Under the pieces are notes generated by a model. The model was not told the DNA's origin and searched no databases. It saw only the letters and a list, made by a program, of their open reading frames with translations. Positions 1 through 64,000 of a DNA stretch of 64,000 nt are shown here, piece after piece. This DNA is from Dehalococcoidia bacterium. GTDB lineage: Bacteria > Chloroflexota > Dehalococcoidia > Bin125. How positions within the stretch are numbered: the stretch's first letter is position 1; the number at the start of each line of letters is the position of its first letter. The position numbers and the translations under genes were made by a program. Where the stretch lies: positions 6,468 through 70,467 of the forward strand of contig JAJDXE010000015.1 in assembly GCA_022825265.1 (NCBI GenBank), given 5' to 3'.

Positions 1-72
1 TCGGTGGTCGGACCGATCGCGCGGATGTAGCGAGAGCGCTCCAGCAGCTCGTCGATTTGCTCGTTCAGGTTC
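1..72 (-). CDS. 5' end (N-terminus MNLNEQIDELLERSRYIRAIGPTT...) of an unidentified CDS running off the window start
   Basis: Reverse complement of 1-72 begins with ATG and reads an open frame to the window edge. No family recognised. Confidence 0.3.
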
Positions 73-101
73 ATGGAGCAGAGTGTACCGCAGGGTCGCG
101 C

Positions 102-665
102 TCAAACAGTCCACTGCTCATCGAGTGTCCCACCCCGATCGTCCCAGCACAGCACTAGTCCATCCTGCCAGCGCTGGCCTGCTCGTTCCCAGTTGGATTG
201 GTCCAGACGCTCTGGGGTCGGCAAGCCCATCAAGATGCCGTCCTCCTTCGGTTGCGAATAGAGGTTGCGTCGCACCGCTTCTTCGATGAACCCTCGGCTG
301 CGGTAAAGCGTTCTCGCCGTCTGGTTCGATTCGCGAACCTCAAGCTGGATGACCGTGCACTCGAGCCGCTGGGCGAGCCTCAGCACACAGTTGAGCAACA
401 ACGCGCCGAGCCCCTGTCCCTGGCGTTCGGGATCGACGGCGAACGTACAGAGATGCAATTGGTCGACCACATGCCAGGCGCCGAAGTAGCCGAGGATCTG
501 CTGCTGATTGGTCAGCACGTAGAAGATGCTAATCGGCGATTCGGTGAGCTCGCCGGCGAAGTAGCGGCGGCTCCAGCTGGACTCGCCGAAGGCGCGTCCA
601 TCCAGTTCAGCGACGACATCGATATCGTCGAGGGTCATCGGCCGCAGCAGTAGCTGATTCGTCAT
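102..665 (-). CDS. GNAT family N-acetyltransferase (RimI-like)
   Basis: 187-aa ORF with an acetyl-CoA binding motif (QGQGLGALLL) and a RimI-like layout. Confidence 0.75.
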   Translation of the reverse strand: MTNQLLLRPMTLDDIDVVAELDGRAFGESSWSRRYFAGELTESPISIFYVLTNQQQILGYFGAWHVVDQLHLCTFAVDPERQGQGLGALLLNCVLRLAQRLECTVIQLEVRESNQTARTLYRSRGFIEEAVRRNLYSQPKEDGILMGLPTPERLDQSNWERAGQRWQDGLVLCWDDRGGTLDEQWTV

Positions 666-835
666 GTCTTCCGAGGTTGTCGAACTGTCGCCGCATCGGT
701 CAGAGTAGGTGGGTGCAACGCTCGCAACTGTCGAGTTTCGAGGCGAGCACTATACTGCTGCTGAGTTATGACTGAATTCCAGCGGCGCGCCGACGCCTGG
801 GCGATGTCCGAGAGCCGCCCGGTCGGGAGCCGAAA

Positions 836-2710
836 TTGACCACCCTGACGACCCAGGTCGAGCCGCAGCGACGGCTTCGAATGCCGGTCTCGGTGCTGAT
901 CCTGGGGCGCGTGATGCGCTTCGCCCTTCCCTACTGGAAGGGTCTCTCGGTGACCGGCATTGCGATCCTGGCGACGGCCGGGTTTGCGATCGCGACGCCA
1001 TGGCTGCTGCGCTGGGCAATCGACACAGCAATCTCCACGGAGATCGTCAACGGCGACACCGTGATTTCGATCACTGGATGGCTCGTGGCGATCGCCGGTC
1101 TCGCCCTGGTCGGCGCGGCGGTGCTGCGCGGGACCTCGATGTTTGTCCAGCGCTATCTGGCCGAGTGGGTCGGTCAGACCGTCGCCTACGACCTGCGCAA
1201 CGCGATCTATCAGCGTTTGCAGACGCTCTCATTCCGCTTCCACGACGGCGCCGAGACGGGCCAGATTATGGTCCGCGCGACGCAGGACGTCGAGGTCGTG
1301 CGGATGTTCATCAACTTCGGTGGTGTGCAGCTCACGTTCACGCTGGTGCTTGGCATCGGCACGCTCGTGATCATGCTGCTGATCAACTGGCCGCTCGCGC
1401 TGATGGTCTGGGGCATCATGATCATCATCTCGGCCCGCTCGGCCTTCGTCGCCCGGCGGCTGCGCCCGATCTGGAACGATGTGCAAGAGTCGCAGGCGCA
1501 ACTCGGCACGGTGCTGCAGGAAGCGCTCTCCGGGATTCGGGTGGTGAAGGCCTTCGGTCGCTCAGAGTTTGAGGGTCAGAAGTTCGGCCGAGCAGCCGGC
1601 TGGTTGCAGCAGCGCTCTTACGACGCCTCGATGGTCCAGGCGGTGAACATGCCGCTGATGACGATGCTCGGCGCGGCCGCGATCGTGCTCACCATCTGGT
1701 ACGGAGGTCGCGAGGTCGTGAACGGCAACTTCACGGTCGGCGAGCTGACCATGTTCCTGATGTTCCTGACCATCCTGCAGATGCCGATTCGCGGTCTCGG
1801 CTGGATGGTGATGATGGTCCCGCGCGCGGCGACAGCCGGCGTGCGCATCTTCGAGATCCTGGACCAAGAATCAGAGGTCCAGGAAAACCCGGACGCGGTT
1901 GCCCCCGAGCGTCCCCAAGGCCACGTCAAGTTTGAGGGTGTCAGCTTCGCCTACGACCCGCGCTCGCCGGTCTTGGGGAACATCGACTTCGAGGCCAAGC
2001 CGGGCGAGCTGATCGCACTGCTCGGCCTGACCGGCAGCGGCAAGACCACGGTGGTCAACCTGATTCCGCGCTTCTACGACGTCAGCACCGGACGCGTGAC
2101 CTTCGACGATCAGGACGTACGCGACTGGCCGCTGGAGGCGCTGCGCCAGCAGGTGGCGATCGTGCAGCAGGAAGTCTTCCTGTTCGCGGCTTCGCTGAAG
2201 GAGAACATCGCCTACGGCCGCCCGGATGCGACTGACGAGGAGATTGAGGCCGCCGCCAAGCTGGCGCGGATTCACCACTTCATCAATCGCCTGCCCGAAA
2301 AGTACAACACCTGGGTCGGCGAGCGCGGGGCCAACTTCTCGGGCGGACAGAAGCAGCGAATCGCAATTGCGCGCGCGCTGCTCATGGACCCGAGAGTGCT
2401 GATTTTCGACGACTCAACCTCCTCAGTCGACGCGGCCACCGAGTTTGAAATCCAACAGGCGATGGCCGCGTTGATGCGCGGTCGGACCACGTTCGTGATT
2501 GCTCACCGGCTGCGGTCGCTGCGTGAGGCCGACCAGATCCTTGTCTTGGACAAGGGCCAGATCGTCCAGCGCGGCAAACATGACGAGCTGCTTGAGCAGG
2601 GCGGCCTCTACCGCGAGATCTACGAGTTGGAGCTGCGCGATCAGGAGTCGGCGGGCGCGCACGCCGTCGAGCCGGTCGAGGCCGTCGCCGCAGTGGGCGG
2701 GAGCGGCTAG
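836..2710 (+). CDS. ABC transporter ATP-binding/permease protein (type I exporter half-transporter, subunit 1)
   Basis: N-terminal 6-TM domain, Walker A GLTGSGKTT, signature FSGGQKQRIAIARAL, Walker B LIFDD. The track start is a TTG; an internal ATG (MPVSV, about 881) is also possible. Confidence 0.9.
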   Translation: MTTLTTQVEPQRRLRMPVSVLILGRVMRFALPYWKGLSVTGIAILATAGFAIATPWLLRWAIDTAISTEIVNGDTVISITGWLVAIAGLALVGAAVLRGTSMFVQRYLAEWVGQTVAYDLRNAIYQRLQTLSFRFHDGAETGQIMVRATQDVEVVRMFINFGGVQLTFTLVLGIGTLVIMLLINWPLALMVWGIMIIISARSAFVARRLRPIWNDVQESQAQLGTVLQEALSGIRVVKAFGRSEFEGQKFGRAAGWLQQRSYDASMVQAVNMPLMTMLGAAAIVLTIWYGGREVVNGNFTVGELTMFLMFLTILQMPIRGLGWMVMMVPRAATAGVRIFEILDQESEVQENPDAVAPERPQGHVKFEGVSFAYDPRSPVLGNIDFEAKPGELIALLGLTGSGKTTVVNLIPRFYDVSTGRVTFDDQDVRDWPLEALRQQVAIVQQEVFLFAASLKENIAYGRPDATDEEIEAAAKLARIHHFINRLPEKYNTWVGERGANFSGGQKQRIAIARALLMDPRVLIFDDSTSSVDAATEFEIQQAMAALMRGRTTFVIAHRLRSLREADQILVLDKGQIVQRGKHDELLEQGGLYREIYELELRDQESAGAHAVEPVEAVAAVGGSG

Positions 2711-4723
2711 ATGGGCATGATGGGCGGCGGGATGGCCGGTGGTTGGACCTCCAACCTGGGCGGAGGCGGACACGGTCCGCGCAGCGCCTGGGCGAGCTCC
2801 GCCTCCATGGCTGACGGCTGGGACAAGGAATACGGCTCGCTCTACAACCCGCGCCTGGTGCGCCGGTTCGGCCGCTACATCGGCCCGCACAAGAAGCGGC
2901 TCGGCGCGGCGATCGTCGCCAACGCCTTCTTCGCAGTCGCATTCAACATCCAGGTCTTGGTCGTGTACCAGGCGCTGCAAGGCGCGCTGGAGAACGGCAT
3001 CCTCTCTGAACTTGACCGGATCGCGATCGCCTTTGGTGTGATCGTGCTCGTCTCCTGGGGCGCGGAGTTTCTGCGCCAGTGGTTGATGGCCAACGTCGGC
3101 CATCCAATCTTGAGACGCATGCGTCAGGAGGTCTTTGATCACCTGATGCGCCTGGAGCATCGTTTCTATGACCGAGGCGAGGTTGGCGCGATCATGTCGC
3201 GGGTGACCTCCGACGTGCAGGTCTTGCAGGAAATGCTGACATCTGGCGTCTTGACGGTGATCGGCGACATTTTTGGTCTCGTGATCATCATGGCGGTCAT
3301 GTTGTTCATCGACTGGCAGTTGGCGCTGGTCTCGTTCGCGGTGCTGCCAATCCTGATCGTCTCGATGGCCTGGTGGAGCAAGCGCGCTCGGATGGCGTTC
3401 CTCGAGACCCGGGTCGCGATTGCGGCGGTCAACTCGACCTTGAACGAAGACCTCAACGGTGTTCGCGTCGTGCAGAGTCTGAACCGCGAGTCGGAGAACG
3501 CCAAGCGGTTCGACCGCATCAACAACTGGAATCTGCGCGCGACTCGCAAAGCAGGGTTGCTCTCGGCGGCGATCATGCCGCTGGTGGAAATCCTGATCGC
3601 CCTCGCAACCGCACTCATCATCGTGGTCGCGGCGGTCCGACTCAGCGGCGGCGGACTGGACGAGGCTGCCGGCGTCGCCGCGATCATCGCCTTCGCGATC
3701 GGCATCCAGCGGTTCTTCGACCCCGTCCGCGACCTCGTCTTGCAGTACACGATGTTCCAGCGCGCAATGGCCGGCGCGGAGCGAGTCTTCGAGGTGCTCG
3801 ACACAGAACCTGAAATCGAGGACTCGGCCGATGCCCAGGACCTGCCCGACATTGCCGGACATGTGCACTTCGACAACGTCTCACTGGAGTACGTCGACGG
3901 CGTGCGAGTCCTGTTCGATCTCGACCTCGAAGTGCAGCCCGGCGAGACGGTCGCCCTGGTCGGTGAAACCGGCGCCGGCAAGACTTCGATCACATCGCTG
4001 ATCACGCGCAACTACGAGGTGACCGAAGGGGCGGTGCGGATCGACGGTCACGACGTGCGCGACGTGACGCGCGCGTCCCTGGTCCAGCGAGTCGGCGTGG
4101 TCCTGCAGGACCCGTTCCTCTTCTCAGGCACAGTGCTCGACAACATCATGTACGGCAACCTGGAAGCCTCCCGCGAGCAGGCGATCGACGCTGCCAAGGT
4201 GGTCGGCGCGGACGAGTGGATCGAGCGTCTCCCGCAGAGCTATGACACGCCGTTGGCGGAACGCGCCCAGAATCTCTCGATCGGACAGCGTCAGCTCGTG
4301 GCCTTCGCTCGCGCGATCCTCAGCGATCCGCGCATCCTGATCCTCGATGAGGCGACCGCCAACGTCGACTCTCAAACAGAGGCGCTGATCCAGGAGGCGA
4401 TCGCCCGAGTCATGCGCGGCCGGACCGCATTCGTGATCGCGCACCGGCTCTCGACGATTCGCGCCGTCGACCGGATCATTGTGCTCGAGTACGGACGAAT
4501 CCTCGAACAGGGCTCCCACGACGAGCTACTGGCGATCGATGGTCACTACGCCAAGCTCTACCGGATGATGTACGCAGCGCAGGAGTCAGTCGAGTTCGAT
4601 GAGGACGCAGCACTGGCGGTTCTCGATCGGATGCGAGAGCGGATTGGCGCCAACGGCCGCAACGGGACGAATGGCGCCGTCGCATCGTCAGACAAGAGCG
4701 AGCCGGCCCTGGCGCTCGACTAG
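2711..4723 (+). CDS. ABC transporter ATP-binding/permease protein (subunit 2 of a heterodimeric exporter)
   Basis: Walker A GETGAGKTS, signature LSIGQRQLVAFARAIL, Walker B LILDEATANVD. Its ATG directly abuts the stop of subunit 1 (TAGATG). A Gly-rich N-terminal stretch makes the start uncertain; an alternative start is MADGW at about 2807. Confidence 0.88.
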   Translation: MGMMGGGMAGGWTSNLGGGGHGPRSAWASSASMADGWDKEYGSLYNPRLVRRFGRYIGPHKKRLGAAIVANAFFAVAFNIQVLVVYQALQGALENGILSELDRIAIAFGVIVLVSWGAEFLRQWLMANVGHPILRRMRQEVFDHLMRLEHRFYDRGEVGAIMSRVTSDVQVLQEMLTSGVLTVIGDIFGLVIIMAVMLFIDWQLALVSFAVLPILIVSMAWWSKRARMAFLETRVAIAAVNSTLNEDLNGVRVVQSLNRESENAKRFDRINNWNLRATRKAGLLSAAIMPLVEILIALATALIIVVAAVRLSGGGLDEAAGVAAIIAFAIGIQRFFDPVRDLVLQYTMFQRAMAGAERVFEVLDTEPEIEDSADAQDLPDIAGHVHFDNVSLEYVDGVRVLFDLDLEVQPGETVALVGETGAGKTSITSLITRNYEVTEGAVRIDGHDVRDVTRASLVQRVGVVLQDPFLFSGTVLDNIMYGNLEASREQAIDAAKVVGADEWIERLPQSYDTPLAERAQNLSIGQRQLVAFARAILSDPRILILDEATANVDSQTEALIQEAIARVMRGRTAFVIAHRLSTIRAVDRIIVLEYGRILEQGSHDELLAIDGHYAKLYRMMYAAQESVEFDEDAALAVLDRMRERIGANGRNGTNGAVASSDKSEPALALD

Positions 4724-4728
4724 CGCCG

Positions 4729-5798
<1,070 letters not shown>

Positions 5799-5802
<4 letters not shown>

Positions 5803-6395
5803 ACCGCCCGCCTGAGGAACGCGTTGCGGCTGGCAACCGCGAGCGGATGCAACGGTAGCCCGTTGTTCAACTGACTGGTCAGACGACGTTCCAGGAACAT
5901 GGCCGCCGCCGCGTACAGATCGTGCTCGGCCGCCGCGGCGACCGCGAAGAGGCCGGGGTCTCGCTGCATCTTGCGAGGGTCGACCTTGTCGGCCAGGAAG
6001 ACGGCGAGAGCCTCGAGCGAGTAATCGGGATGAGCAGTGGTGTGGTACGCGATCGAAGTCAGAATCTCCTCGTGCTCAACGTCCATGGTCTCTCGCGCGT
6101 AGGCGGCTGCCAGTGGTCCGTGCAGGACGATCGGCGCGGCCAGTTCGTCTTCACTGATCGGAACGCGGTAGTGCCGTGACAGGGCGATGAGCTCGGCGTC
6201 CTTGCAGTGCCGGAAGAGGTCATGGCCGGCAGCCGCGGCCGCGCAAATGTCGCGGTCGAGCTCATGAATGGCGGCCAGCCGCAGTGCGCCGCGTTCCACA
6301 CGCTTGACATGCTTCTGCAGCTTGCCGGGACGGTCGCTCATCACCTCGGCGAAGCGTGCTCGGATCGCTTCAGGATCGCTGAGCGCGGTGGTCAT
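5799..6395 (-). CDS. HD-domain phosphohydrolase, YqeK-like (bis(5'-nucleosyl)-tetraphosphatase family)
   Basis: HD motif and a C-terminal block [16 protein letters not shown] that matches the YqeK pattern IRYHTTG..YLADYIEPGR. It overlaps the ruvB start by 4 nt (ATGA). Confidence 0.65.
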
Positions 6396-6907
6396 CGACG
6401 GCCTCGGCGGCGATTCTCTTCCTCGTCCGGCTGCTCAAGCTGGACCCCGATGAACTCGGACACAGCTTTGCCGACATCGAGCGCCTCTTGATGGGTTGGG
6501 AAGCGTCCGATTCGCATGAGTTGACCGTCGGCGAAGGCGATGTGAGCGGTGTGCGTGCCGCTGAACTGCAGCAGGATCGGGCGAGACCGCTGGTGCTTCA
6601 TGGTGATCGTCTCGACGTCGTACAGCTCGAAGCTCCACTGCCGATTGACGACCCAGAGCATCGACTGGCGCACCTGCGCCGTGTCATCCTCCAGATCGAA
6701 GTCGACCTCGAGCACGTCGCCTCCGATCACGCCGAGGATCGCCCAGAGAATGCCTCCGCCGAAATAGCCGGCCGCTGCGCCGATGATCGCGGCGCCAAGC
6801 GGGTCCGAACCACCGAACGTACCGACCGCGATCAGGGCCACGATCGCCGCTGGAATGGCCCCGTACGCCCAGTTGGGCAAGGGCGACCAAAAGGTGCGGA
6901 GCCGCAT
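6392..6907 (-). CDS. hypothetical membrane-anchored protein
   Basis: An internal start at MRLRTFW is chosen to avoid overlap with the divergent ORF. N-terminal hydrophobic Gly/Ala-rich TM segment. 4-nt overlap with the downstream HD gene. Confidence 0.45.
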   Translation of the reverse strand: MRLRTFWSPLPNWAYGAIPAAIVALIAVGTFGGSDPLGAAIIGAAAGYFGGGILWAILGVIGGDVLEVDFDLEDDTAQVRQSMLWVVNRQWSFELYDVETITMKHQRSRPILLQFSGTHTAHIAFADGQLMRIGRFPTHQEALDVGKAVSEFIGVQLEQPDEEENRRRGRR

Positions 6908-7007
6908 CGTATCCTGATTTGGATAGGAGAGGCGCACGATGGAGGAGCGCGTCTGCGGCGCAACCGGTTCCGGCGCGTCAGCGGGTCGACGGCGTCTTCT
7001 ACGGGCC

Positions 7008-7244
7008 ATGATCAGAGGCTATCGGATGCACCGATGGGTAGGGTTGGCGATCGCGTTGACGAGCTGGGCGGTCTGGATGTTGCCGGCGCTGGCCCAGGAC
7101 ATCGTCATGTCGGGCAGCCGCTACTCCGCCCCGCTGTGGACGTGGATCACCGCGATCGCAGTGGCCGCGGGATTGAGCGTCGTGGGCCTGGCGATTGGAT
7201 TCTGGTTCCTACGCAAGCGAGCGCGGATTGACTCTTCCGACTGA
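7008..7244 (+). CDS. small hypothetical membrane protein (signal peptide plus one TM)
   Basis: MIRGYRMHRWVGLAIALTSWAVWMLPALAQD then a TM helix. No homology recognised. Confidence 0.3.
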   Translation: MIRGYRMHRWVGLAIALTSWAVWMLPALAQDIVMSGSRYSAPLWTWITAIAVAAGLSVVGLAIGFWFLRKRARIDSSD

Positions 7245-7249
7245 CAGAA

Positions 7250-7292
7250 CAAAGCGCGCTCCCGAAAGAGCGCGCTTCGTTGGTTGACTTGT
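7250..7292. terminator. bidirectional intrinsic terminator between convergent genes
   Basis: Perfect 10-bp stem AAGCGCGCTC/GAGCGCGCTT with loop CCGAAA. U-rich flanks on both strands (GUUGGUUGACUUG on plus, GCUUUGUUCUGUC on minus). Confidence 0.6.
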
Positions 7293-7302
7293 CTGAGAGC
7301 TG

Positions 7303-8433
7303 TTAGATCTCGAGCAGCTCGGCGACCTTCTCGCGGTGGTGGTCGGCGTCGCCCCACATCAGCTCGGCCATCTTCTGGCGGCGGAAGTAGAGCTGGATGA
7401 TGTACTCCTTGGTGAAGCCGATGCCACCGTGGATCTGCTGGCCGTGGGCGACCACGCGGCGCGTGGCGTCGGAGCACCAGGCCTTGGCCATGGCGACCTG
7501 CAGGTCGGCGTCATCTTCTCCCTCGGTCACCGCCCAGGCGGCGCGGTACATGATGAAGCGCGAGCCATCGACATCGGTGATCATGTCGGCGGCCTTGTGC
7601 TGGATCGCCTGGAATGAGCCGATCGGGCGGCCGAACTGGATGCGCTCCTTGGCGTAGTCGACCGAGATTTCGAAGTCGCGCTGGGCCAGACCGACGAGGT
7701 AGGCGCAGTAAGCGACGGTGAAATAGCGCTTGGCGACTTCGATGATTGGCCAGATGCTACCGACTTCACCGAGCACCGCGTCGGCGCCAACACGGACGCC
7801 GTCGAGTTTGACTTCGCACTGCTTGTCGGCGGCGATGGTCTGCAGGACGGTCGTGCTTAGCCCGTCGGCGTTGCCTGGAACGAGGAAAAGCGAGACGCCT
7901 TCATCGCCTTCAGAGCCCGGGGTGCGGGCGGCGACGAGGATGGTGTCGGCGACGTGAGCATCGGGAATGAACAGCTTGGTGCCGTTGAGCACGAAGCCGT
8001 CCCCGTCGGCCTCGGCGGTCGTCTCAATGCCGGAGCTGTCGAAGCGAGCCGACGGTTCGGTCAGGGCAAAGGTCATCACGTGCTGGCCGGCCGCGACGGC
8101 GGTGCAGTACTGCTGCTTCTGCGCGTCAGTGCCGATCGCCTCGACGAAGCCGGCGGTGAGCACGGTGTTGATGAACGGTCCCGGGACCAGCGCGCGGCCG
8201 AACTCTTCCAGCAGCACGCAGAGGTCGAGGAAGTTGAGGCCGGCGCCGCCGAGTTCCTCAGCCGTGATCAGCCCCATCCAACCCTGGTTGGCCATGCCGT
8301 TCCAGAGGTCGTCGGTGTAGCCGCGCTCATCCTCCTCCATGTCGCGCACGAGCTTCTCCGTGCACTCGTTGGTCAGGAAGTCGCGGGCGAAGTTCTTCAG
8401 CAGTTCCTGCTCTTCGGTCAGTCCGAGATCCAT
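7303..8433 (-). CDS. acyl-CoA dehydrogenase
   Basis: Internal start MDLGLTEEQELL with GGAGGA RBS upstream. Full ACAD fold with a C-terminal catalytic region (GGIGFTKEY). The 559-aa track ORF has a spurious N-terminal extension. Confidence 0.9.
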   Translation of the reverse strand: MDLGLTEEQELLKNFARDFLTNECTEKLVRDMEEDERGYTDDLWNGMANQGWMGLITAEELGGAGLNFLDLCVLLEEFGRALVPGPFINTVLTAGFVEAIGTDAQKQQYCTAVAAGQHVMTFALTEPSARFDSSGIETTAEADGDGFVLNGTKLFIPDAHVADTILVAARTPGSEGDEGVSLFLVPGNADGLSTTVLQTIAADKQCEVKLDGVRVGADAVLGEVGSIWPIIEVAKRYFTVAYCAYLVGLAQRDFEISVDYAKERIQFGRPIGSFQAIQHKAADMITDVDGSRFIMYRAAWAVTEGEDDADLQVAMAKAWCSDATRRVVAHGQQIHGGIGFTKEYIIQLYFRRQKMAELMWGDADHHREKVAELLEI

Positions 8434-8607
8434 GTCGTCCTCCGTCGCGGCCCAATTGTGAGAAAGCTGGGTCCGCAGATCTGCGTGTGGAGTGGGCACG
8501 CCGAAGCGCGCAACGCGTTTGAGACTATCGGATAGCTGTCTATCGCGCCAGATAACAGAAGCGACAATCACAGCCGTAGCCGGGCACGCCCGGGATATCC
8601 TCAGCGG

Positions 8608-10728
8608 GTGAGTGCGGGAATGACCGGGCGAGGCCCGCGCCGTACACGGTTGACGGCGATGATCGCTGCCGCCGCCCTGCTGGTGGCGGCGGCTGGCGCG
8701 TTCGTGCCATGGCGCGCTAATCCTGTGTCGGCCGAGGAGTTCAATCCCGTCGTCCGCAGCGGCGCCATTGACGGCCCGCTCGACGTCGATTGGTTCGTGC
8801 TGTTCGCGCTGGCAGGCGAGAGCTACGCCATCTCGCTGGAGCGCAACACACTGTTGGCGGGTGAAATTACCATCTGGAAGCCGGCGACTGACGAATCGGA
8901 TGCGCGCATCGTCGCGCGGTCGTCCGGTCTCGATGTTCCCCTGATTTGGACGGCGCCCGAGAGTGGCGCCTGGCGAGCGCAAGTCTCGGGAGTAAGGGGC
9001 GCGACGGGGTCCTATCGGCTACGGATCCGCAACCACACCGATGCCATCGGCTCTGACCTCGCAACGGCCAAGCTGGGCGCGTACGACGAACGCGGGGTGC
9101 TGATCGAACGATCGGCGATCGACAACGCCGGGGACGCCGATTGGTTCGCCTTTCCCGTGGCCTCCGGGAACCGCTACCGGATTTGGTCGGTACTCGGATC
9201 TGTGACCGGACTGTCGGCGGCCATCCGCCTGCCCGGACAGAATTCGTTTCGCGAACTGGACCGTTATGGGAACTCCTTCAGCGACGCGATCGAGCCCGCC
9301 GAAGGAGGCTTGGCCGTGCTCGAGGTGAGAGCCTCTCAGGCATGGTTCATGGGTAGCTACGCCTTCGGGATTACGCGCTCGGGGGTAGAGCAGGAGCCGG
9401 AAGTCAGCCTGCCGACTCGTCAGATGCCGCGCTTGCAAATCGAATCGATCATCGGAGCGGAATCTGGCCGAACGGCTCAGTTCTCATTCCAGGGGGAATG
9501 GGGACCGATCCGTCAGAACAGTGGCCTCCGCGTCTGGATCGACATCGATCCGGGAATGGACGAGCATGAGCAAGACGAGTGGGAATTTCTCCTGTGTTCC
9601 AACGACGGCCGCAACGCCCGGCTGTGGTCCTTTGAGCAAGGGGCCTGGATCGAAACCAGCCAGGTCAGTGCCAGCGGGTTCGACACGCTGGTGATGCGCT
9701 GGTCGGGCCGGACGTCAGACCAGCAAATTCGCTGGCAGGCGAGCGTCAAGAACTGGGATGGGAGCTGGACCGTCTCGCGTCCCAGTCTGCTCGAGATCCC
9801 GGATCCCCAACCGCCGAACCCGAATCTCTGGCTTGCCCGCCAGCGGACGGGCGCTGAAGACCCGCGCTGGCAAGCCGAGTTGGAGGAAGCCGGCGTCATC
9901 CCGGGACTGGATGACGAAGCAATCGTGGTCGTTCTCGATGCCGGTCACGGCGTCGATACCGGCGCTTGGGATAACGGGGTCAAGGAAGAGGACTCGAACC
10001 TCGCGTTTGCGTTGAGAATCGAGGAGATGTTGGAAGCCGAAGGTGTCACGGTCGTCCAGACCCGGCGCTCGACCGACCGACCGTTCCTCAATCTCGACGA
10101 AGCGCTCTGGCGCGCGGATTACCAGGCGCGAGCGGAAATGGCCCATCTGGCCAGAGCCGACGTGTTCGTATCGATCCACTCCAACGCCAACTTCATGTTT
10201 CCGATCAACGGACTCGAGGCCTGGTACCTGCCTCGCTGGAACGGCGACGGCCTCAACCTGAAGCTGGCCGAAACCCTGCTTTCTCACATTCAGCAGGCAC
10301 TGGCGGATTACGGATATCGGACTGCCACCCTGACCTACGACTCATCCTGTTGGGAGCTGGTCAACGGCGCCTGCGATCCGATCTACGTCCTGGCGCCGTT
10401 CCTGTTGATGGATGCCAGCGTTGCCCGTCAATGGGACCTGGATCCCGCCGGACTGGGTCTGTCTGAGGATCCTTGGGACGTGGCGATCAACGACTGGCTC
10501 TGGCGCAACGACATTACCGTTGGCGAGCCCCCGATTGACCTGATCGATCCCGAGACGCAGTCAGGACCGGGTCGGATCGTGCGCGCCAACCTGATGCCGA
10601 CCACCTTGCTCGAGCTCCTCTATGTCACGCATGAGGCCGACGCCGGGATTCTGCGCGATCCGCAGGCGCGAGAAGTGATCGCCAGGGCAATCGCCGACGG
10701 AATCCTGGAGTTCCTCGACCTCGAGTGA
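8608..10728 (+). CDS. secreted N-acetylmuramoyl-L-alanine amidase (Amidase_3) domain protein with N-terminal repeated beta domains
   Basis: Signal-peptide-like N-terminus. Two repeats of DWF(V/A)...Y.I resembling pre-peptidase C-terminal (PPC) domains. C-terminal Amidase_3 block VVVLDAGHG...VSIHSNA. Confidence 0.8.
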   Translation: MSAGMTGRGPRRTRLTAMIAAAALLVAAAGAFVPWRANPVSAEEFNPVVRSGAIDGPLDVDWFVLFALAGESYAISLERNTLLAGEITIWKPATDESDARIVARSSGLDVPLIWTAPESGAWRAQVSGVRGATGSYRLRIRNHTDAIGSDLATAKLGAYDERGVLIERSAIDNAGDADWFAFPVASGNRYRIWSVLGSVTGLSAAIRLPGQNSFRELDRYGNSFSDAIEPAEGGLAVLEVRASQAWFMGSYAFGITRSGVEQEPEVSLPTRQMPRLQIESIIGAESGRTAQFSFQGEWGPIRQNSGLRVWIDIDPGMDEHEQDEWEFLLCSNDGRNARLWSFEQGAWIETSQVSASGFDTLVMRWSGRTSDQQIRWQASVKNWDGSWTVSRPSLLEIPDPQPPNPNLWLARQRTGAEDPRWQAELEEAGVIPGLDDEAIVVVLDAGHGVDTGAWDNGVKEEDSNLAFALRIEEMLEAEGVTVVQTRRSTDRPFLNLDEALWRADYQARAEMAHLARADVFVSIHSNANFMFPINGLEAWYLPRWNGDGLNLKLAETLLSHIQQALADYGYRTATLTYDSSCWELVNGACDPIYVLAPFLLMDASVARQWDLDPAGLGLSEDPWDVAINDWLWRNDITVGEPPIDLIDPETQSGPGRIVRANLMPTTLLELLYVTHEADAGILRDPQAREVIARAIADGILEFLDLE

Positions 10729-10939
10729 GACGCAGCCGCGGCGCAACTGCGTCGCCGGCGACGCTCGACCTGTCGCGCCAGATGCAGACTCAATCCCGAC
10801 GACTGCTCTGATACTCGTTGGCTGTGACCTCGTCAACTTGTGATTTCTGTCGCCCGAACGCCGAACCGGACGCCGACTTAAGGTCAGTTCAGAACGAAAC
10901 GCCCGGTGTGTTTCGACGGGATTCAGAGAGGCGGTCGAG

Positions 10940-11431
10940 ATGTCCGACGCAGCGATCCACGAAGCAACGTTCGCCACGGCAGCGATTCCCGACATCATGG
11001 TCGATCGGCAGCAGATCTACCCCTACCTGACCTACGCCGACGCCCCGGCCGCGATCGACTGGCTCTGCCGCGTCTTCGGCTTCGAGCTGGGCAGCGCCTA
11101 CTCGGTGGCCGACGGCCGCATCGCGCACGCGGTGCTGCAATACGACGGGCTGTTCGTCATGCTCTCGTCGGAGCTCGATCAGCTCAACAACCACGCCCCG
11201 AACGGCGAGGCGCTCGCGACCTCGCGGGTCCACATGCACGTCCATGAAATCGAGGAACACTACCAGCGGGCGCTGACGGAAGGCGCCACGATCGTCCAGG
11301 GTCTACAGGATCGGTTCTGGGGCCTGCGCTCGTATCACGCGCTCGACCTCGAAGGCTATCGCTGGAGCTTCTGCCAGCGCATACGCGAAGTGCCGCGCGA
11401 GGAGGTCGACCATCAACTCCGGACCTGGTAG
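10940..11431 (+). CDS. VOC family (glyoxalase/PhnB-like, PF06983-type) protein, paralog 1 of 5
   Basis: Motif YPYLTYADAPAAIDWLCRVFGF, typical of PhnB-like VOC proteins. Confidence 0.8.
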   Translation: MSDAAIHEATFATAAIPDIMVDRQQIYPYLTYADAPAAIDWLCRVFGFELGSAYSVADGRIAHAVLQYDGLFVMLSSELDQLNNHAPNGEALATSRVHMHVHEIEEHYQRALTEGATIVQGLQDRFWGLRSYHALDLEGYRWSFCQRIREVPREEVDHQLRTW

Positions 11432-11457
11432 GCGAATCTGCTCACGATATGTCACGT

Positions 11458-11490
11458 CGTCCCGCCCGAGGCGGGACGATTTGACTGTCA
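11458..11490 (+). terminator. intrinsic terminator-like hairpin after VOC paralog 1
   Basis: 9-bp stem CGTCCCGCC/GGCGGGACG with loop CGA, followed by AUUUGACUGUC. Confidence 0.45.
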
Positions 11491-11551
11491 GAACATATAT
11501 GCGCTAACCTTGGGCCTGTACCCGCTCGACGCAATGAGAGGCCTGCTGGCA

Positions 11552-12022
11552 ATGTCGGACCCCGTGGAACTCGGTCACCAGCGGATCGTGCCCGCCCTGA
11601 CCTATGCCGACGCGCCCGCGGCGATCGACTGGCTATGCCGTGTCTTCGGTTTTACCGAAGTCCGCCGCATGGAGGTCGGAGACGGCCGCATCGGCAACGC
11701 CGCGCTCAGCTTCCAGGGCGAACAGATCATGCTCACCTCCCCCTTCGACGAAGCCGGCACGCGCTCGCCTCGTGATCTGTCGGCGCTGCATCAGCAGATC
11801 ACCGTTCACGTGGACGACGTCGACGCCCACTTCGAGCACGCGCGCAGCGAGGGAGCCGAGATCCTGGCGGAGCCGGAAGACCAGTTCTGGGGAGCACGTT
11901 CCTACTGGGTCCAGGACCTCGAAGGCCACCGTTGGACCTTCCAACAGCAGCTCCGCGTCGTTCCCGACGAGGAGTCGGCCGCCCAGATGCGCAAGATCGC
12001 AAGTCGGGAGGCGCCGCCATGA
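11552..12022 (+). CDS. VOC family (PhnB-like) protein, paralog 2 of 5
   Basis: Start chosen at MSDPVELGHQRIVPALTY by alignment with paralogs. Shares the exact YADAPAAIDWLCRVFGF block with paralog 1. Confidence 0.75.
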   Translation: MSDPVELGHQRIVPALTYADAPAAIDWLCRVFGFTEVRRMEVGDGRIGNAALSFQGEQIMLTSPFDEAGTRSPRDLSALHQQITVHVDDVDAHFEHARSEGAEILAEPEDQFWGARSYWVQDLEGHRWTFQQQLRVVPDEESAAQMRKIASREAPP

Positions 12023-12209
12023 TCGCCCTGGACAGCCTGAACTCATCTGAACTCGCCTGAACCGGGCTGGAGAAACCTGAACGAACCTGAACGCTCTGAA
12101 CGCACGATCTCCAGCAATACACGGCACTTCCGCGTTTGGAGCCCAGCAAAAAAAGTTCACCCTGAACACTGCCTGAACACCACCGGAACGCAACGAAAGG
12201 ACAGCGATC
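12023..12209. repeat. intergenic repeat cassette: CTGAAC direct-repeat array, a roughly 65-nt module (CGCACGATCTCCAGCAATAC...A7), then three more CTGAAC-type units at 11-nt spacing
   Basis: cctgaactcat/ctgaactcgc/ctgaacc...cctgaacgaa/cctgaacgct/ctgaacgcacgatctccagcaatac...cagcaaaaaaag...ctgaacactgc/ctgaacaccac/cggaacgcaac. Homologous copies occur at 48685-49030. Confidence 0.6.
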
Positions 12210-12677
12210 ATGGTTCAGAATCCACCGGAGGGCAATCAGCGGGTCATCCCCTACCTCGCGTACGCCGACGCTCCGGCGGCGGTCGAGTTTCTCTGCCGCG
12301 CCTACGGCTTCGAAGCCGGTGTGCAGATGGACATGGGCGACGGCGTCCTGGGACACGCCGAGTTGCATCTCGACGACAACGTCGTCTTCCTCGCCACCGC
12401 CTTTGATGAAATCGGCCTGGCCAGCCCTCAGAATCTCAGCGCCGTGCATGGACAGGTGATGGTCTACGTCGACGACGTGGACGACCACTACGCCAAGGCC
12501 AAAGCGGCCGGCGCCGAGATCACCGAGGAGATCGCCGATCAGTTCTACGGCGACCGCAGCTATCGCACCGTCGATCCTGAGGGGCACCAATGGGTCTTCA
12601 CGCAGCACATGCGCGACGTCTCGCCCGAGGAACTCGAAGCAGCGGCCGCCGCGATGGCTGAAGGAGCGGGCGAATGA
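12210..12677 (+). CDS. VOC family (PhnB-like) protein, paralog 3 of 5
   Basis: VIPYLAYADAPAAVEFLCRAYGF. Confidence 0.8.
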   Translation: MVQNPPEGNQRVIPYLAYADAPAAVEFLCRAYGFEAGVQMDMGDGVLGHAELHLDDNVVFLATAFDEIGLASPQNLSAVHGQVMVYVDDVDDHYAKAKAAGAEITEEIADQFYGDRSYRTVDPEGHQWVFTQHMRDVSPEELEAAAAAMAEGAGE

Positions 12678-13141
12678 CGGAGCAACCGGATCTCTCCGCC
12701 GGTCGCCGGCAACGCATCGTGCCGGCGCTGTCCTATGACGACGCGCCGGCCATGATCGAGTTTCTCTGCCGCGCCTTCGGCTTCGTCGAGCGTTTCCGCC
12801 TCGACATGCCGGATGGCAGCATCGGCCACGCCTCGCTGGTCAGCGGCGAGGACGAGCTGACCCTGGCCTCGGCCTATCCGGAAGGCGGGCTCGGCGGACC
12901 AAGCGGCTTGCCGCACTTGCACGCGAGCGTGATGGTCTACGTCGACGACGTTGACGCCCATTACGAACGAGCCCTGGCCGAGGGCGCCACGATTCTGCAG
13001 GAGCCGGAGGACCAGTTCTACGGTGATCGCGTCTATCGTGCAGCCGACCCTGAGGGCGGGCGATGGTGGTTCCACCAGGAACTGCAACAGGTCACCAGTG
13101 AACAGATGCAAGCGGCCATCGACGACATGACCGACGAATAG
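12674..13141 (+). CDS. VOC family (PhnB-like) protein, paralog 4 of 5
   Basis: IVPALSYDDAPAMIEFLCRAFGF. 4-nt ATGA overlap with paralog 3. Confidence 0.8.
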   Translation: MTEQPDLSAGRRQRIVPALSYDDAPAMIEFLCRAFGFVERFRLDMPDGSIGHASLVSGEDELTLASAYPEGGLGGPSGLPHLHASVMVYVDDVDAHYERALAEGATILQEPEDQFYGDRVYRAADPEGGRWWFHQELQQVTSEQMQAAIDDMTDE

Positions 13142-13152
13142 AGCGCTGCCCC

Positions 13153-13623
13153 ATGGGCGAAGTCCCGCTGCCGCACGGTTCGCAGCACATCGTGCCCTAC
13201 GTCTACTACGACGATCCGCGCGCGGCGACCGATTACCTCTGCGATGTCTTCGGTTTCGAACCCTTGATGGCGCTGGAGTGGCCCGACGGCCGGGTGGCTC
13301 ACGCAGAGGTGGGAATGTCGGGTGAGCGTGTACTGATCGGCGGCGCAGACGCGCGGTTCGGTTTGGCCAGCGCGAAAGCGAACCAGGCCGTTCACACGGT
13401 GATCTGCGTGTACGTCGCCGACGTTGACGCGCACTACCAGCACGCCAGAGAGCGTGGCGCCGAGATTGTCCGAGAGATCACCGATGCCTTCTACGGCTCG
13501 CGAATCTACTCGGCCAGAGATCTGGAGGGCCATCTCTGGGAGTTCCGTCAACACCGCAGCGAGCCAACCGAGCAGGAGCTGACCCAGTCTCTGGCCGAGC
13601 TCGCGCGGATGATCGGCCGCTGA
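13153..13623 (+). CDS. VOC family (PhnB-like) protein, paralog 5 of 5
   Basis: IVPYVYYDDPRAATDYLCDVFGF. Confidence 0.8.
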   Translation: MGEVPLPHGSQHIVPYVYYDDPRAATDYLCDVFGFEPLMALEWPDGRVAHAEVGMSGERVLIGGADARFGLASAKANQAVHTVICVYVADVDAHYQHARERGAEIVREITDAFYGSRIYSARDLEGHLWEFRQHRSEPTEQELTQSLAELARMIGR

Positions 13624-13651
13624 CCGAGTCGACCGCTAGCCCGGCCAAGAT

Positions 13652-14497
13652 CTACTCGCCGTAGACCACCCGGTGGGTCGTCTCGACCCGGACCTCGACG
13701 CCCTTGCTGAGGTCGTTGCCATCGTCGTGCCCGTCCGGATACTTGTCCAGCTTCCAGTACAGCGGAGTCATCTCATCGAGCATTTGGTGGCCCTCGACGG
13801 AGGTCAGCCTGGCGCGACCGCGTAGCTCCGTGTAGCGGTACGGGTTGGCTTCGTCGTGAATGCTGACCGCAATCAACGGGTTGCGCCGCAGATGGAGCGC
13901 CTTGAGGGTCGTCGGCACTGTCCAGAACTCAATGTCGTCGCCGCCCCCGCCCCTGGCTCGCCGATGCCAGACGACCGAGGAACGCGGCTGACCGGTCGAG
14001 CTGACCGTTGCAATGTGCGCGAAGTGCGGCGGATTCAACAGGTCGGTGCCCGGTTCGGGCGGGTCGAGGACGTCGCCGGGAGTGAAGTCGAGCGTGACTG
14101 CGCGCTCCACGTCGACCGTCACTCCCCAGCCGTCGGCGCCGCCTTCGCCCTTACCGGGGTAGTCCCGGCCGATGTAGGTTCGAGAAATCTCGTCCACATC
14201 GTCCCAGTCCGAGCGGGCAGCGAGCGACGCCGTGCCCACGATCTCCAGGGTGCGATAGGGATTCGCCGCGTCGTGCACCGAGATGGCGACACGCGGCTCA
14301 CGCTGCATATTGAGCGACTTGCGAAAGCGCTTGCCGGTGCTGAAGTAGACCGATTCGACGGAGCCGTCGGGATTGACCTGTTCCGGCCGAAACCAGACCG
14401 GCGACGATTGTGGAGAACCGTCGCGGTTCACCGTGACCACGTGAGCGAAATGAGGAGCGCCGCAGAGATCGGCGAACTCGGCCGGGACTGATGGCAT
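13652..14497 (-). CDS. tandem-domain PPOX-class (pyridoxamine 5'-phosphate oxidase-like) probable F420-dependent enzyme
   Basis: Two internal repeats each with PHFAH(V/I)ATV...G.P.SSPVW, characteristic of PPOX class F420-dependent proteins. Confidence 0.75.
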   Translation of the reverse strand: MPSVPAEFADLCGAPHFAHVVTVNRDGSPQSSPVWFRPEQVNPDGSVESVYFSTGKRFRKSLNMQREPRVAISVHDAANPYRTLEIVGTASLAARSDWDDVDEISRTYIGRDYPGKGEGGADGWGVTVDVERAVTLDFTPGDVLDPPEPGTDLLNPPHFAHIATVSSTGQPRSSVVWHRRARGGGGDDIEFWTVPTTLKALHLRRNPLIAVSIHDEANPYRYTELRGRARLTSVEGHQMLDEMTPLYWKLDKYPDGHDDGNDLSKGVEVRVETTHRVVYGE

Positions 14498-14533
14498 GAT
14501 GACCTCCGGTCAGAACGGTGACGCGGCTCTCGG

Positions 14534-15361
14534 TTAGCCGACCCGGTGCGTCGTCTCGACACGGATGGCGACACTGCTGCCCATCGCGCCGACATCCATC
14601 GGGAACGCGTCCAGCTTCCAATAGAGCCTGGTCAACTCGTCGGCCATCTGACGCCCATCGATCGAAGCGATGTGCGCTCGACCGCGTAGTTCCGTATAGC
14701 GATACGGGTCGACCTCGTCGTGGATACTGACCGCGATCGCCGGGTTGTTACGCAAGTGCCTCGTCTTCAGCGTCTCGGCGCTGGTCCAGAACTCGATCTC
14801 GTTCTCCCCGCCGCCCTCGGGCCGCCGATGCCAGACCACCGATGAGCGCGGCTGACCAGTCGAGCTAACCGTCGCGACGTGCGCAAAGTGGGGCGGACTG
14901 AGCAGGTCGGAACCGGCGGCGGGCGGATCGACAGACGGCGGTTGTTCGCCATCGTTCGGCAGGGTGACGCGATCGATCTCAACGGTCACGAGCCAGCCCG
15001 CGGGATCGTCGCCCTTGTAGGGGTAGTCGGTGCCCAGGTATGTGTTGGAAATGGCGTCGAGTTCGTCCCACGAGGTTCGCGGCTCCATCGAAGCCGTCCC
15101 GACGATTTCCAGCATGCGATACGGCTGGTCGGCGCCGTGGATTGAGAGCGCCACGCGCGGCTCGCGCTGCATATTGAGCACCTTGCGATAGCGCAGCCCG
15201 GTGACGAAGAAGATCGATTCGACGGCGCCGTCGGCGGAGACTCGATCTGGCCGAATCCAGATCGGCGACGACTGCGGTGATCCGTCGCGGTTGACGGTGA
15301 CGAGGTGGGCGAAATGCGGCGCGCCGACGAGGTCGGCATGCTCGGCGGGGACAGAGGCCAT
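14534..15361 (-). CDS. tandem-domain PPOX-class probable F420-dependent enzyme (paralog)
   Basis: Same double-domain architecture (PHFAHLVTV...SSPIW; PHFAHVATV...SSVVW). Adjacent paralog of 13652-14497. Confidence 0.75.
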   Translation of the reverse strand: MASVPAEHADLVGAPHFAHLVTVNRDGSPQSSPIWIRPDRVSADGAVESIFFVTGLRYRKVLNMQREPRVALSIHGADQPYRMLEIVGTASMEPRTSWDELDAISNTYLGTDYPYKGDDPAGWLVTVEIDRVTLPNDGEQPPSVDPPAAGSDLLSPPHFAHVATVSSTGQPRSSVVWHRRPEGGGENEIEFWTSAETLKTRHLRNNPAIAVSIHDEVDPYRYTELRGRAHIASIDGRQMADELTRLYWKLDAFPMDVGAMGSSVAIRVETTHRVG

Positions 15362-15434
15362 GAATCTCTCCTGTATGTACGACAGAGGCGGGGTCGGAGC
15401 CCCGCCTCTGAAGCTTGAATTGCCCGGTCAGAGC

Positions 15435-17078
15435 CTAGCGGCTGAGCGTGGCCGAGTAGCCACCGAAGCGGGCTTGGCCGGGCATCGCGTGCTGCTCGAC
15501 CTCGACGTTGACGACCGACGGCAGTCCGGACTCCATCGCCCGCTCGATCGCCGGGCCGATCTCCTCGGGCTCCGTCACATGCTCGCCGTGTCCGCCGAGT
15601 GCGACCGCGATGTCCTCGTAGCGTTGGCCGTAGCCAAGCGGTCGGCCTGGCGTGTCGTTCGAGCCGGCGGTCCAACCGGCGTTGTTTGAGATCACAATGA
15701 TGCCCGGCAGGTTGTGCCGCACCATCGTGTCGATCTCCTGCACGTTCATCAGGAACGAGCCGTCGCCGACGAAGCCAATCACCTGGCGCTCTGGCGCGGC
15801 AGCCTTGGCGCCGAGCACGTACGGCAGTCCAACGCCCATGCAGCCGTTGGGGCCGGGGTTGAGCCGGCCGCCCTCGGCGAAGGACGGGATGTACTGGCGG
15901 GCGAAGGCCAGCGTGGCGTTACCGTCGACGCAGACGATCGCGTCGCGGTCCATGCGCTGCACGACCTCGTCCGCCAGGCGCAGCGGGTGAATCGGCACGG
16001 TCGACGAGTGCGCCTGCTCGAGCGACTGTTGGCGGCGGTTGTCGTCCGACTCGCGCAGTTCGGCCACCCAGTTGGTCGGAGGCGCGAGGTTGGCTTCCTT
16101 GGCCGCAGCGGTCAGTGCGACCAGGGCGCGCTTGGCGTCGGCGACCATGCCGACGGCGGCTTCCTTGTTGTGGCCGATCTCTGTCGGGTCGGTGTCGACG
16201 TGGATCACCTTGAGGTCGGGCGACCAGCGCGGTGGCAGGCCGGAACCGACGACGAAGTTGAGCCGCGTGCCGACCACGACCGCCACATCGGCCTCGCGGA
16301 ACGCCTTGGAGCGCGCTGCGATGAAGCAGAGGTCGTGGTCTTCGGGGACCACGCCGCGACCTTGCGGAGTCGTGTAGAAGGGGATACCCGTCGCTTCGAC
16401 AAACTCCTGCAGTTCAGCCGATGCGTCGGACCAGAAAATGCCAGTGCCGGTCAGCACGATCGGCCGTTCGGCCTTGGACAGCAGCTCGATCGCTTGCTTG
16501 ACCTCGTCAGGGTCGGCGCCCGGTCGCGAGCGCGGTGTGCCGGCGTCCGGGAACCAGACGGTTTCGTCGTCAGATTGTTGGTACAACGTGTCGCCTGGGA
16601 GGTCGAGATAGGTCGGTCCCGGCTTCGGTCCCTGTGACTCGCGGTAGGCAAGATTGAAGAACTCGGGCATCCGCGCCGAGTGCGTCACACGGCTCGCCCA
16701 GCGGGTGATTGGCACAGCCATCGCGAGCTGGTCGTACTCCTGGAAGTCGTCGCGCTCGAACGACGAGAACGCCGCTGCGCCGCCCAGCGCGACCATCGGC
16801 ACGCCGTCGAGGTAGGCGTTGGCAACACCGGTCAGCAGGTTGGTCGTCGCCGGTCCCGAGGCGGCCATGCAGACGCCGGGGACGCGCTTGACGCGCGCGT
16901 AGCCGTGCGCGGCCATCGCCGCTCCCTGCTCGTGCCGACAGTCGATCGTGCGAATGCCGTGTTCGGCGGCGAAACCGGCGGCCTCGATGATCGGGCCGCC
17001 CATGATGTAGAACAGGTCCTCAACGCCCTCGTTGACCATCTGTCGGGCGAGGAGCTCGGAGCCCATCTGCTCTGGCAT
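15435..17078 (-). CDS. thiamine pyrophosphate-dependent enzyme (acetolactate synthase large subunit / benzoylformate decarboxylase family)
   Basis: 547 aa with N-terminal TPP-Pyr, central and C-terminal TPP-PP domains (GDGSFLMNVQE...NN). Confidence 0.85.
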   Translation of the reverse strand: MPEQMGSELLARQMVNEGVEDLFYIMGGPIIEAAGFAAEHGIRTIDCRHEQGAAMAAHGYARVKRVPGVCMAASGPATTNLLTGVANAYLDGVPMVALGGAAAFSSFERDDFQEYDQLAMAVPITRWASRVTHSARMPEFFNLAYRESQGPKPGPTYLDLPGDTLYQQSDDETVWFPDAGTPRSRPGADPDEVKQAIELLSKAERPIVLTGTGIFWSDASAELQEFVEATGIPFYTTPQGRGVVPEDHDLCFIAARSKAFREADVAVVVGTRLNFVVGSGLPPRWSPDLKVIHVDTDPTEIGHNKEAAVGMVADAKRALVALTAAAKEANLAPPTNWVAELRESDDNRRQQSLEQAHSSTVPIHPLRLADEVVQRMDRDAIVCVDGNATLAFARQYIPSFAEGGRLNPGPNGCMGVGLPYVLGAKAAAPERQVIGFVGDGSFLMNVQEIDTMVRHNLPGIIVISNNAGWTAGSNDTPGRPLGYGQRYEDIAVALGGHGEHVTEPEEIGPAIERAMESGLPSVVNVEVEQHAMPGQARFGGYSATLSR

Positions 17079-17115
17079 GTTGTTGTCCTCTCTTGGATCT
17101 CGTGGAGTGTGAGCT

Positions 17116-17406
17116 CTAGTCGGGGACCTCGTAACGGTGCAGCACCGGACGTCCGGTCGTGAACTCGCGGATCCCGGCCATGCCGGCCATCGCTTCCGAG
17201 GTGCCGTGCGCAGTCAGATCGTCCTCTGTGGCCCAGTTCTCGAAGAGCAGATACTTGGTGTCATCGTCGACCGAGCGGAACAGGTCGTAGTTGTTGCAGC
17301 CGGCGTCCTCCGCCTTGACCTTGGCCGTGGCGCCCGCCATGAATGCCTCGAATGCGTCGTTCTGGCCCTCGCCGATCGTAAATTCCACCGTCAAACCGAT
17401 TGCCAT
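17116..17406 (-). CDS. antibiotic biosynthesis monooxygenase (ABM) domain protein
   Basis: 96 aa ferredoxin-like ABM pattern (VEFTIGEG...YLLFENWATEDDLTAH). Confidence 0.65.
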   Translation of the reverse strand: MAIGLTVEFTIGEGQNDAFEAFMAGATAKVKAEDAGCNNYDLFRSVDDDTKYLLFENWATEDDLTAHGTSEAMAGMAGIREFTTGRPVLHRYEVPD

Positions 17407-17529
17407 ATCCAGCTCCGTTCAGTCTGTTGCAGGACACGGCGCGCGCCGCGTCCGATGTGGACGTGTTCGGGCAACATGTTAGCGCTCAGCCGAGCCGGAG
17501 CACGCCAGGGCACAACGTAGACTGCCGGC

Positions 17530-18357
17530 ATGCTGGAATCGTTGCGCATGGATGGCCGCCGAGTGATCGTCACCGGCGCCGGTCGAGGACTCGGCCGTCA
17601 AATGGCGTTGCACCTGGCCGACGCCGGCGCCGACATCGTCTGCGCGGCCCGGACACACTCGCAGATCGCCGCGGTCGCCGAGGAGATTGAGGCCAGGGGC
17701 CAGAGAGCACTGGTCATCCCGACCGACGTGAGCGACTCAGCCCAGGTCGACGCGATGGTCCAGCAGACGATCGCCGAGTGGGGCGGCTTTGAAGTGATGC
17801 TCGCCAACGCCGCCGCGAGCGGACCAGCCTCAATGAAGCATCTGACCGAGATCTCCGACGACGACTGGCGCGAGACCGTCGATCTCAACTTCTCCAGCGT
17901 CTTCTACAGCGCTCGAGCCGCAGTGCGGCATTTCCTCGCAGACCAGAAGCCAGGCAACATCATCACCGTTTCCTCGGGTACGTCCCTACGGGGAAGCGGC
18001 GCTCGGTTCTTTGTCGACGGCGCGGCCAAAGCCGGTGTGATCAACATGACGCAGTCGCTGGCGATTCAGCTCGCCCGCGACCAGATCCGCGTCAACTGCA
18101 TCGTCCCCGGCTTCATCCTGCAGAAGACGCTGGAAGATCAGGACGAGATTGAAGTGGCGCGCAACCAAGGCTCGCGGATTCCAATCGGACGCGTCGGCGA
18201 GGCCTGGGAACTCGGACCGTTGGCTGTCTACCTCGCCTCCGACGCATCCGCCTACATGACCGGCGAGGCGTTCATCATCGACGGCGGCGGCTTGGCGGGA
18301 GGTCTGGCGCCGTCCGGTTGGGACGTGCAGTCGGGAATCGGCGGCGTGCCCTCATGA
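17530..18357 (+). CDS. SDR family oxidoreductase
   Basis: TGAGRGLG Rossmann motif and a YxxxK-type catalytic region. Confidence 0.9.
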   Translation: MLESLRMDGRRVIVTGAGRGLGRQMALHLADAGADIVCAARTHSQIAAVAEEIEARGQRALVIPTDVSDSAQVDAMVQQTIAEWGGFEVMLANAAASGPASMKHLTEISDDDWRETVDLNFSSVFYSARAAVRHFLADQKPGNIITVSSGTSLRGSGARFFVDGAAKAGVINMTQSLAIQLARDQIRVNCIVPGFILQKTLEDQDEIEVARNQGSRIPIGRVGEAWELGPLAVYLASDASAYMTGEAFIIDGGGLAGGLAPSGWDVQSGIGGVPS

Positions 18358-19148
18358 GTCAACAGAATCCGCTCACGCCGCCCGAAGTTGGCGAAGGCAA
18401 GATCCAGGGATTCGACCTCACTGACCGGCGGGTGATCGTCTATGGCGCTGAGAAGCCGGTCGCGACGGCAATCGTCGAGGGCCTGCGAGAAGCAGGCGCG
18501 GGTGTCGGCGTGACCAGCGTGAACACCGATGGGACCTCGTTGTTCCGCTTGAAGAAGGCGGGTGGCAACGGGCCGACCGAGGCAGTCGAACTCGGCAACG
18601 GAACCAACGTGCAGGTCGCGACCCGCAAGATCAGCAAGGAACTCGGCGGCGTCGACGCGGCGATCGTGGTTCCCAACCTCTATCACGCCGCCCCGATTCG
18701 CAAGACGCTCGACGCCGACATCCAGCGGGTGCTGATGGGCAATTTGGGCGGGACGTATGCAGCGTTCCGCAGCGCCACCCGAGAGTTTCGAGGACGGCCG
18801 GGTCGGTTAATCGCGGTACTGGACGCCACGGCGGTGAGGGGTTTGACCAACCTCAGCATCTACAGCGCGGCGCACTCTGGCGTGATCGGTCTTGTGCGAG
18901 CGCTGAGCCAGGAGCTGGCGCCAACCGGAACGACGGTCAACGCGATTGTGGTCGGCTGGACCGATTCCACGCCCGGTCGCGGACCATCGGCGGTCGATGA
19001 GAACCTGCTGCTCCGCTTCATCCCCATGCGCCGCTTCGGTGAGGCCGCCGATCCCGCCCCGCTCGCGGTCTACCTGGCCTCGGAAGCGAGCGGCTACATC
19101 ACCGGCCAGGTCATCCAGGTCGACGGCGGGGTGCTCAAGCACCTGTAG
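18354..19148 (+). CDS. SDR-like oxidoreductase (enoyl-ACP reductase-like)
   Basis: Start at MSQQNPL, overlapping the upstream SDR stop (ATGA). Atypical Gly motif VIVYGAEKPVATA and an SDR core. Confidence 0.75.
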   Translation: MSQQNPLTPPEVGEGKIQGFDLTDRRVIVYGAEKPVATAIVEGLREAGAGVGVTSVNTDGTSLFRLKKAGGNGPTEAVELGNGTNVQVATRKISKELGGVDAAIVVPNLYHAAPIRKTLDADIQRVLMGNLGGTYAAFRSATREFRGRPGRLIAVLDATAVRGLTNLSIYSAAHSGVIGLVRALSQELAPTGTTVNAIVVGWTDSTPGRGPSAVDENLLLRFIPMRRFGEAADPAPLAVYLASEASGYITGQVIQVDGGVLKHL

Positions 19149-19175
19149 GGCCGCGTATCCCTTGTCTGCGATACC

Positions 19176-19218
19176 GTGAACACAAAGGAACGGAGATATC
19201 ATTTGTGTTCACGGATAC
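19176..19218. promoter_or_regulatory. perfect 13-bp inverted repeat CCGTGAACACAAA-N15-TTTGTGTTCACGG in an AT-rich spacer upstream of fic (candidate operator or terminator)
   Basis: Seen directly. The flanks carry GATACC on both sides. The surrounding 120 nt are far more AT-rich than the rest of the window. Confidence 0.4.
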
Positions 19219-19274
19219 CAAAGCAAATGATATGAGCTAACCTTTGTCTTCAGGAAGCGGGAGACAACGGATCC

Positions 19275-20486
19275 ATGCGCGGCGCACTTGTCCATCGAGT
19301 CTGGCAGCCCAGGACGGACACCCTCGCGCCGCGACGCTTTCGCCGACCGTGCGACTACGCGGCGTTCATCCCGGACGCGCTCGACGATGTCGCCTTCCGG
19401 CTGCCGGTCGATCTTGCCGCCGATCTGGCGGACGCGGAAGCCACGCTGCAGCGTCTGCAATATCCCGACGATCGGTTGCTCGACCCGCTCACCCATCTGC
19501 TGATGCGCAGCGAGTCGATCGCGTCTTCACGAATCGAAGGCATCCAGCTCGATGCCCGCGCGCTCGCCCGCGCCGAGGCGAGGCGGCGCGTCGGTCGGCG
19601 AGTCGGTTCGCGGGCAAGGGAAGTGATCGGCAACGTCGAGGCGATGCAGCTCGCGATCGGGCGCGCGGCGGCGGTGGAACGACTGGGTCCGCGCGAGTTG
19701 CTCGACATCCACGAGGTGCTCATGCGCGGCCACCTGCGGACGGCGGGGCAGCTGCGCACGGTGCAGAACTGGATCGGCGGCAACGACTACAACCCGTGCG
19801 GCGCCGACTTCGTGCCTCCGCCGCCCGAGCAGGTGCCGGCTCTGATTGAGAACCTGTGCGAGTTCTGCAACTCCGACCAGACGCCGCCGCTGTTTCAGGC
19901 GGCGGTTGCGCACGCGCAGTTCGAGACGATTCACCCCTTTGACGACGGCAACGGACGCACCGGGCGGGCGCTGATCCATATCCTCTTGCGCCGCCGCGGG
20001 CTGGCCCCGCGCGTGACGCCGCCGGTCAGCGTGGCGCTCTCCCACGCCGGGGACGCCTACATCCGAGGACTGACTTCGTACCGCGACGACAACCTCGTAG
20101 AGTGGCTCGGCACACTCGCCGTGGCTGTCCTGAGCAGCGTGGCGCTGGCCGAGCGATATCGGACCTCCGTCGCCGAACTGGCGGCAGACTGGCGGCAGCG
20201 GCTACGCGATCGCGCGAATCCCCGTGCGGACGCCGCCGCCTGGCTCATCCTCGATCAACTTCCCGCTTACCCCGTCCTGAATCGGGCCGACGCAGCGGAG
20301 TTCAGCGGTCGCTCGCTGCCGGCGGTCGATCACGGCCTGCGGCAACTCGAGGCCGCCGGCGTCCTCGTCCCGATTCATGATCAGCCGCCCAGCCGCCGCA
20401 GCTGGGAGCCGTCGGGACTGCTCGATCTGATCATCCGGCTCGACTCACAGCCGACGTTCGGCCGCCGTGTCGGACTAGTCCCCTAG
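19275..20486 (+). CDS. fic: Fic family protein (class II, with N-terminal inhibitory helix motif and C-terminal winged-helix region)
   Basis: Fic core HPFDDGNGRTGRAL. Upstream SSRIEG fits the (S/T)xxxE(G/N) autoinhibitory motif. Confidence 0.9.
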   Translation: MRGALVHRVWQPRTDTLAPRRFRRPCDYAAFIPDALDDVAFRLPVDLAADLADAEATLQRLQYPDDRLLDPLTHLLMRSESIASSRIEGIQLDARALARAEARRRVGRRVGSRAREVIGNVEAMQLAIGRAAAVERLGPRELLDIHEVLMRGHLRTAGQLRTVQNWIGGNDYNPCGADFVPPPPEQVPALIENLCEFCNSDQTPPLFQAAVAHAQFETIHPFDDGNGRTGRALIHILLRRRGLAPRVTPPVSVALSHAGDAYIRGLTSYRDDNLVEWLGTLAVAVLSSVALAERYRTSVAELAADWRQRLRDRANPRADAAAWLILDQLPAYPVLNRADAAEFSGRSLPAVDHGLRQLEAAGVLVPIHDQPPSRRSWEPSGLLDLIIRLDSQPTFGRRVGLVP

Positions 20487-20525
20487 ACTGGCGCTGCCAA
20501 CCTCTACGTTCCAGGAGACCATCCG

Positions 20526-21407
20526 ATGACCGACTTTGAGAACATCCTCTACCGCGTCGAGGACCGCAAGGCCTACGTCACGCTCAACCGTCCGGAGAAG
20601 CTGAACGCGCTCTCGATCGCCCTGCAGGACGAGTTGTCCCAGGCGATGTGGGAGGCGGACAACGACACCGCCGTCCACTGCGTCATCCTGAGCGGCGCCG
20701 GGCGCGCGTTCTCCGCCGGATACGACCTGACCGGCTCAACCCGCGACTCGCAGGAGACCTACGACAAGGTCTACCGCGGCCGGGTCACGTTCGACGACGA
20801 CACCTGGGGCATGGAGAAGGCGCAGCGCGCGCGCATGGCGATCTTCGACATGCACAAGCCGGTGATCGGCAAGGTGCACGGCTACTGCCTCGCCGGCGGG
20901 ACCGACCTGGTCCTGCTCTCCGACATCATCATCGCCGCCGAGGACGCGGTGATCGGCTTCCCGCCGGTTCGCGCGATGGGCGCGCCGCCGGCGCACATGT
21001 GGCTCTACCACGGCGGTCCGCAATTCGCCAAGCGCATGCTGCTGACCGGCGACAGCATCTCGGGCGCCGAAGCGGCCCAGCGCGGTCTCGTTTACGACGC
21101 CGTGCCCGCCGATCGACTGGACGAAGAGGTCGAAGAGCTGGCCAACAAGATGGCGATGATCGACCACGAGCTGCTCTCGGCCAATAAGCGGATTGTCAAC
21201 CTCGGCCTCGAGATCATGGGCGCCCGGACGCTGCAACGCCTCGCCTCCGAGAACGACGCCCGCGCGCACCTCGCGCCGGCGGTCCAGGAATTCGGCAAGA
21301 TGTCGCGCGAGAAGGGCCTCAAAGCAGCCCTCGAGTGGCGCGACAACCGCTTCGGCGACGGTCGCGGCTCGGCGGCGGCCCAGCAGCGCAAAGCCGCGGC
21401 GACCTAA
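20526..21407 (+). CDS. enoyl-CoA hydratase/isomerase family protein
   Basis: Crotonase fold (YVTLNRPEKLNAL...AGYDL...GYCLAGG). Confidence 0.9.
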   Translation: MTDFENILYRVEDRKAYVTLNRPEKLNALSIALQDELSQAMWEADNDTAVHCVILSGAGRAFSAGYDLTGSTRDSQETYDKVYRGRVTFDDDTWGMEKAQRARMAIFDMHKPVIGKVHGYCLAGGTDLVLLSDIIIAAEDAVIGFPPVRAMGAPPAHMWLYHGGPQFAKRMLLTGDSISGAEAAQRGLVYDAVPADRLDEEVEELANKMAMIDHELLSANKRIVNLGLEIMGARTLQRLASENDARAHLAPAVQEFGKMSREKGLKAALEWRDNRFGDGRGSAAAQQRKAAAT

Positions 21408-21412
21408 TCGCC

Positions 21413-22219
21413 ATGGCCACGCCCGAACGATTCCGACTCGACGGACAGGTCGTCCTACTGACCGGAGCGGGACGCGGGCTCGGACGCGCCATGGCGTTGT
21501 CTTACGCCGACGCCGGCGCAAAAGTCGCCGGAGCCTCGCGGACGCTCTCGCAATTGGAGGAGACGGCCGAACTGGTCGCCGAGCGCGGCGGCGAAGCAAT
21601 CTCGATCGCGACGGACGTGACCGATGCATCGGCGGTTGAGGCCATGGTTGCGGAGACCATTGATCGCTTCGGCCGGGTTGACATCCTGATGAACAATGCC
21701 GGCGGCGGCGCTGAGGGCGATGGTTCACCACTTGAGCAGCTGACTGACGAGCAGTGGCGCTGGGGCATCGACATGAACCTCACGTCGCAAATGCTCTGCG
21801 CTCGTACCGTGTTGCCTCATATGACTGAACGCGGCTCCGGCGTGATCATCAACGTGGCCAGCGGCTTCGGCCTGCGCGGCGGGCGCGATAACTGGATGTA
21901 CGTCTCGGCCAAGGCTGGGGTCGTCAACTTCACCCGCTCGCTGGCGGTCACCTATGGACCGGCGGGTGTCCGCACGAACTGCATCGCACCGGGCATCTTT
22001 CCCCACACGCCTCAAGCATTGGAGCGTTGGCGAGGCGGACGCTACATCCCGGTCGGCCGAGCAGGCGTGGCCTGGGAGATGGGACCGCTGGCCGTATTCC
22101 TCTCCTCCGACGCGGCGGCCGGGATCAGCGGCGAGACGATCGCCCAGGACGGCGGCGGCCTGGCGGCCATCGGTCCCACCGGCTGGGCGCCCCGCGTGCG
22201 CCTGACCGAGCCGACCTAG
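21413..22219 (+). CDS. SDR family oxidoreductase
   Basis: Internal start MATPERF, 6 nt after the previous stop. LTGAGRGLG and NNAG motifs. Confidence 0.85.
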   Translation: MATPERFRLDGQVVLLTGAGRGLGRAMALSYADAGAKVAGASRTLSQLEETAELVAERGGEAISIATDVTDASAVEAMVAETIDRFGRVDILMNNAGGGAEGDGSPLEQLTDEQWRWGIDMNLTSQMLCARTVLPHMTERGSGVIINVASGFGLRGGRDNWMYVSAKAGVVNFTRSLAVTYGPAGVRTNCIAPGIFPHTPQALERWRGGRYIPVGRAGVAWEMGPLAVFLSSDAAAGISGETIAQDGGGLAAIGPTGWAPRVRLTEPT

Positions 22220-22229
22220 GGAGCCAGCG

Positions 22230-23036
22230 ATGTCAGACTTCGTCCCGACTCCCAATCCCGAAGAACCGCGGGATCCGTTCCTGCTCAAGGACCGCGCCGC
22301 GCTCGTCGTCGGCGCCGGCGATCCGTTGGGCCGCGCCTCGGCGGTCGCGCTGGCCGAGGCCGGTGCCGATGTCGCCGTGGCGACCCTTCGCGCCGGTCCG
22401 CAGGAAGTGGTGCGCGTCAACTCCGTCGCCAACGAGATCTGGTCCCTGGGCCGGGCCAACGCCGCGATCACCCTGGATGCGACAGATTCGAACAGCGTCG
22501 ATGCCGCCGTCGCTCGCGCCAGTTCCGAGTTGGGCCGACTCGACATCCTCGTCAACGCCGCCGACCTGCCCGTCGCCGCCCCCCTGGACGAACTCACGCC
22601 CGACGACTGGCACGCGATCCTCGACGCCAATCTCCTCGCCCCGGCGATGACCGCGCGAGCGGCTGCGCGAGTGATGAAGGTCAACGGCTACGGGCGGATC
22701 ATCAACCTGGTCTCGGTGCTGGCCGCCCGAGGCGTCGCCAACACCTCGCCCTACGCCGCCGCCCACGCCGGAGTCCTCGCATTGACCCGGGCCCTCTCGC
22801 AGGAATGGGCGCGTTCCGGGATCACGGTGAACGCGCTGCAGGTTGGCATCTACGAGGGCCAGCACGGCTTCGGCGACGACCCCGAGACCGTCCGTCAGGT
22901 GGCGCGGATGCTGCCGGCCAAGGAGCTGGTCAAGCCCGAGGATGTCGGTCCCGCCGTCGTCGCGCTCGCCGCCGACTCCGGCTTCATCACCGGCGAGATC
23001 ATCGCCGTCGACGGCGCGGCGACCGCCCGCGTCTGA
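22230..23036 (+). CDS. SDR family oxidoreductase
   Basis: VVGAGDPLG glycine motif, SDR core. Tandem to 21413-22219. Confidence 0.85.
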   Translation: MSDFVPTPNPEEPRDPFLLKDRAALVVGAGDPLGRASAVALAEAGADVAVATLRAGPQEVVRVNSVANEIWSLGRANAAITLDATDSNSVDAAVARASSELGRLDILVNAADLPVAAPLDELTPDDWHAILDANLLAPAMTARAAARVMKVNGYGRIINLVSVLAARGVANTSPYAAAHAGVLALTRALSQEWARSGITVNALQVGIYEGQHGFGDDPETVRQVARMLPAKELVKPEDVGPAVVALAADSGFITGEIIAVDGAATARV

Positions 23037-23047
23037 CGCCTCTCTGG

Positions 23048-24034
23048 CTAAGCGCCCATCAGTAGCGACCTCGTCGCCGCCTCGATCCGTTCGCGCTCCG
23101 GAACGCAATCCAGCCAGCGCTGCGGAATCGCCGATGCGCCATTGCGGGCGCCCAGCACTGCCCCGGCAACGGCCGCATTGGTGTCGGTGTCGCCGCCAGC
23201 ATTGACGATTCGGATTAGCGCTTCTTCGAGGCTGTCGCCCGTGTCGAGGCACCAGAGCGCTGCTTGCATGCAGAGGTAGGTGTGGCCGCTGACTCGTTCC
23301 TCGGCGATCCGTTCGTCGATCGCGTCGGGAATGGCCAGGGTCCAGGCGATCAACTCCGCCGGCGCGCCATCCTGGGTGGCGGCGAAGATCAGATCGTCGC
23401 GACTCGGCTTGCCACCTCGGACCAGCATGGCGATCGCGGCATTGACCAGGATGCACGACCACTGCGCTCCCGGCGCGAAATGAGTCACCGCGCACGTCGC
23501 AGCCGTCTGCTCGATCAGCCTGTCCGGATCCAGCGCATGCATGAGCGCCACCGGAGCGCAACGCATCAGCGCCCCGTTCGGTTGCGTCTCGGGACTGCCG
23601 TGCTCCCGCCAGAACGCCTGCGCGGCGCCCGGAGCGCCGAGACCGACTTCCAGGTAGTCGATCACCGTCGAGGTCATGATCCCGATGCCGCGGCCGTTCT
23701 CGGACCGCCATTTGACCAGCCGATCAGCGAAGCCTGAAACCGGATCTTGATCGTGCGCCAGCGCCTCGGCCAGTTCGACCGCCTGCGCGAGGTCATCGTC
23801 CATCGGACGACCCCGCTCCTTCGCGTTGATCTCGGTCATGCCGTCCGGATAGCTGCGCCGGATCGACGAGCGACTCGCCCCCTCCACCGGCAAGCCCAGC
23901 AGGTTCCCCACCGCCAGACCAAGCAGAACACCGTGCGCCCGGTCCTCATCCACCACCCCAACCGGATCTGAGCCCAGCAACTCGGCCAGACGCGGCGCCT
24001 CGCGGACAACTCCCGGATCCTCGATCGTTGACAT
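23048..24034 (-). CDS. ADP-ribosylglycohydrolase family protein
   Basis: Signature GDTDTNAAVAGAVLGA and an N-terminal GLAVGNLLGLPVE block. Confidence 0.85.
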   Translation of the reverse strand: MSTIEDPGVVREAPRLAELLGSDPVGVVDEDRAHGVLLGLAVGNLLGLPVEGASRSSIRRSYPDGMTEINAKERGRPMDDDLAQAVELAEALAHDQDPVSGFADRLVKWRSENGRGIGIMTSTVIDYLEVGLGAPGAAQAFWREHGSPETQPNGALMRCAPVALMHALDPDRLIEQTAATCAVTHFAPGAQWSCILVNAAIAMLVRGGKPSRDDLIFAATQDGAPAELIAWTLAIPDAIDERIAEERVSGHTYLCMQAALWCLDTGDSLEEALIRIVNAGGDTDTNAAVAGAVLGARNGASAIPQRWLDCVPERERIEAATRSLLMGA

Positions 24035-24123
24035 CGCATCCGCAGCCTATCCAGTCGCCGCTTCGACCGCGCTCCATTGCCAGTTACTCTTAGCCCGAAA
24101 CCGGCACGCCGAGGAAGACACCC

Positions 24124-25563
24124 ATGACCTTGCCCAATGATGCCTGGGGACTACCCCTGACGACCTCCGACGAAGCCGCCGAGGCCTATCGACTGGGCGT
24201 CGACCGGATGCTCTCCTACTCACTCGGCGTCGATGAAGCGCTGGGCCGGGCAATCGAACTGGATCCCGACTTCGCCCTGGCCCACTCGCAGCTCGGACTC
24301 TTCCATCTCTTCCGGGGCAACGCCAAGCGAGCCGCCGAACTCGCCAATCAAGCCCACGACCTCGCCGCCAAGGCCTCACCTCGTGAGCAGCGCCATGCCG
24401 CCATTCTCGGGGCAGCGGCGCGAGGCAAGGCGTCCGAGGCGCCGGCGTTGATCGATGAGCACCTCAACGACACCCCGCGCGACGCCCCAATCGTCCTGCA
24501 GTGGCTGGGTGGCAACTTCTACGGCGGCGGCGTCGAGAAGCGCGAGCGCATGCTGGACAAGTTCGACAGCCTCGCCCCGGCCTTCGGCGACGACTGGTGG
24601 TTCATGAGCTGGCACGCCTTCGCCAACCACGAGATGGACCAGCTCGAGACGGCCCGCATCCTGGTCCAGCGCTCGCTCGATCTGCGCCGACAGAACGGCC
24701 AGGCCGCCCACGCCATGTCCCACGTCTTCTTCGAGGAGCATGACCTGACCGGCGGCGCCGGATTCCTCGGCGACTGGCTCACCGACTTCCCCGAGCGGGC
24801 CGGCTTCTTCCGGCATCTGACCTGGCATCAGGCGTTGTTCCTGCTGGCCAACGGACGCCGATCCGACGCCCTCGCCCTCCACGACGAGACCATCCGACCT
24901 GGCGCAGACGAGCACGGCGACGCCCTCGGCGGAGTCGCCGACGCCGCCTCCCTGCTCTGGCGCTGCCGCCTGCACGACTCAGTCGGCGGGAACGGCGACG
25001 ATCATCCCGACTGGCGGGCGATCGCCGACCTCGCCGAATCCGCCTTTCCCCGGCCCGGCACTGCCTGGGTCGATGTCCATCGAGCACTGGCGCTGGCCGC
25101 CCTCGGCGACCAGATCGGCCTCGGCAATCTGCTCGACGGACTCAAAGAGGCCGCAGATCGCGGACACACGACCGCCGGCACCGTCGTCGCCCCGGTCGTC
25201 GAGGCGCTCTCCGCCTTCGGCCAGGGAGACTACGAATCCGCCGCCGACGGTCTCTCCGCTGTCCGCGACCTCCTCGTCACGCTGGGCGGCTCCAACGCGC
25301 AGCGAGACGTCTTCGAGGAAACCCTCGTCGAGGCGCGCCTCCGCGCCGGCCAAACCGAGCAAGCGATGCAATTGCTGCGGGAGCGCCTCGATCGCGGAGC
25401 CACCGCCCGCGATCTCTTCCGCTGGGGACGAGCCCAGACCGCGAAGGGCGAACTCGAAGAGGCCAAAACCGCATTCCGCCGAGCCGCCCAACTCTGGGCC
25501 GACGGCGACCCGGACGCTCCCGAAATGCGCGCCTTGCAAACCATGCAAGAGGCCGCCGCATGA
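24124..25563 (+). CDS. TPR-like helical repeat protein (hypothetical)
   Basis: 479 aa, all-helical, Ala/Leu-rich repeat pattern. No specific family recognised. Confidence 0.55.
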   Translation: MTLPNDAWGLPLTTSDEAAEAYRLGVDRMLSYSLGVDEALGRAIELDPDFALAHSQLGLFHLFRGNAKRAAELANQAHDLAAKASPREQRHAAILGAAARGKASEAPALIDEHLNDTPRDAPIVLQWLGGNFYGGGVEKRERMLDKFDSLAPAFGDDWWFMSWHAFANHEMDQLETARILVQRSLDLRRQNGQAAHAMSHVFFEEHDLTGGAGFLGDWLTDFPERAGFFRHLTWHQALFLLANGRRSDALALHDETIRPGADEHGDALGGVADAASLLWRCRLHDSVGGNGDDHPDWRAIADLAESAFPRPGTAWVDVHRALALAALGDQIGLGNLLDGLKEAADRGHTTAGTVVAPVVEALSAFGQGDYESAADGLSAVRDLLVTLGGSNAQRDVFEETLVEARLRAGQTEQAMQLLRERLDRGATARDLFRWGRAQTAKGELEEAKTAFRRAAQLWADGDPDAPEMRALQTMQEAAA

Positions 25564-25898
25564 CCTCCCAGCCGTCCGTTCCGCGACCCGATGTCATCGT
25601 CGAAGACGACGTCGAACGCGGCAGCGAACTGGAAAAGCGCTACCACCTCTTCCTCCACGACTCCGACGATCACACCTACGAATACGTGATCGACATGCTC
25701 GGCGGGGTCTTCGGCTACTCGAAGGAGAAAGCCTTCGCCATCGCCTCGATGATCGACGGGCACGGCCGGGGCATCGTCGAGACCGCTGACTACGAAACCG
25801 TCAAGAAGCACCAGGACCAGATCCACGGCTGGGGCCCCGACCCCAGAATCCCCCATTGCCGCGGCTCCCTCTCAGCCACAATCGAGGAAGCCCCCTGA
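25560..25898 (+). CDS. clpS: ATP-dependent Clp protease adaptor ClpS
   Basis: YHLFLHDSDDHTYEYVIDMLGGVFGYSKEKAFAIASMIDGHGRGIV matches the ClpS core. ATGA overlap with the upstream TPR gene. Confidence 0.85.
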   Translation: MTSQPSVPRPDVIVEDDVERGSELEKRYHLFLHDSDDHTYEYVIDMLGGVFGYSKEKAFAIASMIDGHGRGIVETADYETVKKHQDQIHGWGPDPRIPHCRGSLSATIEEAP

Positions 25899-25904
25899 TC
25901 CCCC

Positions 25905-25960
25905 ACTCTCCCCCGCGCAGCGGGGGGAGATGTCCCGTAGGGACAGAGGGGGCTCACTTA
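25905..25960. repeat. GC-rich REP-like double hairpin (CTCTCCCCCGCGCAGCGGGGGGAGA plus GTCCCGTAGGGAC)
   Basis: Two adjacent stem-loops with tri- to hexa-loops between clpS and the selenoprotein-B-like gene. Related to copies at 36961-37080, 48150-48250 and 61681-61740. Confidence 0.6.
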
Positions 25961-26015
25961 CGGCTGCAATCACCCCCAGCGGTTCCCTTAACATCCCCTC
26001 CAGTGGAGGTTCCCC

Positions 26016-27347
26016 ATGGTCCGACTCAGCGAACTGCATCCCGAAGAAGCCCAGCACATGCTCGGGCGCGCCGCGCTCCTGAAGCGAAGCAATTTCGACT
26101 TCGACGCGACCCCCTGGATCACGCCGAAACCGCTGCGCGATTCGCGCATCGCATTGATCTCGACCGCCGCCCTGCATCGACGCGACGATCCCGCCTTCCG
26201 CTTCGGCGACACCGGTTACCGGCTGATCCCCGACGACATCGACCCCGCCGAGCTCGTCCAGTCCCACATCAGCGTCAACTTCGACCGCACCCACTACCAG
26301 CGAGACCTCAACGTCGTCCTGCCCATCGACCGCATGCACGAACTCGCCGATGCCGGGGAGATCGGCGGCGTCTCGCCAGTTCACTTTTCCATCCTCGGAG
26401 CGACCGAGTCGTTCCTCTTCGAGCAGACCGCCGCCGAAATCGCCCGCCGGATGCACGATCTGGAAGTCGACACCGCCATGCTCGTCCCGGTTTGACCGGT
26501 CTGCACGGCCGCCGTCGGCGTCCTCTCGCACTTCCTCCAGCGCAACGGAATCGCCACCACCAGCATCAGCCTGATTCGCGAGCAGTCCGAGGCCGTCCGT
26601 CCGCCGCGGGCGCTCTGGGTGCCGTTCCCGCTCGGCCGTCCGCTCGGCGTAGCCGACAATCCCGAGTTCCAACGGGACGTTCTGCGCAGCGCCCTGCAAC
26701 TGCTCGAGACCGCTACCGAGCCCACCATCGCCGACTACCCGCACGAAGCGCCTGATGGCAACGGCGACGGCGTCTGGGCCTGCGCCATCGAGCTGCCCAC
26801 CCCCGAGATGAGCGAGCTCGAATCCTCGGTCCGGACCGAAGTCGATCTGCTCATGCCTCGCTACCAGGAGGCGCGACGCAGCCGCGGACGAACGACCTTC
26901 GGGATGAGCGGCGCGACCATCGACGAAATCGACAAGGTCGTCTCATTCGCGATCGCCATCGCCGAGGGTTCCGGATTCGAGCAGGTCCCCGCCGTCGCAT
27001 CCGGTCCGAACTGGAGACACAGAATGCCGATCCTCGTCCGCTTCGTCGTCGAGGACCTCCGCGCCCTCTATCAGGAGGCGGTCACCTCCGAAGCCGGCTC
27101 CCAACCCCCGTCCCAGCGAGACATCCACACCTGGATCTTCCAGGAGACCGCGCTCGGCCGTCTGCTCAAGCAGATCGCCCAGCAGATCACCGATCACGAC
27201 GATCCGCGACTCCGCCTGATGCGAGGCTTCATCATCCCCGAAGGCTTCTGGGAAGGAGATCACTCCTTCGGAGGAATCCCCGCCGGCATGACCGCCGACG
27301 AATACGTCCGCAGCATCCGCCCCTACCTGATCGGCGAGAACACCTGA
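26016..27347 (+). CDS. GrdB/PrdB-family (selenoprotein B-like) protein with in-frame TGA at 26493-26495, candidate selenocysteine codon
   Basis: Track ORFs 26016-26495 and 26619-27347 are in the same frame with no other stop between them. The sequence around the TGA (VDTAMLVPV-U-PVCTAAVG...GIATTSI...PRALWVPFPLGRPLG...NPEFQ) follows the conserved PrdB/GrdB pattern with UxxC at the Sec position. GGAGG RBS before the ATG. Confidence 0.6.
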
Positions 27348-27417
27348 ACTCGCACGGGGATTGCACTCCCGGTACGCTCCGACTACTTGAGCTCTGACCA
27401 GATATGGTGGAGTCGTT

Positions 27418-29598
27418 GTGAGCGAAGCACTCCCAGCCGTGGCAGACCCGCTCTTGGCCGCGCTCAAGGAGTCCTACGGCTACGACTCTTTCCGACCGCA
27501 GCAGCGCGAAACGATCGAGCACGTCCTCGACGGCGGCGACGCCCTCGTCCTGATGCCGACCGGCGGCGGCAAGTCGCTCTGCTACCAGCTCCCCGCAATC
27601 CTCTCCGATGGCCTCACCGTCGTCGTCTCACCGCTGATCGCCCTGATGCACGATCAGGTCACCGCGCTCCAGCGAGCCGGCGCCAACGCCCAATACCTGA
27701 ACAGCACCCTCTCGCCGATGCAAACCGCCGAGGTCGAGCGTTCAGTCCTCGACGGTTCGGTCAAGCTGCTCTACGTCGCCCCCGAACGAGTCAACACCGA
27801 CCGCTTCCGCAACCTGCTTGAACAGCGCAACCCCAGCCTGATCGCGATCGACGAAGCGCACTGTATCTCCGAATGGGGCCACGAGTTCCGCCCCGACTAC
27901 CGCGTCCTCCGACGCCTGACCGAGCGCTTCGTCGACGTCCCCACGGTCGCATGCACCGCGACCGCGACTCCCCAGGTCCAGCGCGACATCGTGGAACAGC
28001 TCGACCGTCCCCGCATGCAGACCTACATCACCAGCTTCATGCGCGACAACCTGACGCTGCGCATCCTGCCCAAACGCAAGTCCGTGGATCGGCTGGCGGC
28101 CCGTATACGCGCGCTGTCCGGCGGCGCGGCCATCGTCTACAGCCAGTCGCGCAAGAGCACCGAAGAAACCGCCGAGCGCCTGCGTCAACACGGAATCAAG
28201 GCCGAGCACTACCACGCCGGCATGAACGGAGACTCGCGGCACGGTGTGCAAGACCGCTTCCTCAACGGCGAAACGCCCGTGATCTGCGCCACCATCGCTT
28301 TCGGCATGGGCATCGACAAACCCGACATCCGGCTCGTCGCCCACCTCGACATGCCGCCCTCGATTGAGTCCTACTACCAGGAGACCGGCCGCGCCGGCCG
28401 CGACGGCCAGCCCTCCGAATGCCTGCTCTTCTACACCAAGGGCATCTGGCATCAACAGATGTACTTCATCAGGCAGCTCAGCGACGAGGCCGAACGCCAG
28501 CAGCGCATCAACCGTCTGCGCACGATGATGAACTTCTGCGAGCAGTCGCAGTGCCGCTGGTCCAGAATCCTCCAATACTTCGGCGAACAGCCGGCCGCTC
28601 CACAATGCGGTCACTGCGACCAGTGTCTCGACGAACAGCCCGAACTGGACGCCGCCCCATCAGCTCGCACCGTCGATCCCGACGACCCGCCCGACCCACC
28701 TGGCCAGGACGAACCGAGACCACTCAACGCCGAAGAGGATCGGCTCTACGAAGCGCTCCGAGAGGAACGCACGCGCCTCGCAAGGGAAGCCGAAACCTCG
28801 GCCTACATCGTCGCCAGCAATCGCGAACTGGCGGACATCGCGCGCCGCCGACCTCGTACGATTGCGGAACTGATTGAGATCAAGGGAATCCGTCACCGCA
28901 AGGCGGCCCGCTTCGGCCAGGAGTTGCTCAACGTGGTCGCCCAACACTCGCAAGAGGCGCCCGCCGCCACGGACGACACCGCCGAGGAGATGCAATTGGC
29001 CCTCGAGACCCCGCCCGAGTCCTGGCAACAACGCTTCAACGCCCTCGCCGAGTGGCGGACCCTCACCAGCGCCAACGACAACTGCGATCCGTCCGACCTC
29101 CTCACCTTCCCCGCCATGCGTCACCTCGCAGAACACCCGCCGGCGACAATCGAAGCCCTGTCGAGCACCGACGGCGTCGGCTCGCTCGCAACCGAGCGCT
29201 ACACCGACGAACCATCTGCCATCCTTGGAATCTACGCAGCACAACCCCAGCCGCCAACGCCGGAACCCGTCAACCGTTCCGACCCAGTCCCCAGTTGGCA
29301 AACGACACTCGATCTCTACCAGGCCGGCCACACCATCCTCGCCATCGCCGAACGCCGGATGCTCTCGCCCGGAACGATATCGACCCATCTGATAACCGCG
29401 CTCAGAAACGGACACGACGTCGATCTGCGCCCCGCCCTACCGCCAACCGACGTCATCCAGTCCGTCCGCCGCCTGCTGTGCGCAGACCCCGACGCCAGCG
29501 TCGCCGCCCTGCAGGAACGCTTCGACTACCGATTGTCAAACGCGGAGATGCACCTGGTCGTCGCCCACCTGCGACCCCCGGAGATCATCAACGACTAG
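27418..29598 (+). CDS. recQ: ATP-dependent DNA helicase RecQ (with HRDC and an extended C-terminus)
   Basis: PTGGGKSLCYQLP, DEAHCISEWGHEFR, RQ zinc-binding region (CRWSRILQYFGE...CGHCDQC) and HRDC (LYEALREERTRLA...IVASNRELADIA). Confidence 0.95.
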   Translation: MSEALPAVADPLLAALKESYGYDSFRPQQRETIEHVLDGGDALVLMPTGGGKSLCYQLPAILSDGLTVVVSPLIALMHDQVTALQRAGANAQYLNSTLSPMQTAEVERSVLDGSVKLLYVAPERVNTDRFRNLLEQRNPSLIAIDEAHCISEWGHEFRPDYRVLRRLTERFVDVPTVACTATATPQVQRDIVEQLDRPRMQTYITSFMRDNLTLRILPKRKSVDRLAARIRALSGGAAIVYSQSRKSTEETAERLRQHGIKAEHYHAGMNGDSRHGVQDRFLNGETPVICATIAFGMGIDKPDIRLVAHLDMPPSIESYYQETGRAGRDGQPSECLLFYTKGIWHQQMYFIRQLSDEAERQQRINRLRTMMNFCEQSQCRWSRILQYFGEQPAAPQCGHCDQCLDEQPELDAAPSARTVDPDDPPDPPGQDEPRPLNAEEDRLYEALREERTRLAREAETSAYIVASNRELADIARRRPRTIAELIEIKGIRHRKAARFGQELLNVVAQHSQEAPAATDDTAEEMQLALETPPESWQQRFNALAEWRTLTSANDNCDPSDLLTFPAMRHLAEHPPATIEALSSTDGVGSLATERYTDEPSAILGIYAAQPQPPTPEPVNRSDPVPSWQTTLDLYQAGHTILAIAERRMLSPGTISTHLITALRNGHDVDLRPALPPTDVIQSVRRLLCADPDASVAALQERFDYRLSNAEMHLVVAHLRPPEIIND

Positions 29599-29603
29599 TC
29601 CAA

Positions 29604-32600
29604 CTAGTCGGCCGCCGCCGCTCCCGACGAAGCCGGCTCCAACGGCACGCCGTCGACCAAAGTCAGCTTCGCCCCCAGCCTCGACGCCACCTTCTGACCC
29701 GGAATCAGGATCCCCACCAGGTTGCACGGATCACTCGCGGCAATCGTGATCCGCTCGTCGGTCGTCGCAGCGCGGCGGACTGCTCGCAGTTGGTCAAGCG
29801 CAGCCGGCAGGGCGAACTGCTCCCCCAGCAGACCCTGGATAAACCGACCGCCCCGAATCTCGCCCCGCGCCTCGAGCCGACGCAACGCGCGCAGCACATC
29901 ACGCCACTGGATCGTCAGGCTCTCCCGTGTCGCCAGCTCCCGCGAGACTACTCCGTACCGCTGCAGCAGGATGTTCGCCACCCGCTCGGCCAGCTCATCA
30001 GCCTCGATTGGATCCGCGGGACCCTCCATCGTCGGAGGCAAAGCGGCCCAGCGCCCCGCCGGACCCTCGCCGATAAACACGCCGCCGCCTCCGTAGCGCG
30101 GCCTCCGAGTCTTGCGATTTGGTCGAATCAGTTGCCGAAGCCCCTGGAACCCATCGGCGTGCGCCAGACCCGTCGCGACCAGCTCGCGCAGCCCCGTCTC
30201 GACATCCGTCGCGAGCCGCCGCGTGCCGTCGACCAACTCGTCGAAGAACAGCGCGCCGCGCTCCTCCAGCAGACGCAGGATCTGGCTGGCCGAGCCGCCG
30301 TCGGCATGAAGCTGCTCGGCCACATCCGGCTGCGGCTCGGGCGCAGACCGTCCCCGGGCCGCCGGGACCGGAGCCGGCCGACGCACCGCCATTAGCAGCG
30401 AGCGAAAATCGCGCCGCAATGCCAGCGCGATCGGCGTCGTCTTCGTCGGCGCTCGCCGGGCCGATCGCGCAGTCAGCCGGGCCCAGGCGACATCGCCCGC
30501 GAGGCAGAGTTCGTCCAACCAGGCCTCCCGGTAGTCGCCGACGCGAAGCGCGATCAGCTCACGCTCCCAGGACGCAGCCGGAGCCTCAAATCCCTGCAAC
30601 TGCTCGATCACCGCTCGCACGCCCGCCTTGCCCGACAGCCGCGTGTCCGGCGTCAGATGCTGCCAGCGCAAGAGGAAGCGCAGATAATGCTGAACCGTGA
30701 CCGGCTCAATCTCGGCTCGCAGCCGAGCAATCGTGTAGCGATGAATCCGCGCCAGCAGCCGACGGTCGCAGTACTCCTCCGCATCCTCTTCACCCAGCGT
30801 CGGCGTGAACTGACCGCGCATCACCTCGCCGTACGCCTCTAGCTGCGCCAACCCGTATCCGCAGTCCTGAGCCGACAGGCCGCAGCGCCGCGATAACGCC
30901 TCCGCCACGATCGGCCCCGATATCTCCAGATGGCCCCGGACCAGCTTCAGCCGGGCGTCCTCGCGGTCCGACGGCAGGATCAGCGCCGACTCAGGCACCG
31001 AGAAGCCCGGGTCGACCGCGTGGTCGGGGAACAGTTGGCGAATCGATTCCAGGTGCTCGGCGGCAAACCAGATGGTTCCCTCAGGACCCTCAGCCCGCGC
31101 AGCCCGGCCCTCTTCTCGCAACTCGGCGAACATCAGCGGCGTCGCCGAATCGGCCAGGGTCGGCGAGATCCTCGCCAGGTCCGTCTCGCGCAGCGCGACG
31201 ACCGACAGCAACAGTTCATGCAGTTCGTCGGCGTCGCGGATCGGTGGGAACGCCTCGTCCTGTACCCGCTCGATCGCGTCGATGTCCAACTTGCCCAGGT
31301 CGCGCTGCTCGTTGGGCAGCGTCCGGCGAGTCATCACCGCCCGAGCCCGGCGCTCCTCCAGCGGAGCATCGTCGAGGAACCCGAACGGATTGATGTTGAT
31401 AATGCTCTGCGCCATCCCCGACGGCGTCACCGTGTCCCGAGCATGCAGCCGGATCTCCCCCCGCTCGACACGCTCCAGCACACCGATGAGCGCGTCGGTG
31501 TCGACCGCTTCGTGCAGGCAGTCGTCCATTGTCTGCGCGATCAACGGGTGGTCCGGCACTTCGAGCGGTCCGGCCAGGTTCTCCTGGCAGCCGACCTGCG
31601 CCGGGAACACCGCCGCTAGCAGATCGTCGGCGATCATCCGCTGCAGATAAGGCGGCACTTCCTTCGCCCCGCGCCGTCGAGGCACCGCCAGCGCCCGAGT
31701 CGCCGCCCAGCGCCAGCGCGTGTTCCAGAACGGCGCGTAGAGCACCGCCTGACGCAACGACTGCTCCGCGTTGTCCGCCTTCAGATACTCGAACGCCTCC
31801 TCCAGCGGGAACGACTGCGTCGGACCCAGCGAGAGCAAAATGCCCTCCTCGTTCGCCGCCGCCTGCAACTCGAAGTCGAACCGCACGCAGAAGCGCTTGC
31901 GCAGCGCCAGACCCCAGGCGCGGTTGACGCCCGAGCCGAACGGCGCATGCACGACCAATTGTTGTCCGCCGCCCTCATCGAAGAAGCGCTCGAAGACGAC
32001 GTCGGTGTCGGACGGCATCACCTGCAACGACTCCTGCGCCTCCGCCAGGTACTCCACCATCTGCTCGGCGGCGATCGACTGCATGTGGCACTCACGCTGG
32101 AGGTATTGGGACGCCGACTCCGGATCGTCCGCCATCCCGCCAATGTCGCGTCGCAACTCGCCGACCGCCGCCGACAGCTCGATGCTCCGTCCCGGCGCTT
32201 CGCCCAGCCAGAAGGGGATCGTCGGCGGCGCGCCATGCGCATCCTCGACCCTCACAATCCCCTTGTTCTCCACCCGCCGGATCCGCCACGACGTGCTACC
32301 CAGCAGGAAGATGTCGCCGGCCGCGGTTTCAATCGCAAAGTCCTCGTTCACGGTGCCGATGAACGCGCCCTCAGGCTCCTTGATTACGCGGTAGTCGCCG
32401 GTCTCCGGGATCGTGCCGCCGTTGAGAATCGCGGTCATCCGAGCCGCGCGGCGCGGCTTGACCACGCCGTTGATTCGGTCGCGATGCAGCAGCGGATTCG
32501 ATCGACCGCCGCCCTCGCCGATGCCGGTCGCGAGCATCTCGATCGTCTCGTCGAACGCCGACCGCTCCAGTTCGCCGTACGGCGCCGCGCGGCGCATCAT

Positions 32601-33995
32601 CGCGTAGAGCTCGTCTTCCCGCCACTCCTCCTCCGACGCCGTCTCCGCCACGATCTGCTGGGCCAGCACCTCGATCGGCGCCTTCGGCTGACAGATCCGG
32701 TCGAGATCGCCGCGTTCCACCGCCCGCACCATCGCCGCGCACTCGATCAGTTCGTCGAGCGCCGTCGGGAACAGCGCCCCGTGCGGAATCAGGCCCAGCG
32801 CGTGACCCGAACGCCCGACACGCTGCAGGAACGTCGCAATCCGGCGCGGCGATCCAATCTGGCAGACCAGGTCGACCGAGCCGATGTCGATGCCCAGCTC
32901 CAGCGATGCCGTCGCCACGACCGCTTTCAGATCGCCGCTCTTCAGCCGCTGCTCCATCACATGCCGCCGCTCCTTGGAGAGCGACCCATGATGCCCCGAG
33001 ACGTGCTCCTTGCCCACCCGGATGCCCAGTTCATGCGCGACACGCTCGGCCAGCGAGCGCCGGTTGACGAAGATCAGCGTCGTACGATGCTGCAGGATCA
33101 GCTCGGCCAGGCGGTCGTAGACCGCGCCCCAGTGCTCATGCGTCGCCAGCGCCTGTAGCGGCGCATCCGTGGTCTCGATCCACAGCTTCAGTTCGCGCCG
33201 GTGGCCGAGGTCGAGAATCCGGCAGGGCAGCGGCCGCGCCGACTCATCCAGCCCGGTCAGGAACGAGGCAATCTCGGTCATCGGCTTTTGCGTCGCCGAG
33301 AGGCCGATCCGCGTCGGCCGCTGCTCGGCCACGTGATCCAGCCGCGCCAGCGTCAGCGACAGGTGCGACCCCCGCTTGTCCCGCACGACCGCATGAATCT
33401 CATCCACAATCACCGTGCGCACTGTGCGCAGGATCTCCCGCGACCGCTTCGCCGTCAGCATCAGGTAGAGCGATTCCGGCGTCGTAATCAGAATCTGCGG
33501 CGGACGCTTGACGATCGCCTGCCGCTCGGCCTGCGTCGTATCGCCGGTCCGCAGACCCATCCGAATCCGCGGCAGCTCAACGCCCCGCTCGTCGGCCAGT
33601 TGCCGGATTTCGGTCAACGGCTCCTCAAGGTTGCGCTGGATGTCGTTCGACAGCGCCTTCAGCGGCGAGATGTACAGAATCCGCACCTCGTCGGGTAGCT
33701 GTCCGCCGTTGCTCTCGCCCTCCCGGATCAGCTCGTCAATCCCGGCCAGGAACGCGGTCAGCGTCTTGCCCGACCCGGTCGGCGCCGCAATCAAACAGTC
33801 CTCCCCGGTCCGAATCGCCGGCCAGCCATCCTCCTGCGCATAAGTCGGCGCGCCAAACCGCCCCAGGAACCAGTCCCGCACGATCGGGTGAAAGCCATCA
33901 AGGACAGAAGCTGAGGCGTTCGTCTGGATCATAGGTTCCGTATCGTAACCGCTTAGCGCATCTTCTTCATTCGCCACTCCGCGGTGGTCGGCCAT
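29604..33995 (-). CDS. lhr: ATP-dependent helicase Lhr (large helicase-related)
   Basis: 1463 aa. DEAD/DEAH helicase core (APTGSGKTLTAF, VDEIHAV) plus a long Lhr-type C-terminal region. The start may be the internal MIQTNAS (33932), since the first 43 nt overlap the RT gene 3' end. Confidence 0.9.
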   Translation of the reverse strand: MADHRGVANEEDALSGYDTEPMIQTNASASVLDGFHPIVRDWFLGRFGAPTYAQEDGWPAIRTGEDCLIAAPTGSGKTLTAFLAGIDELIREGESNGGQLPDEVRILYISPLKALSNDIQRNLEEPLTEIRQLADERGVELPRIRMGLRTGDTTQAERQAIVKRPPQILITTPESLYLMLTAKRSREILRTVRTVIVDEIHAVVRDKRGSHLSLTLARLDHVAEQRPTRIGLSATQKPMTEIASFLTGLDESARPLPCRILDLGHRRELKLWIETTDAPLQALATHEHWGAVYDRLAELILQHRTTLIFVNRRSLAERVAHELGIRVGKEHVSGHHGSLSKERRHVMEQRLKSGDLKAVVATASLELGIDIGSVDLVCQIGSPRRIATFLQRVGRSGHALGLIPHGALFPTALDELIECAAMVRAVERGDLDRICQPKAPIEVLAQQIVAETASEEEWREDELYAMMRRAAPYGELERSAFDETIEMLATGIGEGGGRSNPLLHRDRINGVVKPRRAARMTAILNGGTIPETGDYRVIKEPEGAFIGTVNEDFAIETAAGDIFLLGSTSWRIRRVENKGIVRVEDAHGAPPTIPFWLGEAPGRSIELSAAVGELRRDIGGMADDPESASQYLQRECHMQSIAAEQMVEYLAEAQESLQVMPSDTDVVFERFFDEGGGQQLVVHAPFGSGVNRAWGLALRKRFCVRFDFELQAAANEEGILLSLGPTQSFPLEEAFEYLKADNAEQSLRQAVLYAPFWNTRWRWAATRALAVPRRRGAKEVPPYLQRMIADDLLAAVFPAQVGCQENLAGPLEVPDHPLIAQTMDDCLHEAVDTDALIGVLERVERGEIRLHARDTVTPSGMAQSIININPFGFLDDAPLEERRARAVMTRRTLPNEQRDLGKLDIDAIERVQDEAFPPIRDADELHELLLSVVALRETDLARISPTLADSATPLMFAELREEGRAARAEGPEGTIWFAAEHLESIRQLFPDHAVDPGFSVPESALILPSDREDARLKLVRGHLEISGPIVAEALSRRCGLSAQDCGYGLAQLEAYGEVMRGQFTPTLGEEDAEEYCDRRLLARIHRYTIARLRAEIEPVTVQHYLRFLLRWQHLTPDTRLSGKAGVRAVIEQLQGFEAPAASWERELIALRVGDYREAWLDELCLAGDVAWARLTARSARRAPTKTTPIALALRRDFRSLLMAVRRPAPVPAARGRSAPEPQPDVAEQLHADGGSASQILRLLEERGALFFDELVDGTRRLATDVETGLRELVATGLAHADGFQGLRQLIRPNRKTRRPRYGGGGVFIGEGPAGRWAALPPTMEGPADPIEADELAERVANILLQRYGVVSRELATRESLTIQWRDVLRALRRLEARGEIRGGRFIQGLLGEQFALPAALDQLRAVRRAATTDERITIAASDPCNLVGILIPGQKVASRLGAKLTLVDGVPLEPASSGAAAAD

Positions 33996-35482
33996 GAGCC
34001 TTCATCGATCTGTTTCTCTAGCCAGGACCTGTGGCGTCGCGGATCGGCAAATGAGATCCCTATTCGTTGCTCAAAGGAATGGAGGTACTCGATTTCTCCG
34101 GAGTCGATTGTTTCGCCCCGTACCCGTTCTGGGTCTAGTACATATGCGCCGTATCGTGCCCAGATACGCACTGGTATGCAAGAGCCTGTTCGAGCTAGTC
34201 GAAGCAGGCGAGCGGCCAAGTGACCCCTCTTTTCGCTCAATACAGGAACCTGAGAAATCACGGCGGCTCTTATCAAGGACGCTACTTGCTCTGCGCAGAC
34301 CAGACCCCCGTCGTCCAGATCAGTTGAGGTCTCTATCAGCGTGGCCACTTGTTCGGACGAGGCGTGAGCAGCGAGGAAACCTGAAGCCCTGATGCAGGAA
34401 CCCTCCCAAAGTGCCGGTTCCTCTACCATTCGGTCGACTATCCACTCTGGAAAGAATCCGCCCGTCGGCGCTTTGCTTAGCGTCCCGAAAAGTCGGTTCA
34501 AACGCGATTTATTCGCCTGGCCATCTACCAGTTCGGCTGCCAACTTGAACCACAAGTGCTCTTCGCTGTGAGATTCAATCATCGCGTTGATGTCGCCTTG
34601 GGAGACGCTCGAGCTGAGAAGAAGCTGCCGACCAGACAGTCCGCGCAGCCAAGAACGCACTGTCTTCTCCTCTGACGACGTCAGACCGAGCACACGAAGC
34701 TCCTCAGTTCGAACTGACTGAGCGTGCTCCAACAGAGAGGGGACGCCGTCAACCAAGAATTCATCGTCGCTCCAGCGAAGCGTAGCCAATCCAGGTATCG
34801 CCTCGAGCAACTGGTCGAGCCGAAACAGCACTTGATTGGCCAGCCAGCCGGACATCTCTGCGGTAATTGGTAGCCCGCCTACGCCGGAGTCGATTGCAAT
34901 CTTCTCAAGCAGCATGCGGAGTCCGAAACTGAGTTCCGTGCCGAGGATGGGTCGCAGAGACTCCTCCACGATTCGAGGGCGCACAGACGGATAGAAGCGG
35001 CGAATGTCGGTCTTCAGTACCACCTCTGGTTCCGAGTCGGCGAGACGCAACCTCTCCCGGTTCCAGTCTCCGAACGCTGGGCCAAAAGCCTGGGTCGTCA
35101 GGACGGGGACCTGCGCAGCTTTAGGCTCGTAGAGTTCGAGACGTCCGGAGAAACTCCTTGGACGCTGTCTCTCAACGAGTTGTTCCGCACCTTCGTGCAA
35201 GAGAAGTCGGCCGACCAGTTGCGCTGGCCAAGGCACCAAGACCATCTCACGGCAAGACCGGTCCTCCTTGCGAGCACCCCTTAGTGCGCCCGCGGGGTTT
35301 GCCAAGTACTGTCGTTCAATCAAGAGAGTGAGCGCTTGAGACTTCGGCGCATGGCTAATCAGCCATCGAGCATCGGCAAACTCCAGTGGATCGGGCATGG
35401 GAGCATCTCGTGAACAGAGAGCATCGGTGAGGCCTCGCAGGTTCGCGAGCGTAATGGGTCTGGAGGAATGGATAATGGCCAT
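33953..35482 (-). CDS. standalone reverse transcriptase (Abi/DRT/UG-like; not group II intron-like)
   Basis: RT motifs visible: motif 2 VVLKTDIRRFYPSV, motif 4 GLPITAEMSGWLANQVLFRLD, motif 5 TLRWSDDEFLV (WSDD for YADD), motif 6 LRVLGLTSSEEKT, motif 7 GLSGRQL. About 150-aa N-terminal and about 230-aa helical C-terminal extensions. No maturase or endonuclease domains. The gene and its 155-nt upstream spacer are markedly lower in GC than the flanking genes. Confidence 0.85.
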   Translation of the reverse strand: MAIIHSSRPITLANLRGLTDALCSRDAPMPDPLEFADARWLISHAPKSQALTLLIERQYLANPAGALRGARKEDRSCREMVLVPWPAQLVGRLLLHEGAEQLVERQRPRSFSGRLELYEPKAAQVPVLTTQAFGPAFGDWNRERLRLADSEPEVVLKTDIRRFYPSVRPRIVEESLRPILGTELSFGLRMLLEKIAIDSGVGGLPITAEMSGWLANQVLFRLDQLLEAIPGLATLRWSDDEFLVDGVPSLLEHAQSVRTEELRVLGLTSSEEKTVRSWLRGLSGRQLLLSSSVSQGDINAMIESHSEEHLWFKLAAELVDGQANKSRLNRLFGTLSKAPTGGFFPEWIVDRMVEEPALWEGSCIRASGFLAAHASSEQVATLIETSTDLDDGGLVCAEQVASLIRAAVISQVPVLSEKRGHLAARLLRLARTGSCIPVRIWARYGAYVLDPERVRGETIDSGEIEYLHSFEQRIGISFADPRRHRSWLEKQIDEGSWPTTAEWRMKKMR

Positions 35483-35637
35483 ATGAGTTCTGGTTCGGGC
35501 TTCCGTTGGGACTTGATTGATATACAGAAATCGCGCAAGAATCGATCAACAGAGTGAACCTCTGAGCGTCTAGGGGCGCTTCGTCTCACCTTAGCGGATT
35601 TAGACTGCGTTTGCTCCGCTGATCGGATAGAAACGAG

Positions 35638-36954
35638 GTGCATTCAGTGTCCGACATCAACTGGCAACCGATCTTCGACGAAGCCCTCGACAACTTCGTC
35701 AACTACCTGCAGATCGACACCACCAACCCGCCCGGCAACGAGAAGCCCGCCGCACGTTGGATGGGCAAGATCCTCTCCGACGCCGGCATGGAGGTCGAGT
35801 ACGTCGAGATCCAGCCCGAGCGCGAGGCCGTCTTCGCCTGGCTGCGCGGCGACGGCTCCAAGCGGCCGATGATGCTCTGCAACCACCTCGACGTGGTCCC
35901 GGTCGAAGAGGAGTACTGGACCAAGCCCGCCTTCGAGGGAATGATCGAGGATGGCAAGATATACGGGCGCGGCGCAGTCGACATGAAGGGCTGCGGCATC
36001 ATGCACCTGATGACGATGCTGCTGCTCAAGCGCACCGACGCCCCGCTCACCCGCGACCTCGTCTTCTGCGGCGTACCCGACGAAGAGGCCGGCTCGGTCT
36101 GGGGCATGGAATGGCTCTGCAAGAACCGCCCCGACCTCGTTGACGTCGAGTTTGAGCTCTCCGAGGGCGGTTCCGGCTCAACCCAGCTCATGGGTCAGGA
36201 AGCCAACATCTTCTCCGTCGCCACCAACGAGAAAGACATCTGCTGGCTCAAGCTGACCTCGATCGGCACGCCCGGCCACGGCTCGCGCCCGCACTACGAC
36301 AACTCCGCCGTCCACCTCGTCAACGCGCTGCAGAAGCTCGCCGCCTGGGAGCGTCCCGTCACGATCACGCCCTCAACCCAGGTCTGGCTCGACCGCCTGA
36401 TCGAAGAAGGCCACATCCCACCGATCAAGGACGCCGAGGAACTCTCCCAGCACGTCCTCGATCACCCGGCCACCCACGCCATGTTCATCAACACGCTCAA
36501 CGTGACCATGATCAACAGCGGGATCAAGGCCAACGTGATCCCGGCCAAGTCCGAGGCCACCATCGACTGCCGCCTGCTCCCCGGTCAGGACCGCGAGGAC
36601 TGGCGCCAGCAGGTCATCAGCGTGATCGACGACGACCGCATCGAGGTCGAGTTCTCCGGCTGGGACCAGGAGCAGCCCGTTGAAGTCGATTGGGACACCG
36701 AGCTCTACCGAACCATCGAAGCAGTCGTCAACGACGCCGTCGAGGACGCCACCGTCGTCCCCTCAACCTGCGTCGGGGGCACCGACAACCGCTTCCTCCG
36801 CCAGCAGGGCATCCCCGCCTACGGCTTCATCCCCGTCCTCCTCAGCCCCGAAGAAGCCGCCGGCTTCCACGGAAACGACGAGCACATGACCATCGAGAAC
36901 TTCAACATGGGAGTCGAACTCACCTACGAAATCGTCCGCCGCATGGTGACCTAG
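35638..36954 (+). CDS. M20 family metallopeptidase (ArgE/DapE/ACY1/CPG2-like)
   Basis: HLDVVP, GRGAVDMKG, and a dimerisation domain. GTG start per the track. Confidence 0.85.
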   Translation: MHSVSDINWQPIFDEALDNFVNYLQIDTTNPPGNEKPAARWMGKILSDAGMEVEYVEIQPEREAVFAWLRGDGSKRPMMLCNHLDVVPVEEEYWTKPAFEGMIEDGKIYGRGAVDMKGCGIMHLMTMLLLKRTDAPLTRDLVFCGVPDEEAGSVWGMEWLCKNRPDLVDVEFELSEGGSGSTQLMGQEANIFSVATNEKDICWLKLTSIGTPGHGSRPHYDNSAVHLVNALQKLAAWERPVTITPSTQVWLDRLIEEGHIPPIKDAEELSQHVLDHPATHAMFINTLNVTMINSGIKANVIPAKSEATIDCRLLPGQDREDWRQQVISVIDDDRIEVEFSGWDQEQPVEVDWDTELYRTIEAVVNDAVEDATVVPSTCVGGTDNRFLRQQGIPAYGFIPVLLSPEEAAGFHGNDEHMTIENFNMGVELTYEIVRRMVT

Positions 36955-36960
36955 TCGATC

Positions 36961-37080
36961 AAAGACCTCCCCCTCTGGGGGAGGTGCCCCGAAGGGGCGG
37001 AGGGGGCCCGCAGGGTTGACGCTGCATCCGCGACAAGGCCCCCTCAGTCGCTACGCGACAGCTCGCCCACAGGGGGAGCC
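36961..37080. repeat. GC-rich REP-like multi-hairpin element (AAGACCTCCCCCTCTGGGGGAGG / GCCCCGAAGGGGC / GTCGCTACGCGAC)
   Basis: Serial perfect stems with 3-nt loops between convergent genes. Homologous to 48150-48250. Confidence 0.6.
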
Positions 37081-37089
37081 CTTCAGCCC

Positions 37090-37764
37090 CTACTGCATCT
37101 TCGAGTACGGCAGCGGATTCAGGAAGTACAACTCCTCCTCCGGAGCATGCTCCCGCAGCGGACCGATGATCTCTTTCAGCGGATCACCCGCTCGATACTC
37201 CATCATCCCGCTCGCACCCTGGGGCATGATCCACAGATCGGTCAGCTCGCCCGTGCGCCCGATCCTCGAGGCATAGGCCGTCACCAACTGCAGCGCCCCC
37301 GCGCTGTCCATCGTGTCGACCAGCCCGCCGATCGTCTCGATCGCCGGCAGCAACCCGCCGCCGGCGGTCTGCAACACAGCCAACATGTACTGTCGAGGCT
37401 GCGCAGGATCGCTGGTGTCCAGCGCGGCCTGCAACCGCTCCTCGGTCCCGTACGAGACCCGGTTGGCGAACTTTGTGATCTCCTCGATCTCAATCTCGCC
37501 CCGCAGCTTCTCTACCGTCGACCAGAGCTTCTCGTCTTGGCCGAGCGAGCCAAGGCACTCCTCCGCGTGGGCCATGCTCTCGTAGCGATGGATCGAGATG
37601 TCCCAGCCCATCTCCCCGCCGGTCATCTTCCACGCCCCGATCAGGTCGATCCCGTGACGCTCCATCGCCGGCGCGACGGTGTCGGCGTAGAAGTCGACGA
37701 ACAGGTCGAACGCGGTGTTGGTGATCGGCTTGATCCGATGTCGGACTTCAAGAAAGACGGCCAT
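37090..37764 (-). CDS. hypothetical protein (possible NIPSNAP/Dabb-like alpha+beta fold)
   Basis: 224-aa ORF with good coding look. No firm family assignment. Confidence 0.5.
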   Translation of the reverse strand: MAVFLEVRHRIKPITNTAFDLFVDFYADTVAPAMERHGIDLIGAWKMTGGEMGWDISIHRYESMAHAEECLGSLGQDEKLWSTVEKLRGEIEIEEITKFANRVSYGTEERLQAALDTSDPAQPRQYMLAVLQTAGGGLLPAIETIGGLVDTMDSAGALQLVTAYASRIGRTGELTDLWIMPQGASGMMEYRAGDPLKEIIGPLREHAPEEELYFLNPLPYSKMQ

Positions 37765-37800
37765 GCTGAACTCCAGAACTGTCTGACAGGTGCCCGCAGG

Positions 37801-38703
37801 CTAAAGGCTGGGAGCCAGCGCTGCGATGAACTCTCGCGTGCGTTGCCGCTCATTGGCATCCACGCCTTCGAACGCCGCGTAGAAGTCGGTCACGCCGATC
37901 TCCTTCCAGCGCAGCAGCTCCTGCTCGATCTCCTCCTCGCTGCCCACAATCGAGACCCCCGCGGGGTCGTCCGCGCCCGATCCCTGGATCACCCGCTGAT
38001 ACGACGGCAACGTGTTGTACATCGCAAACGCCTTGGAAATTCGCTCACGAGTGCCGTCCGGGTCGGCGGTGACGGCGATCGGGACTCCCGCGATCACGCG
38101 AGGATCGGGCCTGCCCTCCGCCTGCGCCGCGCCGCCCATCTCGGGCATCACGACCTCTTCGATCCACTTCGGACCCGCCAGCCAGAGCGCCGTGCCGTCG
38201 GCCAGCCGCCCCGTGATCCGCAACATCTGCGGACCCAGCGCCGCGACCAGCACCGGCGGAGCCTCGCAGTCGTGCAACTCAACCTGCGAGTGGACCTGGA
38301 ACTCCTCGCCCTCGTGATGCACGACCTCGCCCCGCATCAGCGGGACCAGGATCTCCAGGTACTCGCGCATGTGCCGCACCACCTTGCTGAAGTCCAGCCC
38401 CCACGAGTCCGCAATCACGACCTCGTGCGAAAGCCCAAGGCCCAGCGTGAACCGGCCGCCGCAGGCCGCGTTGGTCGCCAACGCCTGCTGAGCCATCGCC
38501 ACCGGATGCCGTGTGTACGTGGGAATGACGTAGGTGCCCAGCTCGATCTCCGACGTCTCCCCTGCCGCCAGGGCGAGCACGGTCATGGCGTCGTGCCCCA
38601 TCGAGGGCAGGAACGCCCCGGCGAAGCCATCGGCCTCGAGCTGTTTGACCGCTTCGATCTTCCCGGCAAGCGTGGTGGCGTTGGGCGGTGCGAGGACGCG
38701 CAT
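37801..38703 (-). CDS. LLM class F420-dependent oxidoreductase
   Basis: Internal start MRVLAPPN with GAGGAG RBS. Luciferase-like TIM barrel (FAGAFLPSMGHD...LGLGLSH). The longer track ORF is an N-terminal over-extension. Confidence 0.85.
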   Translation of the reverse strand: MRVLAPPNATTLAGKIEAVKQLEADGFAGAFLPSMGHDAMTVLALAAGETSEIELGTYVIPTYTRHPVAMAQQALATNAACGGRFTLGLGLSHEVVIADSWGLDFSKVVRHMREYLEILVPLMRGEVVHHEGEEFQVHSQVELHDCEAPPVLVAALGPQMLRITGRLADGTALWLAGPKWIEEVVMPEMGGAAQAEGRPDPRVIAGVPIAVTADPDGTRERISKAFAMYNTLPSYQRVIQGSGADDPAGVSIVGSEEEIEQELLRWKEIGVTDFYAAFEGVDANERQRTREFIAALAPSL

Positions 38704-38815
38704 CGGGAACTCCTCTGAAATCTGTGGCAAATCGATCGGGCTGTTCGCAGTATTGCGCACGCGAGTCGTTAGCCTGCGCGGCGACAATAACTTCCGGAAA
38801 GCAGGAACGACCACC

Positions 38816-39715
38816 ATGGCATCAGCAGAACTCCAGAAAGTCCTCGGACTCATGGCAGAGCGCCCGCTTGGCGCAGGCAATCCCACGCTCGAGGAGATGC
38901 GGGCGGGCATGGAGGCCAGCTCGTTCCCCGTCACCGACGCCGCGACCGTCACACCGGTCGTCGCCAACGGCGTCCCCGGCGAGTGGGTCACGGTGCCTGA
39001 ATCCGACCCCAACCGACGCCTGCTCTACGTCCACGGCGGCGGCTACGTGATCGGCTCGCCGATCACCCACCGACGCCTCTGCGAAGACATCGCCCGCGCA
39101 GGCGGCTGCGCGGTGCTGAACCTCGACTACCGCCTCGCGCCCGAGCATCCCTTCCCGGCCGCCGTCGAGGACGCGATCGAGGGACTCAAGTTCATCCAGT
39201 CCAACGGACCGGACGGAGAGGGAGCAGCCGACTCGACCTTCGTCGCCGGGGACTCGGCCGGAGGCGGACTGACCCTGGCGACGCTGCTGACGGCCCGAGA
39301 ACAGGGCGTAGACCAGCCCAACGCCGCCATCGGCATTTCGGCCTGGACCGACCTCGCGATCACCGGCGAAACGATTCAGACCCGAGCCAAGGCCGACCCG
39401 CTGATCACCGACGCGTCGATGGTGGAGGGCATGGCGACCCAGTACCTCGGCGGCGCCGACGCCGAGAATCCCCTCGCCTCGCCGCTCTACGCCGACTACG
39501 CAGGATTGCCGCCGCTGCTGCTTCAGGTCGGCGACGCCGAGGTCCTGCTCTCGGACACGACCCGGGTGACCGAGAAGGCCCGCGCTGCCGGTGTGGACGT
39601 GGTCGAGGAGGTCTGGGACGAGATGTTCCACGTCTGGCACCAGTTCGCGCCGATGCTGCCCGAGGGCCAGGAGGCCGTCAACCGGATCGGCGAGTTCATC
39701 AACCAGCACGCATAG
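38816..39715 (+). CDS. alpha/beta hydrolase (HSL-family esterase/lipase), paralog 1 of 3
   Basis: HGGGY oxyanion motif, GDSAGG nucleophile elbow, C-terminal His region. Confidence 0.85.
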   Translation: MASAELQKVLGLMAERPLGAGNPTLEEMRAGMEASSFPVTDAATVTPVVANGVPGEWVTVPESDPNRRLLYVHGGGYVIGSPITHRRLCEDIARAGGCAVLNLDYRLAPEHPFPAAVEDAIEGLKFIQSNGPDGEGAADSTFVAGDSAGGGLTLATLLTAREQGVDQPNAAIGISAWTDLAITGETIQTRAKADPLITDASMVEGMATQYLGGADAENPLASPLYADYAGLPPLLLQVGDAEVLLSDTTRVTEKARAAGVDVVEEVWDEMFHVWHQFAPMLPEGQEAVNRIGEFINQHA

Positions 39716-39754
39716 CGCCCTCCTGCAACGACGCGCAGAGAAGGAAGGCTGCCG

Positions 39755-40654
39755 ATGGCCTCGGAGGAACTGCAGCAAGTCCTCAAACTGATCGAGGAAC
39801 GACCGCGTCCGCTGGTCAATCCCACGCGCCAACAGATCCGCGAGGCGATGGAGCAGCGCTCCTTCCCCGCGACCGACGCCGCCACGGTGATCCCGGTCGA
39901 AGCCAACGGGGTGCCCGGTGAATGGGTGACGGTGGCTGAGTCTGATCCGAACCGCCGCGTGCTCTACTTCCACGGCGGCGGCTACGTCTACGGCTCGCCG
40001 GTGACCCATCGCCGACTCTGCGAAGACATCGCGCGAGCCGGCGGCTGCGCCGTCCTCAATCTCGACTACCGGCTCGCGCCCGAGCACCCCTTCCCCGCGG
40101 CCGTCGACGACGCCATCGCCGGGTTCAAATTCATCCACGCGAACGGACCTGAGGGCGCTGGGGCGGCGGAGTCGATGTTCGTCGCCGGCGACTCGGCAGG
40201 TGGCGGACTGACGCTCGCCACGCTGCTGGCAGTCCGCGACCAGGGCCTCAATCTGCCCAACGCGGCAATCGCGATCTCCGCCTGGACCGACCTGGCCAAC
40301 ACCGGCGAATCGGTCACCTCGCTCGCCGAGGACGATCCGCAGAAGAGCAGCGTGTCGATGCTCGAAGAGCTGGCCGATCAATACCTCGCCGGCGCCGACG
40401 CCGAGACGCCGCTCGCCTCGCCGCTCTACGCGGACTACTCCGGGCTGCCGCCACTGCTGATGCAGGTCGGCGGTGCCGAAATGCTGCTATCGGACACCAC
40501 GAGAGCCGCTGAGCAGGCGCGAGCAGCCGGTGTCGAAGTGGTCGAAGAAGTCTGGGACGAAATGTTCCACGTCTGGCACCAGTTCGCGCCGCTGCTGCCC
40601 GAAGGTCAACAGGCGATTGAGCGGATTGGCGAGTTCATCAACCATCACGCGTAA
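39755..40654 (+). CDS. alpha/beta hydrolase (HSL-family esterase/lipase), paralog 2 of 3
   Basis: Near-collinear with paralog 1 (HGGGY, GDSAGG). Confidence 0.85.
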   Translation: MASEELQQVLKLIEERPRPLVNPTRQQIREAMEQRSFPATDAATVIPVEANGVPGEWVTVAESDPNRRVLYFHGGGYVYGSPVTHRRLCEDIARAGGCAVLNLDYRLAPEHPFPAAVDDAIAGFKFIHANGPEGAGAAESMFVAGDSAGGGLTLATLLAVRDQGLNLPNAAIAISAWTDLANTGESVTSLAEDDPQKSSVSMLEELADQYLAGADAETPLASPLYADYSGLPPLLMQVGGAEMLLSDTTRAAEQARAAGVEVVEEVWDEMFHVWHQFAPLLPEGQQAIERIGEFINHHA

Positions 40655-40690
40655 CCGAATCCACCGGTTCAGCAGACAAGGGAGTAGTCC

Positions 40691-41611
40691 ATGCCATCCG
40701 AGCAATACCAACAGGTCGTCGAGGCGATGCAGGCTCAGGCCGCTAGCATGATCGGAGCCGAGCTCACCATCGAGCAGCAGCGCGCTGCGATGGAAGAAGG
40801 CTTCAGCTTCCCCCTCCAGGACGACATCTCGCTCACAGCGGCCGACGCCAACGGCGTGCTGGGCGAGTGGACGGTGCTGCCCGGGTCCGATCCCAATCGC
40901 CGCCTGCTCTACGTGCACGGCGGAGGCTACGTCCTCGGATCGATCGGGACCCACCGGCGCCTGGTCGCCGACATCTGCCGAGCCGCGGGCTGCGTCGCGC
41001 TCAACCTGAGTTACCGCTTGGCCCCGGAGCACCCGTTCCCCGCTGCGGTCGACGATGCGATTGCCGGGCTCGAATACATCTGGGCCAACGGACCGGCTGA
41101 GCCGGGCGAAGCAAGCTCGGTGTTCGTCGGCGGCGACTCGGCCGGAGGCGGCCTGATGCTGGCCACCTTGCTCGCCGCTCGCGAGCGCGGCGTGCGTATG
41201 CCCACTGGCGGGATCGGACTCTCTGCCTGGGCCGACCTCGCCGCCAGCCCCGAAGAGCTATCGGCGTTCGGACTCGACGATCCGACCATCCCCGACAACA
41301 CCGTCGCCATCACTGCCTCACAGGGCTGGGCCGCCATGTACGCCGGCGATGCCGACCGTAGAGACCCGTTGATCTCCCCGATCTTCGCCGACTACGACGG
41401 CATCTGCCCCTTGCTCCTGCAGGCTGGATCAGTCGAAATGATCTGCCGCGACACCGAGCGGGTCGCCGCCCGAGCCCGCGAAGCAGGCGTCGAAGTGGTC
41501 GAAGAGATCTGGGACGACATGTTCCACGTCTGGCAGGCCTTCGCGCCCATGCTCCCCGAAGGCCAACAAGCCATCGACCACATCGGCGACTGGATCCGCG
41601 GACGAGCCTGA
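40691..41611 (+). CDS. alpha/beta hydrolase (HSL-family esterase/lipase), paralog 3 of 3
   Basis: HGGGY, GDSAGG. More diverged than paralogs 1 and 2. Confidence 0.85.
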   Translation: MPSEQYQQVVEAMQAQAASMIGAELTIEQQRAAMEEGFSFPLQDDISLTAADANGVLGEWTVLPGSDPNRRLLYVHGGGYVLGSIGTHRRLVADICRAAGCVALNLSYRLAPEHPFPAAVDDAIAGLEYIWANGPAEPGEASSVFVGGDSAGGGLMLATLLAARERGVRMPTGGIGLSAWADLAASPEELSAFGLDDPTIPDNTVAITASQGWAAMYAGDADRRDPLISPIFADYDGICPLLLQAGSVEMICRDTERVAARAREAGVEVVEEIWDDMFHVWQAFAPMLPEGQQAIDHIGDWIRGRA

Positions 41612-41749
41612 GTGCCTGGCCGCAAATCGGCGACTCTCATGCAAGAGCCACCTGCTGCGTCGTTCACGTCAATCGGGAGCGATCCTCCAGGAGCCAATCT
41701 CCGGGTGCGATCGTCCGATCGGCTGACTGCGCGTCGTCGCTGAAACTCG

Positions 41750-43423
41750 TTGCGGGTGTTGCGCTCTCTGGACAATCCACGGCTGATCGCCGACAGGGCT
41801 CGTCGATACGGGATGAGCGGTCTCCTCGGCGACATCGTGGGCGGCGTCACCACCGCCGTCGTCGCGCTGCCGATCGCGTTGGCCCTCGGCGTGGCCGTCG
41901 GTCTGGCTGGAGGCCAGGATCCGGGCAGCGGCGCGCTGGCCGGACTCTACGGCGCGATCGCCGTGGGATTCTTCGCCGCTGTCTTCGGAGGCACCAGGGG
42001 TCAGATCTCAGGACCGACCGCGCCAATGGCGGTCGCCATGACCGTCGTGGTGCTGCAATTCAGCCTGTCCGAGGCCTTCGCGGTCGTCGTCCTCGCCGGC
42101 GTCATTCAGATCCTCCTGGGCGTCCTGCGAGTCGGGCGCTTCATCTCCTACACGCCCTACTCCGTGATCTCCGGATTCATGACCGGGATCGGCGTGATTA
42201 TCATGGCGCTTCAGGTGCTGCCCTTCCTTGGCGCGCCGATCGAGTCGGGCAGCTTGGCCAATCTGATCAGTCGCTGGCCCGCCGCCATCGGCGACGTCGA
42301 TGCCCAGGCATTGGCCATTGCCATCGTCACGCTCCTGGTGACCATCGTCTGGCCCCGGCGATTCCGCAGCTACTGTCCGCCCACTCTGGCCGCCTTGCTC
42401 GTCGGGACCCTGCTGGCACTGCTCTGGCTCAGTGACGCTCCAACGATTGGCGAGGTGCCCACCGGCTTGCCCTCCCTCGATTGGCCCGACGTGTCCTCCA
42501 ATTCCTGGCCGCTGCTCCTCCAATCCGCCTTCGTGCTCGCCCTGATCGGCTCGATCGACGCCCTGCTCACCTCGCTCGTGGCCGACTCGATGACGCGCGA
42601 CACGCACAGCCCCAATCGCGAACTCATCGGACAGGGCATGGGCAACACGGTTGCCGGCCTGATCGGCGGACTGCCCGGCGCCGGCACGACGCTGACGACC
42701 GTGGTCAACATTCGCGGCGGCGGACGCACGGCCGTCTCCGGCGTGATCGTCGCCGGCCTGTTCCTCGCCCTCGTCCTGGGCGCCGGATCCGTCACCGAAC
42801 CGATTCCCCAGGCGGTGCTGGCCGGCCTGCTGATGAAGATGGGCTGGGAGATCATCGATTGGCGCTTCGTCCGCCGCATCCTCCAGATCGAGCGCGGACA
42901 CGTCGTCGTCATGCTGATGACGCTGTTGCTGACCCTGTTCGTCGATCTGATCGTGGCCGTGGGCATCGGACTGATCGTCGCTGGCATGGCCAACGCCGTC
43001 CGATCCGAGCGACTGGAACTCGACCGCGTGCTCTCCGTGCCCCTCCTGGAACACGATCCCGATGATCCGTATCTGGCCCGGATCGGCGTGGTCGCGTTGC
43101 GCGGACGGTTCACGGTCGCATCATCGAACGCCCTGGTCCGCGTCGTCACCGCAGACCTCGAGGATCACGAGGTCGTGATCTTCGACTTCTCGCGAACCGC
43201 CAGCCTCGACGACAGCGCCGTCACGGTCATGCAGCAACTCTTCCAGACGGCGGCCGACAACGGCATCCCCTGCGTGATCGCCGGACTGAGCGGATCCGTC
43301 GAGTCCGCCCTGCAATCGCTCGGCGCGCTCAGTGGGATACCGCCCGATCGATTCGTCAACAGCCTGACCGAAGCGCGTGAACTCGCCCGAGAGCTATTGG
43401 TCGAGGAGACCCAGGATCTCTAA
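41750..43423 (+). CDS. SulP family inorganic anion transporter with C-terminal STAS domain
   Basis: Multi-TM SulP core and a C-terminal STAS region. The start may be MSGLLGD at 41813. Confidence 0.88.
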   Translation: MRVLRSLDNPRLIADRARRYGMSGLLGDIVGGVTTAVVALPIALALGVAVGLAGGQDPGSGALAGLYGAIAVGFFAAVFGGTRGQISGPTAPMAVAMTVVVLQFSLSEAFAVVVLAGVIQILLGVLRVGRFISYTPYSVISGFMTGIGVIIMALQVLPFLGAPIESGSLANLISRWPAAIGDVDAQALAIAIVTLLVTIVWPRRFRSYCPPTLAALLVGTLLALLWLSDAPTIGEVPTGLPSLDWPDVSSNSWPLLLQSAFVLALIGSIDALLTSLVADSMTRDTHSPNRELIGQGMGNTVAGLIGGLPGAGTTLTTVVNIRGGGRTAVSGVIVAGLFLALVLGAGSVTEPIPQAVLAGLLMKMGWEIIDWRFVRRILQIERGHVVVMLMTLLLTLFVDLIVAVGIGLIVAGMANAVRSERLELDRVLSVPLLEHDPDDPYLARIGVVALRGRFTVASSNALVRVVTADLEDHEVVIFDFSRTASLDDSAVTVMQQLFQTAADNGIPCVIAGLSGSVESALQSLGALSGIPPDRFVNSLTEARELARELLVEETQDL

Positions 43424-43424
43424 C

Positions 43425-43466
43425 CGCCTGGCTACCAACAGGCGGCTCGCACGTCTGTGGTCGGCA
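43425..43466. terminator. hairpin between convergent genes (CCGCCTG-N8-CAGGCGG)
   Basis: 7-bp perfect stem immediately after the SulP stop. Weak U-tract. Confidence 0.35.
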
Positions 43467-43469
43467 CCG

Positions 43470-43919
43470 TTAGAGGTGAACGATCTCGACATCACCCCAG
43501 TGACGCTGCAGGTACTCGGCAGCCAGCCGTCGGTGGCAGCGTGCGGGAGCATCCTCGCTGCAGAGCAGCACTGAATCGGCAATGATCGCCGGATCGAGCG
43601 TGGCCTCGACCCGCCGTTCGGCGAGCAACGCAACGTAGCGCTCGGCATACTCGTCCCAGCCGATATCTCCACCCCGAACACTCTTGAACAGCTCGGCTGA
43701 CGGGGCGAGTTCCGTGACGTGGACGTACTCCATCTGGCACAGCCGATCGAGGAGGTATTCGAAGTCGCCGCCCGATTTCGACACCTTGGCAAAACCGGCC
43801 AGTTGCGAAGACGGCTTCAACCGGATATCGACCACGCGTCTGGCTCCGGTCGATCCCAGCAGCTCATCGAAGAACTCTCTGGCCGACTTCTTCGTGAAGC
43901 CGATGGTGTACAGCCTCAT
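43470..43919 (-). CDS. DUF488 family protein
   Basis: N-terminus MRLYTIGFTKKSAREFF is typical of DUF488. Confidence 0.8.
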   Translation of the reverse strand: MRLYTIGFTKKSAREFFDELLGSTGARRVVDIRLKPSSQLAGFAKVSKSGGDFEYLLDRLCQMEYVHVTELAPSAELFKSVRGGDIGWDEYAERYVALLAERRVEATLDPAIIADSVLLCSEDAPARCHRRLAAEYLQRHWGDVEIVHL

Positions 43920-43939
43920 CTGCGGCGTGCCGTCTCGCG

Positions 43940-45316
43940 CTATGGATAGAACAGCTTCTGAGCCGCCTTGCGCAACTCTCCGCGGAAATCGGGATGCGCC
44001 ACCGAAATCAACTCCTCAGCCCTCGCCCGCACCGTCTTGCCCAGCAGCCGCGCGATCCCGTACTCCGTCACGACCGTGTCGGCGATATCCCGGGGCACCG
44101 TCACGATCTGGCCCGGGTCGAACTGCGCCATGATCGTCGAGATCGTCCCGTCGCGGCTGGTCGAGGGCAGGACCGTGACCGAGCGCCCCTTGGGCGCGAG
44201 ATAGGCGCCCATCGCGAAGGCCAGGTGCCCGCCGACCCCGGCATACACCCGAGGCCCGATCGTATGGACGCCCAGTTGCCCGGTCAGGTCCGCCGTCAGC
44301 GCCCCATTGATCGCGACGATGTTCTCGTTCCGCGCGATCTGACGAGGGTCGAGCAAGTACTCGATGCTGTACGTCTCAAAAGCGGGGTTGCGGTGAACCG
44401 TCGCGATCTCGTCGGGCGTGTTGCCGATCACCGTCGCGACGAACTTGTCGGGATGCGTCTGCGAGTACTTGCCCGTGATGATCCCGCGCTCGACCAGCGG
44501 CACCAGCCCCTCCGTCGTCAGTTCTGCAAAATAGGAGAGATTCTCGCGCTCGTCGAACGCGCCCAGCCGAGCCAGCGCGCCCGAGTGAGATCCCACGCCG
44601 ACCTGGATCGTGTCGCCGTCCTGGACGAGCTGCGACACGTAGTGCGTCAGGCCAAGGTCGACCTGGTTCGGCTCGGGAAACTCGAGATTGACCATCACCG
44701 GCGTGTCGGCCGGCACGAAGCAGTCAATCTCCGAGACGTGCAGCCAGGAGTCGCCGAACGTCTCGACCACGTTCTCGTTGACTTCTGCGACCACCTTCCT
44801 CGCCCGCTTCGCCGAGGTCACGCCGTCCCAGACCGAACTGCCTAGCGAGACAAACCCCGCCTCGTTGGGCGGCGTGCAGCGGATCTGCAGCACGTCGATT
44901 GGCCAGGCTTCGTCCTCGCGTCCCGCGTCCCAGGCCTTGTGAATCCCGACCAGCCAGTAGGGGTGGTAATCCGCGATCCCGGCGTTGACCGCGTCGCGGT
45001 CGAACAGCGTCCCAAACTGCGGCGCGACCTTGAACGCCGTCATCATCTCCTCGGTGAACCAGCCCGCGTCCGGCACGACGATGCCCCGCACCTCGACACC
45101 CTCAAGCTCCTCGCTGCGAGCAACCAGCGCCTGCAGAATCGGCAGCGACGCGTGACCCGGCGGAATCCAGAGATGATCGCCCGAGTTGAAGATCGCCGCC
45201 GCCATCTCCGGCGTGGCCAGCCGCTCGGCGTAGACATCGCGCCAGTTGATCGTCGGATCGAAGCGCGAGCTGCGCTGTTGGACGTAGGGGGACGTGGTCA
45301 TCGTGCTGCCTGCCAC
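43940..45316 (-). CDS. acetyl-CoA hydrolase/transferase family protein (CoA-transferase)
   Basis: Two-domain CoA-transferase pattern with a conserved C-terminal GQLGVHTIGPRVYAGVGGHLAFA. Confidence 0.85.
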   Translation of the reverse strand: MAGSTMTTSPYVQQRSSRFDPTINWRDVYAERLATPEMAAAIFNSGDHLWIPPGHASLPILQALVARSEELEGVEVRGIVVPDAGWFTEEMMTAFKVAPQFGTLFDRDAVNAGIADYHPYWLVGIHKAWDAGREDEAWPIDVLQIRCTPPNEAGFVSLGSSVWDGVTSAKRARKVVAEVNENVVETFGDSWLHVSEIDCFVPADTPVMVNLEFPEPNQVDLGLTHYVSQLVQDGDTIQVGVGSHSGALARLGAFDERENLSYFAELTTEGLVPLVERGIITGKYSQTHPDKFVATVIGNTPDEIATVHRNPAFETYSIEYLLDPRQIARNENIVAINGALTADLTGQLGVHTIGPRVYAGVGGHLAFAMGAYLAPKGRSVTVLPSTSRDGTISTIMAQFDPGQIVTVPRDIADTVVTEYGIARLLGKTVRARAEELISVAHPDFRGELRKAAQKLFYP

Positions 45317-45386
45317 TCAATCCTGCCGCCGGTAGTTAGACTCGCAATCAAGGTAACGCTGACGCTGCTCTACCAATAGACGACGA

Positions 45387-46589
45387 ATGGGGGACGACAT
45401 GGCGACTGATGGACGCATGGACTTTGGCATCTTCATGGCGCCGTTTCACCGCGTCGGCGAGAATCCCTCGCTGGCGATCCACCGCGACCTCGAACTGGTC
45501 GAGTGGCTCGATCAACTCGGCTACGACGAAGCCTGGATCGGCGAGCATCACTCCGCCGGCTGGGAACTGATCGCCTCGCCCGAGGTCTTCATCGCAGCTG
45601 CCGCCGAACGAACCAGCAACATCCGCCTCGGAACCGGCGTGGTCTCGCTGCCCTATCACCACCCGTTGATGGTCGTCGACCGGATGATCCAGCTCGACCA
45701 CATGACCCGAGGCCGCGTGATGATGGGCGTCGGACCCGGCGCGCTCTCCTCCGACGCGCGCATGATGGGCATCGACCCGCTCTATCAGCGACAGCGCATG
45801 GACGAGTCGCTGCGGGCGATCCTCGCGCTGCTCAAGCAGGACGGTCCGGTCAACATGAAGACCGACTGGTTCGAGCTAACCGACGCCCGCCTCCAGGTCT
45901 CGCCATACACGAAGCCGCACTTCGAGATGGCCGTCGCCTCGACCGTCTCGCCCGCCGGACGCCAGATGGCCGGCAAGTACGGCATGGGCATGCTCAGCAT
46001 CGGCGTCTACCTGCCCGGCGGACGCTCCAACCTCGAGGGTCAGTGGACCGAGGTCGAGCAGGTCGCCGAGCGCGAAGGAACCGTCGTCGACCGCAACAAG
46101 TGGCGGCTCGTGATCCCGATGTACATCGCCGAGACCCGCGAGCAAGCCTTCAACGAAGCCCGCGAAGGCTGGCGCGCCTGGCAGATCGACTACTTCCGCG
46201 ACACCCTCCAGGCCGTCCTGCCCGGTACAGCCGAAACACCCGAGGGCGCAGTCGAGACCGGCGGCGCAATCATCGGCACGCCCGACGACGCGATCAACGC
46301 CATCGAGATCCTCCAGGAGAACTCGGGCGGCTTCGGCGGCCTGATGATGCTCGCGCACGAGTGGGCCAACCGCGAGGGCATCCGCAAGTCCTACGAGCTC
46401 TTCGCCCGCTACGTCGCGCCGAAGTTCCAAGGCCAGCTCGCATCGGTCGAGGGAACCCAGCAGTGGGTCGCCTCCGGCGGCGGAGCCGTCTCCTTCAGCC
46501 GCAACGACGTCCTCGCCAAGGCCTTCGTCGACGCCGGCCAGGAAGTCCCCGAGTTCCTCCAGGCCCCCGCCGAAGCAGCCTCGGACTGA
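45387..46589 (+). CDS. LLM class flavin-dependent oxidoreductase
   Basis: Luciferase-like monooxygenase pattern (GIFMAPFH...WIGEHH...GTGVVSLPYHHP). Confidence 0.85.
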   Translation: MGDDMATDGRMDFGIFMAPFHRVGENPSLAIHRDLELVEWLDQLGYDEAWIGEHHSAGWELIASPEVFIAAAAERTSNIRLGTGVVSLPYHHPLMVVDRMIQLDHMTRGRVMMGVGPGALSSDARMMGIDPLYQRQRMDESLRAILALLKQDGPVNMKTDWFELTDARLQVSPYTKPHFEMAVASTVSPAGRQMAGKYGMGMLSIGVYLPGGRSNLEGQWTEVEQVAEREGTVVDRNKWRLVIPMYIAETREQAFNEAREGWRAWQIDYFRDTLQAVLPGTAETPEGAVETGGAIIGTPDDAINAIEILQENSGGFGGLMMLAHEWANREGIRKSYELFARYVAPKFQGQLASVEGTQQWVASGGGAVSFSRNDVLAKAFVDAGQEVPEFLQAPAEAASD

Positions 46590-46741
46590 CCAGTTCTGAC
46601 AACGGTTGAGAGCTCCGATGCCCCGTGCTTGACACGGGGCCCAGACCTCGATCACCGCTCGAAGCGCGAAAGTAGTCCTCGTCTCGATCATTGTGCGGAG
46701 TTGCGAAGGCCGGTGCCCCGGATGACGTCCGAGTCGATCTC

Positions 46742-48037
46742 TCAGCCGCCGTTCGCCGCCCGATGGAACGCCCGACCCAGACGCTCCGCCGCGTCCTCGA
46801 GCACCTTCGTCGGCGGCCATGAGTAGGCCAGCCGCACCGACTGGCCGTCGTCGCCCGGGTCGCCCGAGGGATAGAAGCGGTTGCCCGAGGCGAAACTCAG
46901 CCCGTCCTCGGCGGCGAAGTCCCGCACCGCGTCCGCGTTCAGACCGTTGCGCAGCTTGAGCCAGAGGAAGAACCCGCCGGACGGCTCGATCACGTCGAAG
47001 TAGGGCTCGCCGTACGGTTCCAGCGCCCCCGCCAGGGTCTGAGCCTTGAGCGCATACAGCCGCCGCATCTGGTCGACGTGCTCGTGGAAGTTGCCGCGCA
47101 CCATGTACTCGTGCAGCATCCGATGCAGCAGCGGGCTGTTGCCCATGTCGAAGCGGGCCGGCACCATCGCCTGGATCCAGTCCGGGCGAGCCTGCACCCA
47201 ACCGACCCGCAGTCCGGTCGCGATCACCTTCGAGAACGTGCCCACCGTCAGCACGCCGTAGCCGTCGGTCAGCTCCGACAGGGTGGGCGGCGGCGGACCC
47301 TCGAAATACAGCTCCGAGTAGGCGTGATCCTCCATCAGCAGCACCCGCTTGCGAGCCGCCAGCTCGATCAGGTCGAGCCGCCGTTGCAGCGTCATCGTCA
47401 GGCCGGTCGGATTGTGGAACGTGGGCTGCGTGTAGATCAGCTTGACCGTGCGCCCCTCCGACTCCAGCCGATCGATCGTCGACTCAAGCTCGTCCAGCTT
47501 CAACCCCTCGTCGTCCATCCCCACGCCCACGACATCCGCCTGCTTGCCTCGCATCGTCCGCAATGAGCCAGCGAACGTCGGAATCTCCGTGATCACCACG
47601 TCGCCCGGGTCGAGGAACGCGGCGCAGATCGACTCGATCGCCCCCGCCGCGCCGTTGGTCATCAGGAACCAACTCGGGTCGGGCTGCGCCGGATGATTGC
47701 GCGCGAAGTACTGCGCGATCTCGTGCCGCAGCGGCTCGTACCCCTGCGGTCCGCCGTAGACCAGCGGCGCATCGCCCGGCTGCGCCAGCACACGCTCCAT
47801 CGCCGCCAGCAACTCCGCCCGAGGCTGCGTGTCCGCGTCCGGAATCCCGCCGCCCAGCGAGATTGGCGGCAGCGTGCTCGCCCGCGCCCGCTCCGACAGC
47901 CCCCAGGCCGTCGCGTTGCCCGCTTCCATCTTCCTCGTCGCCGCGTTCGCCGTGTGCAGCGCGGGGAAGCTGTCCCACGCGTCGCGAGCCGCATCGGCCG
48001 CGCGGCTGCTGATCGGTGCAAGCGGTTCAGACATCAT
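46742..48037 (-). CDS. PLP-dependent aminotransferase (class I/II fold)
   Basis: SKVIATGLRVGW pyridoxal-lysine region and the fold pattern. Confidence 0.85.
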   Translation of the reverse strand: MMSEPLAPISSRAADAARDAWDSFPALHTANAATRKMEAGNATAWGLSERARASTLPPISLGGGIPDADTQPRAELLAAMERVLAQPGDAPLVYGGPQGYEPLRHEIAQYFARNHPAQPDPSWFLMTNGAAGAIESICAAFLDPGDVVITEIPTFAGSLRTMRGKQADVVGVGMDDEGLKLDELESTIDRLESEGRTVKLIYTQPTFHNPTGLTMTLQRRLDLIELAARKRVLLMEDHAYSELYFEGPPPPTLSELTDGYGVLTVGTFSKVIATGLRVGWVQARPDWIQAMVPARFDMGNSPLLHRMLHEYMVRGNFHEHVDQMRRLYALKAQTLAGALEPYGEPYFDVIEPSGGFFLWLKLRNGLNADAVRDFAAEDGLSFASGNRFYPSGDPGDDGQSVRLAYSWPPTKVLEDAAERLGRAFHRAANGG

Positions 48038-48149
48038 CGTCTCCAGACCTGTCGCCCAAGGCGTGAACGTTCAGCTTATGCGACAACCCCTCCCCAAGTT
48101 CCCGTCCAGTCTTGTTGTAGGGGCGCCCCAAAAGATCGATTCCGGATCA

Positions 48150-48250
48150 CTGAAGACCTCCCCTTCCCATTTCCTCCCCCTCTGCGGGAGCCTGCCCCGC
48201 ACTTGATGCGGGGGTGCCGCGATGCGGCGGAGGGGGCCGCCCGACATCGG
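48150..48250. repeat. GC-rich REP-like multi-hairpin element (AAGACCTCCCC...CTCCCCCTCTGCGGGAG...CCCCGCACTTGATGCGGGG...GCGGAGGGGGCC)
   Basis: Collinear with the 36961-37080 copy, with insertions. Confidence 0.55.
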
Positions 48251-48684
48251 CAACCATCACCAAACAGCCGACAGATCCACACCCTTCCCCTTCCGATCCC
48301 CCGCGCCCCGACACGGGGCCCAGAGCACCCAACCCCGCTAGGACAACACCGTCCGCCTCACTGCAACCCGCCGCAACCCCTCCCTCCCCATTCCCCGCTT
48401 CATGGGAGGACCCGCTCCATCTTCGACCAAGAGACAACAGCACACTTCAACTTGTCATCTGAGCAACTCCCAACCCTCCACCGTCGCTCGACAAGCCAGG
48501 AACCAACAATGTACGTTTGTACGACCTAACGCGACCGGCCACGAGAGATCGTATGTCCAACATCTGCCGCCTACCTGACCGCCTGACCGGCACGCATCCC
48601 GCTGCGCATCCGGCAAGCCCGGCAAACAATGCACAAAATCCGCGTTCGACCGAAAAAACCAGCACCAAACTGTCAGAAATTGCA

Positions 48685-49030
48685 CCCCCGAATCGCACGA
48701 TCTCCAGCAATACGCTGGACTTCGCCCTCGCTTCCGCCTCAGACAAAAAAACTCGCCGATACCGCGCTGGTGTCGCTCGGACCACCCGCTCCAGCGTGGC
48801 CCGGAATCGAACAAAACCGAACAGGCCTGCCCCCGACTTGATCGCGGGACCGAACGCCCCGGCGGTCAGGTCGGCCTGAACGATCCTGAACGAAGCTGAA
48901 CGATCCTGACCGATCTGAACGCACGATCTCCCGTAAAACACTGGAAATCGTGATCAGCGAACCGGAGAAGAAAAATCGGGCTGAACACCTCAACACCTGA
49001 ACACCTGAACACCTGAACACCTGAACGGCA
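48685..49030. repeat. two copies of the roughly 65-nt module (CGCACGATCTCCAGCAATAC...A7 and CGCACGATCTCC...A5) interleaved with CTGAAC arrays, ending in 4x perfect ACACCTGAAC 10-mers about 36 nt before the LLM gene start
   Basis: Direct comparison with 12023-12209. TAGGAT (-10-like) lies 12 nt before the ATG at 49066. Confidence 0.6.
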
Positions 49031-49065
49031 CAGTCGCCCGCGCGACCCCGCTGTAGGATCGTCCC

Positions 49066-50109
49066 ATGCCTTCCGACATCCGACTCGGCGTGCTCGATCA
49101 AATTCCCATCCGCGACGGCGGCACCGCCGCCACCGCGATCTCCGAGACCTTCGAGCTGGCCGAAACTTGCGACCGGCTCGGCTACTCGCGTTACTGGCTG
49201 GCCGAGCATCACAACGCCGGCTCGCTGGCCTGCGCCTCGCCCGAGGTACTGATCCCCCAGGTCGCCTGGCGCACCTCTCAGATCCGCGTCGGCTCGGGCG
49301 GGATCATGCTGCCCCACTACAGCTCGCTCAAAGTGGCCGAGAACTTTCGCACGATGACGACCCAGTTCCCCGGCCGGATCGACCTCGGTGTCGGCCGCGC
49401 CCCCGGCTCCGACGGGCGCACCGCGCGAGCGCTGGTGCATGGACCCGGCGCGCTCGGGATCGACCATTTCCCCGAGCAACTGCTCGACCTGTACGGCTGG
49501 CTGGCCGACGACCTGCCGCCCGACCACCAGTACCGCGAAGTCCGAGCCGCGCCGCCCGGCGCGCCGATGCCCGAGCTCTGGTTGCTCGGCTCCTCGCACT
49601 ACGGCGGGCACGTTGCCGCCGAGCTCGGCTGGTCGCACTGTTTCGCCCACTTCATCTCGCCCGAAGGTGGCGAGCAGGTCGTGCGCAAGTACCGAGAACG
49701 TTTCCAGCCCTCGCCGGTCAGCTCCGAGCCGCGAGCCTCGCTGGGCGTCTCGGTCACCGTCGCCGAGACCGACGAAGAGGCGGAACAGCTCTGCTGGAGC
49801 CGCTGGTGCTGGCGGATCAAGGGCAATCGCGGCGCGCGCGGAGGCATCCCCTCGGTCGAGGAAGCGATGAACTTTCCCTATTCCCAGCCCGAGCTCGACT
49901 ACATCGGCTACATGCAGAACCGCAGCATCCACGGCTCGCCGCAGCGCGTCCGCGAGAAGCTCGAGCAACTGGCCAGGGCCTACGACGTGGACGAGTTCAT
50001 CGCGCTCACGATCACCTACGATTTCGCTGCCCGCATCCGCTCCTACGAACTGCTCGCCGACGTCTTCGAGCTGCCCCGCCCCGAACTCAGTCAAGCGCTG
50101 GCTGACTGA
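49066..50109 (+). CDS. LLM class flavin-dependent oxidoreductase
   Basis: Luciferase-like pattern (YWLAEHH...GGIMLPHYSSLKVAE). Confidence 0.85.
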   Translation: MPSDIRLGVLDQIPIRDGGTAATAISETFELAETCDRLGYSRYWLAEHHNAGSLACASPEVLIPQVAWRTSQIRVGSGGIMLPHYSSLKVAENFRTMTTQFPGRIDLGVGRAPGSDGRTARALVHGPGALGIDHFPEQLLDLYGWLADDLPPDHQYREVRAAPPGAPMPELWLLGSSHYGGHVAAELGWSHCFAHFISPEGGEQVVRKYRERFQPSPVSSEPRASLGVSVTVAETDEEAEQLCWSRWCWRIKGNRGARGGIPSVEEAMNFPYSQPELDYIGYMQNRSIHGSPQRVREKLEQLARAYDVDEFIALTITYDFAARIRSYELLADVFELPRPELSQALAD

Positions 50110-51514
50110 GCAGCGGCGCCGGATCCAGCCCCGCCTCGCTCAAAATGTCGGCTGTAATCCGTTGAGCGATCACATAGCCAGAGTCGTCGCGGCCCTCAAC
50201 CAGCACCGTCAGAAACGGCGTCGTGTTGGATGCGCGGATCACGCACCAGGCGCCTTCCGCCTGACTTGAGAGATCAATTCGAGCGCCGTCAATCTCATTC
50301 ACGGGCCACCGTGCCCGTGCTGTCTTGGCGATCTCCGCAGCGACGCGGTGCTTGCGCTCGTCGGAACAAGCAATCTTGACCTCCGGCGAAATGCAATAGC
50401 GGGGAACAGAGTCCAGAATCGGTTCAAGCGGGCTTCGTGACGCCATCTGAGCAACGCGACAGGCCGTGCGCACGGCGTCGTCGGTGATGTGCGGCGGATC
50501 ATCGACGCGGTAGAAGTAGTGAGTCGACGCCTCGCCGCCAAACCCGATCCCGCGCTCCCGCATCACATACTTGCCCAGCGAGTGTCCGACCGGTCCAACG
50601 CGCGCCCGACCGCCCAGTTGCGTGATGTGGTCGATCACCGCCTGCGAAGTCTTGACGTCGATGTGGATCGAAGCACCGGGATGCAGCGCCAACCAGTCCT
50701 GCGCCAGCAGCGCCAGAACCTGATCGGGCGTAGCTCTGCGTCCCCGACCGTCAACCAGACCCAGCCGGTCGCCGTCGCCATCGAAGGCGAACCCGACATC
50801 TGCGCCCGAGTCGGACACGAACGACGCCAGCTGCGCGACATTCCGGGCGTGTTGCGGGTCAGCGGGGTGGGCTATCTCGGTCTCCTCCGGATCATCGTTG
50901 ATCGACAACACCTCGCAGCCGATCGCCCGCAACGCTGTCGCCGCAGTCACAGTCGCGGCGCCGTTGCCGGGATCGATGGCGACCTGCAACGGACGCCGCA
51001 ATCGAAACGACTCAGCCAGGCTGCGAACGTAGGCCGGCCTCGGGCTCCACAGCGTTCGCTTGCCTTGACGCTTGGCGACGGTAACTCCCGATGCCACAAG
51101 GTCGGCGACCGACTGGATCTGTTCCGGCGAGAACGGCATGGCATCGGTGTGGAGCAGCTTGATCCCGTTGTCGTCGGGAGGGTTGTGCGACGCGGTGACG
51201 ACGAGTCCGGCCGTGAGCCGCTCCTGGGTCAGCAAGGCCGTGGTCCAGTAGACCAACGGCGACGGCGCGCGGCCAATGTCGACGACGTCCAGGCCGGCAT
51301 CGAGCAGCCCGGCGATGGCGGCCTGCTGGAGCGCCGGTGTGGAGCGTCGGAGATCGCCGCCGACCACGACCTGCTCGGTTGACTTGACCAGCTCGGCAAA
51401 GGCCAACCCGGCTCGAAGCGCCAGATCCGGCGTCAGCGGCGCGTCGCTGCCGATGGCCCGCCCGCGGATGTCGTAGGCGCGAAAGATCTCGCGAGGAATC
51501 GGCGAATCGCTCAT
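50087..51514 (-). CDS. phosphomannomutase/phosphoglucomutase (alpha-D-phosphohexomutase family)
   Basis: Active-site TASHNPPDDNGIKL, a metal-binding DGDGDR loop, and an N-terminal FRAYDIRG. Confidence 0.9.
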   Translation of the reverse strand: MSDSPIPREIFRAYDIRGRAIGSDAPLTPDLALRAGLAFAELVKSTEQVVVGGDLRRSTPALQQAAIAGLLDAGLDVVDIGRAPSPLVYWTTALLTQERLTAGLVVTASHNPPDDNGIKLLHTDAMPFSPEQIQSVADLVASGVTVAKRQGKRTLWSPRPAYVRSLAESFRLRRPLQVAIDPGNGAATVTAATALRAIGCEVLSINDDPEETEIAHPADPQHARNVAQLASFVSDSGADVGFAFDGDGDRLGLVDGRGRRATPDQVLALLAQDWLALHPGASIHIDVKTSQAVIDHITQLGGRARVGPVGHSLGKYVMRERGIGFGGEASTHYFYRVDDPPHITDDAVRTACRVAQMASRSPLEPILDSVPRYCISPEVKIACSDERKHRVAAEIAKTARARWPVNEIDGARIDLSSQAEGAWCVIRASNTTPFLTVLVEGRDDSGYVIAQRITADILSEAGLDPAPLLSQPALD

Positions 51515-51533
51515 CGATCATTACCCTACGTCC

Positions 51534-52214
51534 ATGCCGCTCGAAGTCTCGGATATCGACCTCCAACGAACCCTGTTCCGCTTCTTAACCAAGTCGGCGC
51601 GCAAGGGCGAACTCGCAGACCCGGCGGCGGCCGAGCAGCGATTCCCAGCCGCTGCCGGGGCGGTCGACCTGTCGGCGATTGCCGATGGCATGCAGACAAG
51701 GCTGTCCGCGATGTACCCCGACGCTCCCGACCTGCGCGGGCTGTTAGGAGGCGCGTCGGACGACGAACTGCGCGCGATGCAGGCCTTCGACTGGGTCACG
51801 ATCGGGATCTACACCTTCGGCCTCCCACCGACCAAGACCCGCTCCGGCACCCGCGAGAGTTCGGCCCATCGCGCACTCAAGGAATGGGCAGCGTCGAACG
51901 GAGCTGCGCTGGGCGCGCCGGCCGACTCGGTCGGCGTCACCGAGCGCTGGTTCCCGTCCGGCGACGAATCGGACGCCGCCTTCCTTGGCAAAACCGAGTC
52001 CTTGATCGTTGAGGTCCGTCCTCAGGGAACCGAGCCGCACGAGCTCCAGCAAGCTGTGTTCACGCTGGTCAAGATGCGAGCGGTCCGTCGAGCCGAGTCG
52101 TCGCTGGACGGTCGAGACGATGACGTTCGCGTGACTCTGGTCGTCGAAGAAGAGCCGGGCGCTGCGACTCGCGAATTGGCCGAGGAGCTGGGCGTCGCCG
52201 TCTACGTCAGATAA
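51534..52214 (+). CDS. hypothetical protein
   Basis: 226-aa ORF between the two phosphohexomutase paralogs. No family recognised. Confidence 0.45.
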   Translation: MPLEVSDIDLQRTLFRFLTKSARKGELADPAAAEQRFPAAAGAVDLSAIADGMQTRLSAMYPDAPDLRGLLGGASDDELRAMQAFDWVTIGIYTFGLPPTKTRSGTRESSAHRALKEWAASNGAALGAPADSVGVTERWFPSGDESDAAFLGKTESLIVEVRPQGTEPHELQQAVFTLVKMRAVRRAESSLDGRDDDVRVTLVVEEEPGAATRELAEELGVAVYVR

Positions 52215-53646
52215 GCGGCTGAGGCCCGATCGTCGGAGGTTCGTTCAACTGGTCGGTTCCTGCCACGGCGGGATGCCGCGCCAGGACGGTGTGAAGTTGC
52301 TCGGCGAGTCGTCGGTAGGCCGATTCGTCGACGGCCTCGAAGCGCAGACTCAGGGCCGGAGCAGTGTTGGACGCGCGGGCGTGGAGCCAGCCGTCGGCGA
52401 TCGTGACCCGCGCTCCATCGCTCCGATCGACCTGCGAGTCGCCGTGACGGTCGGAGAACCAGTCGCCGATCTGTGCGGCAATACTGGCCTTCTGACCGTC
52501 GGGACAGGGCAGGCGCAGCTCGGGCGAGATCGGCCGTGCGTCGATCTCCGACATCTCATCAGCCAGCGTCGATCCTGTCTCGGACAGGTACTCCAGCAAC
52601 GCGCAAGCAGCGTAGACGCCGTCGTCGATCCAGGGCGCATGCTCGCCAGGTCGATACTCCGGCCCGAACATGATGTGCCCGCTGGTCTCCCCGCCGAACG
52701 CGATCTGCTGCTCGCGCATCAGTCGGCGGAAGAATGAGTAGCCAGTCCTGGCCGACACCGGCTGACCGCCTCTTCGTTCGATGTCGTTGATGGCGCTGGA
52801 GCTGGTCTTCAGATCAACCAGCACCTCGGCACCAGGATGACGTTCCAGCAGCGGCCGTGCCAGCACCGCGGTCAACCAGTCGGCCTCGTATCGTCGTCCG
52901 AGATGATCGACGACGCCGATCCGGTCGCCGTCGCCGTCCCAGCTAATGCCGAGGCCGGCGTCCAGTGTCCGCGTGACCCGAGCAAGTTCGCGCATCGTCT
53001 CGGGATTCTGCGGGTCGGCAGCATCGGACTGTAACGGCCTGGCCGTGGTGCGGATCGCATGCAGCTGTGCGCCGCTGGCGATCAGGGCCGGGGGCGCGGT
53101 GAGCGTCGTCGCGCCGTTGCCGCAATCGATGGCGACTCGGATTCCGGTGTCGTCCCTGAATCGCTCGTTGAGCAACTCGAGATATGGACCGTTCGCGTCG
53201 AACGAGTGACGCGAACCTCGGCTCGCGCTCGTCCGAGAGTCGTGGCCGGCGACGTGTCGGATCTCCTCGGGCAGCAACGGAGTCGCTTCCTCGCCGAGCA
53301 GTTTGAAGCCGTTGTACTCAGGCGGATTGTGGCTCGCCGTCACGATCAGCCCTCCGCCCAGACCGTCCCGCTCGACGCTCCAGCCGATCACCGGCGTCGG
53401 CGCGAGTCCGGCGGCCTGCACGTCGATGCCTGCGTCGAGCGCGCCGCCCACAGCGGCCTCGTAGAGCTCAGGCGACGTCGCGCGTGTGTCGTGACCGATG
53501 ACCATCGAGCTCGCGCCGCGATCCAGCAGCCATTGGGCGAACGCGTTCCCGACTCTCTCCGCGACGTTCGCATCGACCTGATCCGGCGTGGTGCCGCGGA
53601 TGTCATAGGCGCGGATGATCTCGTCGGGAACCTCGCTGGCGGGCAT
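52207..53646 (-). CDS. phosphomannomutase/phosphoglucomutase paralog
   Basis: TASHNPPEYNGFKL, DGDGDR, IRAYDIRG. Confidence 0.9.
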   Translation of the reverse strand: MPASEVPDEIIRAYDIRGTTPDQVDANVAERVGNAFAQWLLDRGASSMVIGHDTRATSPELYEAAVGGALDAGIDVQAAGLAPTPVIGWSVERDGLGGGLIVTASHNPPEYNGFKLLGEEATPLLPEEIRHVAGHDSRTSASRGSRHSFDANGPYLELLNERFRDDTGIRVAIDCGNGATTLTAPPALIASGAQLHAIRTTARPLQSDAADPQNPETMRELARVTRTLDAGLGISWDGDGDRIGVVDHLGRRYEADWLTAVLARPLLERHPGAEVLVDLKTSSSAINDIERRGGQPVSARTGYSFFRRLMREQQIAFGGETSGHIMFGPEYRPGEHAPWIDDGVYAACALLEYLSETGSTLADEMSEIDARPISPELRLPCPDGQKASIAAQIGDWFSDRHGDSQVDRSDGARVTIADGWLHARASNTAPALSLRFEAVDESAYRRLAEQLHTVLARHPAVAGTDQLNEPPTIGPQPLI

Positions 53647-53687
53647 GAAATCACTCTAGGCTGAGTGCGCGGGAAGGGCGGCGGCAA

Positions 53688-55016
53688 GTGGCGTCCTGGT
53701 TTAGCCGCAACGACTGGGAGTCGGCGCTGAGTCGCTGGGACGAAGCGGGACTGCTCGGCGACGAAGCAGTTGAAGCGATTCGCGCCTGGGAGGCGGAGCG
53801 GGAAGCGGAATCCTCGGCGAGTCGGCTGGTTGATGCCCTGTCTTACCTCGGCGTATCGATTGCCCTCGTCGGCGCGTTTCTGGCCGTCGGCCTGATGGAT
53901 TCAAACGACGACGGCAGGGTCTTTGTCCCGCTCGGGATGGGCCTCGTGGCCGGCTACCTGGCGCGAAGCTCCTGGCACTCGAGCTTGAGGGCCGTCTCAG
54001 ACGGGTTGGCGGCGAGCACTGTCATCCTGCTCTCGCTGGCGCTGGGCCTCGCATTGGAGCTGGTTGGCGACGGTGACCAATACAAGATCGGGTTCTTCCT
54101 CATCTGCCTCGGCGCGCTACTCGTCGGCGGAGCAATGGTCCGCCTGACTCGCTCGCGCCTGGCGACATTGCTGGCTGCCCTCGCAGTTGGTCTGATGCCG
54201 TTCTCGATCGCGGTCGATAACAACGCACTCGAGGTGTTCATCGACGGAGGGGTCACCGATTGGCTGACGGGATGGGAACTGTGGGGCACATTCGTTGCGG
54301 TCATCGGAGTTGGCGCCGTGGCGCAGATCGCGACGCTGCGCCCCAGCCGATTGCTGAACGCCGACGCCGTGCCCTGGGCGCGCCTTGGCGCGTCGCTGGC
54401 GACCGGCGCTGCAATCCTCTGGCTCGCGGGCTCGTCGCCCGAGACTGCGATCGACTGGATGTCGCTGCTCGCCGGTTGGCTCGTGACCGTCCTCGCCTTC
54501 CGCCAGGCTCGGTTCGAGCTGCTCCCAGCCTCGGCGCTCCTCCTGCTTGGCTCCCTCGCTGGTGGTCTGTCCCATCTCGAGAGTGACCTGGGCGTCGGGT
54601 TGACCGTTGTGGTGCTGTTCACGGCGCTGCAGGTCACCGTCCTCGGGATAGCCGGACCGCGGTTGTTGGGAAAGCTCGGTGAGCACTGGCTGATGCCCTT
54701 CTGGCAGGCGGCGCTACTGACTGGCGGTGTGGTCGCCGTCTCCATGCTCGCCGCCGAGAACGACTGGCTCGCCGCCATCGGCATCGTCTGGGGACTCTCC
54801 CTGTTGCTTGCGGGTGTAGTCCGGCGGCAACGGCTCGAGTCGTTCTTTGGCGTCGTCGGCGTATATGCGACTGGCCTGACCCTCCTGCTCGGGCGTCTCG
54901 ACTCGAACCTCGGCGCCGTGATCGGGACCCTCGTGTTTGGACTGTTGATTGTGGGCGTCGCGATCATCTGGCGGCACCGCGGTCGGCGATTGACACTGAT
55001 CGAGGCTGACTCATAG
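53688..55016 (+). CDS. hypothetical polytopic membrane protein
   Basis: 442 aa with about 10 hydrophobic segments after a soluble N-terminal 40 aa. Confidence 0.55.
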   Translation: MASWFSRNDWESALSRWDEAGLLGDEAVEAIRAWEAEREAESSASRLVDALSYLGVSIALVGAFLAVGLMDSNDDGRVFVPLGMGLVAGYLARSSWHSSLRAVSDGLAASTVILLSLALGLALELVGDGDQYKIGFFLICLGALLVGGAMVRLTRSRLATLLAALAVGLMPFSIAVDNNALEVFIDGGVTDWLTGWELWGTFVAVIGVGAVAQIATLRPSRLLNADAVPWARLGASLATGAAILWLAGSSPETAIDWMSLLAGWLVTVLAFRQARFELLPASALLLLGSLAGGLSHLESDLGVGLTVVVLFTALQVTVLGIAGPRLLGKLGEHWLMPFWQAALLTGGVVAVSMLAAENDWLAAIGIVWGLSLLLAGVVRRQRLESFFGVVGVYATGLTLLLGRLDSNLGAVIGTLVFGLLIVGVAIIWRHRGRRLTLIEADS

Positions 55017-55082
55017 CCTTGCAGGGTGTGCCCGCCTTCGGAGCGGGTCGTGCTCAGAGTGCGTTTGCCTGGAGGTGTCAGG

Positions 55083-55868
55083 ATGGAAGACAAGACCGTT
55101 TCGCTGGTCAACGGCCGTTTCGACGTTGGCTACATGGAAGCAGGATCCGGACCTGATCTCCTCTTCATCCACGGAGCCGGCGGATTGATCTGGGACCCGT
55201 TCCTGGAGCAGCTCTCGCAGCACCACCGAGTGCTCGCACCGAAGCTGCCCGGCACCGCCAACTCGACCGGCGTCGAGTGGCTGATGGACCATCACGATGT
55301 CTTCTACTTCTACTGGGACTTCCTCGACGCGCTGGGCGTGGACGACGTGATCGTCGTCGGACACTCGATGGGCGGATGGTTCGCGGCCGAGGTCGCGGCG
55401 ATGCAGCCCGGCCGGGTCTCCAAGCTCGTGCTGATCGCTCCGGCCGGCCTCTGGAACGACGACTACCCGGTGGCCGATTTCTTCGCCATGCTGCCCAACG
55501 AACTGGTCCCCGCATTGTTCCACGACACCAACCACCCCGGCGCTCAGATGATGACCGCGCCTCCGCCGGAGGACCCGGACGAGTTGCGCACCGTGACCGT
55601 CGAGCGGGCCAAGATGCTCCAGACTGCCGCCCGCTTCATGTGGCCGATTCCCGACAAGCGCCTCTCCGAACGCATCCACCGCGTCACCTCGCCGACCTTG
55701 ATCGCCTGGGGCGCCTCCGACGGCCTGATTCCGCCGCAGTACGCGGACGACTTCAATCGCGCCATCCCCAACTCCGAGGTGGCGATGTTCAACGCCTCCG
55801 GTCACATGCCGCAGGTCGAAGAGCCTGAGGCGCTGCTCGCCAGGATTGGCGAGTTCCTCAGCGCCTAG
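55083..55868 (+). CDS. alpha/beta hydrolase fold protein
   Basis: Start MEDKTV with GGAGGTG RBS. GHSMGG nucleophile elbow and a C-terminal GH. Confidence 0.8.
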   Translation: MEDKTVSLVNGRFDVGYMEAGSGPDLLFIHGAGGLIWDPFLEQLSQHHRVLAPKLPGTANSTGVEWLMDHHDVFYFYWDFLDALGVDDVIVVGHSMGGWFAAEVAAMQPGRVSKLVLIAPAGLWNDDYPVADFFAMLPNELVPALFHDTNHPGAQMMTAPPPEDPDELRTVTVERAKMLQTAARFMWPIPDKRLSERIHRVTSPTLIAWGASDGLIPPQYADDFNRAIPNSEVAMFNASGHMPQVEEPEALLARIGEFLSA

Positions 55869-55887
55869 AGCTGTCTAGCGCACGGAC

Positions 55888-56997
55888 ATGAGCGCCAGGA
55901 GCGGTCTCGATGCGCCTCTCGACTCAGAGAGGGCGGCGCACTATCGAGATGTGTTCCACCGCTTCGCCCGGGTCGAGTCGCCCGACCTCGCCTCGCCGAT
56001 GTACGCGGAGTTGGCCTACGGTATCTCGCTGGATCACGAACTCCTGGAACTGGCAGCGCAGAAGCGGCGGCGGCAGCCGGCGCCGAACATGCTCTTTGCC
56101 GCCGTGCAGTACCTGCTGCTCAGCCGCGGCGCGTATGCCGACCATCCGCTGGCGGCGCACTACCCGATCGTGTCGGGCGAGGAGCGCCCAATGGAGCCGG
56201 CCTTCCCCGCCTTCCGCGACTTCTGCCTCTCCCATCGCGACGAGATCGTCAAACTGATTTCCACGCACCGGACCCAAACCAATGTCGTCCGCCGGTGTAC
56301 TTGTCTCTTACCGGTGTTCTCGATGATCCAGCGGGAATCCGGCTTGCCGCTCGCCCTGATCGATGTCGGCGCCAGCGCCGGACTCAACCTCAACGTCGAC
56401 AGATACCGCTACCGCTATCTGAGAGGCGGCCAGGAAGAAGCCGCCTGGGGCCACGCCGAGGCCCGGGTGGAGCTGGAGGCCGAACTGCGCGGCGGCGGCG
56501 CGATGCCGCCTCTGGCCGACGACCTGTCGGTCTGGTTCCGAGGCGGGATAGACATCAATCCGATCGACCTGAGCAATGAAGATGAACTGCGCTGGCTCAG
56601 AGCATTGATCTGGCCCGAGCACGTCGAGCGACACCAGCGATTGATTGACGGCGCTCACGAGTTGGCCAGGTCGCCGGTCGACCTACGTGCAGGAGACGCC
56701 GTGGAGTTACTGCCTGAGATGATCGCCGAGGCGCCCACCGAGGCAGCGCTGACGGTCTACTCGACCGTGGCGCTCTACCAGATACCGACAGCCGGACGCG
56801 AGCGGATCTTCGAGACGCTCGCCCAGACCAGCATGGACCGCCCGGTCTGGCTGGTCACCCTGGAGGCGTTTCTCGACGACATCGGCGATGCGCAGCAGCC
56901 GCAGCTGGCGATCACCCGATTCACCGGCGGCAAGTCGGAGCGCCAGCTCCTGGCGAGATCCTCGCCGCACGGCTGGTGGATCGAGTGGGCGGCGTGA
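55888..56997 (+). CDS. DUF2332-like protein (possible SAM-methyltransferase-like fold)
   Basis: LIDVGASAGLNL motif. Assignment is from memory of the DUF2332 pattern. Confidence 0.5.
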   Translation: MSARSGLDAPLDSERAAHYRDVFHRFARVESPDLASPMYAELAYGISLDHELLELAAQKRRRQPAPNMLFAAVQYLLLSRGAYADHPLAAHYPIVSGEERPMEPAFPAFRDFCLSHRDEIVKLISTHRTQTNVVRRCTCLLPVFSMIQRESGLPLALIDVGASAGLNLNVDRYRYRYLRGGQEEAAWGHAEARVELEAELRGGGAMPPLADDLSVWFRGGIDINPIDLSNEDELRWLRALIWPEHVERHQRLIDGAHELARSPVDLRAGDAVELLPEMIAEAPTEAALTVYSTVALYQIPTAGRERIFETLAQTSMDRPVWLVTLEAFLDDIGDAQQPQLAITRFTGGKSERQLLARSSPHGWWIEWAA

Positions 56998-57006
56998 AGC
57001 GCTTGG

Positions 57007-58014
57007 CTAGCCCTTGAGCGCTTCGAGGATCTTGGCGAACTCGTTGGGGTCGCTCTCCATCACGTTGACGCTGTGGAGGAGGGCGCCGGCGGCTTGTTCC
57101 TGCTCGAGGCGCTCGACGCATTCCTCGGTCGTGCCGACGAAGCCGAACTGCTCGAGCATCTCGCCGGGGATCGACTGGGCGGCCGCTCCGCCGCCGCCCT
57201 CCTTCCAGGCGAGTCGGGCTGCGTTGGCCTCGTCTTCGTAGCCCTGTCGCGAGAGCTGGCGGTAGTAGAACTCGCCCATGCGAGCGCAGTAGAAGGCGAG
57301 GGTGCCGGCCTGTCCGGCGCGGGCGCGAGCCTGGTCCTCGGGCGAGTTGGCGACGGTCACGCCGCCAGGCGCGCGGATCGTGAAGTCGGCCGGGTCCTTG
57401 CCCGCCTCGCGGACCCAGTCGTTGACCAAATCGATCTCTTCCTTGAGCCGGTCCATCGGGATCATGATCGGCAGCCAGCCGTCGGAGATCTCGGCGGTCA
57501 TTTTGACCGATTTGGGGTTGAGTGTGGCCAGGTAAATCGGCAGTTGCTTGCGGTAGGTGTCGAAGCGCAGGGTGAAACCACGCTGGAGCTTGAACAGGTC
57601 GCCGTCGTAGTTGAGCCGCTCGCCGGAGAAGAGGATCTTCATGATCTCGACGGTCTCGCGCATGCGCTTGAACGCCGGCTGGAAGGGCACCCCGTGGAAG
57701 TGCTCGATCACCTGCGGTCCGGAGTTGCCCAGTCCGACGATCACGCGGCCTTCGGACAGTTCGTCAATCGTGGCGAAATGCTGCGCCAATGCCGCCGGCG
57801 TACGTGAGTAGATGTTCACGATGCCGGTGGCGACCTGCACGTTGCTGGTGCGTTCGGCGAGTTGGACGAGCGTGGTGAATGCGTCCTGGCCCCAGGCCTC
57901 GGCGACCCAGAGCGAGTCGATTCCGACCTCGTCCGCGATCTGCGCCCGCTTGAGCGAGGTCTCGCGGTCCATCGATCCTTGCCAGTCGAATCCCATGCCA
58001 ATGCGTCGGCTCAT
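57007..58014 (-). CDS. LLM class F420-dependent oxidoreductase
   Basis: Luciferase-like TIM-barrel pattern (LWVAEAWGQD...GLGNSGPQVIEHFHGV). Confidence 0.85.
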   Translation of the reverse strand: MSRRIGMGFDWQGSMDRETSLKRAQIADEVGIDSLWVAEAWGQDAFTTLVQLAERTSNVQVATGIVNIYSRTPAALAQHFATIDELSEGRVIVGLGNSGPQVIEHFHGVPFQPAFKRMRETVEIMKILFSGERLNYDGDLFKLQRGFTLRFDTYRKQLPIYLATLNPKSVKMTAEISDGWLPIMIPMDRLKEEIDLVNDWVREAGKDPADFTIRAPGGVTVANSPEDQARARAGQAGTLAFYCARMGEFYYRQLSRQGYEDEANAARLAWKEGGGGAAAQSIPGEMLEQFGFVGTTEECVERLEQEQAAGALLHSVNVMESDPNEFAKILEALKG

Positions 58015-58130
58015 GTGTCGTTCCTCGTCAAGTGGTCGTGGTTGGTCCCGATCAGCCTAACGGCGACCGTGCCAGCGGCCCGCGATTAGGCTGCCTGCAG
58101 CACATGCAGGAATGATGATCAGGAGCGCCC

Positions 58131-58904
58131 ATGTCCGTCAGCTACGAAGTCTCCGAGCGCATCGCGACAATCACGCTCGACCGCCCTGAAGCGTTGAACT
58201 CGTTCGATCGTGAGCAGTACGCAGCCTTCGCCGAGGCCTGCGCGCGATTCAAGGACGACGATGACGCCTGGGCAGCGATCATCGCCGGGGCTGGCGACCG
58301 CGCGTTCTCAGCAGGCGCCGACCTGCGCGACATGATTCCGGCGTTGATGGACGAGCCGTCGAAGGAACGATTTGAGCTGGCTCCCAGCATCATGCGCGGG
58401 ATGTACATCTCGAAACCGCTGATCGCGGCGATCAACGGATACGCCTTCGGCGGCGGGCTTGAGGTCGCGCTCGCCTGCGACATCCGCATCGCAGCGAGCG
58501 GCGCGCAGATGGGTCAGCCTGAGGTTGGCCTTGGCCTGCTTCCCGGCTGGGGCGGCACACAGCGCTTGCCTCGGCTGCTGGGCGAGAGCCGGGCGATGGA
58601 GATCATCCTGACCGGCGACCCGCTGTCGGCCGAGCGCGCACTGGAGATTGGGTTGGTGCATCGGGTTGTCGAGGCGGACGAGTTGATGGACGCGGCGCGG
58701 GCGATGGCGGATCGGATCAATCGCAACGGGCCGCTGGCGGTGCGGGCCTGCAAGTCGGCGGCGGTGCGCGGGATGCAGACCTCGTTGGACGAGGGCTTGC
58801 GGATTGAGCAACTCTACTTTGAGCGTCTGGCCTACACGGACGACGTGAAGGAAGGCGTGGCCGCCTTCAATGAGCGTCGGACAGCGGAGTTCACGGGCAG
58901 CTAG
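58131..58904 (+). CDS. enoyl-CoA hydratase/isomerase family protein
   Basis: Crotonase motifs (ITLDRPEALNS...AGADL...GYAFGGG). Confidence 0.9.
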   Translation: MSVSYEVSERIATITLDRPEALNSFDREQYAAFAEACARFKDDDDAWAAIIAGAGDRAFSAGADLRDMIPALMDEPSKERFELAPSIMRGMYISKPLIAAINGYAFGGGLEVALACDIRIAASGAQMGQPEVGLGLLPGWGGTQRLPRLLGESRAMEIILTGDPLSAERALEIGLVHRVVEADELMDAARAMADRINRNGPLAVRACKSAAVRGMQTSLDEGLRIEQLYFERLAYTDDVKEGVAAFNERRTAEFTGS

Positions 58905-58909
58905 TCCGG

Positions 58910-59383
58910 TTAGAAGCGCCAGCGGGTGGCGCTGTTGGGGAAGTCGTGCTCTCGCCAGGCGATGACCTTGGCGGGACGGAGCCTGAAGGCCGTCTCGCTG
59001 CCATCGCCGACCAATCCGTACTTGGCTTGATATGCCTCCGCCACCGTGTCGATTGGGCCGGCGGTCTCGATGACACCGAACAGCAAGACAACATCGTCGC
59101 CGCTCTCGAGATGTACCTCGGCAGCCCCGTCTCGTAGCAGATTCCTGCCTGTCAGCGACTCAGGACCTGTGAAGAACCAAAAGGCGTCCTCGAACCAGAT
59201 GCCCCAGACGGGGACGGAGTGGGCGCGTCCCGACGGTCTGGTCGTAGCCACCCAGTAGTTGCGCGATTCGACGAGGCGGGCGGTCACATCGCTCCATTCG
59301 ATCGGCGTGAATGGGTACTGCGGATCGCCGATGCCGTAGCCGGGATCGATGTCGGGGCGTTCGGGTTCGGGCGCGAGCGGCAT
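58910..59383 (-). CDS. pyridoxamine 5'-phosphate oxidase family (FMN/F420-binding split barrel) protein
   Basis: 157 aa PPOX-like pattern. Confidence 0.65.
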   Translation of the reverse strand: MPLAPEPERPDIDPGYGIGDPQYPFTPIEWSDVTARLVESRNYWVATTRPSGRAHSVPVWGIWFEDAFWFFTGPESLTGRNLLRDGAAEVHLESGDDVVLLFGVIETAGPIDTVAEAYQAKYGLVGDGSETAFRLRPAKVIAWREHDFPNSATRWRF

Positions 59384-59406
59384 GGTTTACTTCGACTTAC
59401 TTCGAC

Positions 59407-59817
59407 TTACTCGGTTGAAGCCAGCGGGTCGTAGGTGCCGAAGTGCCAGAAGTTGCCTTCGGGGTCGCGGACCGTGAACGCGTGCGAACCGTAGTCGGTG
59501 TCTTCGAGCGGGAATGCGACGGGGGCGCCCGCATCCTGGGCTCGTTGGTACAGCTCGTCGACCTGTTCGTTCGACTCAGCAGTCAAGCTGACGGATGCCT
59601 TGCCGATCGACTCGTTCAGCGGGTCGTCCTCGCCGCGGGCTGATCCGAGCATGACCAGGCTGCCGCGCCATTCCAACTCGGCGTGGGCGAGGCCGCCGTT
59701 GCCGTCGGGCACGATCATCCTCTCGGTGAAGCCGAACGTGTTGCGCAGCCACTCGATCAGCGCCTGGGCGTCGTCGGCGCGGAATGCGGGAATGATTGTC
59801 TGGTGTGCCATGTGCAA
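59407..59817 (-). CDS. VOC family (glyoxalase/bleomycin-resistance fold) protein
   Basis: TDYGSHAFTVRDPEGNFWHFGTY C-terminus. Paralog of 59829-60224. Confidence 0.8.
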   Translation of the reverse strand: MHMAHQTIIPAFRADDAQALIEWLRNTFGFTERMIVPDGNGGLAHAELEWRGSLVMLGSARGEDDPLNESIGKASVSLTAESNEQVDELYQRAQDAGAPVAFPLEDTDYGSHAFTVRDPEGNFWHFGTYDPLASTE

Positions 59818-59828
59818 TCTCGCGAGTC

Positions 59829-60224
59829 CTATTCCTCGGCCAGGGCGTCGTAGGTGCCCAGATGCCAGTGGTTGCCTTCGTAATCTTCGACGGTGAAGGC
59901 GTGGGAGCCGTAATCGGTGTCGGTCAGGGGTTGGATCACTTTGACGCCGGCCGCGACGGCGTTGGCGTAGACCTCGTCGACCTGCTCCGCCGACTCGGCA
60001 GTCAGGCTCAGCGAACCGTGTTGATGCGGCAGGTCGTGGGCGTCGCCCTGCAGGTCGCCGAGCATGACCAGGGAGCCTCGAAAGGCCATCTGGGCGTGCT
60101 CCACGCGTCCGTCCTCATTGCGGACGACGAAGTGCTCGGTGAAGCCGAAGGTGTCCTGCATCCACTTGATGGCGCGGTTGGAGTCGACGTAGCGCAGCGA
60201 GGGAACGATGGTTTGGTGGGGCAT
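59829..60224 (-). CDS. VOC family (glyoxalase/bleomycin-resistance fold) protein
   Basis: TDYGSHAFTVEDYEGNHWHLGTY. Tandem paralog. Confidence 0.8.
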   Translation of the reverse strand: MPHQTIVPSLRYVDSNRAIKWMQDTFGFTEHFVVRNEDGRVEHAQMAFRGSLVMLGDLQGDAHDLPHQHGSLSLTAESAEQVDEVYANAVAAGVKVIQPLTDTDYGSHAFTVEDYEGNHWHLGTYDALAEE

Positions 60225-60482
60225 GGACGGATCCTCTCGTTATGTGCCGGGGAATTGCACGATTCCCTGTGTTTTGCAGGGGATCGTGGGTTCTGCGCGT
60301 TCGGGTTTGATCGGATTTGATCGGATTTGTTCGGAAAAGTTCCGATTATGTATCGCCTTTTGCGAGGGATATTCGGAGTTTGTCGAGCGTGTTCGACGCC
60401 GGTTGACGAGGAAGGGAAAAGGGCTCATGTCGTCACCAGTGCAGAGCTGGAGATAGATTGCCTGTTCGTGATTATCACGCTA

Positions 60483-62612
<2,130 letters not shown>

Positions 62613-62696
62613 GGCTCAACCTTAACAGCGCACATACTCAGAGATTCGGGGTGAGTGATAACGTTTCGGGCGACTCGGAACGTGAAAGGTCAGTTC

Positions 62697-63464
62697 ATGA
62701 GTCCGATTGAACAGGCACTGGCTCCGCTTGGTCGCCTGGTGAGTCCGGCGGTGAATCAACTGAGGCTGGATCGGCCGAGCAACCAGGCGACGGCTCGGCA
62801 GTTGATGGCCGAAGTGCTCGGCACGTTCGGGCTGGTGTTGTTCTGCGCCGGATCGTCGCACGTGAACTGGTGGTCCGGCGGTTCGCTCGGCGCGCTGGGT
62901 GTGGGACTGGCCAACGGATTCGGCGTGGCGGTGATGATCTTTGCCTTCTGGGCGATCTCGGGCGCGCATCTGAATCCGGCGGTCTCGCTGGGACTGTGGC
63001 TGACGGGCAAGCTGCCGGGCCGCAAGCTGGCGCCGTACGTGGGCGCACAACTGGTGGGTGCGTTGATCGCGTCGTCGGTGATGCACGGGCTGTTCCGCAA
63101 TCACACGGGCGAGGGCGAATCGTGGTTGGGGGCGAACTTCAGTGACGGCCCGCTGATCCAGGCATTCGGGACCGAGGTCGTGATCACGTTCTTCCTGGTC
63201 TACGCGATCCTGATGATGGCCGAGCGGGGGCGCGGCGCGACCGTCGTTGCGATCGCGGTCGGTCTGTACGTGGCTGCGGCGGTGACGATGGCCGGCAGCG
63301 TCTCAGGCGCGTCGATGAACCCGGCCCGGTCGTTTGGTCCGGCGGCGATTGCCTGGTTCTGGGACGACCACTGGGTCTACTGGGTCGCGCCGGGGGTCGG
63401 TGCGTTGATTGCCTCGGTCTTCTTCGCGGTGTTGCGTGATCGGAGCGGATCGGACAGCGGCTAG
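62697..63464 (+). CDS. MIP/aquaporin family channel
   Basis: Two NPA boxes (HLNPAVS, NPARSFG), six TM segments, GAAAGG RBS. Confidence 0.9.
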   Translation: MSPIEQALAPLGRLVSPAVNQLRLDRPSNQATARQLMAEVLGTFGLVLFCAGSSHVNWWSGGSLGALGVGLANGFGVAVMIFAFWAISGAHLNPAVSLGLWLTGKLPGRKLAPYVGAQLVGALIASSVMHGLFRNHTGEGESWLGANFSDGPLIQAFGTEVVITFFLVYAILMMAERGRGATVVAIAVGLYVAAAVTMAGSVSGASMNPARSFGPAAIAWFWDDHWVYWVAPGVGALIASVFFAVLRDRSGSDSG

Positions 63465-64000
63465 CTGTCGATGCCCGCAGCTCGGAGCGCGATTCGTAGG
63501 GCTCGGTAATTGTTTCGGGTGAAGTGGTAGCCGCTCATACCGGTCTTCTGGGCTCCGAGTACGTTTTCCTCCAGATCGTCGATGAAGAAGCAGTGCTCGG
63601 GTGCGACGCCGATCTCACCGGCAGCGTGGTGGAAGATCTCGGGATCGGGTTTGCGCATGCCGATCTCGCCTGAGACGACGATCGCGTCCCAGTCGACCTC
63701 GACCGGGAGGTTGCTGAGGAAGCGGTCGCGCAGGTCGTCTGGGGCGTTGGAGAGCACGCCGATCTTGTGTCCGGCGGCCTGCAGGTCGTGGGCAAGCTCG
63801 AAGTTGGGGTGGTGATACTGCCAGGGCTGGGCGTACCAGGCGTCGAGCAAGTCCTGGACCGCTTCGACGACGTTGCCTTGCAGGTAGGGGGAGAGGCTCT
63901 GTTCGACGCCTCGTTGCCAGGTGTCCCAGTTGCCGCGGCCGGTTTCGATCGCGTGCCACTCGGGCGTGCGGTAGAAGGCGTCGATCAGGCTGCCGGCCGG
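63461..64000 (-). CDS. HAD-IA family hydrolase (3' portion; N-terminus beyond window end)
   Basis: C-terminal HAD motifs (GVLSN...FFIDD). The ORF stays open to the window edge. Confidence 0.65.
   Translation of the reverse strand, partial: PAGSLIDAFYRTPEWHAIETGRGNWDTWQRGVEQSLSPYLQGNVVEAVQDLLDAWYAQPWQYHHPNFELAHDLQAAGHKIGVLSNAPDDLRDRFLSNLPVEVDWDAIVVSGEIGMRKPDPEIFHHAAGEIGVAPEHCFFIDDLEENVLGAQKTGMSGYHFTRNNYRALRIALRAAGIDS

Follow-up and report, generated by a model that had tools for sequence, protein, structure and literature searches.

A complete gene for a probable stand-alone PrdB-like selenoprotein with an in-frame TGA in a Dehalococcoidia genome

The analysis of a 64-kb stretch of Dehalococcoidia DNA (the window) suggests that positions 26016-27347 very probably constitute one gene, encoding a stand-alone PrdB-like selenoprotein with selenocysteine at residue 160 rather than the B subunit of proline or glycine reductase. 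As judged by sequence comparison, the in-frame TGA almost certainly encodes selenocysteine, and profile matches place the gene in the GrdB/PrdB (selenoprotein B) superfamily. The gene is not new: its sequence assigns it to the marine 'PrdB' selenoprotein family known since 2005, which probably bears the wrong name, "proline reductase PrdB". The features of the locus are as follows.

26005-26009, + strand: GGAGG, read from the sequence as Shine-Dalgarno-like and of putative function, 6 nt 5' of the ATG at 26016
26016-27347, + strand: complete predicted selenoprotein gene of 443 codons (Sec = codon 160) plus the terminal TGA
26124-26720, + strand: PrdB/GrdB-like α/β domain carrying the Sec, aa 37-235, from HMM matches and a homologue model
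26493-26495, + strand: TGA, the predicted selenocysteine codon (U160); TGA in 97/97 complete family genes and Cys in full-length Cys forms
26502-26504, + strand: TGC for Cys163, the putative resolving cysteine of UxxC, kept across family sites in Sec and Cys forms
26507-26523, + strand: SECIS-like hairpin within the coding sequence, with arms 26507-26513 and 26517-26523 and the loop GUC (or CGUCG)
26781-26783, + strand: TGC for Cys256, in a WxC motif of the linker between the two domains, present in 47/48 sequences; any role is putative
26796-27344, + strand: all-helical, family-specific C-terminal domain, aa ~261-443, with no counterpart in PrdB or GrdB

The window gene is read as starting with the ATG at 26016, and the sole in-frame stop between this codon and the terminal TGA at 27345-27347 is the TGA at 26493-26495. 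The two open reading frames listed for the locus (26016-26495 and 26619-27347) lie in one common reading frame, and the claim of an earlier note, that a single gene is interrupted here by an in-frame TGA, is borne out in its coordinates and in the shared frame. Read-through gives a product of 443 aa (...MLVPV-U-PVC-TAAVGVLSHFLQRNGIATTSISLIREQSEAVRPPRALWVPFPLGRPLG...), in which the UxxC motif proposed in that note takes the form U160-P-V-C163; the stretch across the read-through site is ...MLVPV-U-PVCTAAVGVLSHFLQR. The coding signature is alike on both sides of the TGA, as evident from the GC3 (0.84 / 0.83) and GC2 (0.41 / 0.47) values, and on both strands of the 64 kb this is the only TGA with a strong two-sided coding signature. 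The matching signature, the uniqueness of this TGA in the 64 kb and the PrdB/GrdB profile matches that span its column show that the reading as one interrupted gene reflects more than chance. The window gene is also colinear over its full length with a Cys form that is a single polypeptide (P0393; 38% identity, E 2e-86). Neither a second copy (paralogue) nor any further candidate selenoprotein gene was found in the 64-kb window.

The comparison of orthologues for TGA or TGC at this codon, with which the earlier note had proposed to check its claim, came out in favour of selenocysteine. All 97 complete orthologues and paralogues that were compared have TGA at the Sec column; they come from three phyla (Dehalococcoidia, Acidimicrobiales/Actinomycetota and Gammaproteobacteria), and the conservation of TGA extends to family members with ~45% protein identity. 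Carriers of the TGA form include JAJDYG01 (93% identical DNA), GCA_028873865.1 and the closed chromosomes OZ253456.1 and OZ241982.1. Rare homologues carry TGC or TGT (Cys) instead. The residues directly 3' of the family TGA (P-x-C-T/S...) are strongly conserved, and Cys163 is present in every family site listed, being invariant in 21 full-length sequences and kept in 18 of 18 full-length Cys forms. Among the 120 best matches, ~18 homologues are full-length with Cys in the very column of the U (PV-C-PxC), and in all 18 full-length Cys forms that were aligned this residue lies within CxxC, as it does in P0346. Cys forms are much rarer than Sec forms (~18 in the 120 best matches and 2 in the 150 best representatives), and one of them comes from the cultured Falsiroseomonas selenitidurans (P0392).

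The same comparison bears on the reading of the TGA as a true stop, by which the locus would either encode two proteins (159 aa and ~242-275 aa) or be a pseudogene or assembly error. Every public gene call splits the locus, into ORFs of 159 aa and ~242-275 aa, and the family gene is still divided into two ORFs in hundreds of genomes. The best 120 N-terminal matches are all 144-186 aa long (most 153-159), none of them is read through, and the sampled fragments end in ...PV; the best 120 C-terminal matches are all confined to its final 51-63%, counted on the whole protein. The C-terminal piece matches 1,620 clusters (50% identity), and nearly all of the best 150 begin right after the TGA. A true stop would also agree with the thermodynamically unremarkable hairpin of the window and with a search for Sec machinery that covered the window only. 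However, the comparative data contradict it. The codon is TGA in 97 of 97 cases and never TAA or TAG, whereas the terminal stops of the TGA-carrying family genes vary freely (43 TGA, 39 TAG, 17 TAA). Two genes are difficult to reconcile with the conserved P-x-C-T/S... that follows the TGA, with a first subsequent start codon as far as 41 codons downstream (at 26619) and with called starts of the downstream ORF that differ between relatives; moreover, the Cys forms are single polypeptides, and the AlphaFold domain of a Cys homologue runs through the site. A pseudogene or assembly error would not recur in independent assemblies of three phyla. Termination at this TGA is hence considered very unlikely, and both two separate genes and a pseudogene or assembly error were rejected.

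Read-through of the UGA by a route that does not involve selenocysteine, namely near-cognate insertion of Trp or Cys or a reassigned code, would be compatible with a case for Sec insertion in this family that is comparative. Nevertheless, TGA serves as an ordinary stop in the window, where 18 of 55 other genes end with it, as does the selenoprotein gene itself; TGA is therefore not reassigned, and this candidate was also rejected. Homologues have Cys at the aligned position, in CxxC, as in the classic Sec/Cys exchange, a structured element occupies the SECIS position, and tRNA-Sec adjoins the gene in one relative (L049). A non-Sec route is thus extremely improbable.

In L049, ~80 nt separate tRNA-Sec and the family gene. 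Within the 64-kb window, to which the search was limited, selA, selB, selD and tRNA-Sec were all missing, and no tRNA gene was present at all. Dehalococcoidia are already known to be rich in selenoproteins, with 46-49 selenoprotein genes in their MAGs as per BSepDB (PMC13326102).

The SECIS hairpin that could not be folded convincingly by eye in the earlier note is present when the family is compared. A hairpin of 6-7 bp begins 11 nt past the TGA, with G26514 and U26515 invariant in its loop. In the comparative alignment, 87.5% of the cells are paired in this register as compared to 63.4% at most in slid registers, and double-change cells number 38 as compared to 11.2 ± 2.7 in shuffles; RNAalifold recovers the same hairpin independently. 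The pairs are kept through compensatory changes, some of them at synonymous sites, and the wobble base of a Gly codon in the hairpin follows its partner with 0 mispairs in 82 sequences. As the aligned relatives indicate, a stem-loop soon after the UGA, with G and U in its apical loop, is present at the family level. Some of the covariation coincides with amino-acid changes, and some is tied to a clade of paralogues that may stand for few independent events. Of 8 orthologues, 6 have the hairpin as their minimum-energy fold; in the window copy it is so (−7.9 kcal/mol) only with the first 14 nt held unpaired, and it does not form the unconstrained minimum-energy fold. The C.U mismatch makes the window hairpin unconvincing when taken alone, and the SECIS convinces only comparatively. 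Evidence for a SECIS in any single sequence is weak, since single-sequence folds are no better than shuffles (z +1.31 for 26485-26580 and z +0.18 for 26493-26532). Rfam gave 0 matches, both in the whole window at gathering thresholds and in 26300-26800 at E ≤ 10; Rfam probably lacks a model of SECIS elements that lie within bacterial coding regions.

Membership of the GrdB/PrdB family, as stated in the earlier note, is supported by the Pfam GRDB model (PF07355), which is passed with 27.1 bits against a threshold of 22, and by the PrdB model, which aligns across the TGA column. The Pfam match pairs aa 87-157 with positions 274-345 of 347, the model ending at the Sec column, and N-terminal fragments of the relatives carry precomputed PF07355 matches. 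The best NCBIfam match is the PrdB equivalog TIGR04483 (98.4 bits, E 4e-28), in which aa 37-235 align with positions 24-223 of 238; this alignment spans U160-P-V-C163 and puts the UxxC at the presumably homologous place. The score lies far under the equivalog cut-off of 300 bits, and the window protein, with 443 aa and a helical extension, is longer than this PrdB-domain-only model. The GrdB-type models also remain below their cut-offs, with 39.6 against 65.45 bits for TIGR01918 and 39.4 against 602, 44.7 against 800 and 40.4 against 775 for TIGR01917, NF040794 and NF040795; NCBIfam release 20 thus holds only sub-cut-off PrdB/GrdB matches for the protein. In the GrdF/GrdH/GrdB models, aa 84-235 match only positions ~270-429; the first ~270 positions are unmatched, whereas the window protein has a short N-terminal segment and the C-terminal helical domain. 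U160 maps to position ~350 of the GrdB-type models (TIGR01917, NF040794, NF040795, TIGR01918; PF07355), which is presumably the Sec site of GrdB. The motif of the window protein is UxxC, whereas that of GrdB is quoted as UxxCxxC (PMC13188914).

Structures were predicted for the downstream piece of the window gene and for one full-length Cys homologue. The AlphaFold model of the latter is a single compact two-domain protein (pLDDT 92, pTM 0.92), with one α/β domain that continues through the Sec column. The window protein resembles PrdB of Clostridium sticklandii / C. difficile (TIGR04483) in the homologous α/β domain and in the Sec within UxxC, but adds to these a helical domain and a third conserved Cys. 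This residue, Cys256, is kept in Sec and Cys forms alike among the sequences that cover its column (47 of 48), and no solved structural relative was found for the C-terminal helical domain of ~180 aa. Cys homologues, such as P0392 of F. selenitidurans ('glycine/sarcosine/betaine reductase selenoprotein B family protein') and P0393, share the two-domain architecture and are colinear with the window protein over 400+ residues at 34-40% identity; they have CxxC where the window protein has UxxC, and P0393 also has the third Cys. They are likewise stand-alone, with GST, TauD and flavin monooxygenase, or a peptide-type ABC transporter as neighbours.

The window gene is flanked by clpS and recQ, and the annotated genes of the 64-kb window include no grd, prd, thioredoxin or sel genes, which agrees with what the earlier note had described. 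Its notion of a stand-alone gene without Stickland-type partners can now be extended to the annotated neighbourhoods of relatives. These were read from precomputed gene calls, our own ORF clustering having been dropped owing to long antisense ORFs in GC-rich DNA. In ~ten annotated neighbourhoods from four phyla, and in the window, none of prdA, prdC, grdA, grdE, grdC and grdD adjoins the family gene; the neighbourhoods differ completely between lineages, with PrdA, GrdA, PrdC and Trx never present. In every lineage examined, genes of the prd type, including prdA for the pyruvoyl proprotein and prdC, are missing near the family gene, which sets it apart from PrdB. The hosts, rich in luciferase-like oxygenases, TauD and GSTs, seem to be aerobic heterotrophs of the sea or of sponges and not Stickland fermenters.

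These observations can be weighed against the possibility that the gene is a genuine PrdB of D-proline reductase, or a GrdB-type glycine/sarcosine/betaine reductase, with its partners elsewhere in the genome. The TIGR04483 match (E 4e-28) covers nearly the whole model with the UxxC rightly placed, JGI and NCBI label the fragments PrdB or selenoprotein B, and the literature files the family under PrdB. Yet the scores fall short of the cut-offs of both TIGR04483 and TIGR01918, a helical domain of ~180 aa lies outside the 238-position model, none of the six partner genes adjoins in the neighbourhoods or among the annotated window genes, and the hosts seem not to ferment in the Stickland manner. 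A bona fide PrdB was accordingly rejected as unlikely. The absence of a pyruvoyl partner (PrdA/GrdE), GrdA and PrdC beside the family gene wherever examined argues against a B subunit of D-proline or glycine reductase; the sub-cut-off PrdB and GrdB scores, the extra domain and the lack of any association with PrdA, GrdA or PrdC make the name PrdB probably a wrong one.

The earlier note overreached in its implied novelty, since the family, its Sec position and its C-terminal extension had already been published as 'Proline reductase PrdB' in the selenoproteome supplements of the Sargasso Sea in 2005 (Zhang, Fomenko & Gladyshev; PMC1088965) and of GOS in 2008 (Zhang & Gladyshev; PMC2398784). The window protein shares 48% identity over 263 residues (E 2e-86) with the Sargasso entry AACY01068648, including the Sec motif and the C-terminal domain. 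The PRALWVPF signature occurs in 6 sequences of the 2005 supplement and in 21 of the 2008 supplement. Published members show UxxC in the same column, with ...ISLIREQSEAVRPPRALWVPFPLGRPLG... after it, and share with the window protein the long C-terminal domain that ends in ...IPEGY. These entries come from surface seawater, are fragments the length of a sequencing read and were assigned to PrdB by homology, whereas the window holds the whole gene within a Dehalococcoidia genome. With 42 genes, the family was reported to rank third in abundance among the selenoprotein families of the Sargasso Sea (PMC1088965), and it is counted in GOS with 235 Sec forms versus 110 Cys forms (PMC2398784); the passages on the family make no mention of a missing PrdA or of the extra domain.

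On comparative grounds, the hairpin at 26507-26523, with GU in its apical loop, would recruit SelB with Sec-tRNA(Sec) to the UGA at 26493, where selenocysteine would be inserted in place of termination. Sec160-x-x-Cys163 would then form a redox pair in the α/β domain, which is fused to the helical domain with Cys256 between the two. By analogy with PrdB/GrdB, the selenolate may attack a substrate carbon, resulting in reductive cleavage of a C-heteroatom bond, or an oxidised substrate may be reduced; Cys163 may resolve the adduct to give a Se-S bond, and a general thiol system (thioredoxin or glutathione) may re-reduce it. It may tentatively be proposed, with more doubt than confidence, that the protein, instead of being a subunit of a Stickland-type multi-protein reductase, works by itself as a selenoenzyme made of one polypeptide in aerobic heterotrophs of the sea and of sponges, with the helical domain and the third Cys taking over the roles of PrdA/GrdE/GrdA. 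It would reductively cleave an abundant marine small molecule, for instance an osmolyte (betaine, sarcosine or some proline derivative) or else an electrophile or alpha-substituted carboxylate, with thioredoxin or glutathione as the reductant. Such a selenoenzyme, if real, would bring a new enzymology to a selenoprotein family that is among the most abundant in the ocean.

The confident two-domain model, the defined SECIS hairpin and the Cys form of the cultured F. selenitidurans offer handles for testing function. In public annotation, the family gene remains divided into two ORFs almost everywhere. Paralogues in Dehalococcoidia often occur in tandem arrays of 2-3, which suggests that the activity matters in that niche; a self-sufficient selenoenzyme would explain this expansion.

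The reading frame of the PrdB-like gene is delimited by the following features.

26016, + strand: ATG start codon of the PrdB-like gene, with GGAGG 6 nt upstream
26493-26495, + strand: in-frame TGA, in the frame opened by ATG 26016
27345-27347, + strand: TGA, terminal stop of the PrdB-like gene and the sole further stop in frame after 26493-26495

The mechanical ORF list places 26016-26495 and 26619-27347 in one frame; coordinates, shared frame and stop-free continuation all agree with the layout described in the earlier note. The read-through product has 443 residues (...MLVPV-U(160)-P-V-C(163)-TAAVGVLSHF...). The coding signature is equal in both pieces, as evident from GC3 (0.84 vs 0.83) and GC2 (0.41 vs 0.47), and when all TGAs on the two strands of the 64 kb were scanned, 26493-26495 alone proved to have a strong coding signature both before and after it. 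The earliest possible start codon past it in the window lies 41 codons on. TGA terminates 18 of the 55 other window genes and is therefore an ordinary terminator there.

The 120 top matches to the read-through query cover only its C-terminal 51-63% (245-291 aa, most about 275), while the 120 top matches to the N-terminal piece are 144-186 aa long (most 153-159), with identity down to 47% and no read-through entry among them. Hundreds of database entries split the family into a 'selenoprotein B family' fragment of about 156-159 aa and a 'hypothetical protein' of about 245-285 aa. At 79 loci fetched from named genomes (Dehalococcoidia/Chloroflexota MAGs, Acidimicrobiales and other Actinomycetota, and Gammaproteobacteria of the Pseudomonadales, Azotimanducaceae and K189A clade), the Sec column was occupied by TGA in 97/97 complete family genes, tandem paralogues counted, and by TAA, TAG or a sense codon in none; the terminal stops of the same genes are TGA (43), TAG (39) and TAA (17). 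Directly after the TGA, P-x-C-[TS]-x-x-V/A-G... is kept at every listed family site.

A profile of the C-terminal piece matched 1,620 clusters at 50% identity, of which 278 reach E <= 1e-30; among the best 150, almost every one begins directly after the TGA, and two are full-length. Both full-length clusters, and about 18 relatives found among the best 120 matches to one of their members, carry Cys precisely at the U column (PV-C-PxC-[TS]R), so that the codon comparison proposed earlier yields TGA in the Sec forms and Cys in the full-length Cys forms. One Cys-form protein comes from the cultured Falsiroseomonas selenitidurans. In the joint alignment the N-terminal fragments all end one column before this Cys and the C-terminal fragments all resume after it, and the window protein is colinear from end to end with the full-length Cys-form homologue P0393 (38% identity, E 2e-86).

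Aligning 82 distinct sequences around the TGA without gaps revealed a conserved hairpin.

26507-26513 and 26517-26523, + strand: arms of the SECIS-like hairpin, the 5' arm beginning 11 nt after the TGA

Its loop, with an invariant G and U, reads GUC, or CGUCG when the closing pair is open. In this register 87.5% of cells pair, as compared to slid registers that do not exceed 63.4%, and double-sided changes number 38 cells against 11.2 +/- 2.7 in shuffles, a value reached by 0/500 of them. RNAalifold also recovers this helix, bulged at one base. In the 3' arm, the Gly codon has a wobble base that changes in step with its partner, the first base of an Ala/Thr codon (G-C 60, A-U 20, G-U 2), without a mispair in the 82 sequences and with the A-U state in three different sequence contexts. 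The hairpin is the minimum-energy structure in 6 of 8 orthologues folded alone, with modest z-scores (-0.45 to -1.9). In the window copy one position is a C.U mismatch, and a competing fold that takes in the UGA itself is favoured, which explains why the hairpin had escaped folding by eye; with the UGA and the 11 nt that follow held unpaired, the family hairpin becomes optimal (-7.9 kcal/mol). Rfam gave no match to the hairpin region or the window.

Genes for the Sec machinery are absent from the 64-kb window, as had been noticed from the sequence. A tRNA-Sec gene accompanies the family in the marine gammaproteobacterial MAG ARS1012 (locus L049), whose contig ends just beyond it.

L049 6852-6944, - strand: tRNA-Sec (anticodon UCA), about 80 nt downstream of the family gene

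In BSepDB, the ten bacteria richest in selenoprotein genes include Dehalococcoidia MAGs, with 49 and 46 such genes (PMC13326102).

Searches with Cys substituted for U confirmed the GrdB/PrdB-family assignment of the earlier note at the superfamily level. Pfam GRDB (PF07355) matches aa 87-157 with 27.1 bits (cut-off 22), and the alignment reaches position 345 of the 347 in the model, which hence ends at the Sec column; this would be expected if it was built largely from TGA-truncated proteins. The GrdF, GrdH, GrdB and 'various selenoprotein B' subfamily models align aa 84-235 with positions of about 270-429, all below their cut-offs. The top NCBIfam match is the PrdB equivalog TIGR04483 (aa 37-235 to positions 24-223 of 238), which spans the TGA. 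A true PrdB/GrdB subunit with partners distant in the genome is improbable, as the match attains 98.4 bits against a cut-off of 300, and no PrdA, GrdA, GrdE or PrdC gene occurs in any neighbourhood examined; thioredoxin genes are missing there too. With Pfam above its cut-off and the PrdB/GrdB models below theirs, the profiles place the gene in the selenoprotein-B superfamily, yet as neither PrdB nor GrdB by curated criteria. Its neighbours in the window and in the syntenic Chloroflexota MAG encode a TPR-like protein, ClpS, RecQ and Lhr helicase, and the stand-alone position beside clpS and recQ, claimed earlier, holds for the annotated genes. Neighbourhoods in Actinomycetota, other distant members and Cys-form carriers are unlike the window's and each other's (ALAD and TetR; SLT, luciferase-like and TauD; GST, TauD and flavin monooxygenase; a peptide-type ABC transporter). 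The window protein is very likely a Sec-containing, stand-alone PrdB-like oxidoreductase.

The predicted architecture is one of two domains. Modelled by itself, the part after the TGA forms a confident all-helical domain (aa ~261-443, pLDDT mostly above 90), its isolated half of the PrdB-like domain being disordered. P0393 is modelled as a single compact protein (pLDDT 92.1, pTM 0.92), in which the alpha/beta domain extends to ~240 and the helical one begins at ~266, the Sec-equivalent residue lying between a strand and a helix of the alpha/beta domain. No PDB sequence match was found, and close relatives with solved structures are missing for both domains. C256 of the window protein, in a WxC motif, is a third cysteine, kept in 47/48 sequences. 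Sec insertion at the UGA would be SelB-dependent; by analogy with PrdB/GrdB, the selenolate would attack, Cys163 would resolve to a Se-S bond, and a general thiol system may re-reduce it, with Cys256 and the helical domain possibly playing a role.

The family was filed in 2005 by Zhang, Fomenko & Gladyshev as 'Proline reductase PrdB' (AACY01068648, with VPVuPICTG, PRALWVPF and IPEGY; PMC1088965 supplement); the window protein shares 48% identity with it over 263 residues including the C-terminal domain (E 2e-86), and the PRALWVPF signature occurs in 21 more sequences of the GOS supplement (PMC2398784). Since published supplements already hold the family, its selenoprotein status is known, and the window gene adds to it a new and complete representative from a Dehalococcoidia genome. 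In these sources, 'PrdB' ranks among the most abundant marine selenoprotein families, with 42 Sargasso Sea genes (PMC1088965) and, in GOS, 235 Sec forms to 110 Cys forms (PMC2398784); recent reviews (one being PMC13188914) list only 'D-proline reductase, TIGR04483, UxxC' without separating the present clade. The name 'proline reductase' is probably wrong for the window family.

Many Dehalococcoidia loci hold two or three tandem paralogues, and the window one copy. Paralogues, in tandem or within a few kb, occur at L003 (sites 2358, 4579, 5974), L007, L009, L010, L011, L012, L015-L020, L023 and L026, each with its own TGA and hairpin version (e.g. GGGUACC-GUC-GGUACCC). In the syntenic MAG (L001, GCA_028873865.1) an extra 370-aa gene (10947-12059, faint HSDR_N match), missing from the window, separates the selenoprotein gene from recQ, so this spot varies between strains. 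In the Cys-form locus L086 (7281-10136), a glutathione S-transferase gene precedes the family gene by 28 nt and one for a TauD-family dioxygenase follows it after 16 nt, with more GST, MAPEG and DJ-1 genes close by; in L084 (10939-11949), TauD and luciferase-like genes lie near a Sec-form copy. These surroundings could point to a glutathione-linked role or to one with organosulfur or xenobiotic compounds.

Elsewhere in the window, a 509-aa ORF (33953-35482, - strand) without Pfam match lies in a lower-GC island (0.53-0.60 vs 0.655) missing from L001, where the Lhr helicase and M20 peptidase genes stand about 100 nt apart; weak PADLOC matches at aa ~140-275 to defence-associated reverse transcriptases (RT_UG36 1.2e-9, RT_UG23 1.7e-8, Drt8 7e-7) point to a possible divergent reverse transcriptase of the DRT type, carried by an inserted element. 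The stretch of about 19141-20523, holding a 403-aa Fic/DOC gene (19275-20483, + strand; PADLOC SoFic 2.6e-69, Pfam Fic and Fic_N), has no counterpart in L001 and is therefore a second strain-specific insertion. Three luciferase-like (F420/FMN-dependent) oxidoreductases (37801-39009, - strand; 45387-46586 and 49066-50106, + strand) lie near two Abhydrolase_3 esterases, a SulP/STAS permease, DUF488, DUF2332 and two phosphoglucomutase-family genes. This set of genes suits a Dehalococcoidia lineage that degrades organic matter aerobically better than one that ferments amino acids.

Follow-up and report, generated by a model that had tools for sequence, protein, structure and literature searches.

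Repeat Units at the LLM Locus

In a contig of a Dehalococcoidia bacterium, the gene for a luciferase-like (LLM) flavin-dependent oxidoreductase is preceded by short direct repeats that stand upstream of a TAGGAT hexamer and the start codon. This arrangement raises the question of whether the repeats activate the promoter of the gene, as an earlier note made from the sequence alone had proposed, or serve another purpose. Our analysis of the surrounding DNA, a stretch of 64,000 nucleotides hereafter called the window, assigns the repeats at the LLM gene to a modular cis-element that is specific to Dehalococcoidia-type Chloroflexota, occurs at several loci, and is more than an activator site for the adjacent promoter.

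A search of the window with a profile built from the copies (nhmmer) revealed four units. Two of them, B1 (48692–48760, E=3e-13) and B2 (48917–48985, E=1e-16), lie in front of the LLM gene on the plus strand, where they are collinear with a third near 12 kb (12098–12166, E=6e-12), just as the earlier note had described. The degenerate fourth copy suspected near 60 kb is genuine (60293–60226, E=1e-10), but it had been read on the wrong strand: the unit lies on the minus strand, and the sequences read as GCACGATTCCCTG and as three copies of GGATTTGATC are the reverse complements of its right hairpin arm and of its upstream array. The repeats exceed what chance would produce. CCTGAAC occurs 15 times against 6.2±2.8 expected, a count that none of 100 shuffles reached, and GAAC-N6-GAAC-N6-GAAC is found four times, with an expectation of 0.27. 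The features are listed in Table 1.

Table 1. Positions of the repeat units and associated features in the window.
Feature	Position	Strand	Details
12 kb unit	12036..12179	+	core 12098-12134; A7 12148-12154; in the spacer between two VOC genes
Left TGTAGG copy	48116..48121	+	left edge of the island; comparison with L015 and L016
Inserted composite intergenic island, about 930 bp	48122..49051	+	relatives lack it between the orthologous aminotransferase and LLM genes
GC-rich hairpin CCCCGCA-CTTGA-TGCGGGG	48195..48213	+	member of the second repeat family of the islands
P_up, sigma-70-like block TCGACA-N18-TACGTT	48488..48517	+	candidate promoter, within conserved GTACGTTTGTAC
Unit B1	48691..48760	+	core with GAATC instead of GAAC; A-run 48745-48751; upstream array decayed, none intact
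Upstream phased array of B2	48875..48916	+	CCTGAACGAT-type units, period 10; tandem-repeat search (TRF) and register analysis
Conserved core of B2, GAACGCACGATCTCCCGTAAAACACTGGAAATCGTG	48917..48953	+	16-copy alignment, folding
Variable spacer and A-run of B2	48954..48980	+	AAAAA at 48971-48975; 100% identical to L008
Downstream array of B2, (CTGAACAC)x5.8	48981..49026	+	period 8, one mismatch; copy number variable
TAGGAT, putative -10 box of the LLM gene	49054..49059	+	orthologue comparison, lineage-wide spacing count
LLM flavin-dependent oxidoreductase gene	49066..50109	+	Pfam PF00296, E=2e-31
60 kb unit	60226..60342	-	array CCGA[A/T]CAAAT 60342-60294; core 60293-60257

Architecture of the Unit

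A unit is composed, in 5' to 3' order, of CYGAAC repeats, a core, a variable spacer of about 15 nt, an A-run (GAAAAAATTC-like) and a second CTGAAC array. The alignment comprises 16 copies, and one further diverged unit brings the total to 17. The core spans 37 nt with the consensus GAAC[G/C]CACGATC[T/C]CC-NGY-AAAAC-ACNGG-N2-3-TCG, in which the left arm and the AAAAC loop are nearly invariant across the 16 copies; the left arm is lost in the 60 kb-type locus of L028–31. The paralogous copies of the window resemble each other in the core only. Subfamilies can be distinguished by a core that begins with GAACG, by one that begins with GAACC and carries a 40-nt insert, and by the B1 type.

The core can fold into an imperfect hairpin of 13 pairs, which is predicted for most copies with individual z-scores down to −6 and which in B2 would occupy residues 48922–48952 around the AAAAC loop. 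In the alignment, 69% of the cells are paired, compared with 23–48% in slid controls. The covariation in the 16-copy alignment is not significant, as 182 of 500 shuffles reached its score; where T at column 13 has changed to C, however, a G has newly appeared at column 29 or 30. Another hairpin (P2), which would enclose the A-run, is predicted in some copies only and is inconsistent.

The spacing between the upstream array and the core is strictly maintained. GAAC-type motifs of nine copies are positioned exactly at −9, −19, −29 and −39 (and at −49 and −59) from the GAAC of the core, without any indel in approximately 45 unit junctions, even though the inner bases of the 10-mers differ both within a locus and from one locus to another. 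In the consensus of this repeat, cC[T/C]GAAC[G/A]A[A/T], hardly any variation is seen at C(−2), G(0) and A(+1). The ~10-nt repeats noticed earlier in front of B2 correspond to this array, which is detected as a period-10 array at 48875–48921 with 4.8 copies and which joins the GAAC of the core across 9 nt. The 12 kb unit has seven positions in register, comprising six CTGAAC and one CTGGAG.

On the other side of the core, an A-tract is reached some 50 bp after the first base of the core, and the first CTGAAC follows at +64 to +67. The downstream arrays come with periods of 7, 8, 11 and 12, and even close relatives differ in copy number. The array of B2 is reduced to two copies of the same period in L008 and to two degenerate units in L007. 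L022 has six copies with period 7 and L023, from the same sample, has five; the 12 kb copy has two of period 11 (2x CCTGAACA) and L003 about three of period 12. The length of the A-run (A7 or A8) also varies between copies within one sample.

The sense strand of the unit is rich in A (30%) and C (34%) and contains 22% G and 14% T, against 32% G in the genome. The same asymmetry extends over the island at the LLM locus, whose plus strand is A/C-rich and G/T-poor with a GC skew down to −0.44 and an AT skew up to +0.39. No known RNA class was recognized: Rfam gave no match at the gathering threshold in the 64 kb window and chance-level matches only (E>=3.5) when three loci were searched at E<=10, and ARAGORN detected no tRNA or tmRNA. 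A consensus scan for sigma-70 promoters inside the unit returned 0 sites. A scan of 48000–49200 for intrinsic terminators likewise returned 0 sites, the sense-strand hairpin being followed by an A-run and not by a U-run.

An open reading frame passes through B1 (48517–48879, with an internal ATG at 48553) and was considered as a leader peptide or small protein. It was rejected: its frame is not conserved beyond approximately 48770 between the window and L008, and the substitutions fall mostly on second codon positions. The core is read in another frame in L010, and the T/G-poor composition removes stop codons.

The Leaderless Promoter of the LLM Gene

The earlier note placed TAGGAT 6 nt before the ATG at 49066 and read it as the −10 box of a nearly leaderless transcript. 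Both statements agree with the comparison of orthologues. The arrangement tgTAGGCT/TAGGAT-N6-ATG is retained in L015 and L016, which lack the insert, and in L007 and L008, and the segment from the −10 box to the ATG is identical at 15 of 15 positions in the comparison of the window with L007 and L008. Among the 133 called genes of the lineage, 13 have a TANNNT hexamer exactly 6 nt before the start codon, and any other distance is represented by four genes at most; the 13 include LLM orthologues without the insert. The family-4 UDG gene of L003 is preceded in the same manner (TAGACT-N6-GTG). From these comparisons, TAGGAT-N6-ATG appears to be a genuine leaderless promoter type in the lineage, and the promoter of the LLM gene predates the insert and does not depend on it. 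It has no recognisable −35 element.

The repeats between B2 and this promoter do not have the geometry first attributed to them. What was read as four perfect ACACCTGAAC 10-mers is the period-8 CTGAACAC array, the supposed 10-mers overlapping one another by 2 nt, and the gap between the end of the array and TAGGAT is 27 nt (49027–49053) instead of 19 nt. The array consequently ends at about −40 relative to the ATG and does not cover the −35 position with a period of 10. From the array to the −10 box, orthologues share only 46% identity, and arrays and spacers drift. In addition, the distance from the core to the −10 box amounts to 106, 137 or about 164 nt depending on the locus, so that the helical phase is not constant, contrary to the idea of a phased array at a fixed helical position.

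Distribution and Genomic Context

When one genome per species was scanned with a strict pattern, 10 loci were returned, seven of which belong to metagenome-assembled genomes (MAGs) of Dehalococcoidia/Chloroflexota and share extended similarity. The remaining three (L002, L005 and L009; proteobacterial, Coxiellaceae) are chance matches that have nothing in common beyond the searched pattern, as is the case for the metagenome matches L011 and L013; besides these two, the metagenome scan yielded one duplicate and nothing more. The viral contigs scanned contained no match to the unit, and a phage origin was rejected. Within the genome, metagenome and viral-contig scans, all 17 units come from Dehalococcoidia/Chloroflexota assemblies. 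The strict pattern matches once or twice per representative genome, and near-identical paralogous copies were not found.

The genes downstream of the units belong to a few families. VOC/glyoxalase-family genes follow the units at two loci of the window and at L022 and L028; LLM/F420-type oxidoreductase genes follow those of the window, L007, L008 and L001; and a Rieske dioxygenase gene and a family-4 UDG gene follow those of L004 and L003, respectively. The 60 kb unit precedes a VOC-VOC-PNPOx series of genes on the minus strand, with the VOC genes at 60224–59829 and 59817–59407. Many paralogous LLM, VOC and dioxygenase genes are present in these genomes. The units of L006 and L010 are situated between convergent genes, those at L006 being a histidine kinase gene and a response regulator gene. 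Every unit is co-oriented with an adjacent gene. Pairs of the B1/B2 type, 226–305 nt apart, are found in the window and in L003, L007, L008 and L010.

Gain and Loss of the Unit

Filled and empty orthologous sites were identified for all three loci of the window. The spacer between the aminotransferase and LLM genes measures 1028 bp in the window, compared with 63–120 bp in L015–L019 (LLM 80–92% identical) and 95 bp in the unit-free L028–31, while L007 and L008 contain the unit. Between the two VOC genes at 12 kb, the window has 187 nt, L020/L021 have 29 nt (VOC 94% identical) and the unit-free L024 has 12 nt; the unit is present in L022/L023 (87%). The DsbH-VOC spacer at 60 kb is 258 nt long in the window and 11–15 nt long in L032/L033, and L028–31 contain in this position a diverged unit whose left arm is replaced. 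Gain or loss therefore affects the whole block, arrays included. At every locus compared, the downstream Shine-Dalgarno (SD) sequence or −10 box is left intact.

The earlier note had left open whether an alignment of the copies would reveal a mobile MITE-like element or an operator. Terminal inverted repeats were found neither at the ends of the 930-bp insert nor at those of the 12 kb unit; a 15-nt inverted repeat (48569/48861) was examined as a terminal repeat and discarded, as it is not conserved in L008. Since the copies are also few and diverged, the unit is not a classical MITE; the orthologous sites point to gain and loss as a block, with one copy under selection. The insert at the LLM locus is bounded on both sides by TGTAGG, with the second copy at 49052–49057. 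This could represent a 6-bp target duplication, for which the 12 kb and 60 kb loci offer no clear counterpart. The left copy appears to be a remnant of the ancestral −10 region of the LLM gene, to judge from 'gttgTAGGCT' in relatives. With their occurrence in operon spacers, co-orientation, filled and empty sites and variation in tandem copy number, the units behave like repeats of the MIRU/VNTR kind.

Selection on the Core of B2

The core of B2 is identical to that of L007 at 36 of 36 positions and to that of L008 at 37 of 37, and the identity with L008 extends over 76 nt around it. The fourfold-degenerate sites of the LLM gene are 72% identical between the window and L007 and 78% between the window and L008. 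Because the core is identical in two orthologous loci despite a divergence of 22–28% at these sites, the comparison indicates that it is under purifying selection. By contrast, the core of B1 is only 72–85% identical between orthologues.

Transcription of the Unit

A sigma-70-like block, termed P_up, precedes the units at three independent loci (window/L008, L001 and L004). Its consensus is T(T/C)GAC(A/T)-N17/18-TACGTT, at 169–202 nt before the first unit, and looser equivalents occur in L003, L022 and at the 60 kb locus. P_up is approximately 95% conserved between the window and L008, well above the 78% of the fourfold sites, and may be the promoter from which the units at these loci are transcribed. 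The units at 12 kb and 60 kb must be transcribed with the operon, given that the spacers they occupy are operon junctions of 11–29 nt in relatives. Between the unit and the start codon, no TANNNT box was seen by eye at five SD-led loci (12 kb, 60 kb, L001, L022 and L028). The presence of P_up, the lack of a later −10 box at these loci, the operon spacers, the co-orientation and the A/C-rich strand together make it likely that transcripts contain the unit and that it acts there, as part of a leader or of intercistronic RNA.

Several other readings of the repeats as promoter or regulatory sequences were discarded. The spacings of ECF (TGAAC-N16-CGT), sigma-54 (GG-N10-GC) and sigma-28 promoters, inspected by eye, do not fit across the copies, and the same holds for a reading of the A-run and CTGAAC as an UP-element and a −35 box. 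A LexA/Cheo box (GAAC-N4-GTTC) would require an inverted partner, while the units contain direct GAAC repeats only.

Function of the Unit

To our knowledge, how uncultured Chloroflexota of the Dehalococcoidia type regulate their genes has hardly been described. The reading that we tentatively prefer, while judging it somewhat short of probable, is that the unit is a transcribed, cis-acting leader element bound by a putative factor. Transcription of the unit would start at the sigma-70-like block in front of it or come from the operon in which it lies, and a trans-acting RNA-binding factor would recognise the hairpin of the core. In the A/C-rich, weakly structured flanks, CYGAAC motifs at regular intervals may then provide additional contacts for an oligomer of this factor or for Rho. 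Unrelated VOC, LLM, Rieske and UDG genes could in this way come under a common control after initiation, through read-through, termination or mRNA stability. The LLM gene keeps its older leaderless TAGGAT promoter, and the unit lies upstream of this promoter and outside it.

The variable periods of the downstream arrays speak for this RNA reading, as they are easier to tolerate in single-stranded RNA than on one face of a DNA helix. The hairpin predicted for most copies and the selection on the B2 core also count in its favour. Against it, the exact 10-nt register equals the helical repeat of DNA and has no obvious meaning in RNA unless the bound protein is oligomeric. The LLM and UDG genes are leaderless with −10 boxes of their own, and a long transcript from P_up would not obviously aid their translation. 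Furthermore, the hairpin lacks significant covariation, the second hairpin is inconsistent and the left arm is lost in L028–31. As for the identity of the factor, the arrays were rejected as a Rho loading site: they are A-rich, G-poor and not enriched in C, and the most C-rich stretch (48200–48500) lies upstream of P_up. Rho is therefore just one candidate.

In the nut sites of phage lambda, and in other leader RNA elements of the sort, a linear sequence precedes a short, protein-binding hairpin whose A-rich loop has 5 nt, and the site is located in the leader or intercistronic transcript. The units resemble them, by analogy only, in combining a conserved linear sequence with an A-rich pentaloop hairpin upstream of the affected genes. 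They differ in that they contain no match to boxA or boxB and in that their phased repeats have no counterpart in nut. We know of no N-like or Nus-dependent system in this lineage.

A serious if rather unlikely alternative is that the unit acts at the DNA level, as an operator or upstream activating array. A regulator of the OmpR/PhoB winged-helix or ribbon-helix-helix type would bind the 10-bp CYGAAC array, polymerise along one face of the helix, also contact the imperfect palindrome and the bend of the A-tract, and control a nearby promoter by activation, repression or roadblock. The principal support is the indel-free 10-bp register of the nine copies with its fixed 9-bp junction to the core, to which are added a highly conserved primary sequence without significant covariation, the distance of the A-tract from the core start, and the position of the selected B2 core 82–150 bp upstream of the leaderless LLM promoter. 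Moreover, the VOC, LLM, PNPOx, UDG and Rieske genes would form a plausible stress or detoxification regulon.

OmpR/PhoB operators (Pho boxes, OmpR F1–F3) are built from head-to-tail direct repeats with a period of 10–11 bp and a short conserved core, and their units stand in tandem upstream of the regulated genes. TGAAC in our units is the complement of GTTCA, which occurs in the direct-repeat units of actinobacterial PHO. Unlike in these operators, no promoter element is found here at the required distance downstream of the array, which instead lies downstream of its own conserved promoter block and is followed, after the core, by a second array with the non-helical periods given above. The five SD-led loci without a visible −10 box between unit and start codon, the inconstant helical phase of the core relative to the −10 box and the location of the L006 and L010 units between convergent gene ends also disagree with an operator, and double-stranded DNA binding has no need of a strand-asymmetric, A/C-rich composition.

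An elaboration of the RNA reading, which we regard as unlikely, combines the AAAAC-loop hairpin and the phased repeats into a new class of leader, a platform on which Rho or an RNA-binding regulator that forms oligomers would dock. Such a platform would be portable between genes, with tandem arrays tuned by slippage. If true, uncultured Dehalococcoidia from the sea and from sponges would control paralogous catabolic and detoxification genes (VOC, LLM, Rieske, UDG) as one post-transcriptional regulon.

It is quite improbable that the unit is a selfish interspersed repeat of the MIRU/BOX type without any host function, the arrays being products of slippage and the insertion sites merely tolerated. 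Such a repeat would account for the filled and empty sites at three loci, in combinations that differ among lineages, for the subfamilies, for the within-sample copy variation (L022 versus L023; A7 versus A8), for the drift of B1 at the neutral rate, and for the co-occurring second repeat family and the contig breaks described below. The purifying selection on the resident copy, by contrast, is not expected of a repeat that is entirely selfish and without function: at a fixed locus, conservation of the B2 core and the adjacent 76 nt is 100%, against the 22–28% divergence of fourfold sites. The low copy number, the absence of near-identical paralogues and of terminal inverted repeats, and the restriction of the possible TGTAGG duplication to one locus point in the same direction.

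Very improbable, too, is a site-specific recombination site similar to attP or attI that mediates the gain and loss of VOC and LLM 'cassettes'. Its core site would be the imperfect inverted repeat, centred on 5 nt, with the CTGAAC units as arm-type sites and the A-tract as a bend. This architecture, the presence/absence polymorphism of the unit, a number of tandem VOC genes that varies from 2 to 4 and the direct B1/B2 pairs are compatible with the proposal. No recombinase or integrase, however, was found in the gene calls around the units (L014, L020 and L028; window annotation outside 22–39 kb); the integron attC signatures RYYYAAC/GTTRRRY are absent, CCTGAAC not fitting RYYYAAC; and recombinant junctions were not observed. 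Gene order on either side stays the same with or without the unit, so it is the unit that moves and not the genes.

The model of the earlier note, in which an activator bound to the array next to TAGGAT makes up for a missing −35 element at the leaderless promoter of the LLM gene, has in its favour that the array stands upstream of an apparently genuine −10 box without a recognisable −35, yet it is largely refuted by the period of 8 and the end of the array at −40, by the failure of orthologues to conserve its copy number (5.8 versus 2 in L008 and 2 degenerate in L007) and sequence, by the same promoter occurring array-free in L015–L017, and by similar arrays that follow units before SD-led genes lacking such a −10 box.

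Comparison with Known Repeat Elements and Implications

A literature search on intergenic repeats of SAR202 or Chloroflexi turned up nothing relevant. The units constitute a small modular element new to description in uncultured Dehalococcoidia-type bacteria, one that comes and goes ahead of genes for detoxification and oxidation. The closest described kinds are MIRUs and the BOX elements of Streptococcus pneumoniae, which have the genomic behaviour in common with the units but not the sequence, the size of the unit or the design of a phased array plus core.

MIRUs are likewise small units of operon spacers, co-oriented and co-transcribed with their flanks, with filled and empty sites and variation in copy number. 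They were first found in the operon of a two-component system (review PMC3184786). Parallels here are the units in the VOC-VOC and DsbH-VOC spacers and the L006 unit, which has a histidine kinase gene on one side and a response regulator gene on the other. The sequences of MIRUs and of our units are not similar, and MIRUs differ from the single-copy hairpin core with repeats of 7–12 nt and an upstream array in strict core register. A small ORF that overlaps the flanking stop and start codons in the manner of MIRUs was not found, and the unit ORFs are not frame-conserved between the window and L008. The 40–50 copies per genome reported for MIRUs also contrast with the apparently far lower number here.

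BOX elements (boxA-boxB(n)-boxC) are modular with a variable number of a tandem module, intergenic, transcribed with their neighbours and confined to a narrow lineage, and they are thought to act via RNA structure on the co-transcribed genes (PMC3049150, PMC3184786). Their modules of 45–59 nt are strongly structured and present in more than 100 copies. The repeats described here are 7–12 nt long, their RNA is predicted to be mostly unstructured save one hairpin, and one resident copy appears to be under purifying selection.

A portable, selected unit in front of paralogous genes would provide a handle on the differential control of the LLM, VOC and dioxygenase paralogues, and the 37-nt core, with or without its arrays, is a defined bait with which a binding factor could be sought. 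Leaderless mRNAs with TAGNNT 6 nt before the ATG, which by these comparisons are common in the lineage, assist the annotation of start sites and promoters in its MAGs.

Other Features of the Islands

The units co-occur with a second repeat family, to which the GC-rich hairpin of Table 1 belongs; related copies of CCCCGTG-CTTGA-CACGGGG are present in L008 (x4), L001 (x6) and L006. The contigs of MAGs break inside these islands. Even if the unit were merely a selfish repeat, it would still explain such breaks in the assemblies and supply VNTR loci for strain typing. The sequence of the window is also that of scaffold_282 in ENA ERZ23491399.

Putative Leaderless Promoters

Of the 133 genes called in loci L014–L024, which comprise relatives and the window's own contig, 13 have a TANNNT box, predominantly in the form TAG[G/A]NT, exactly 6 nt 5' of the start codon; this suggests that the lineage often uses leaderless mRNAs. 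The start codons of a divergently oriented PGM-like gene and an ORF of 226 residues are separated by only 19 bp (window 51512–51536). Two overlapping hexamers precede these genes, one on each strand (see table), and from their sequence and position they look like bidirectional, overlapping -10 boxes serving two leaderless genes. The same divergent arrangement is present in L016.

Features of the window and of the comparison loci (L)
Feature	Locus	Position	Strand	Remarks
PGM-like gene	window	50087–51514	minus	
ORF, 226 aa	window	51534–52214	plus	
TACCCT	window	51522–51527	plus	6 nt ahead of the ATG of the 226-aa ORF
TAGGGT	window		minus	overlaps TACCCT; 8 nt ahead of the ATG of the PGM-like gene
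Perfect tandem repeat, TTACTTCGAC x2.5	window	59387–59411		in the short gap that separates the second VOC gene from the PNPOx-like gene
GC-rich hairpin family	window	48195–48213		
GC-rich hairpin family	window	48296–48320		
GC-rich hairpin family	L008	1–440		
GC-rich hairpin family	L001	1–120		
GC-rich hairpin family	L006	about 3050–3090		
Eco57I-type restriction/modification gene	L017	3030–5315		near the syntenic region
N6/N4-methyltransferase-HNH gene	L016	18048–19502		near the syntenic region

Variation and Setting of the Units

The number of CCTGAAA units differs between two contigs of one sample, with six in L022 and five in L023 (9900–9950), and the A-run of the unit is A7 in L028 versus A8 in L029–31 (about 9975). 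Natural populations, as read from these sequences, carry slippage polymorphism at the units.

A single unit in L006 (2700–4089), of the subfamily in which a 40-nt insert separates the array from the core, is placed where a histidine kinase gene and an OmpR-type response regulator gene converge, flanked by the 3' end of each. The first MIRUs to be described came from an operon spacer as well, that of a two-component system (PMC3184786).

Second Repeat Family and Neighbouring Genes

The intergenic islands that harbor the units are shared by a second repeat family, a GC-rich hairpin (CCCCGYR-CTTGA-YRCGGGG) set within C-rich units. The family forms four tandem units of ~115 nt each in L008 and six tandem 19-mers (TCCCCGTGCTTGACACGAG), each containing TTGACA, in L001. 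The starts of the MAG contigs L001, L007, L008 and L010 all fall inside repeat-bearing islands, which suggests that the assembly breaks at repeats.

Eco57I-type enzymes, one of which is encoded near the syntenic region in the relative L017 (the relative L016 has the methyltransferase-HNH gene there), recognize asymmetric hexamers such as CTGAAG, a sequence that the CTGAAC repeat of the units resembles. A comparison of window 11510–13623 with L020, L022 and L024 (around 9100–10950) reveals two to four copies of the tandem VOC (glyoxalase-family) paralogues at the same locus across close relatives.
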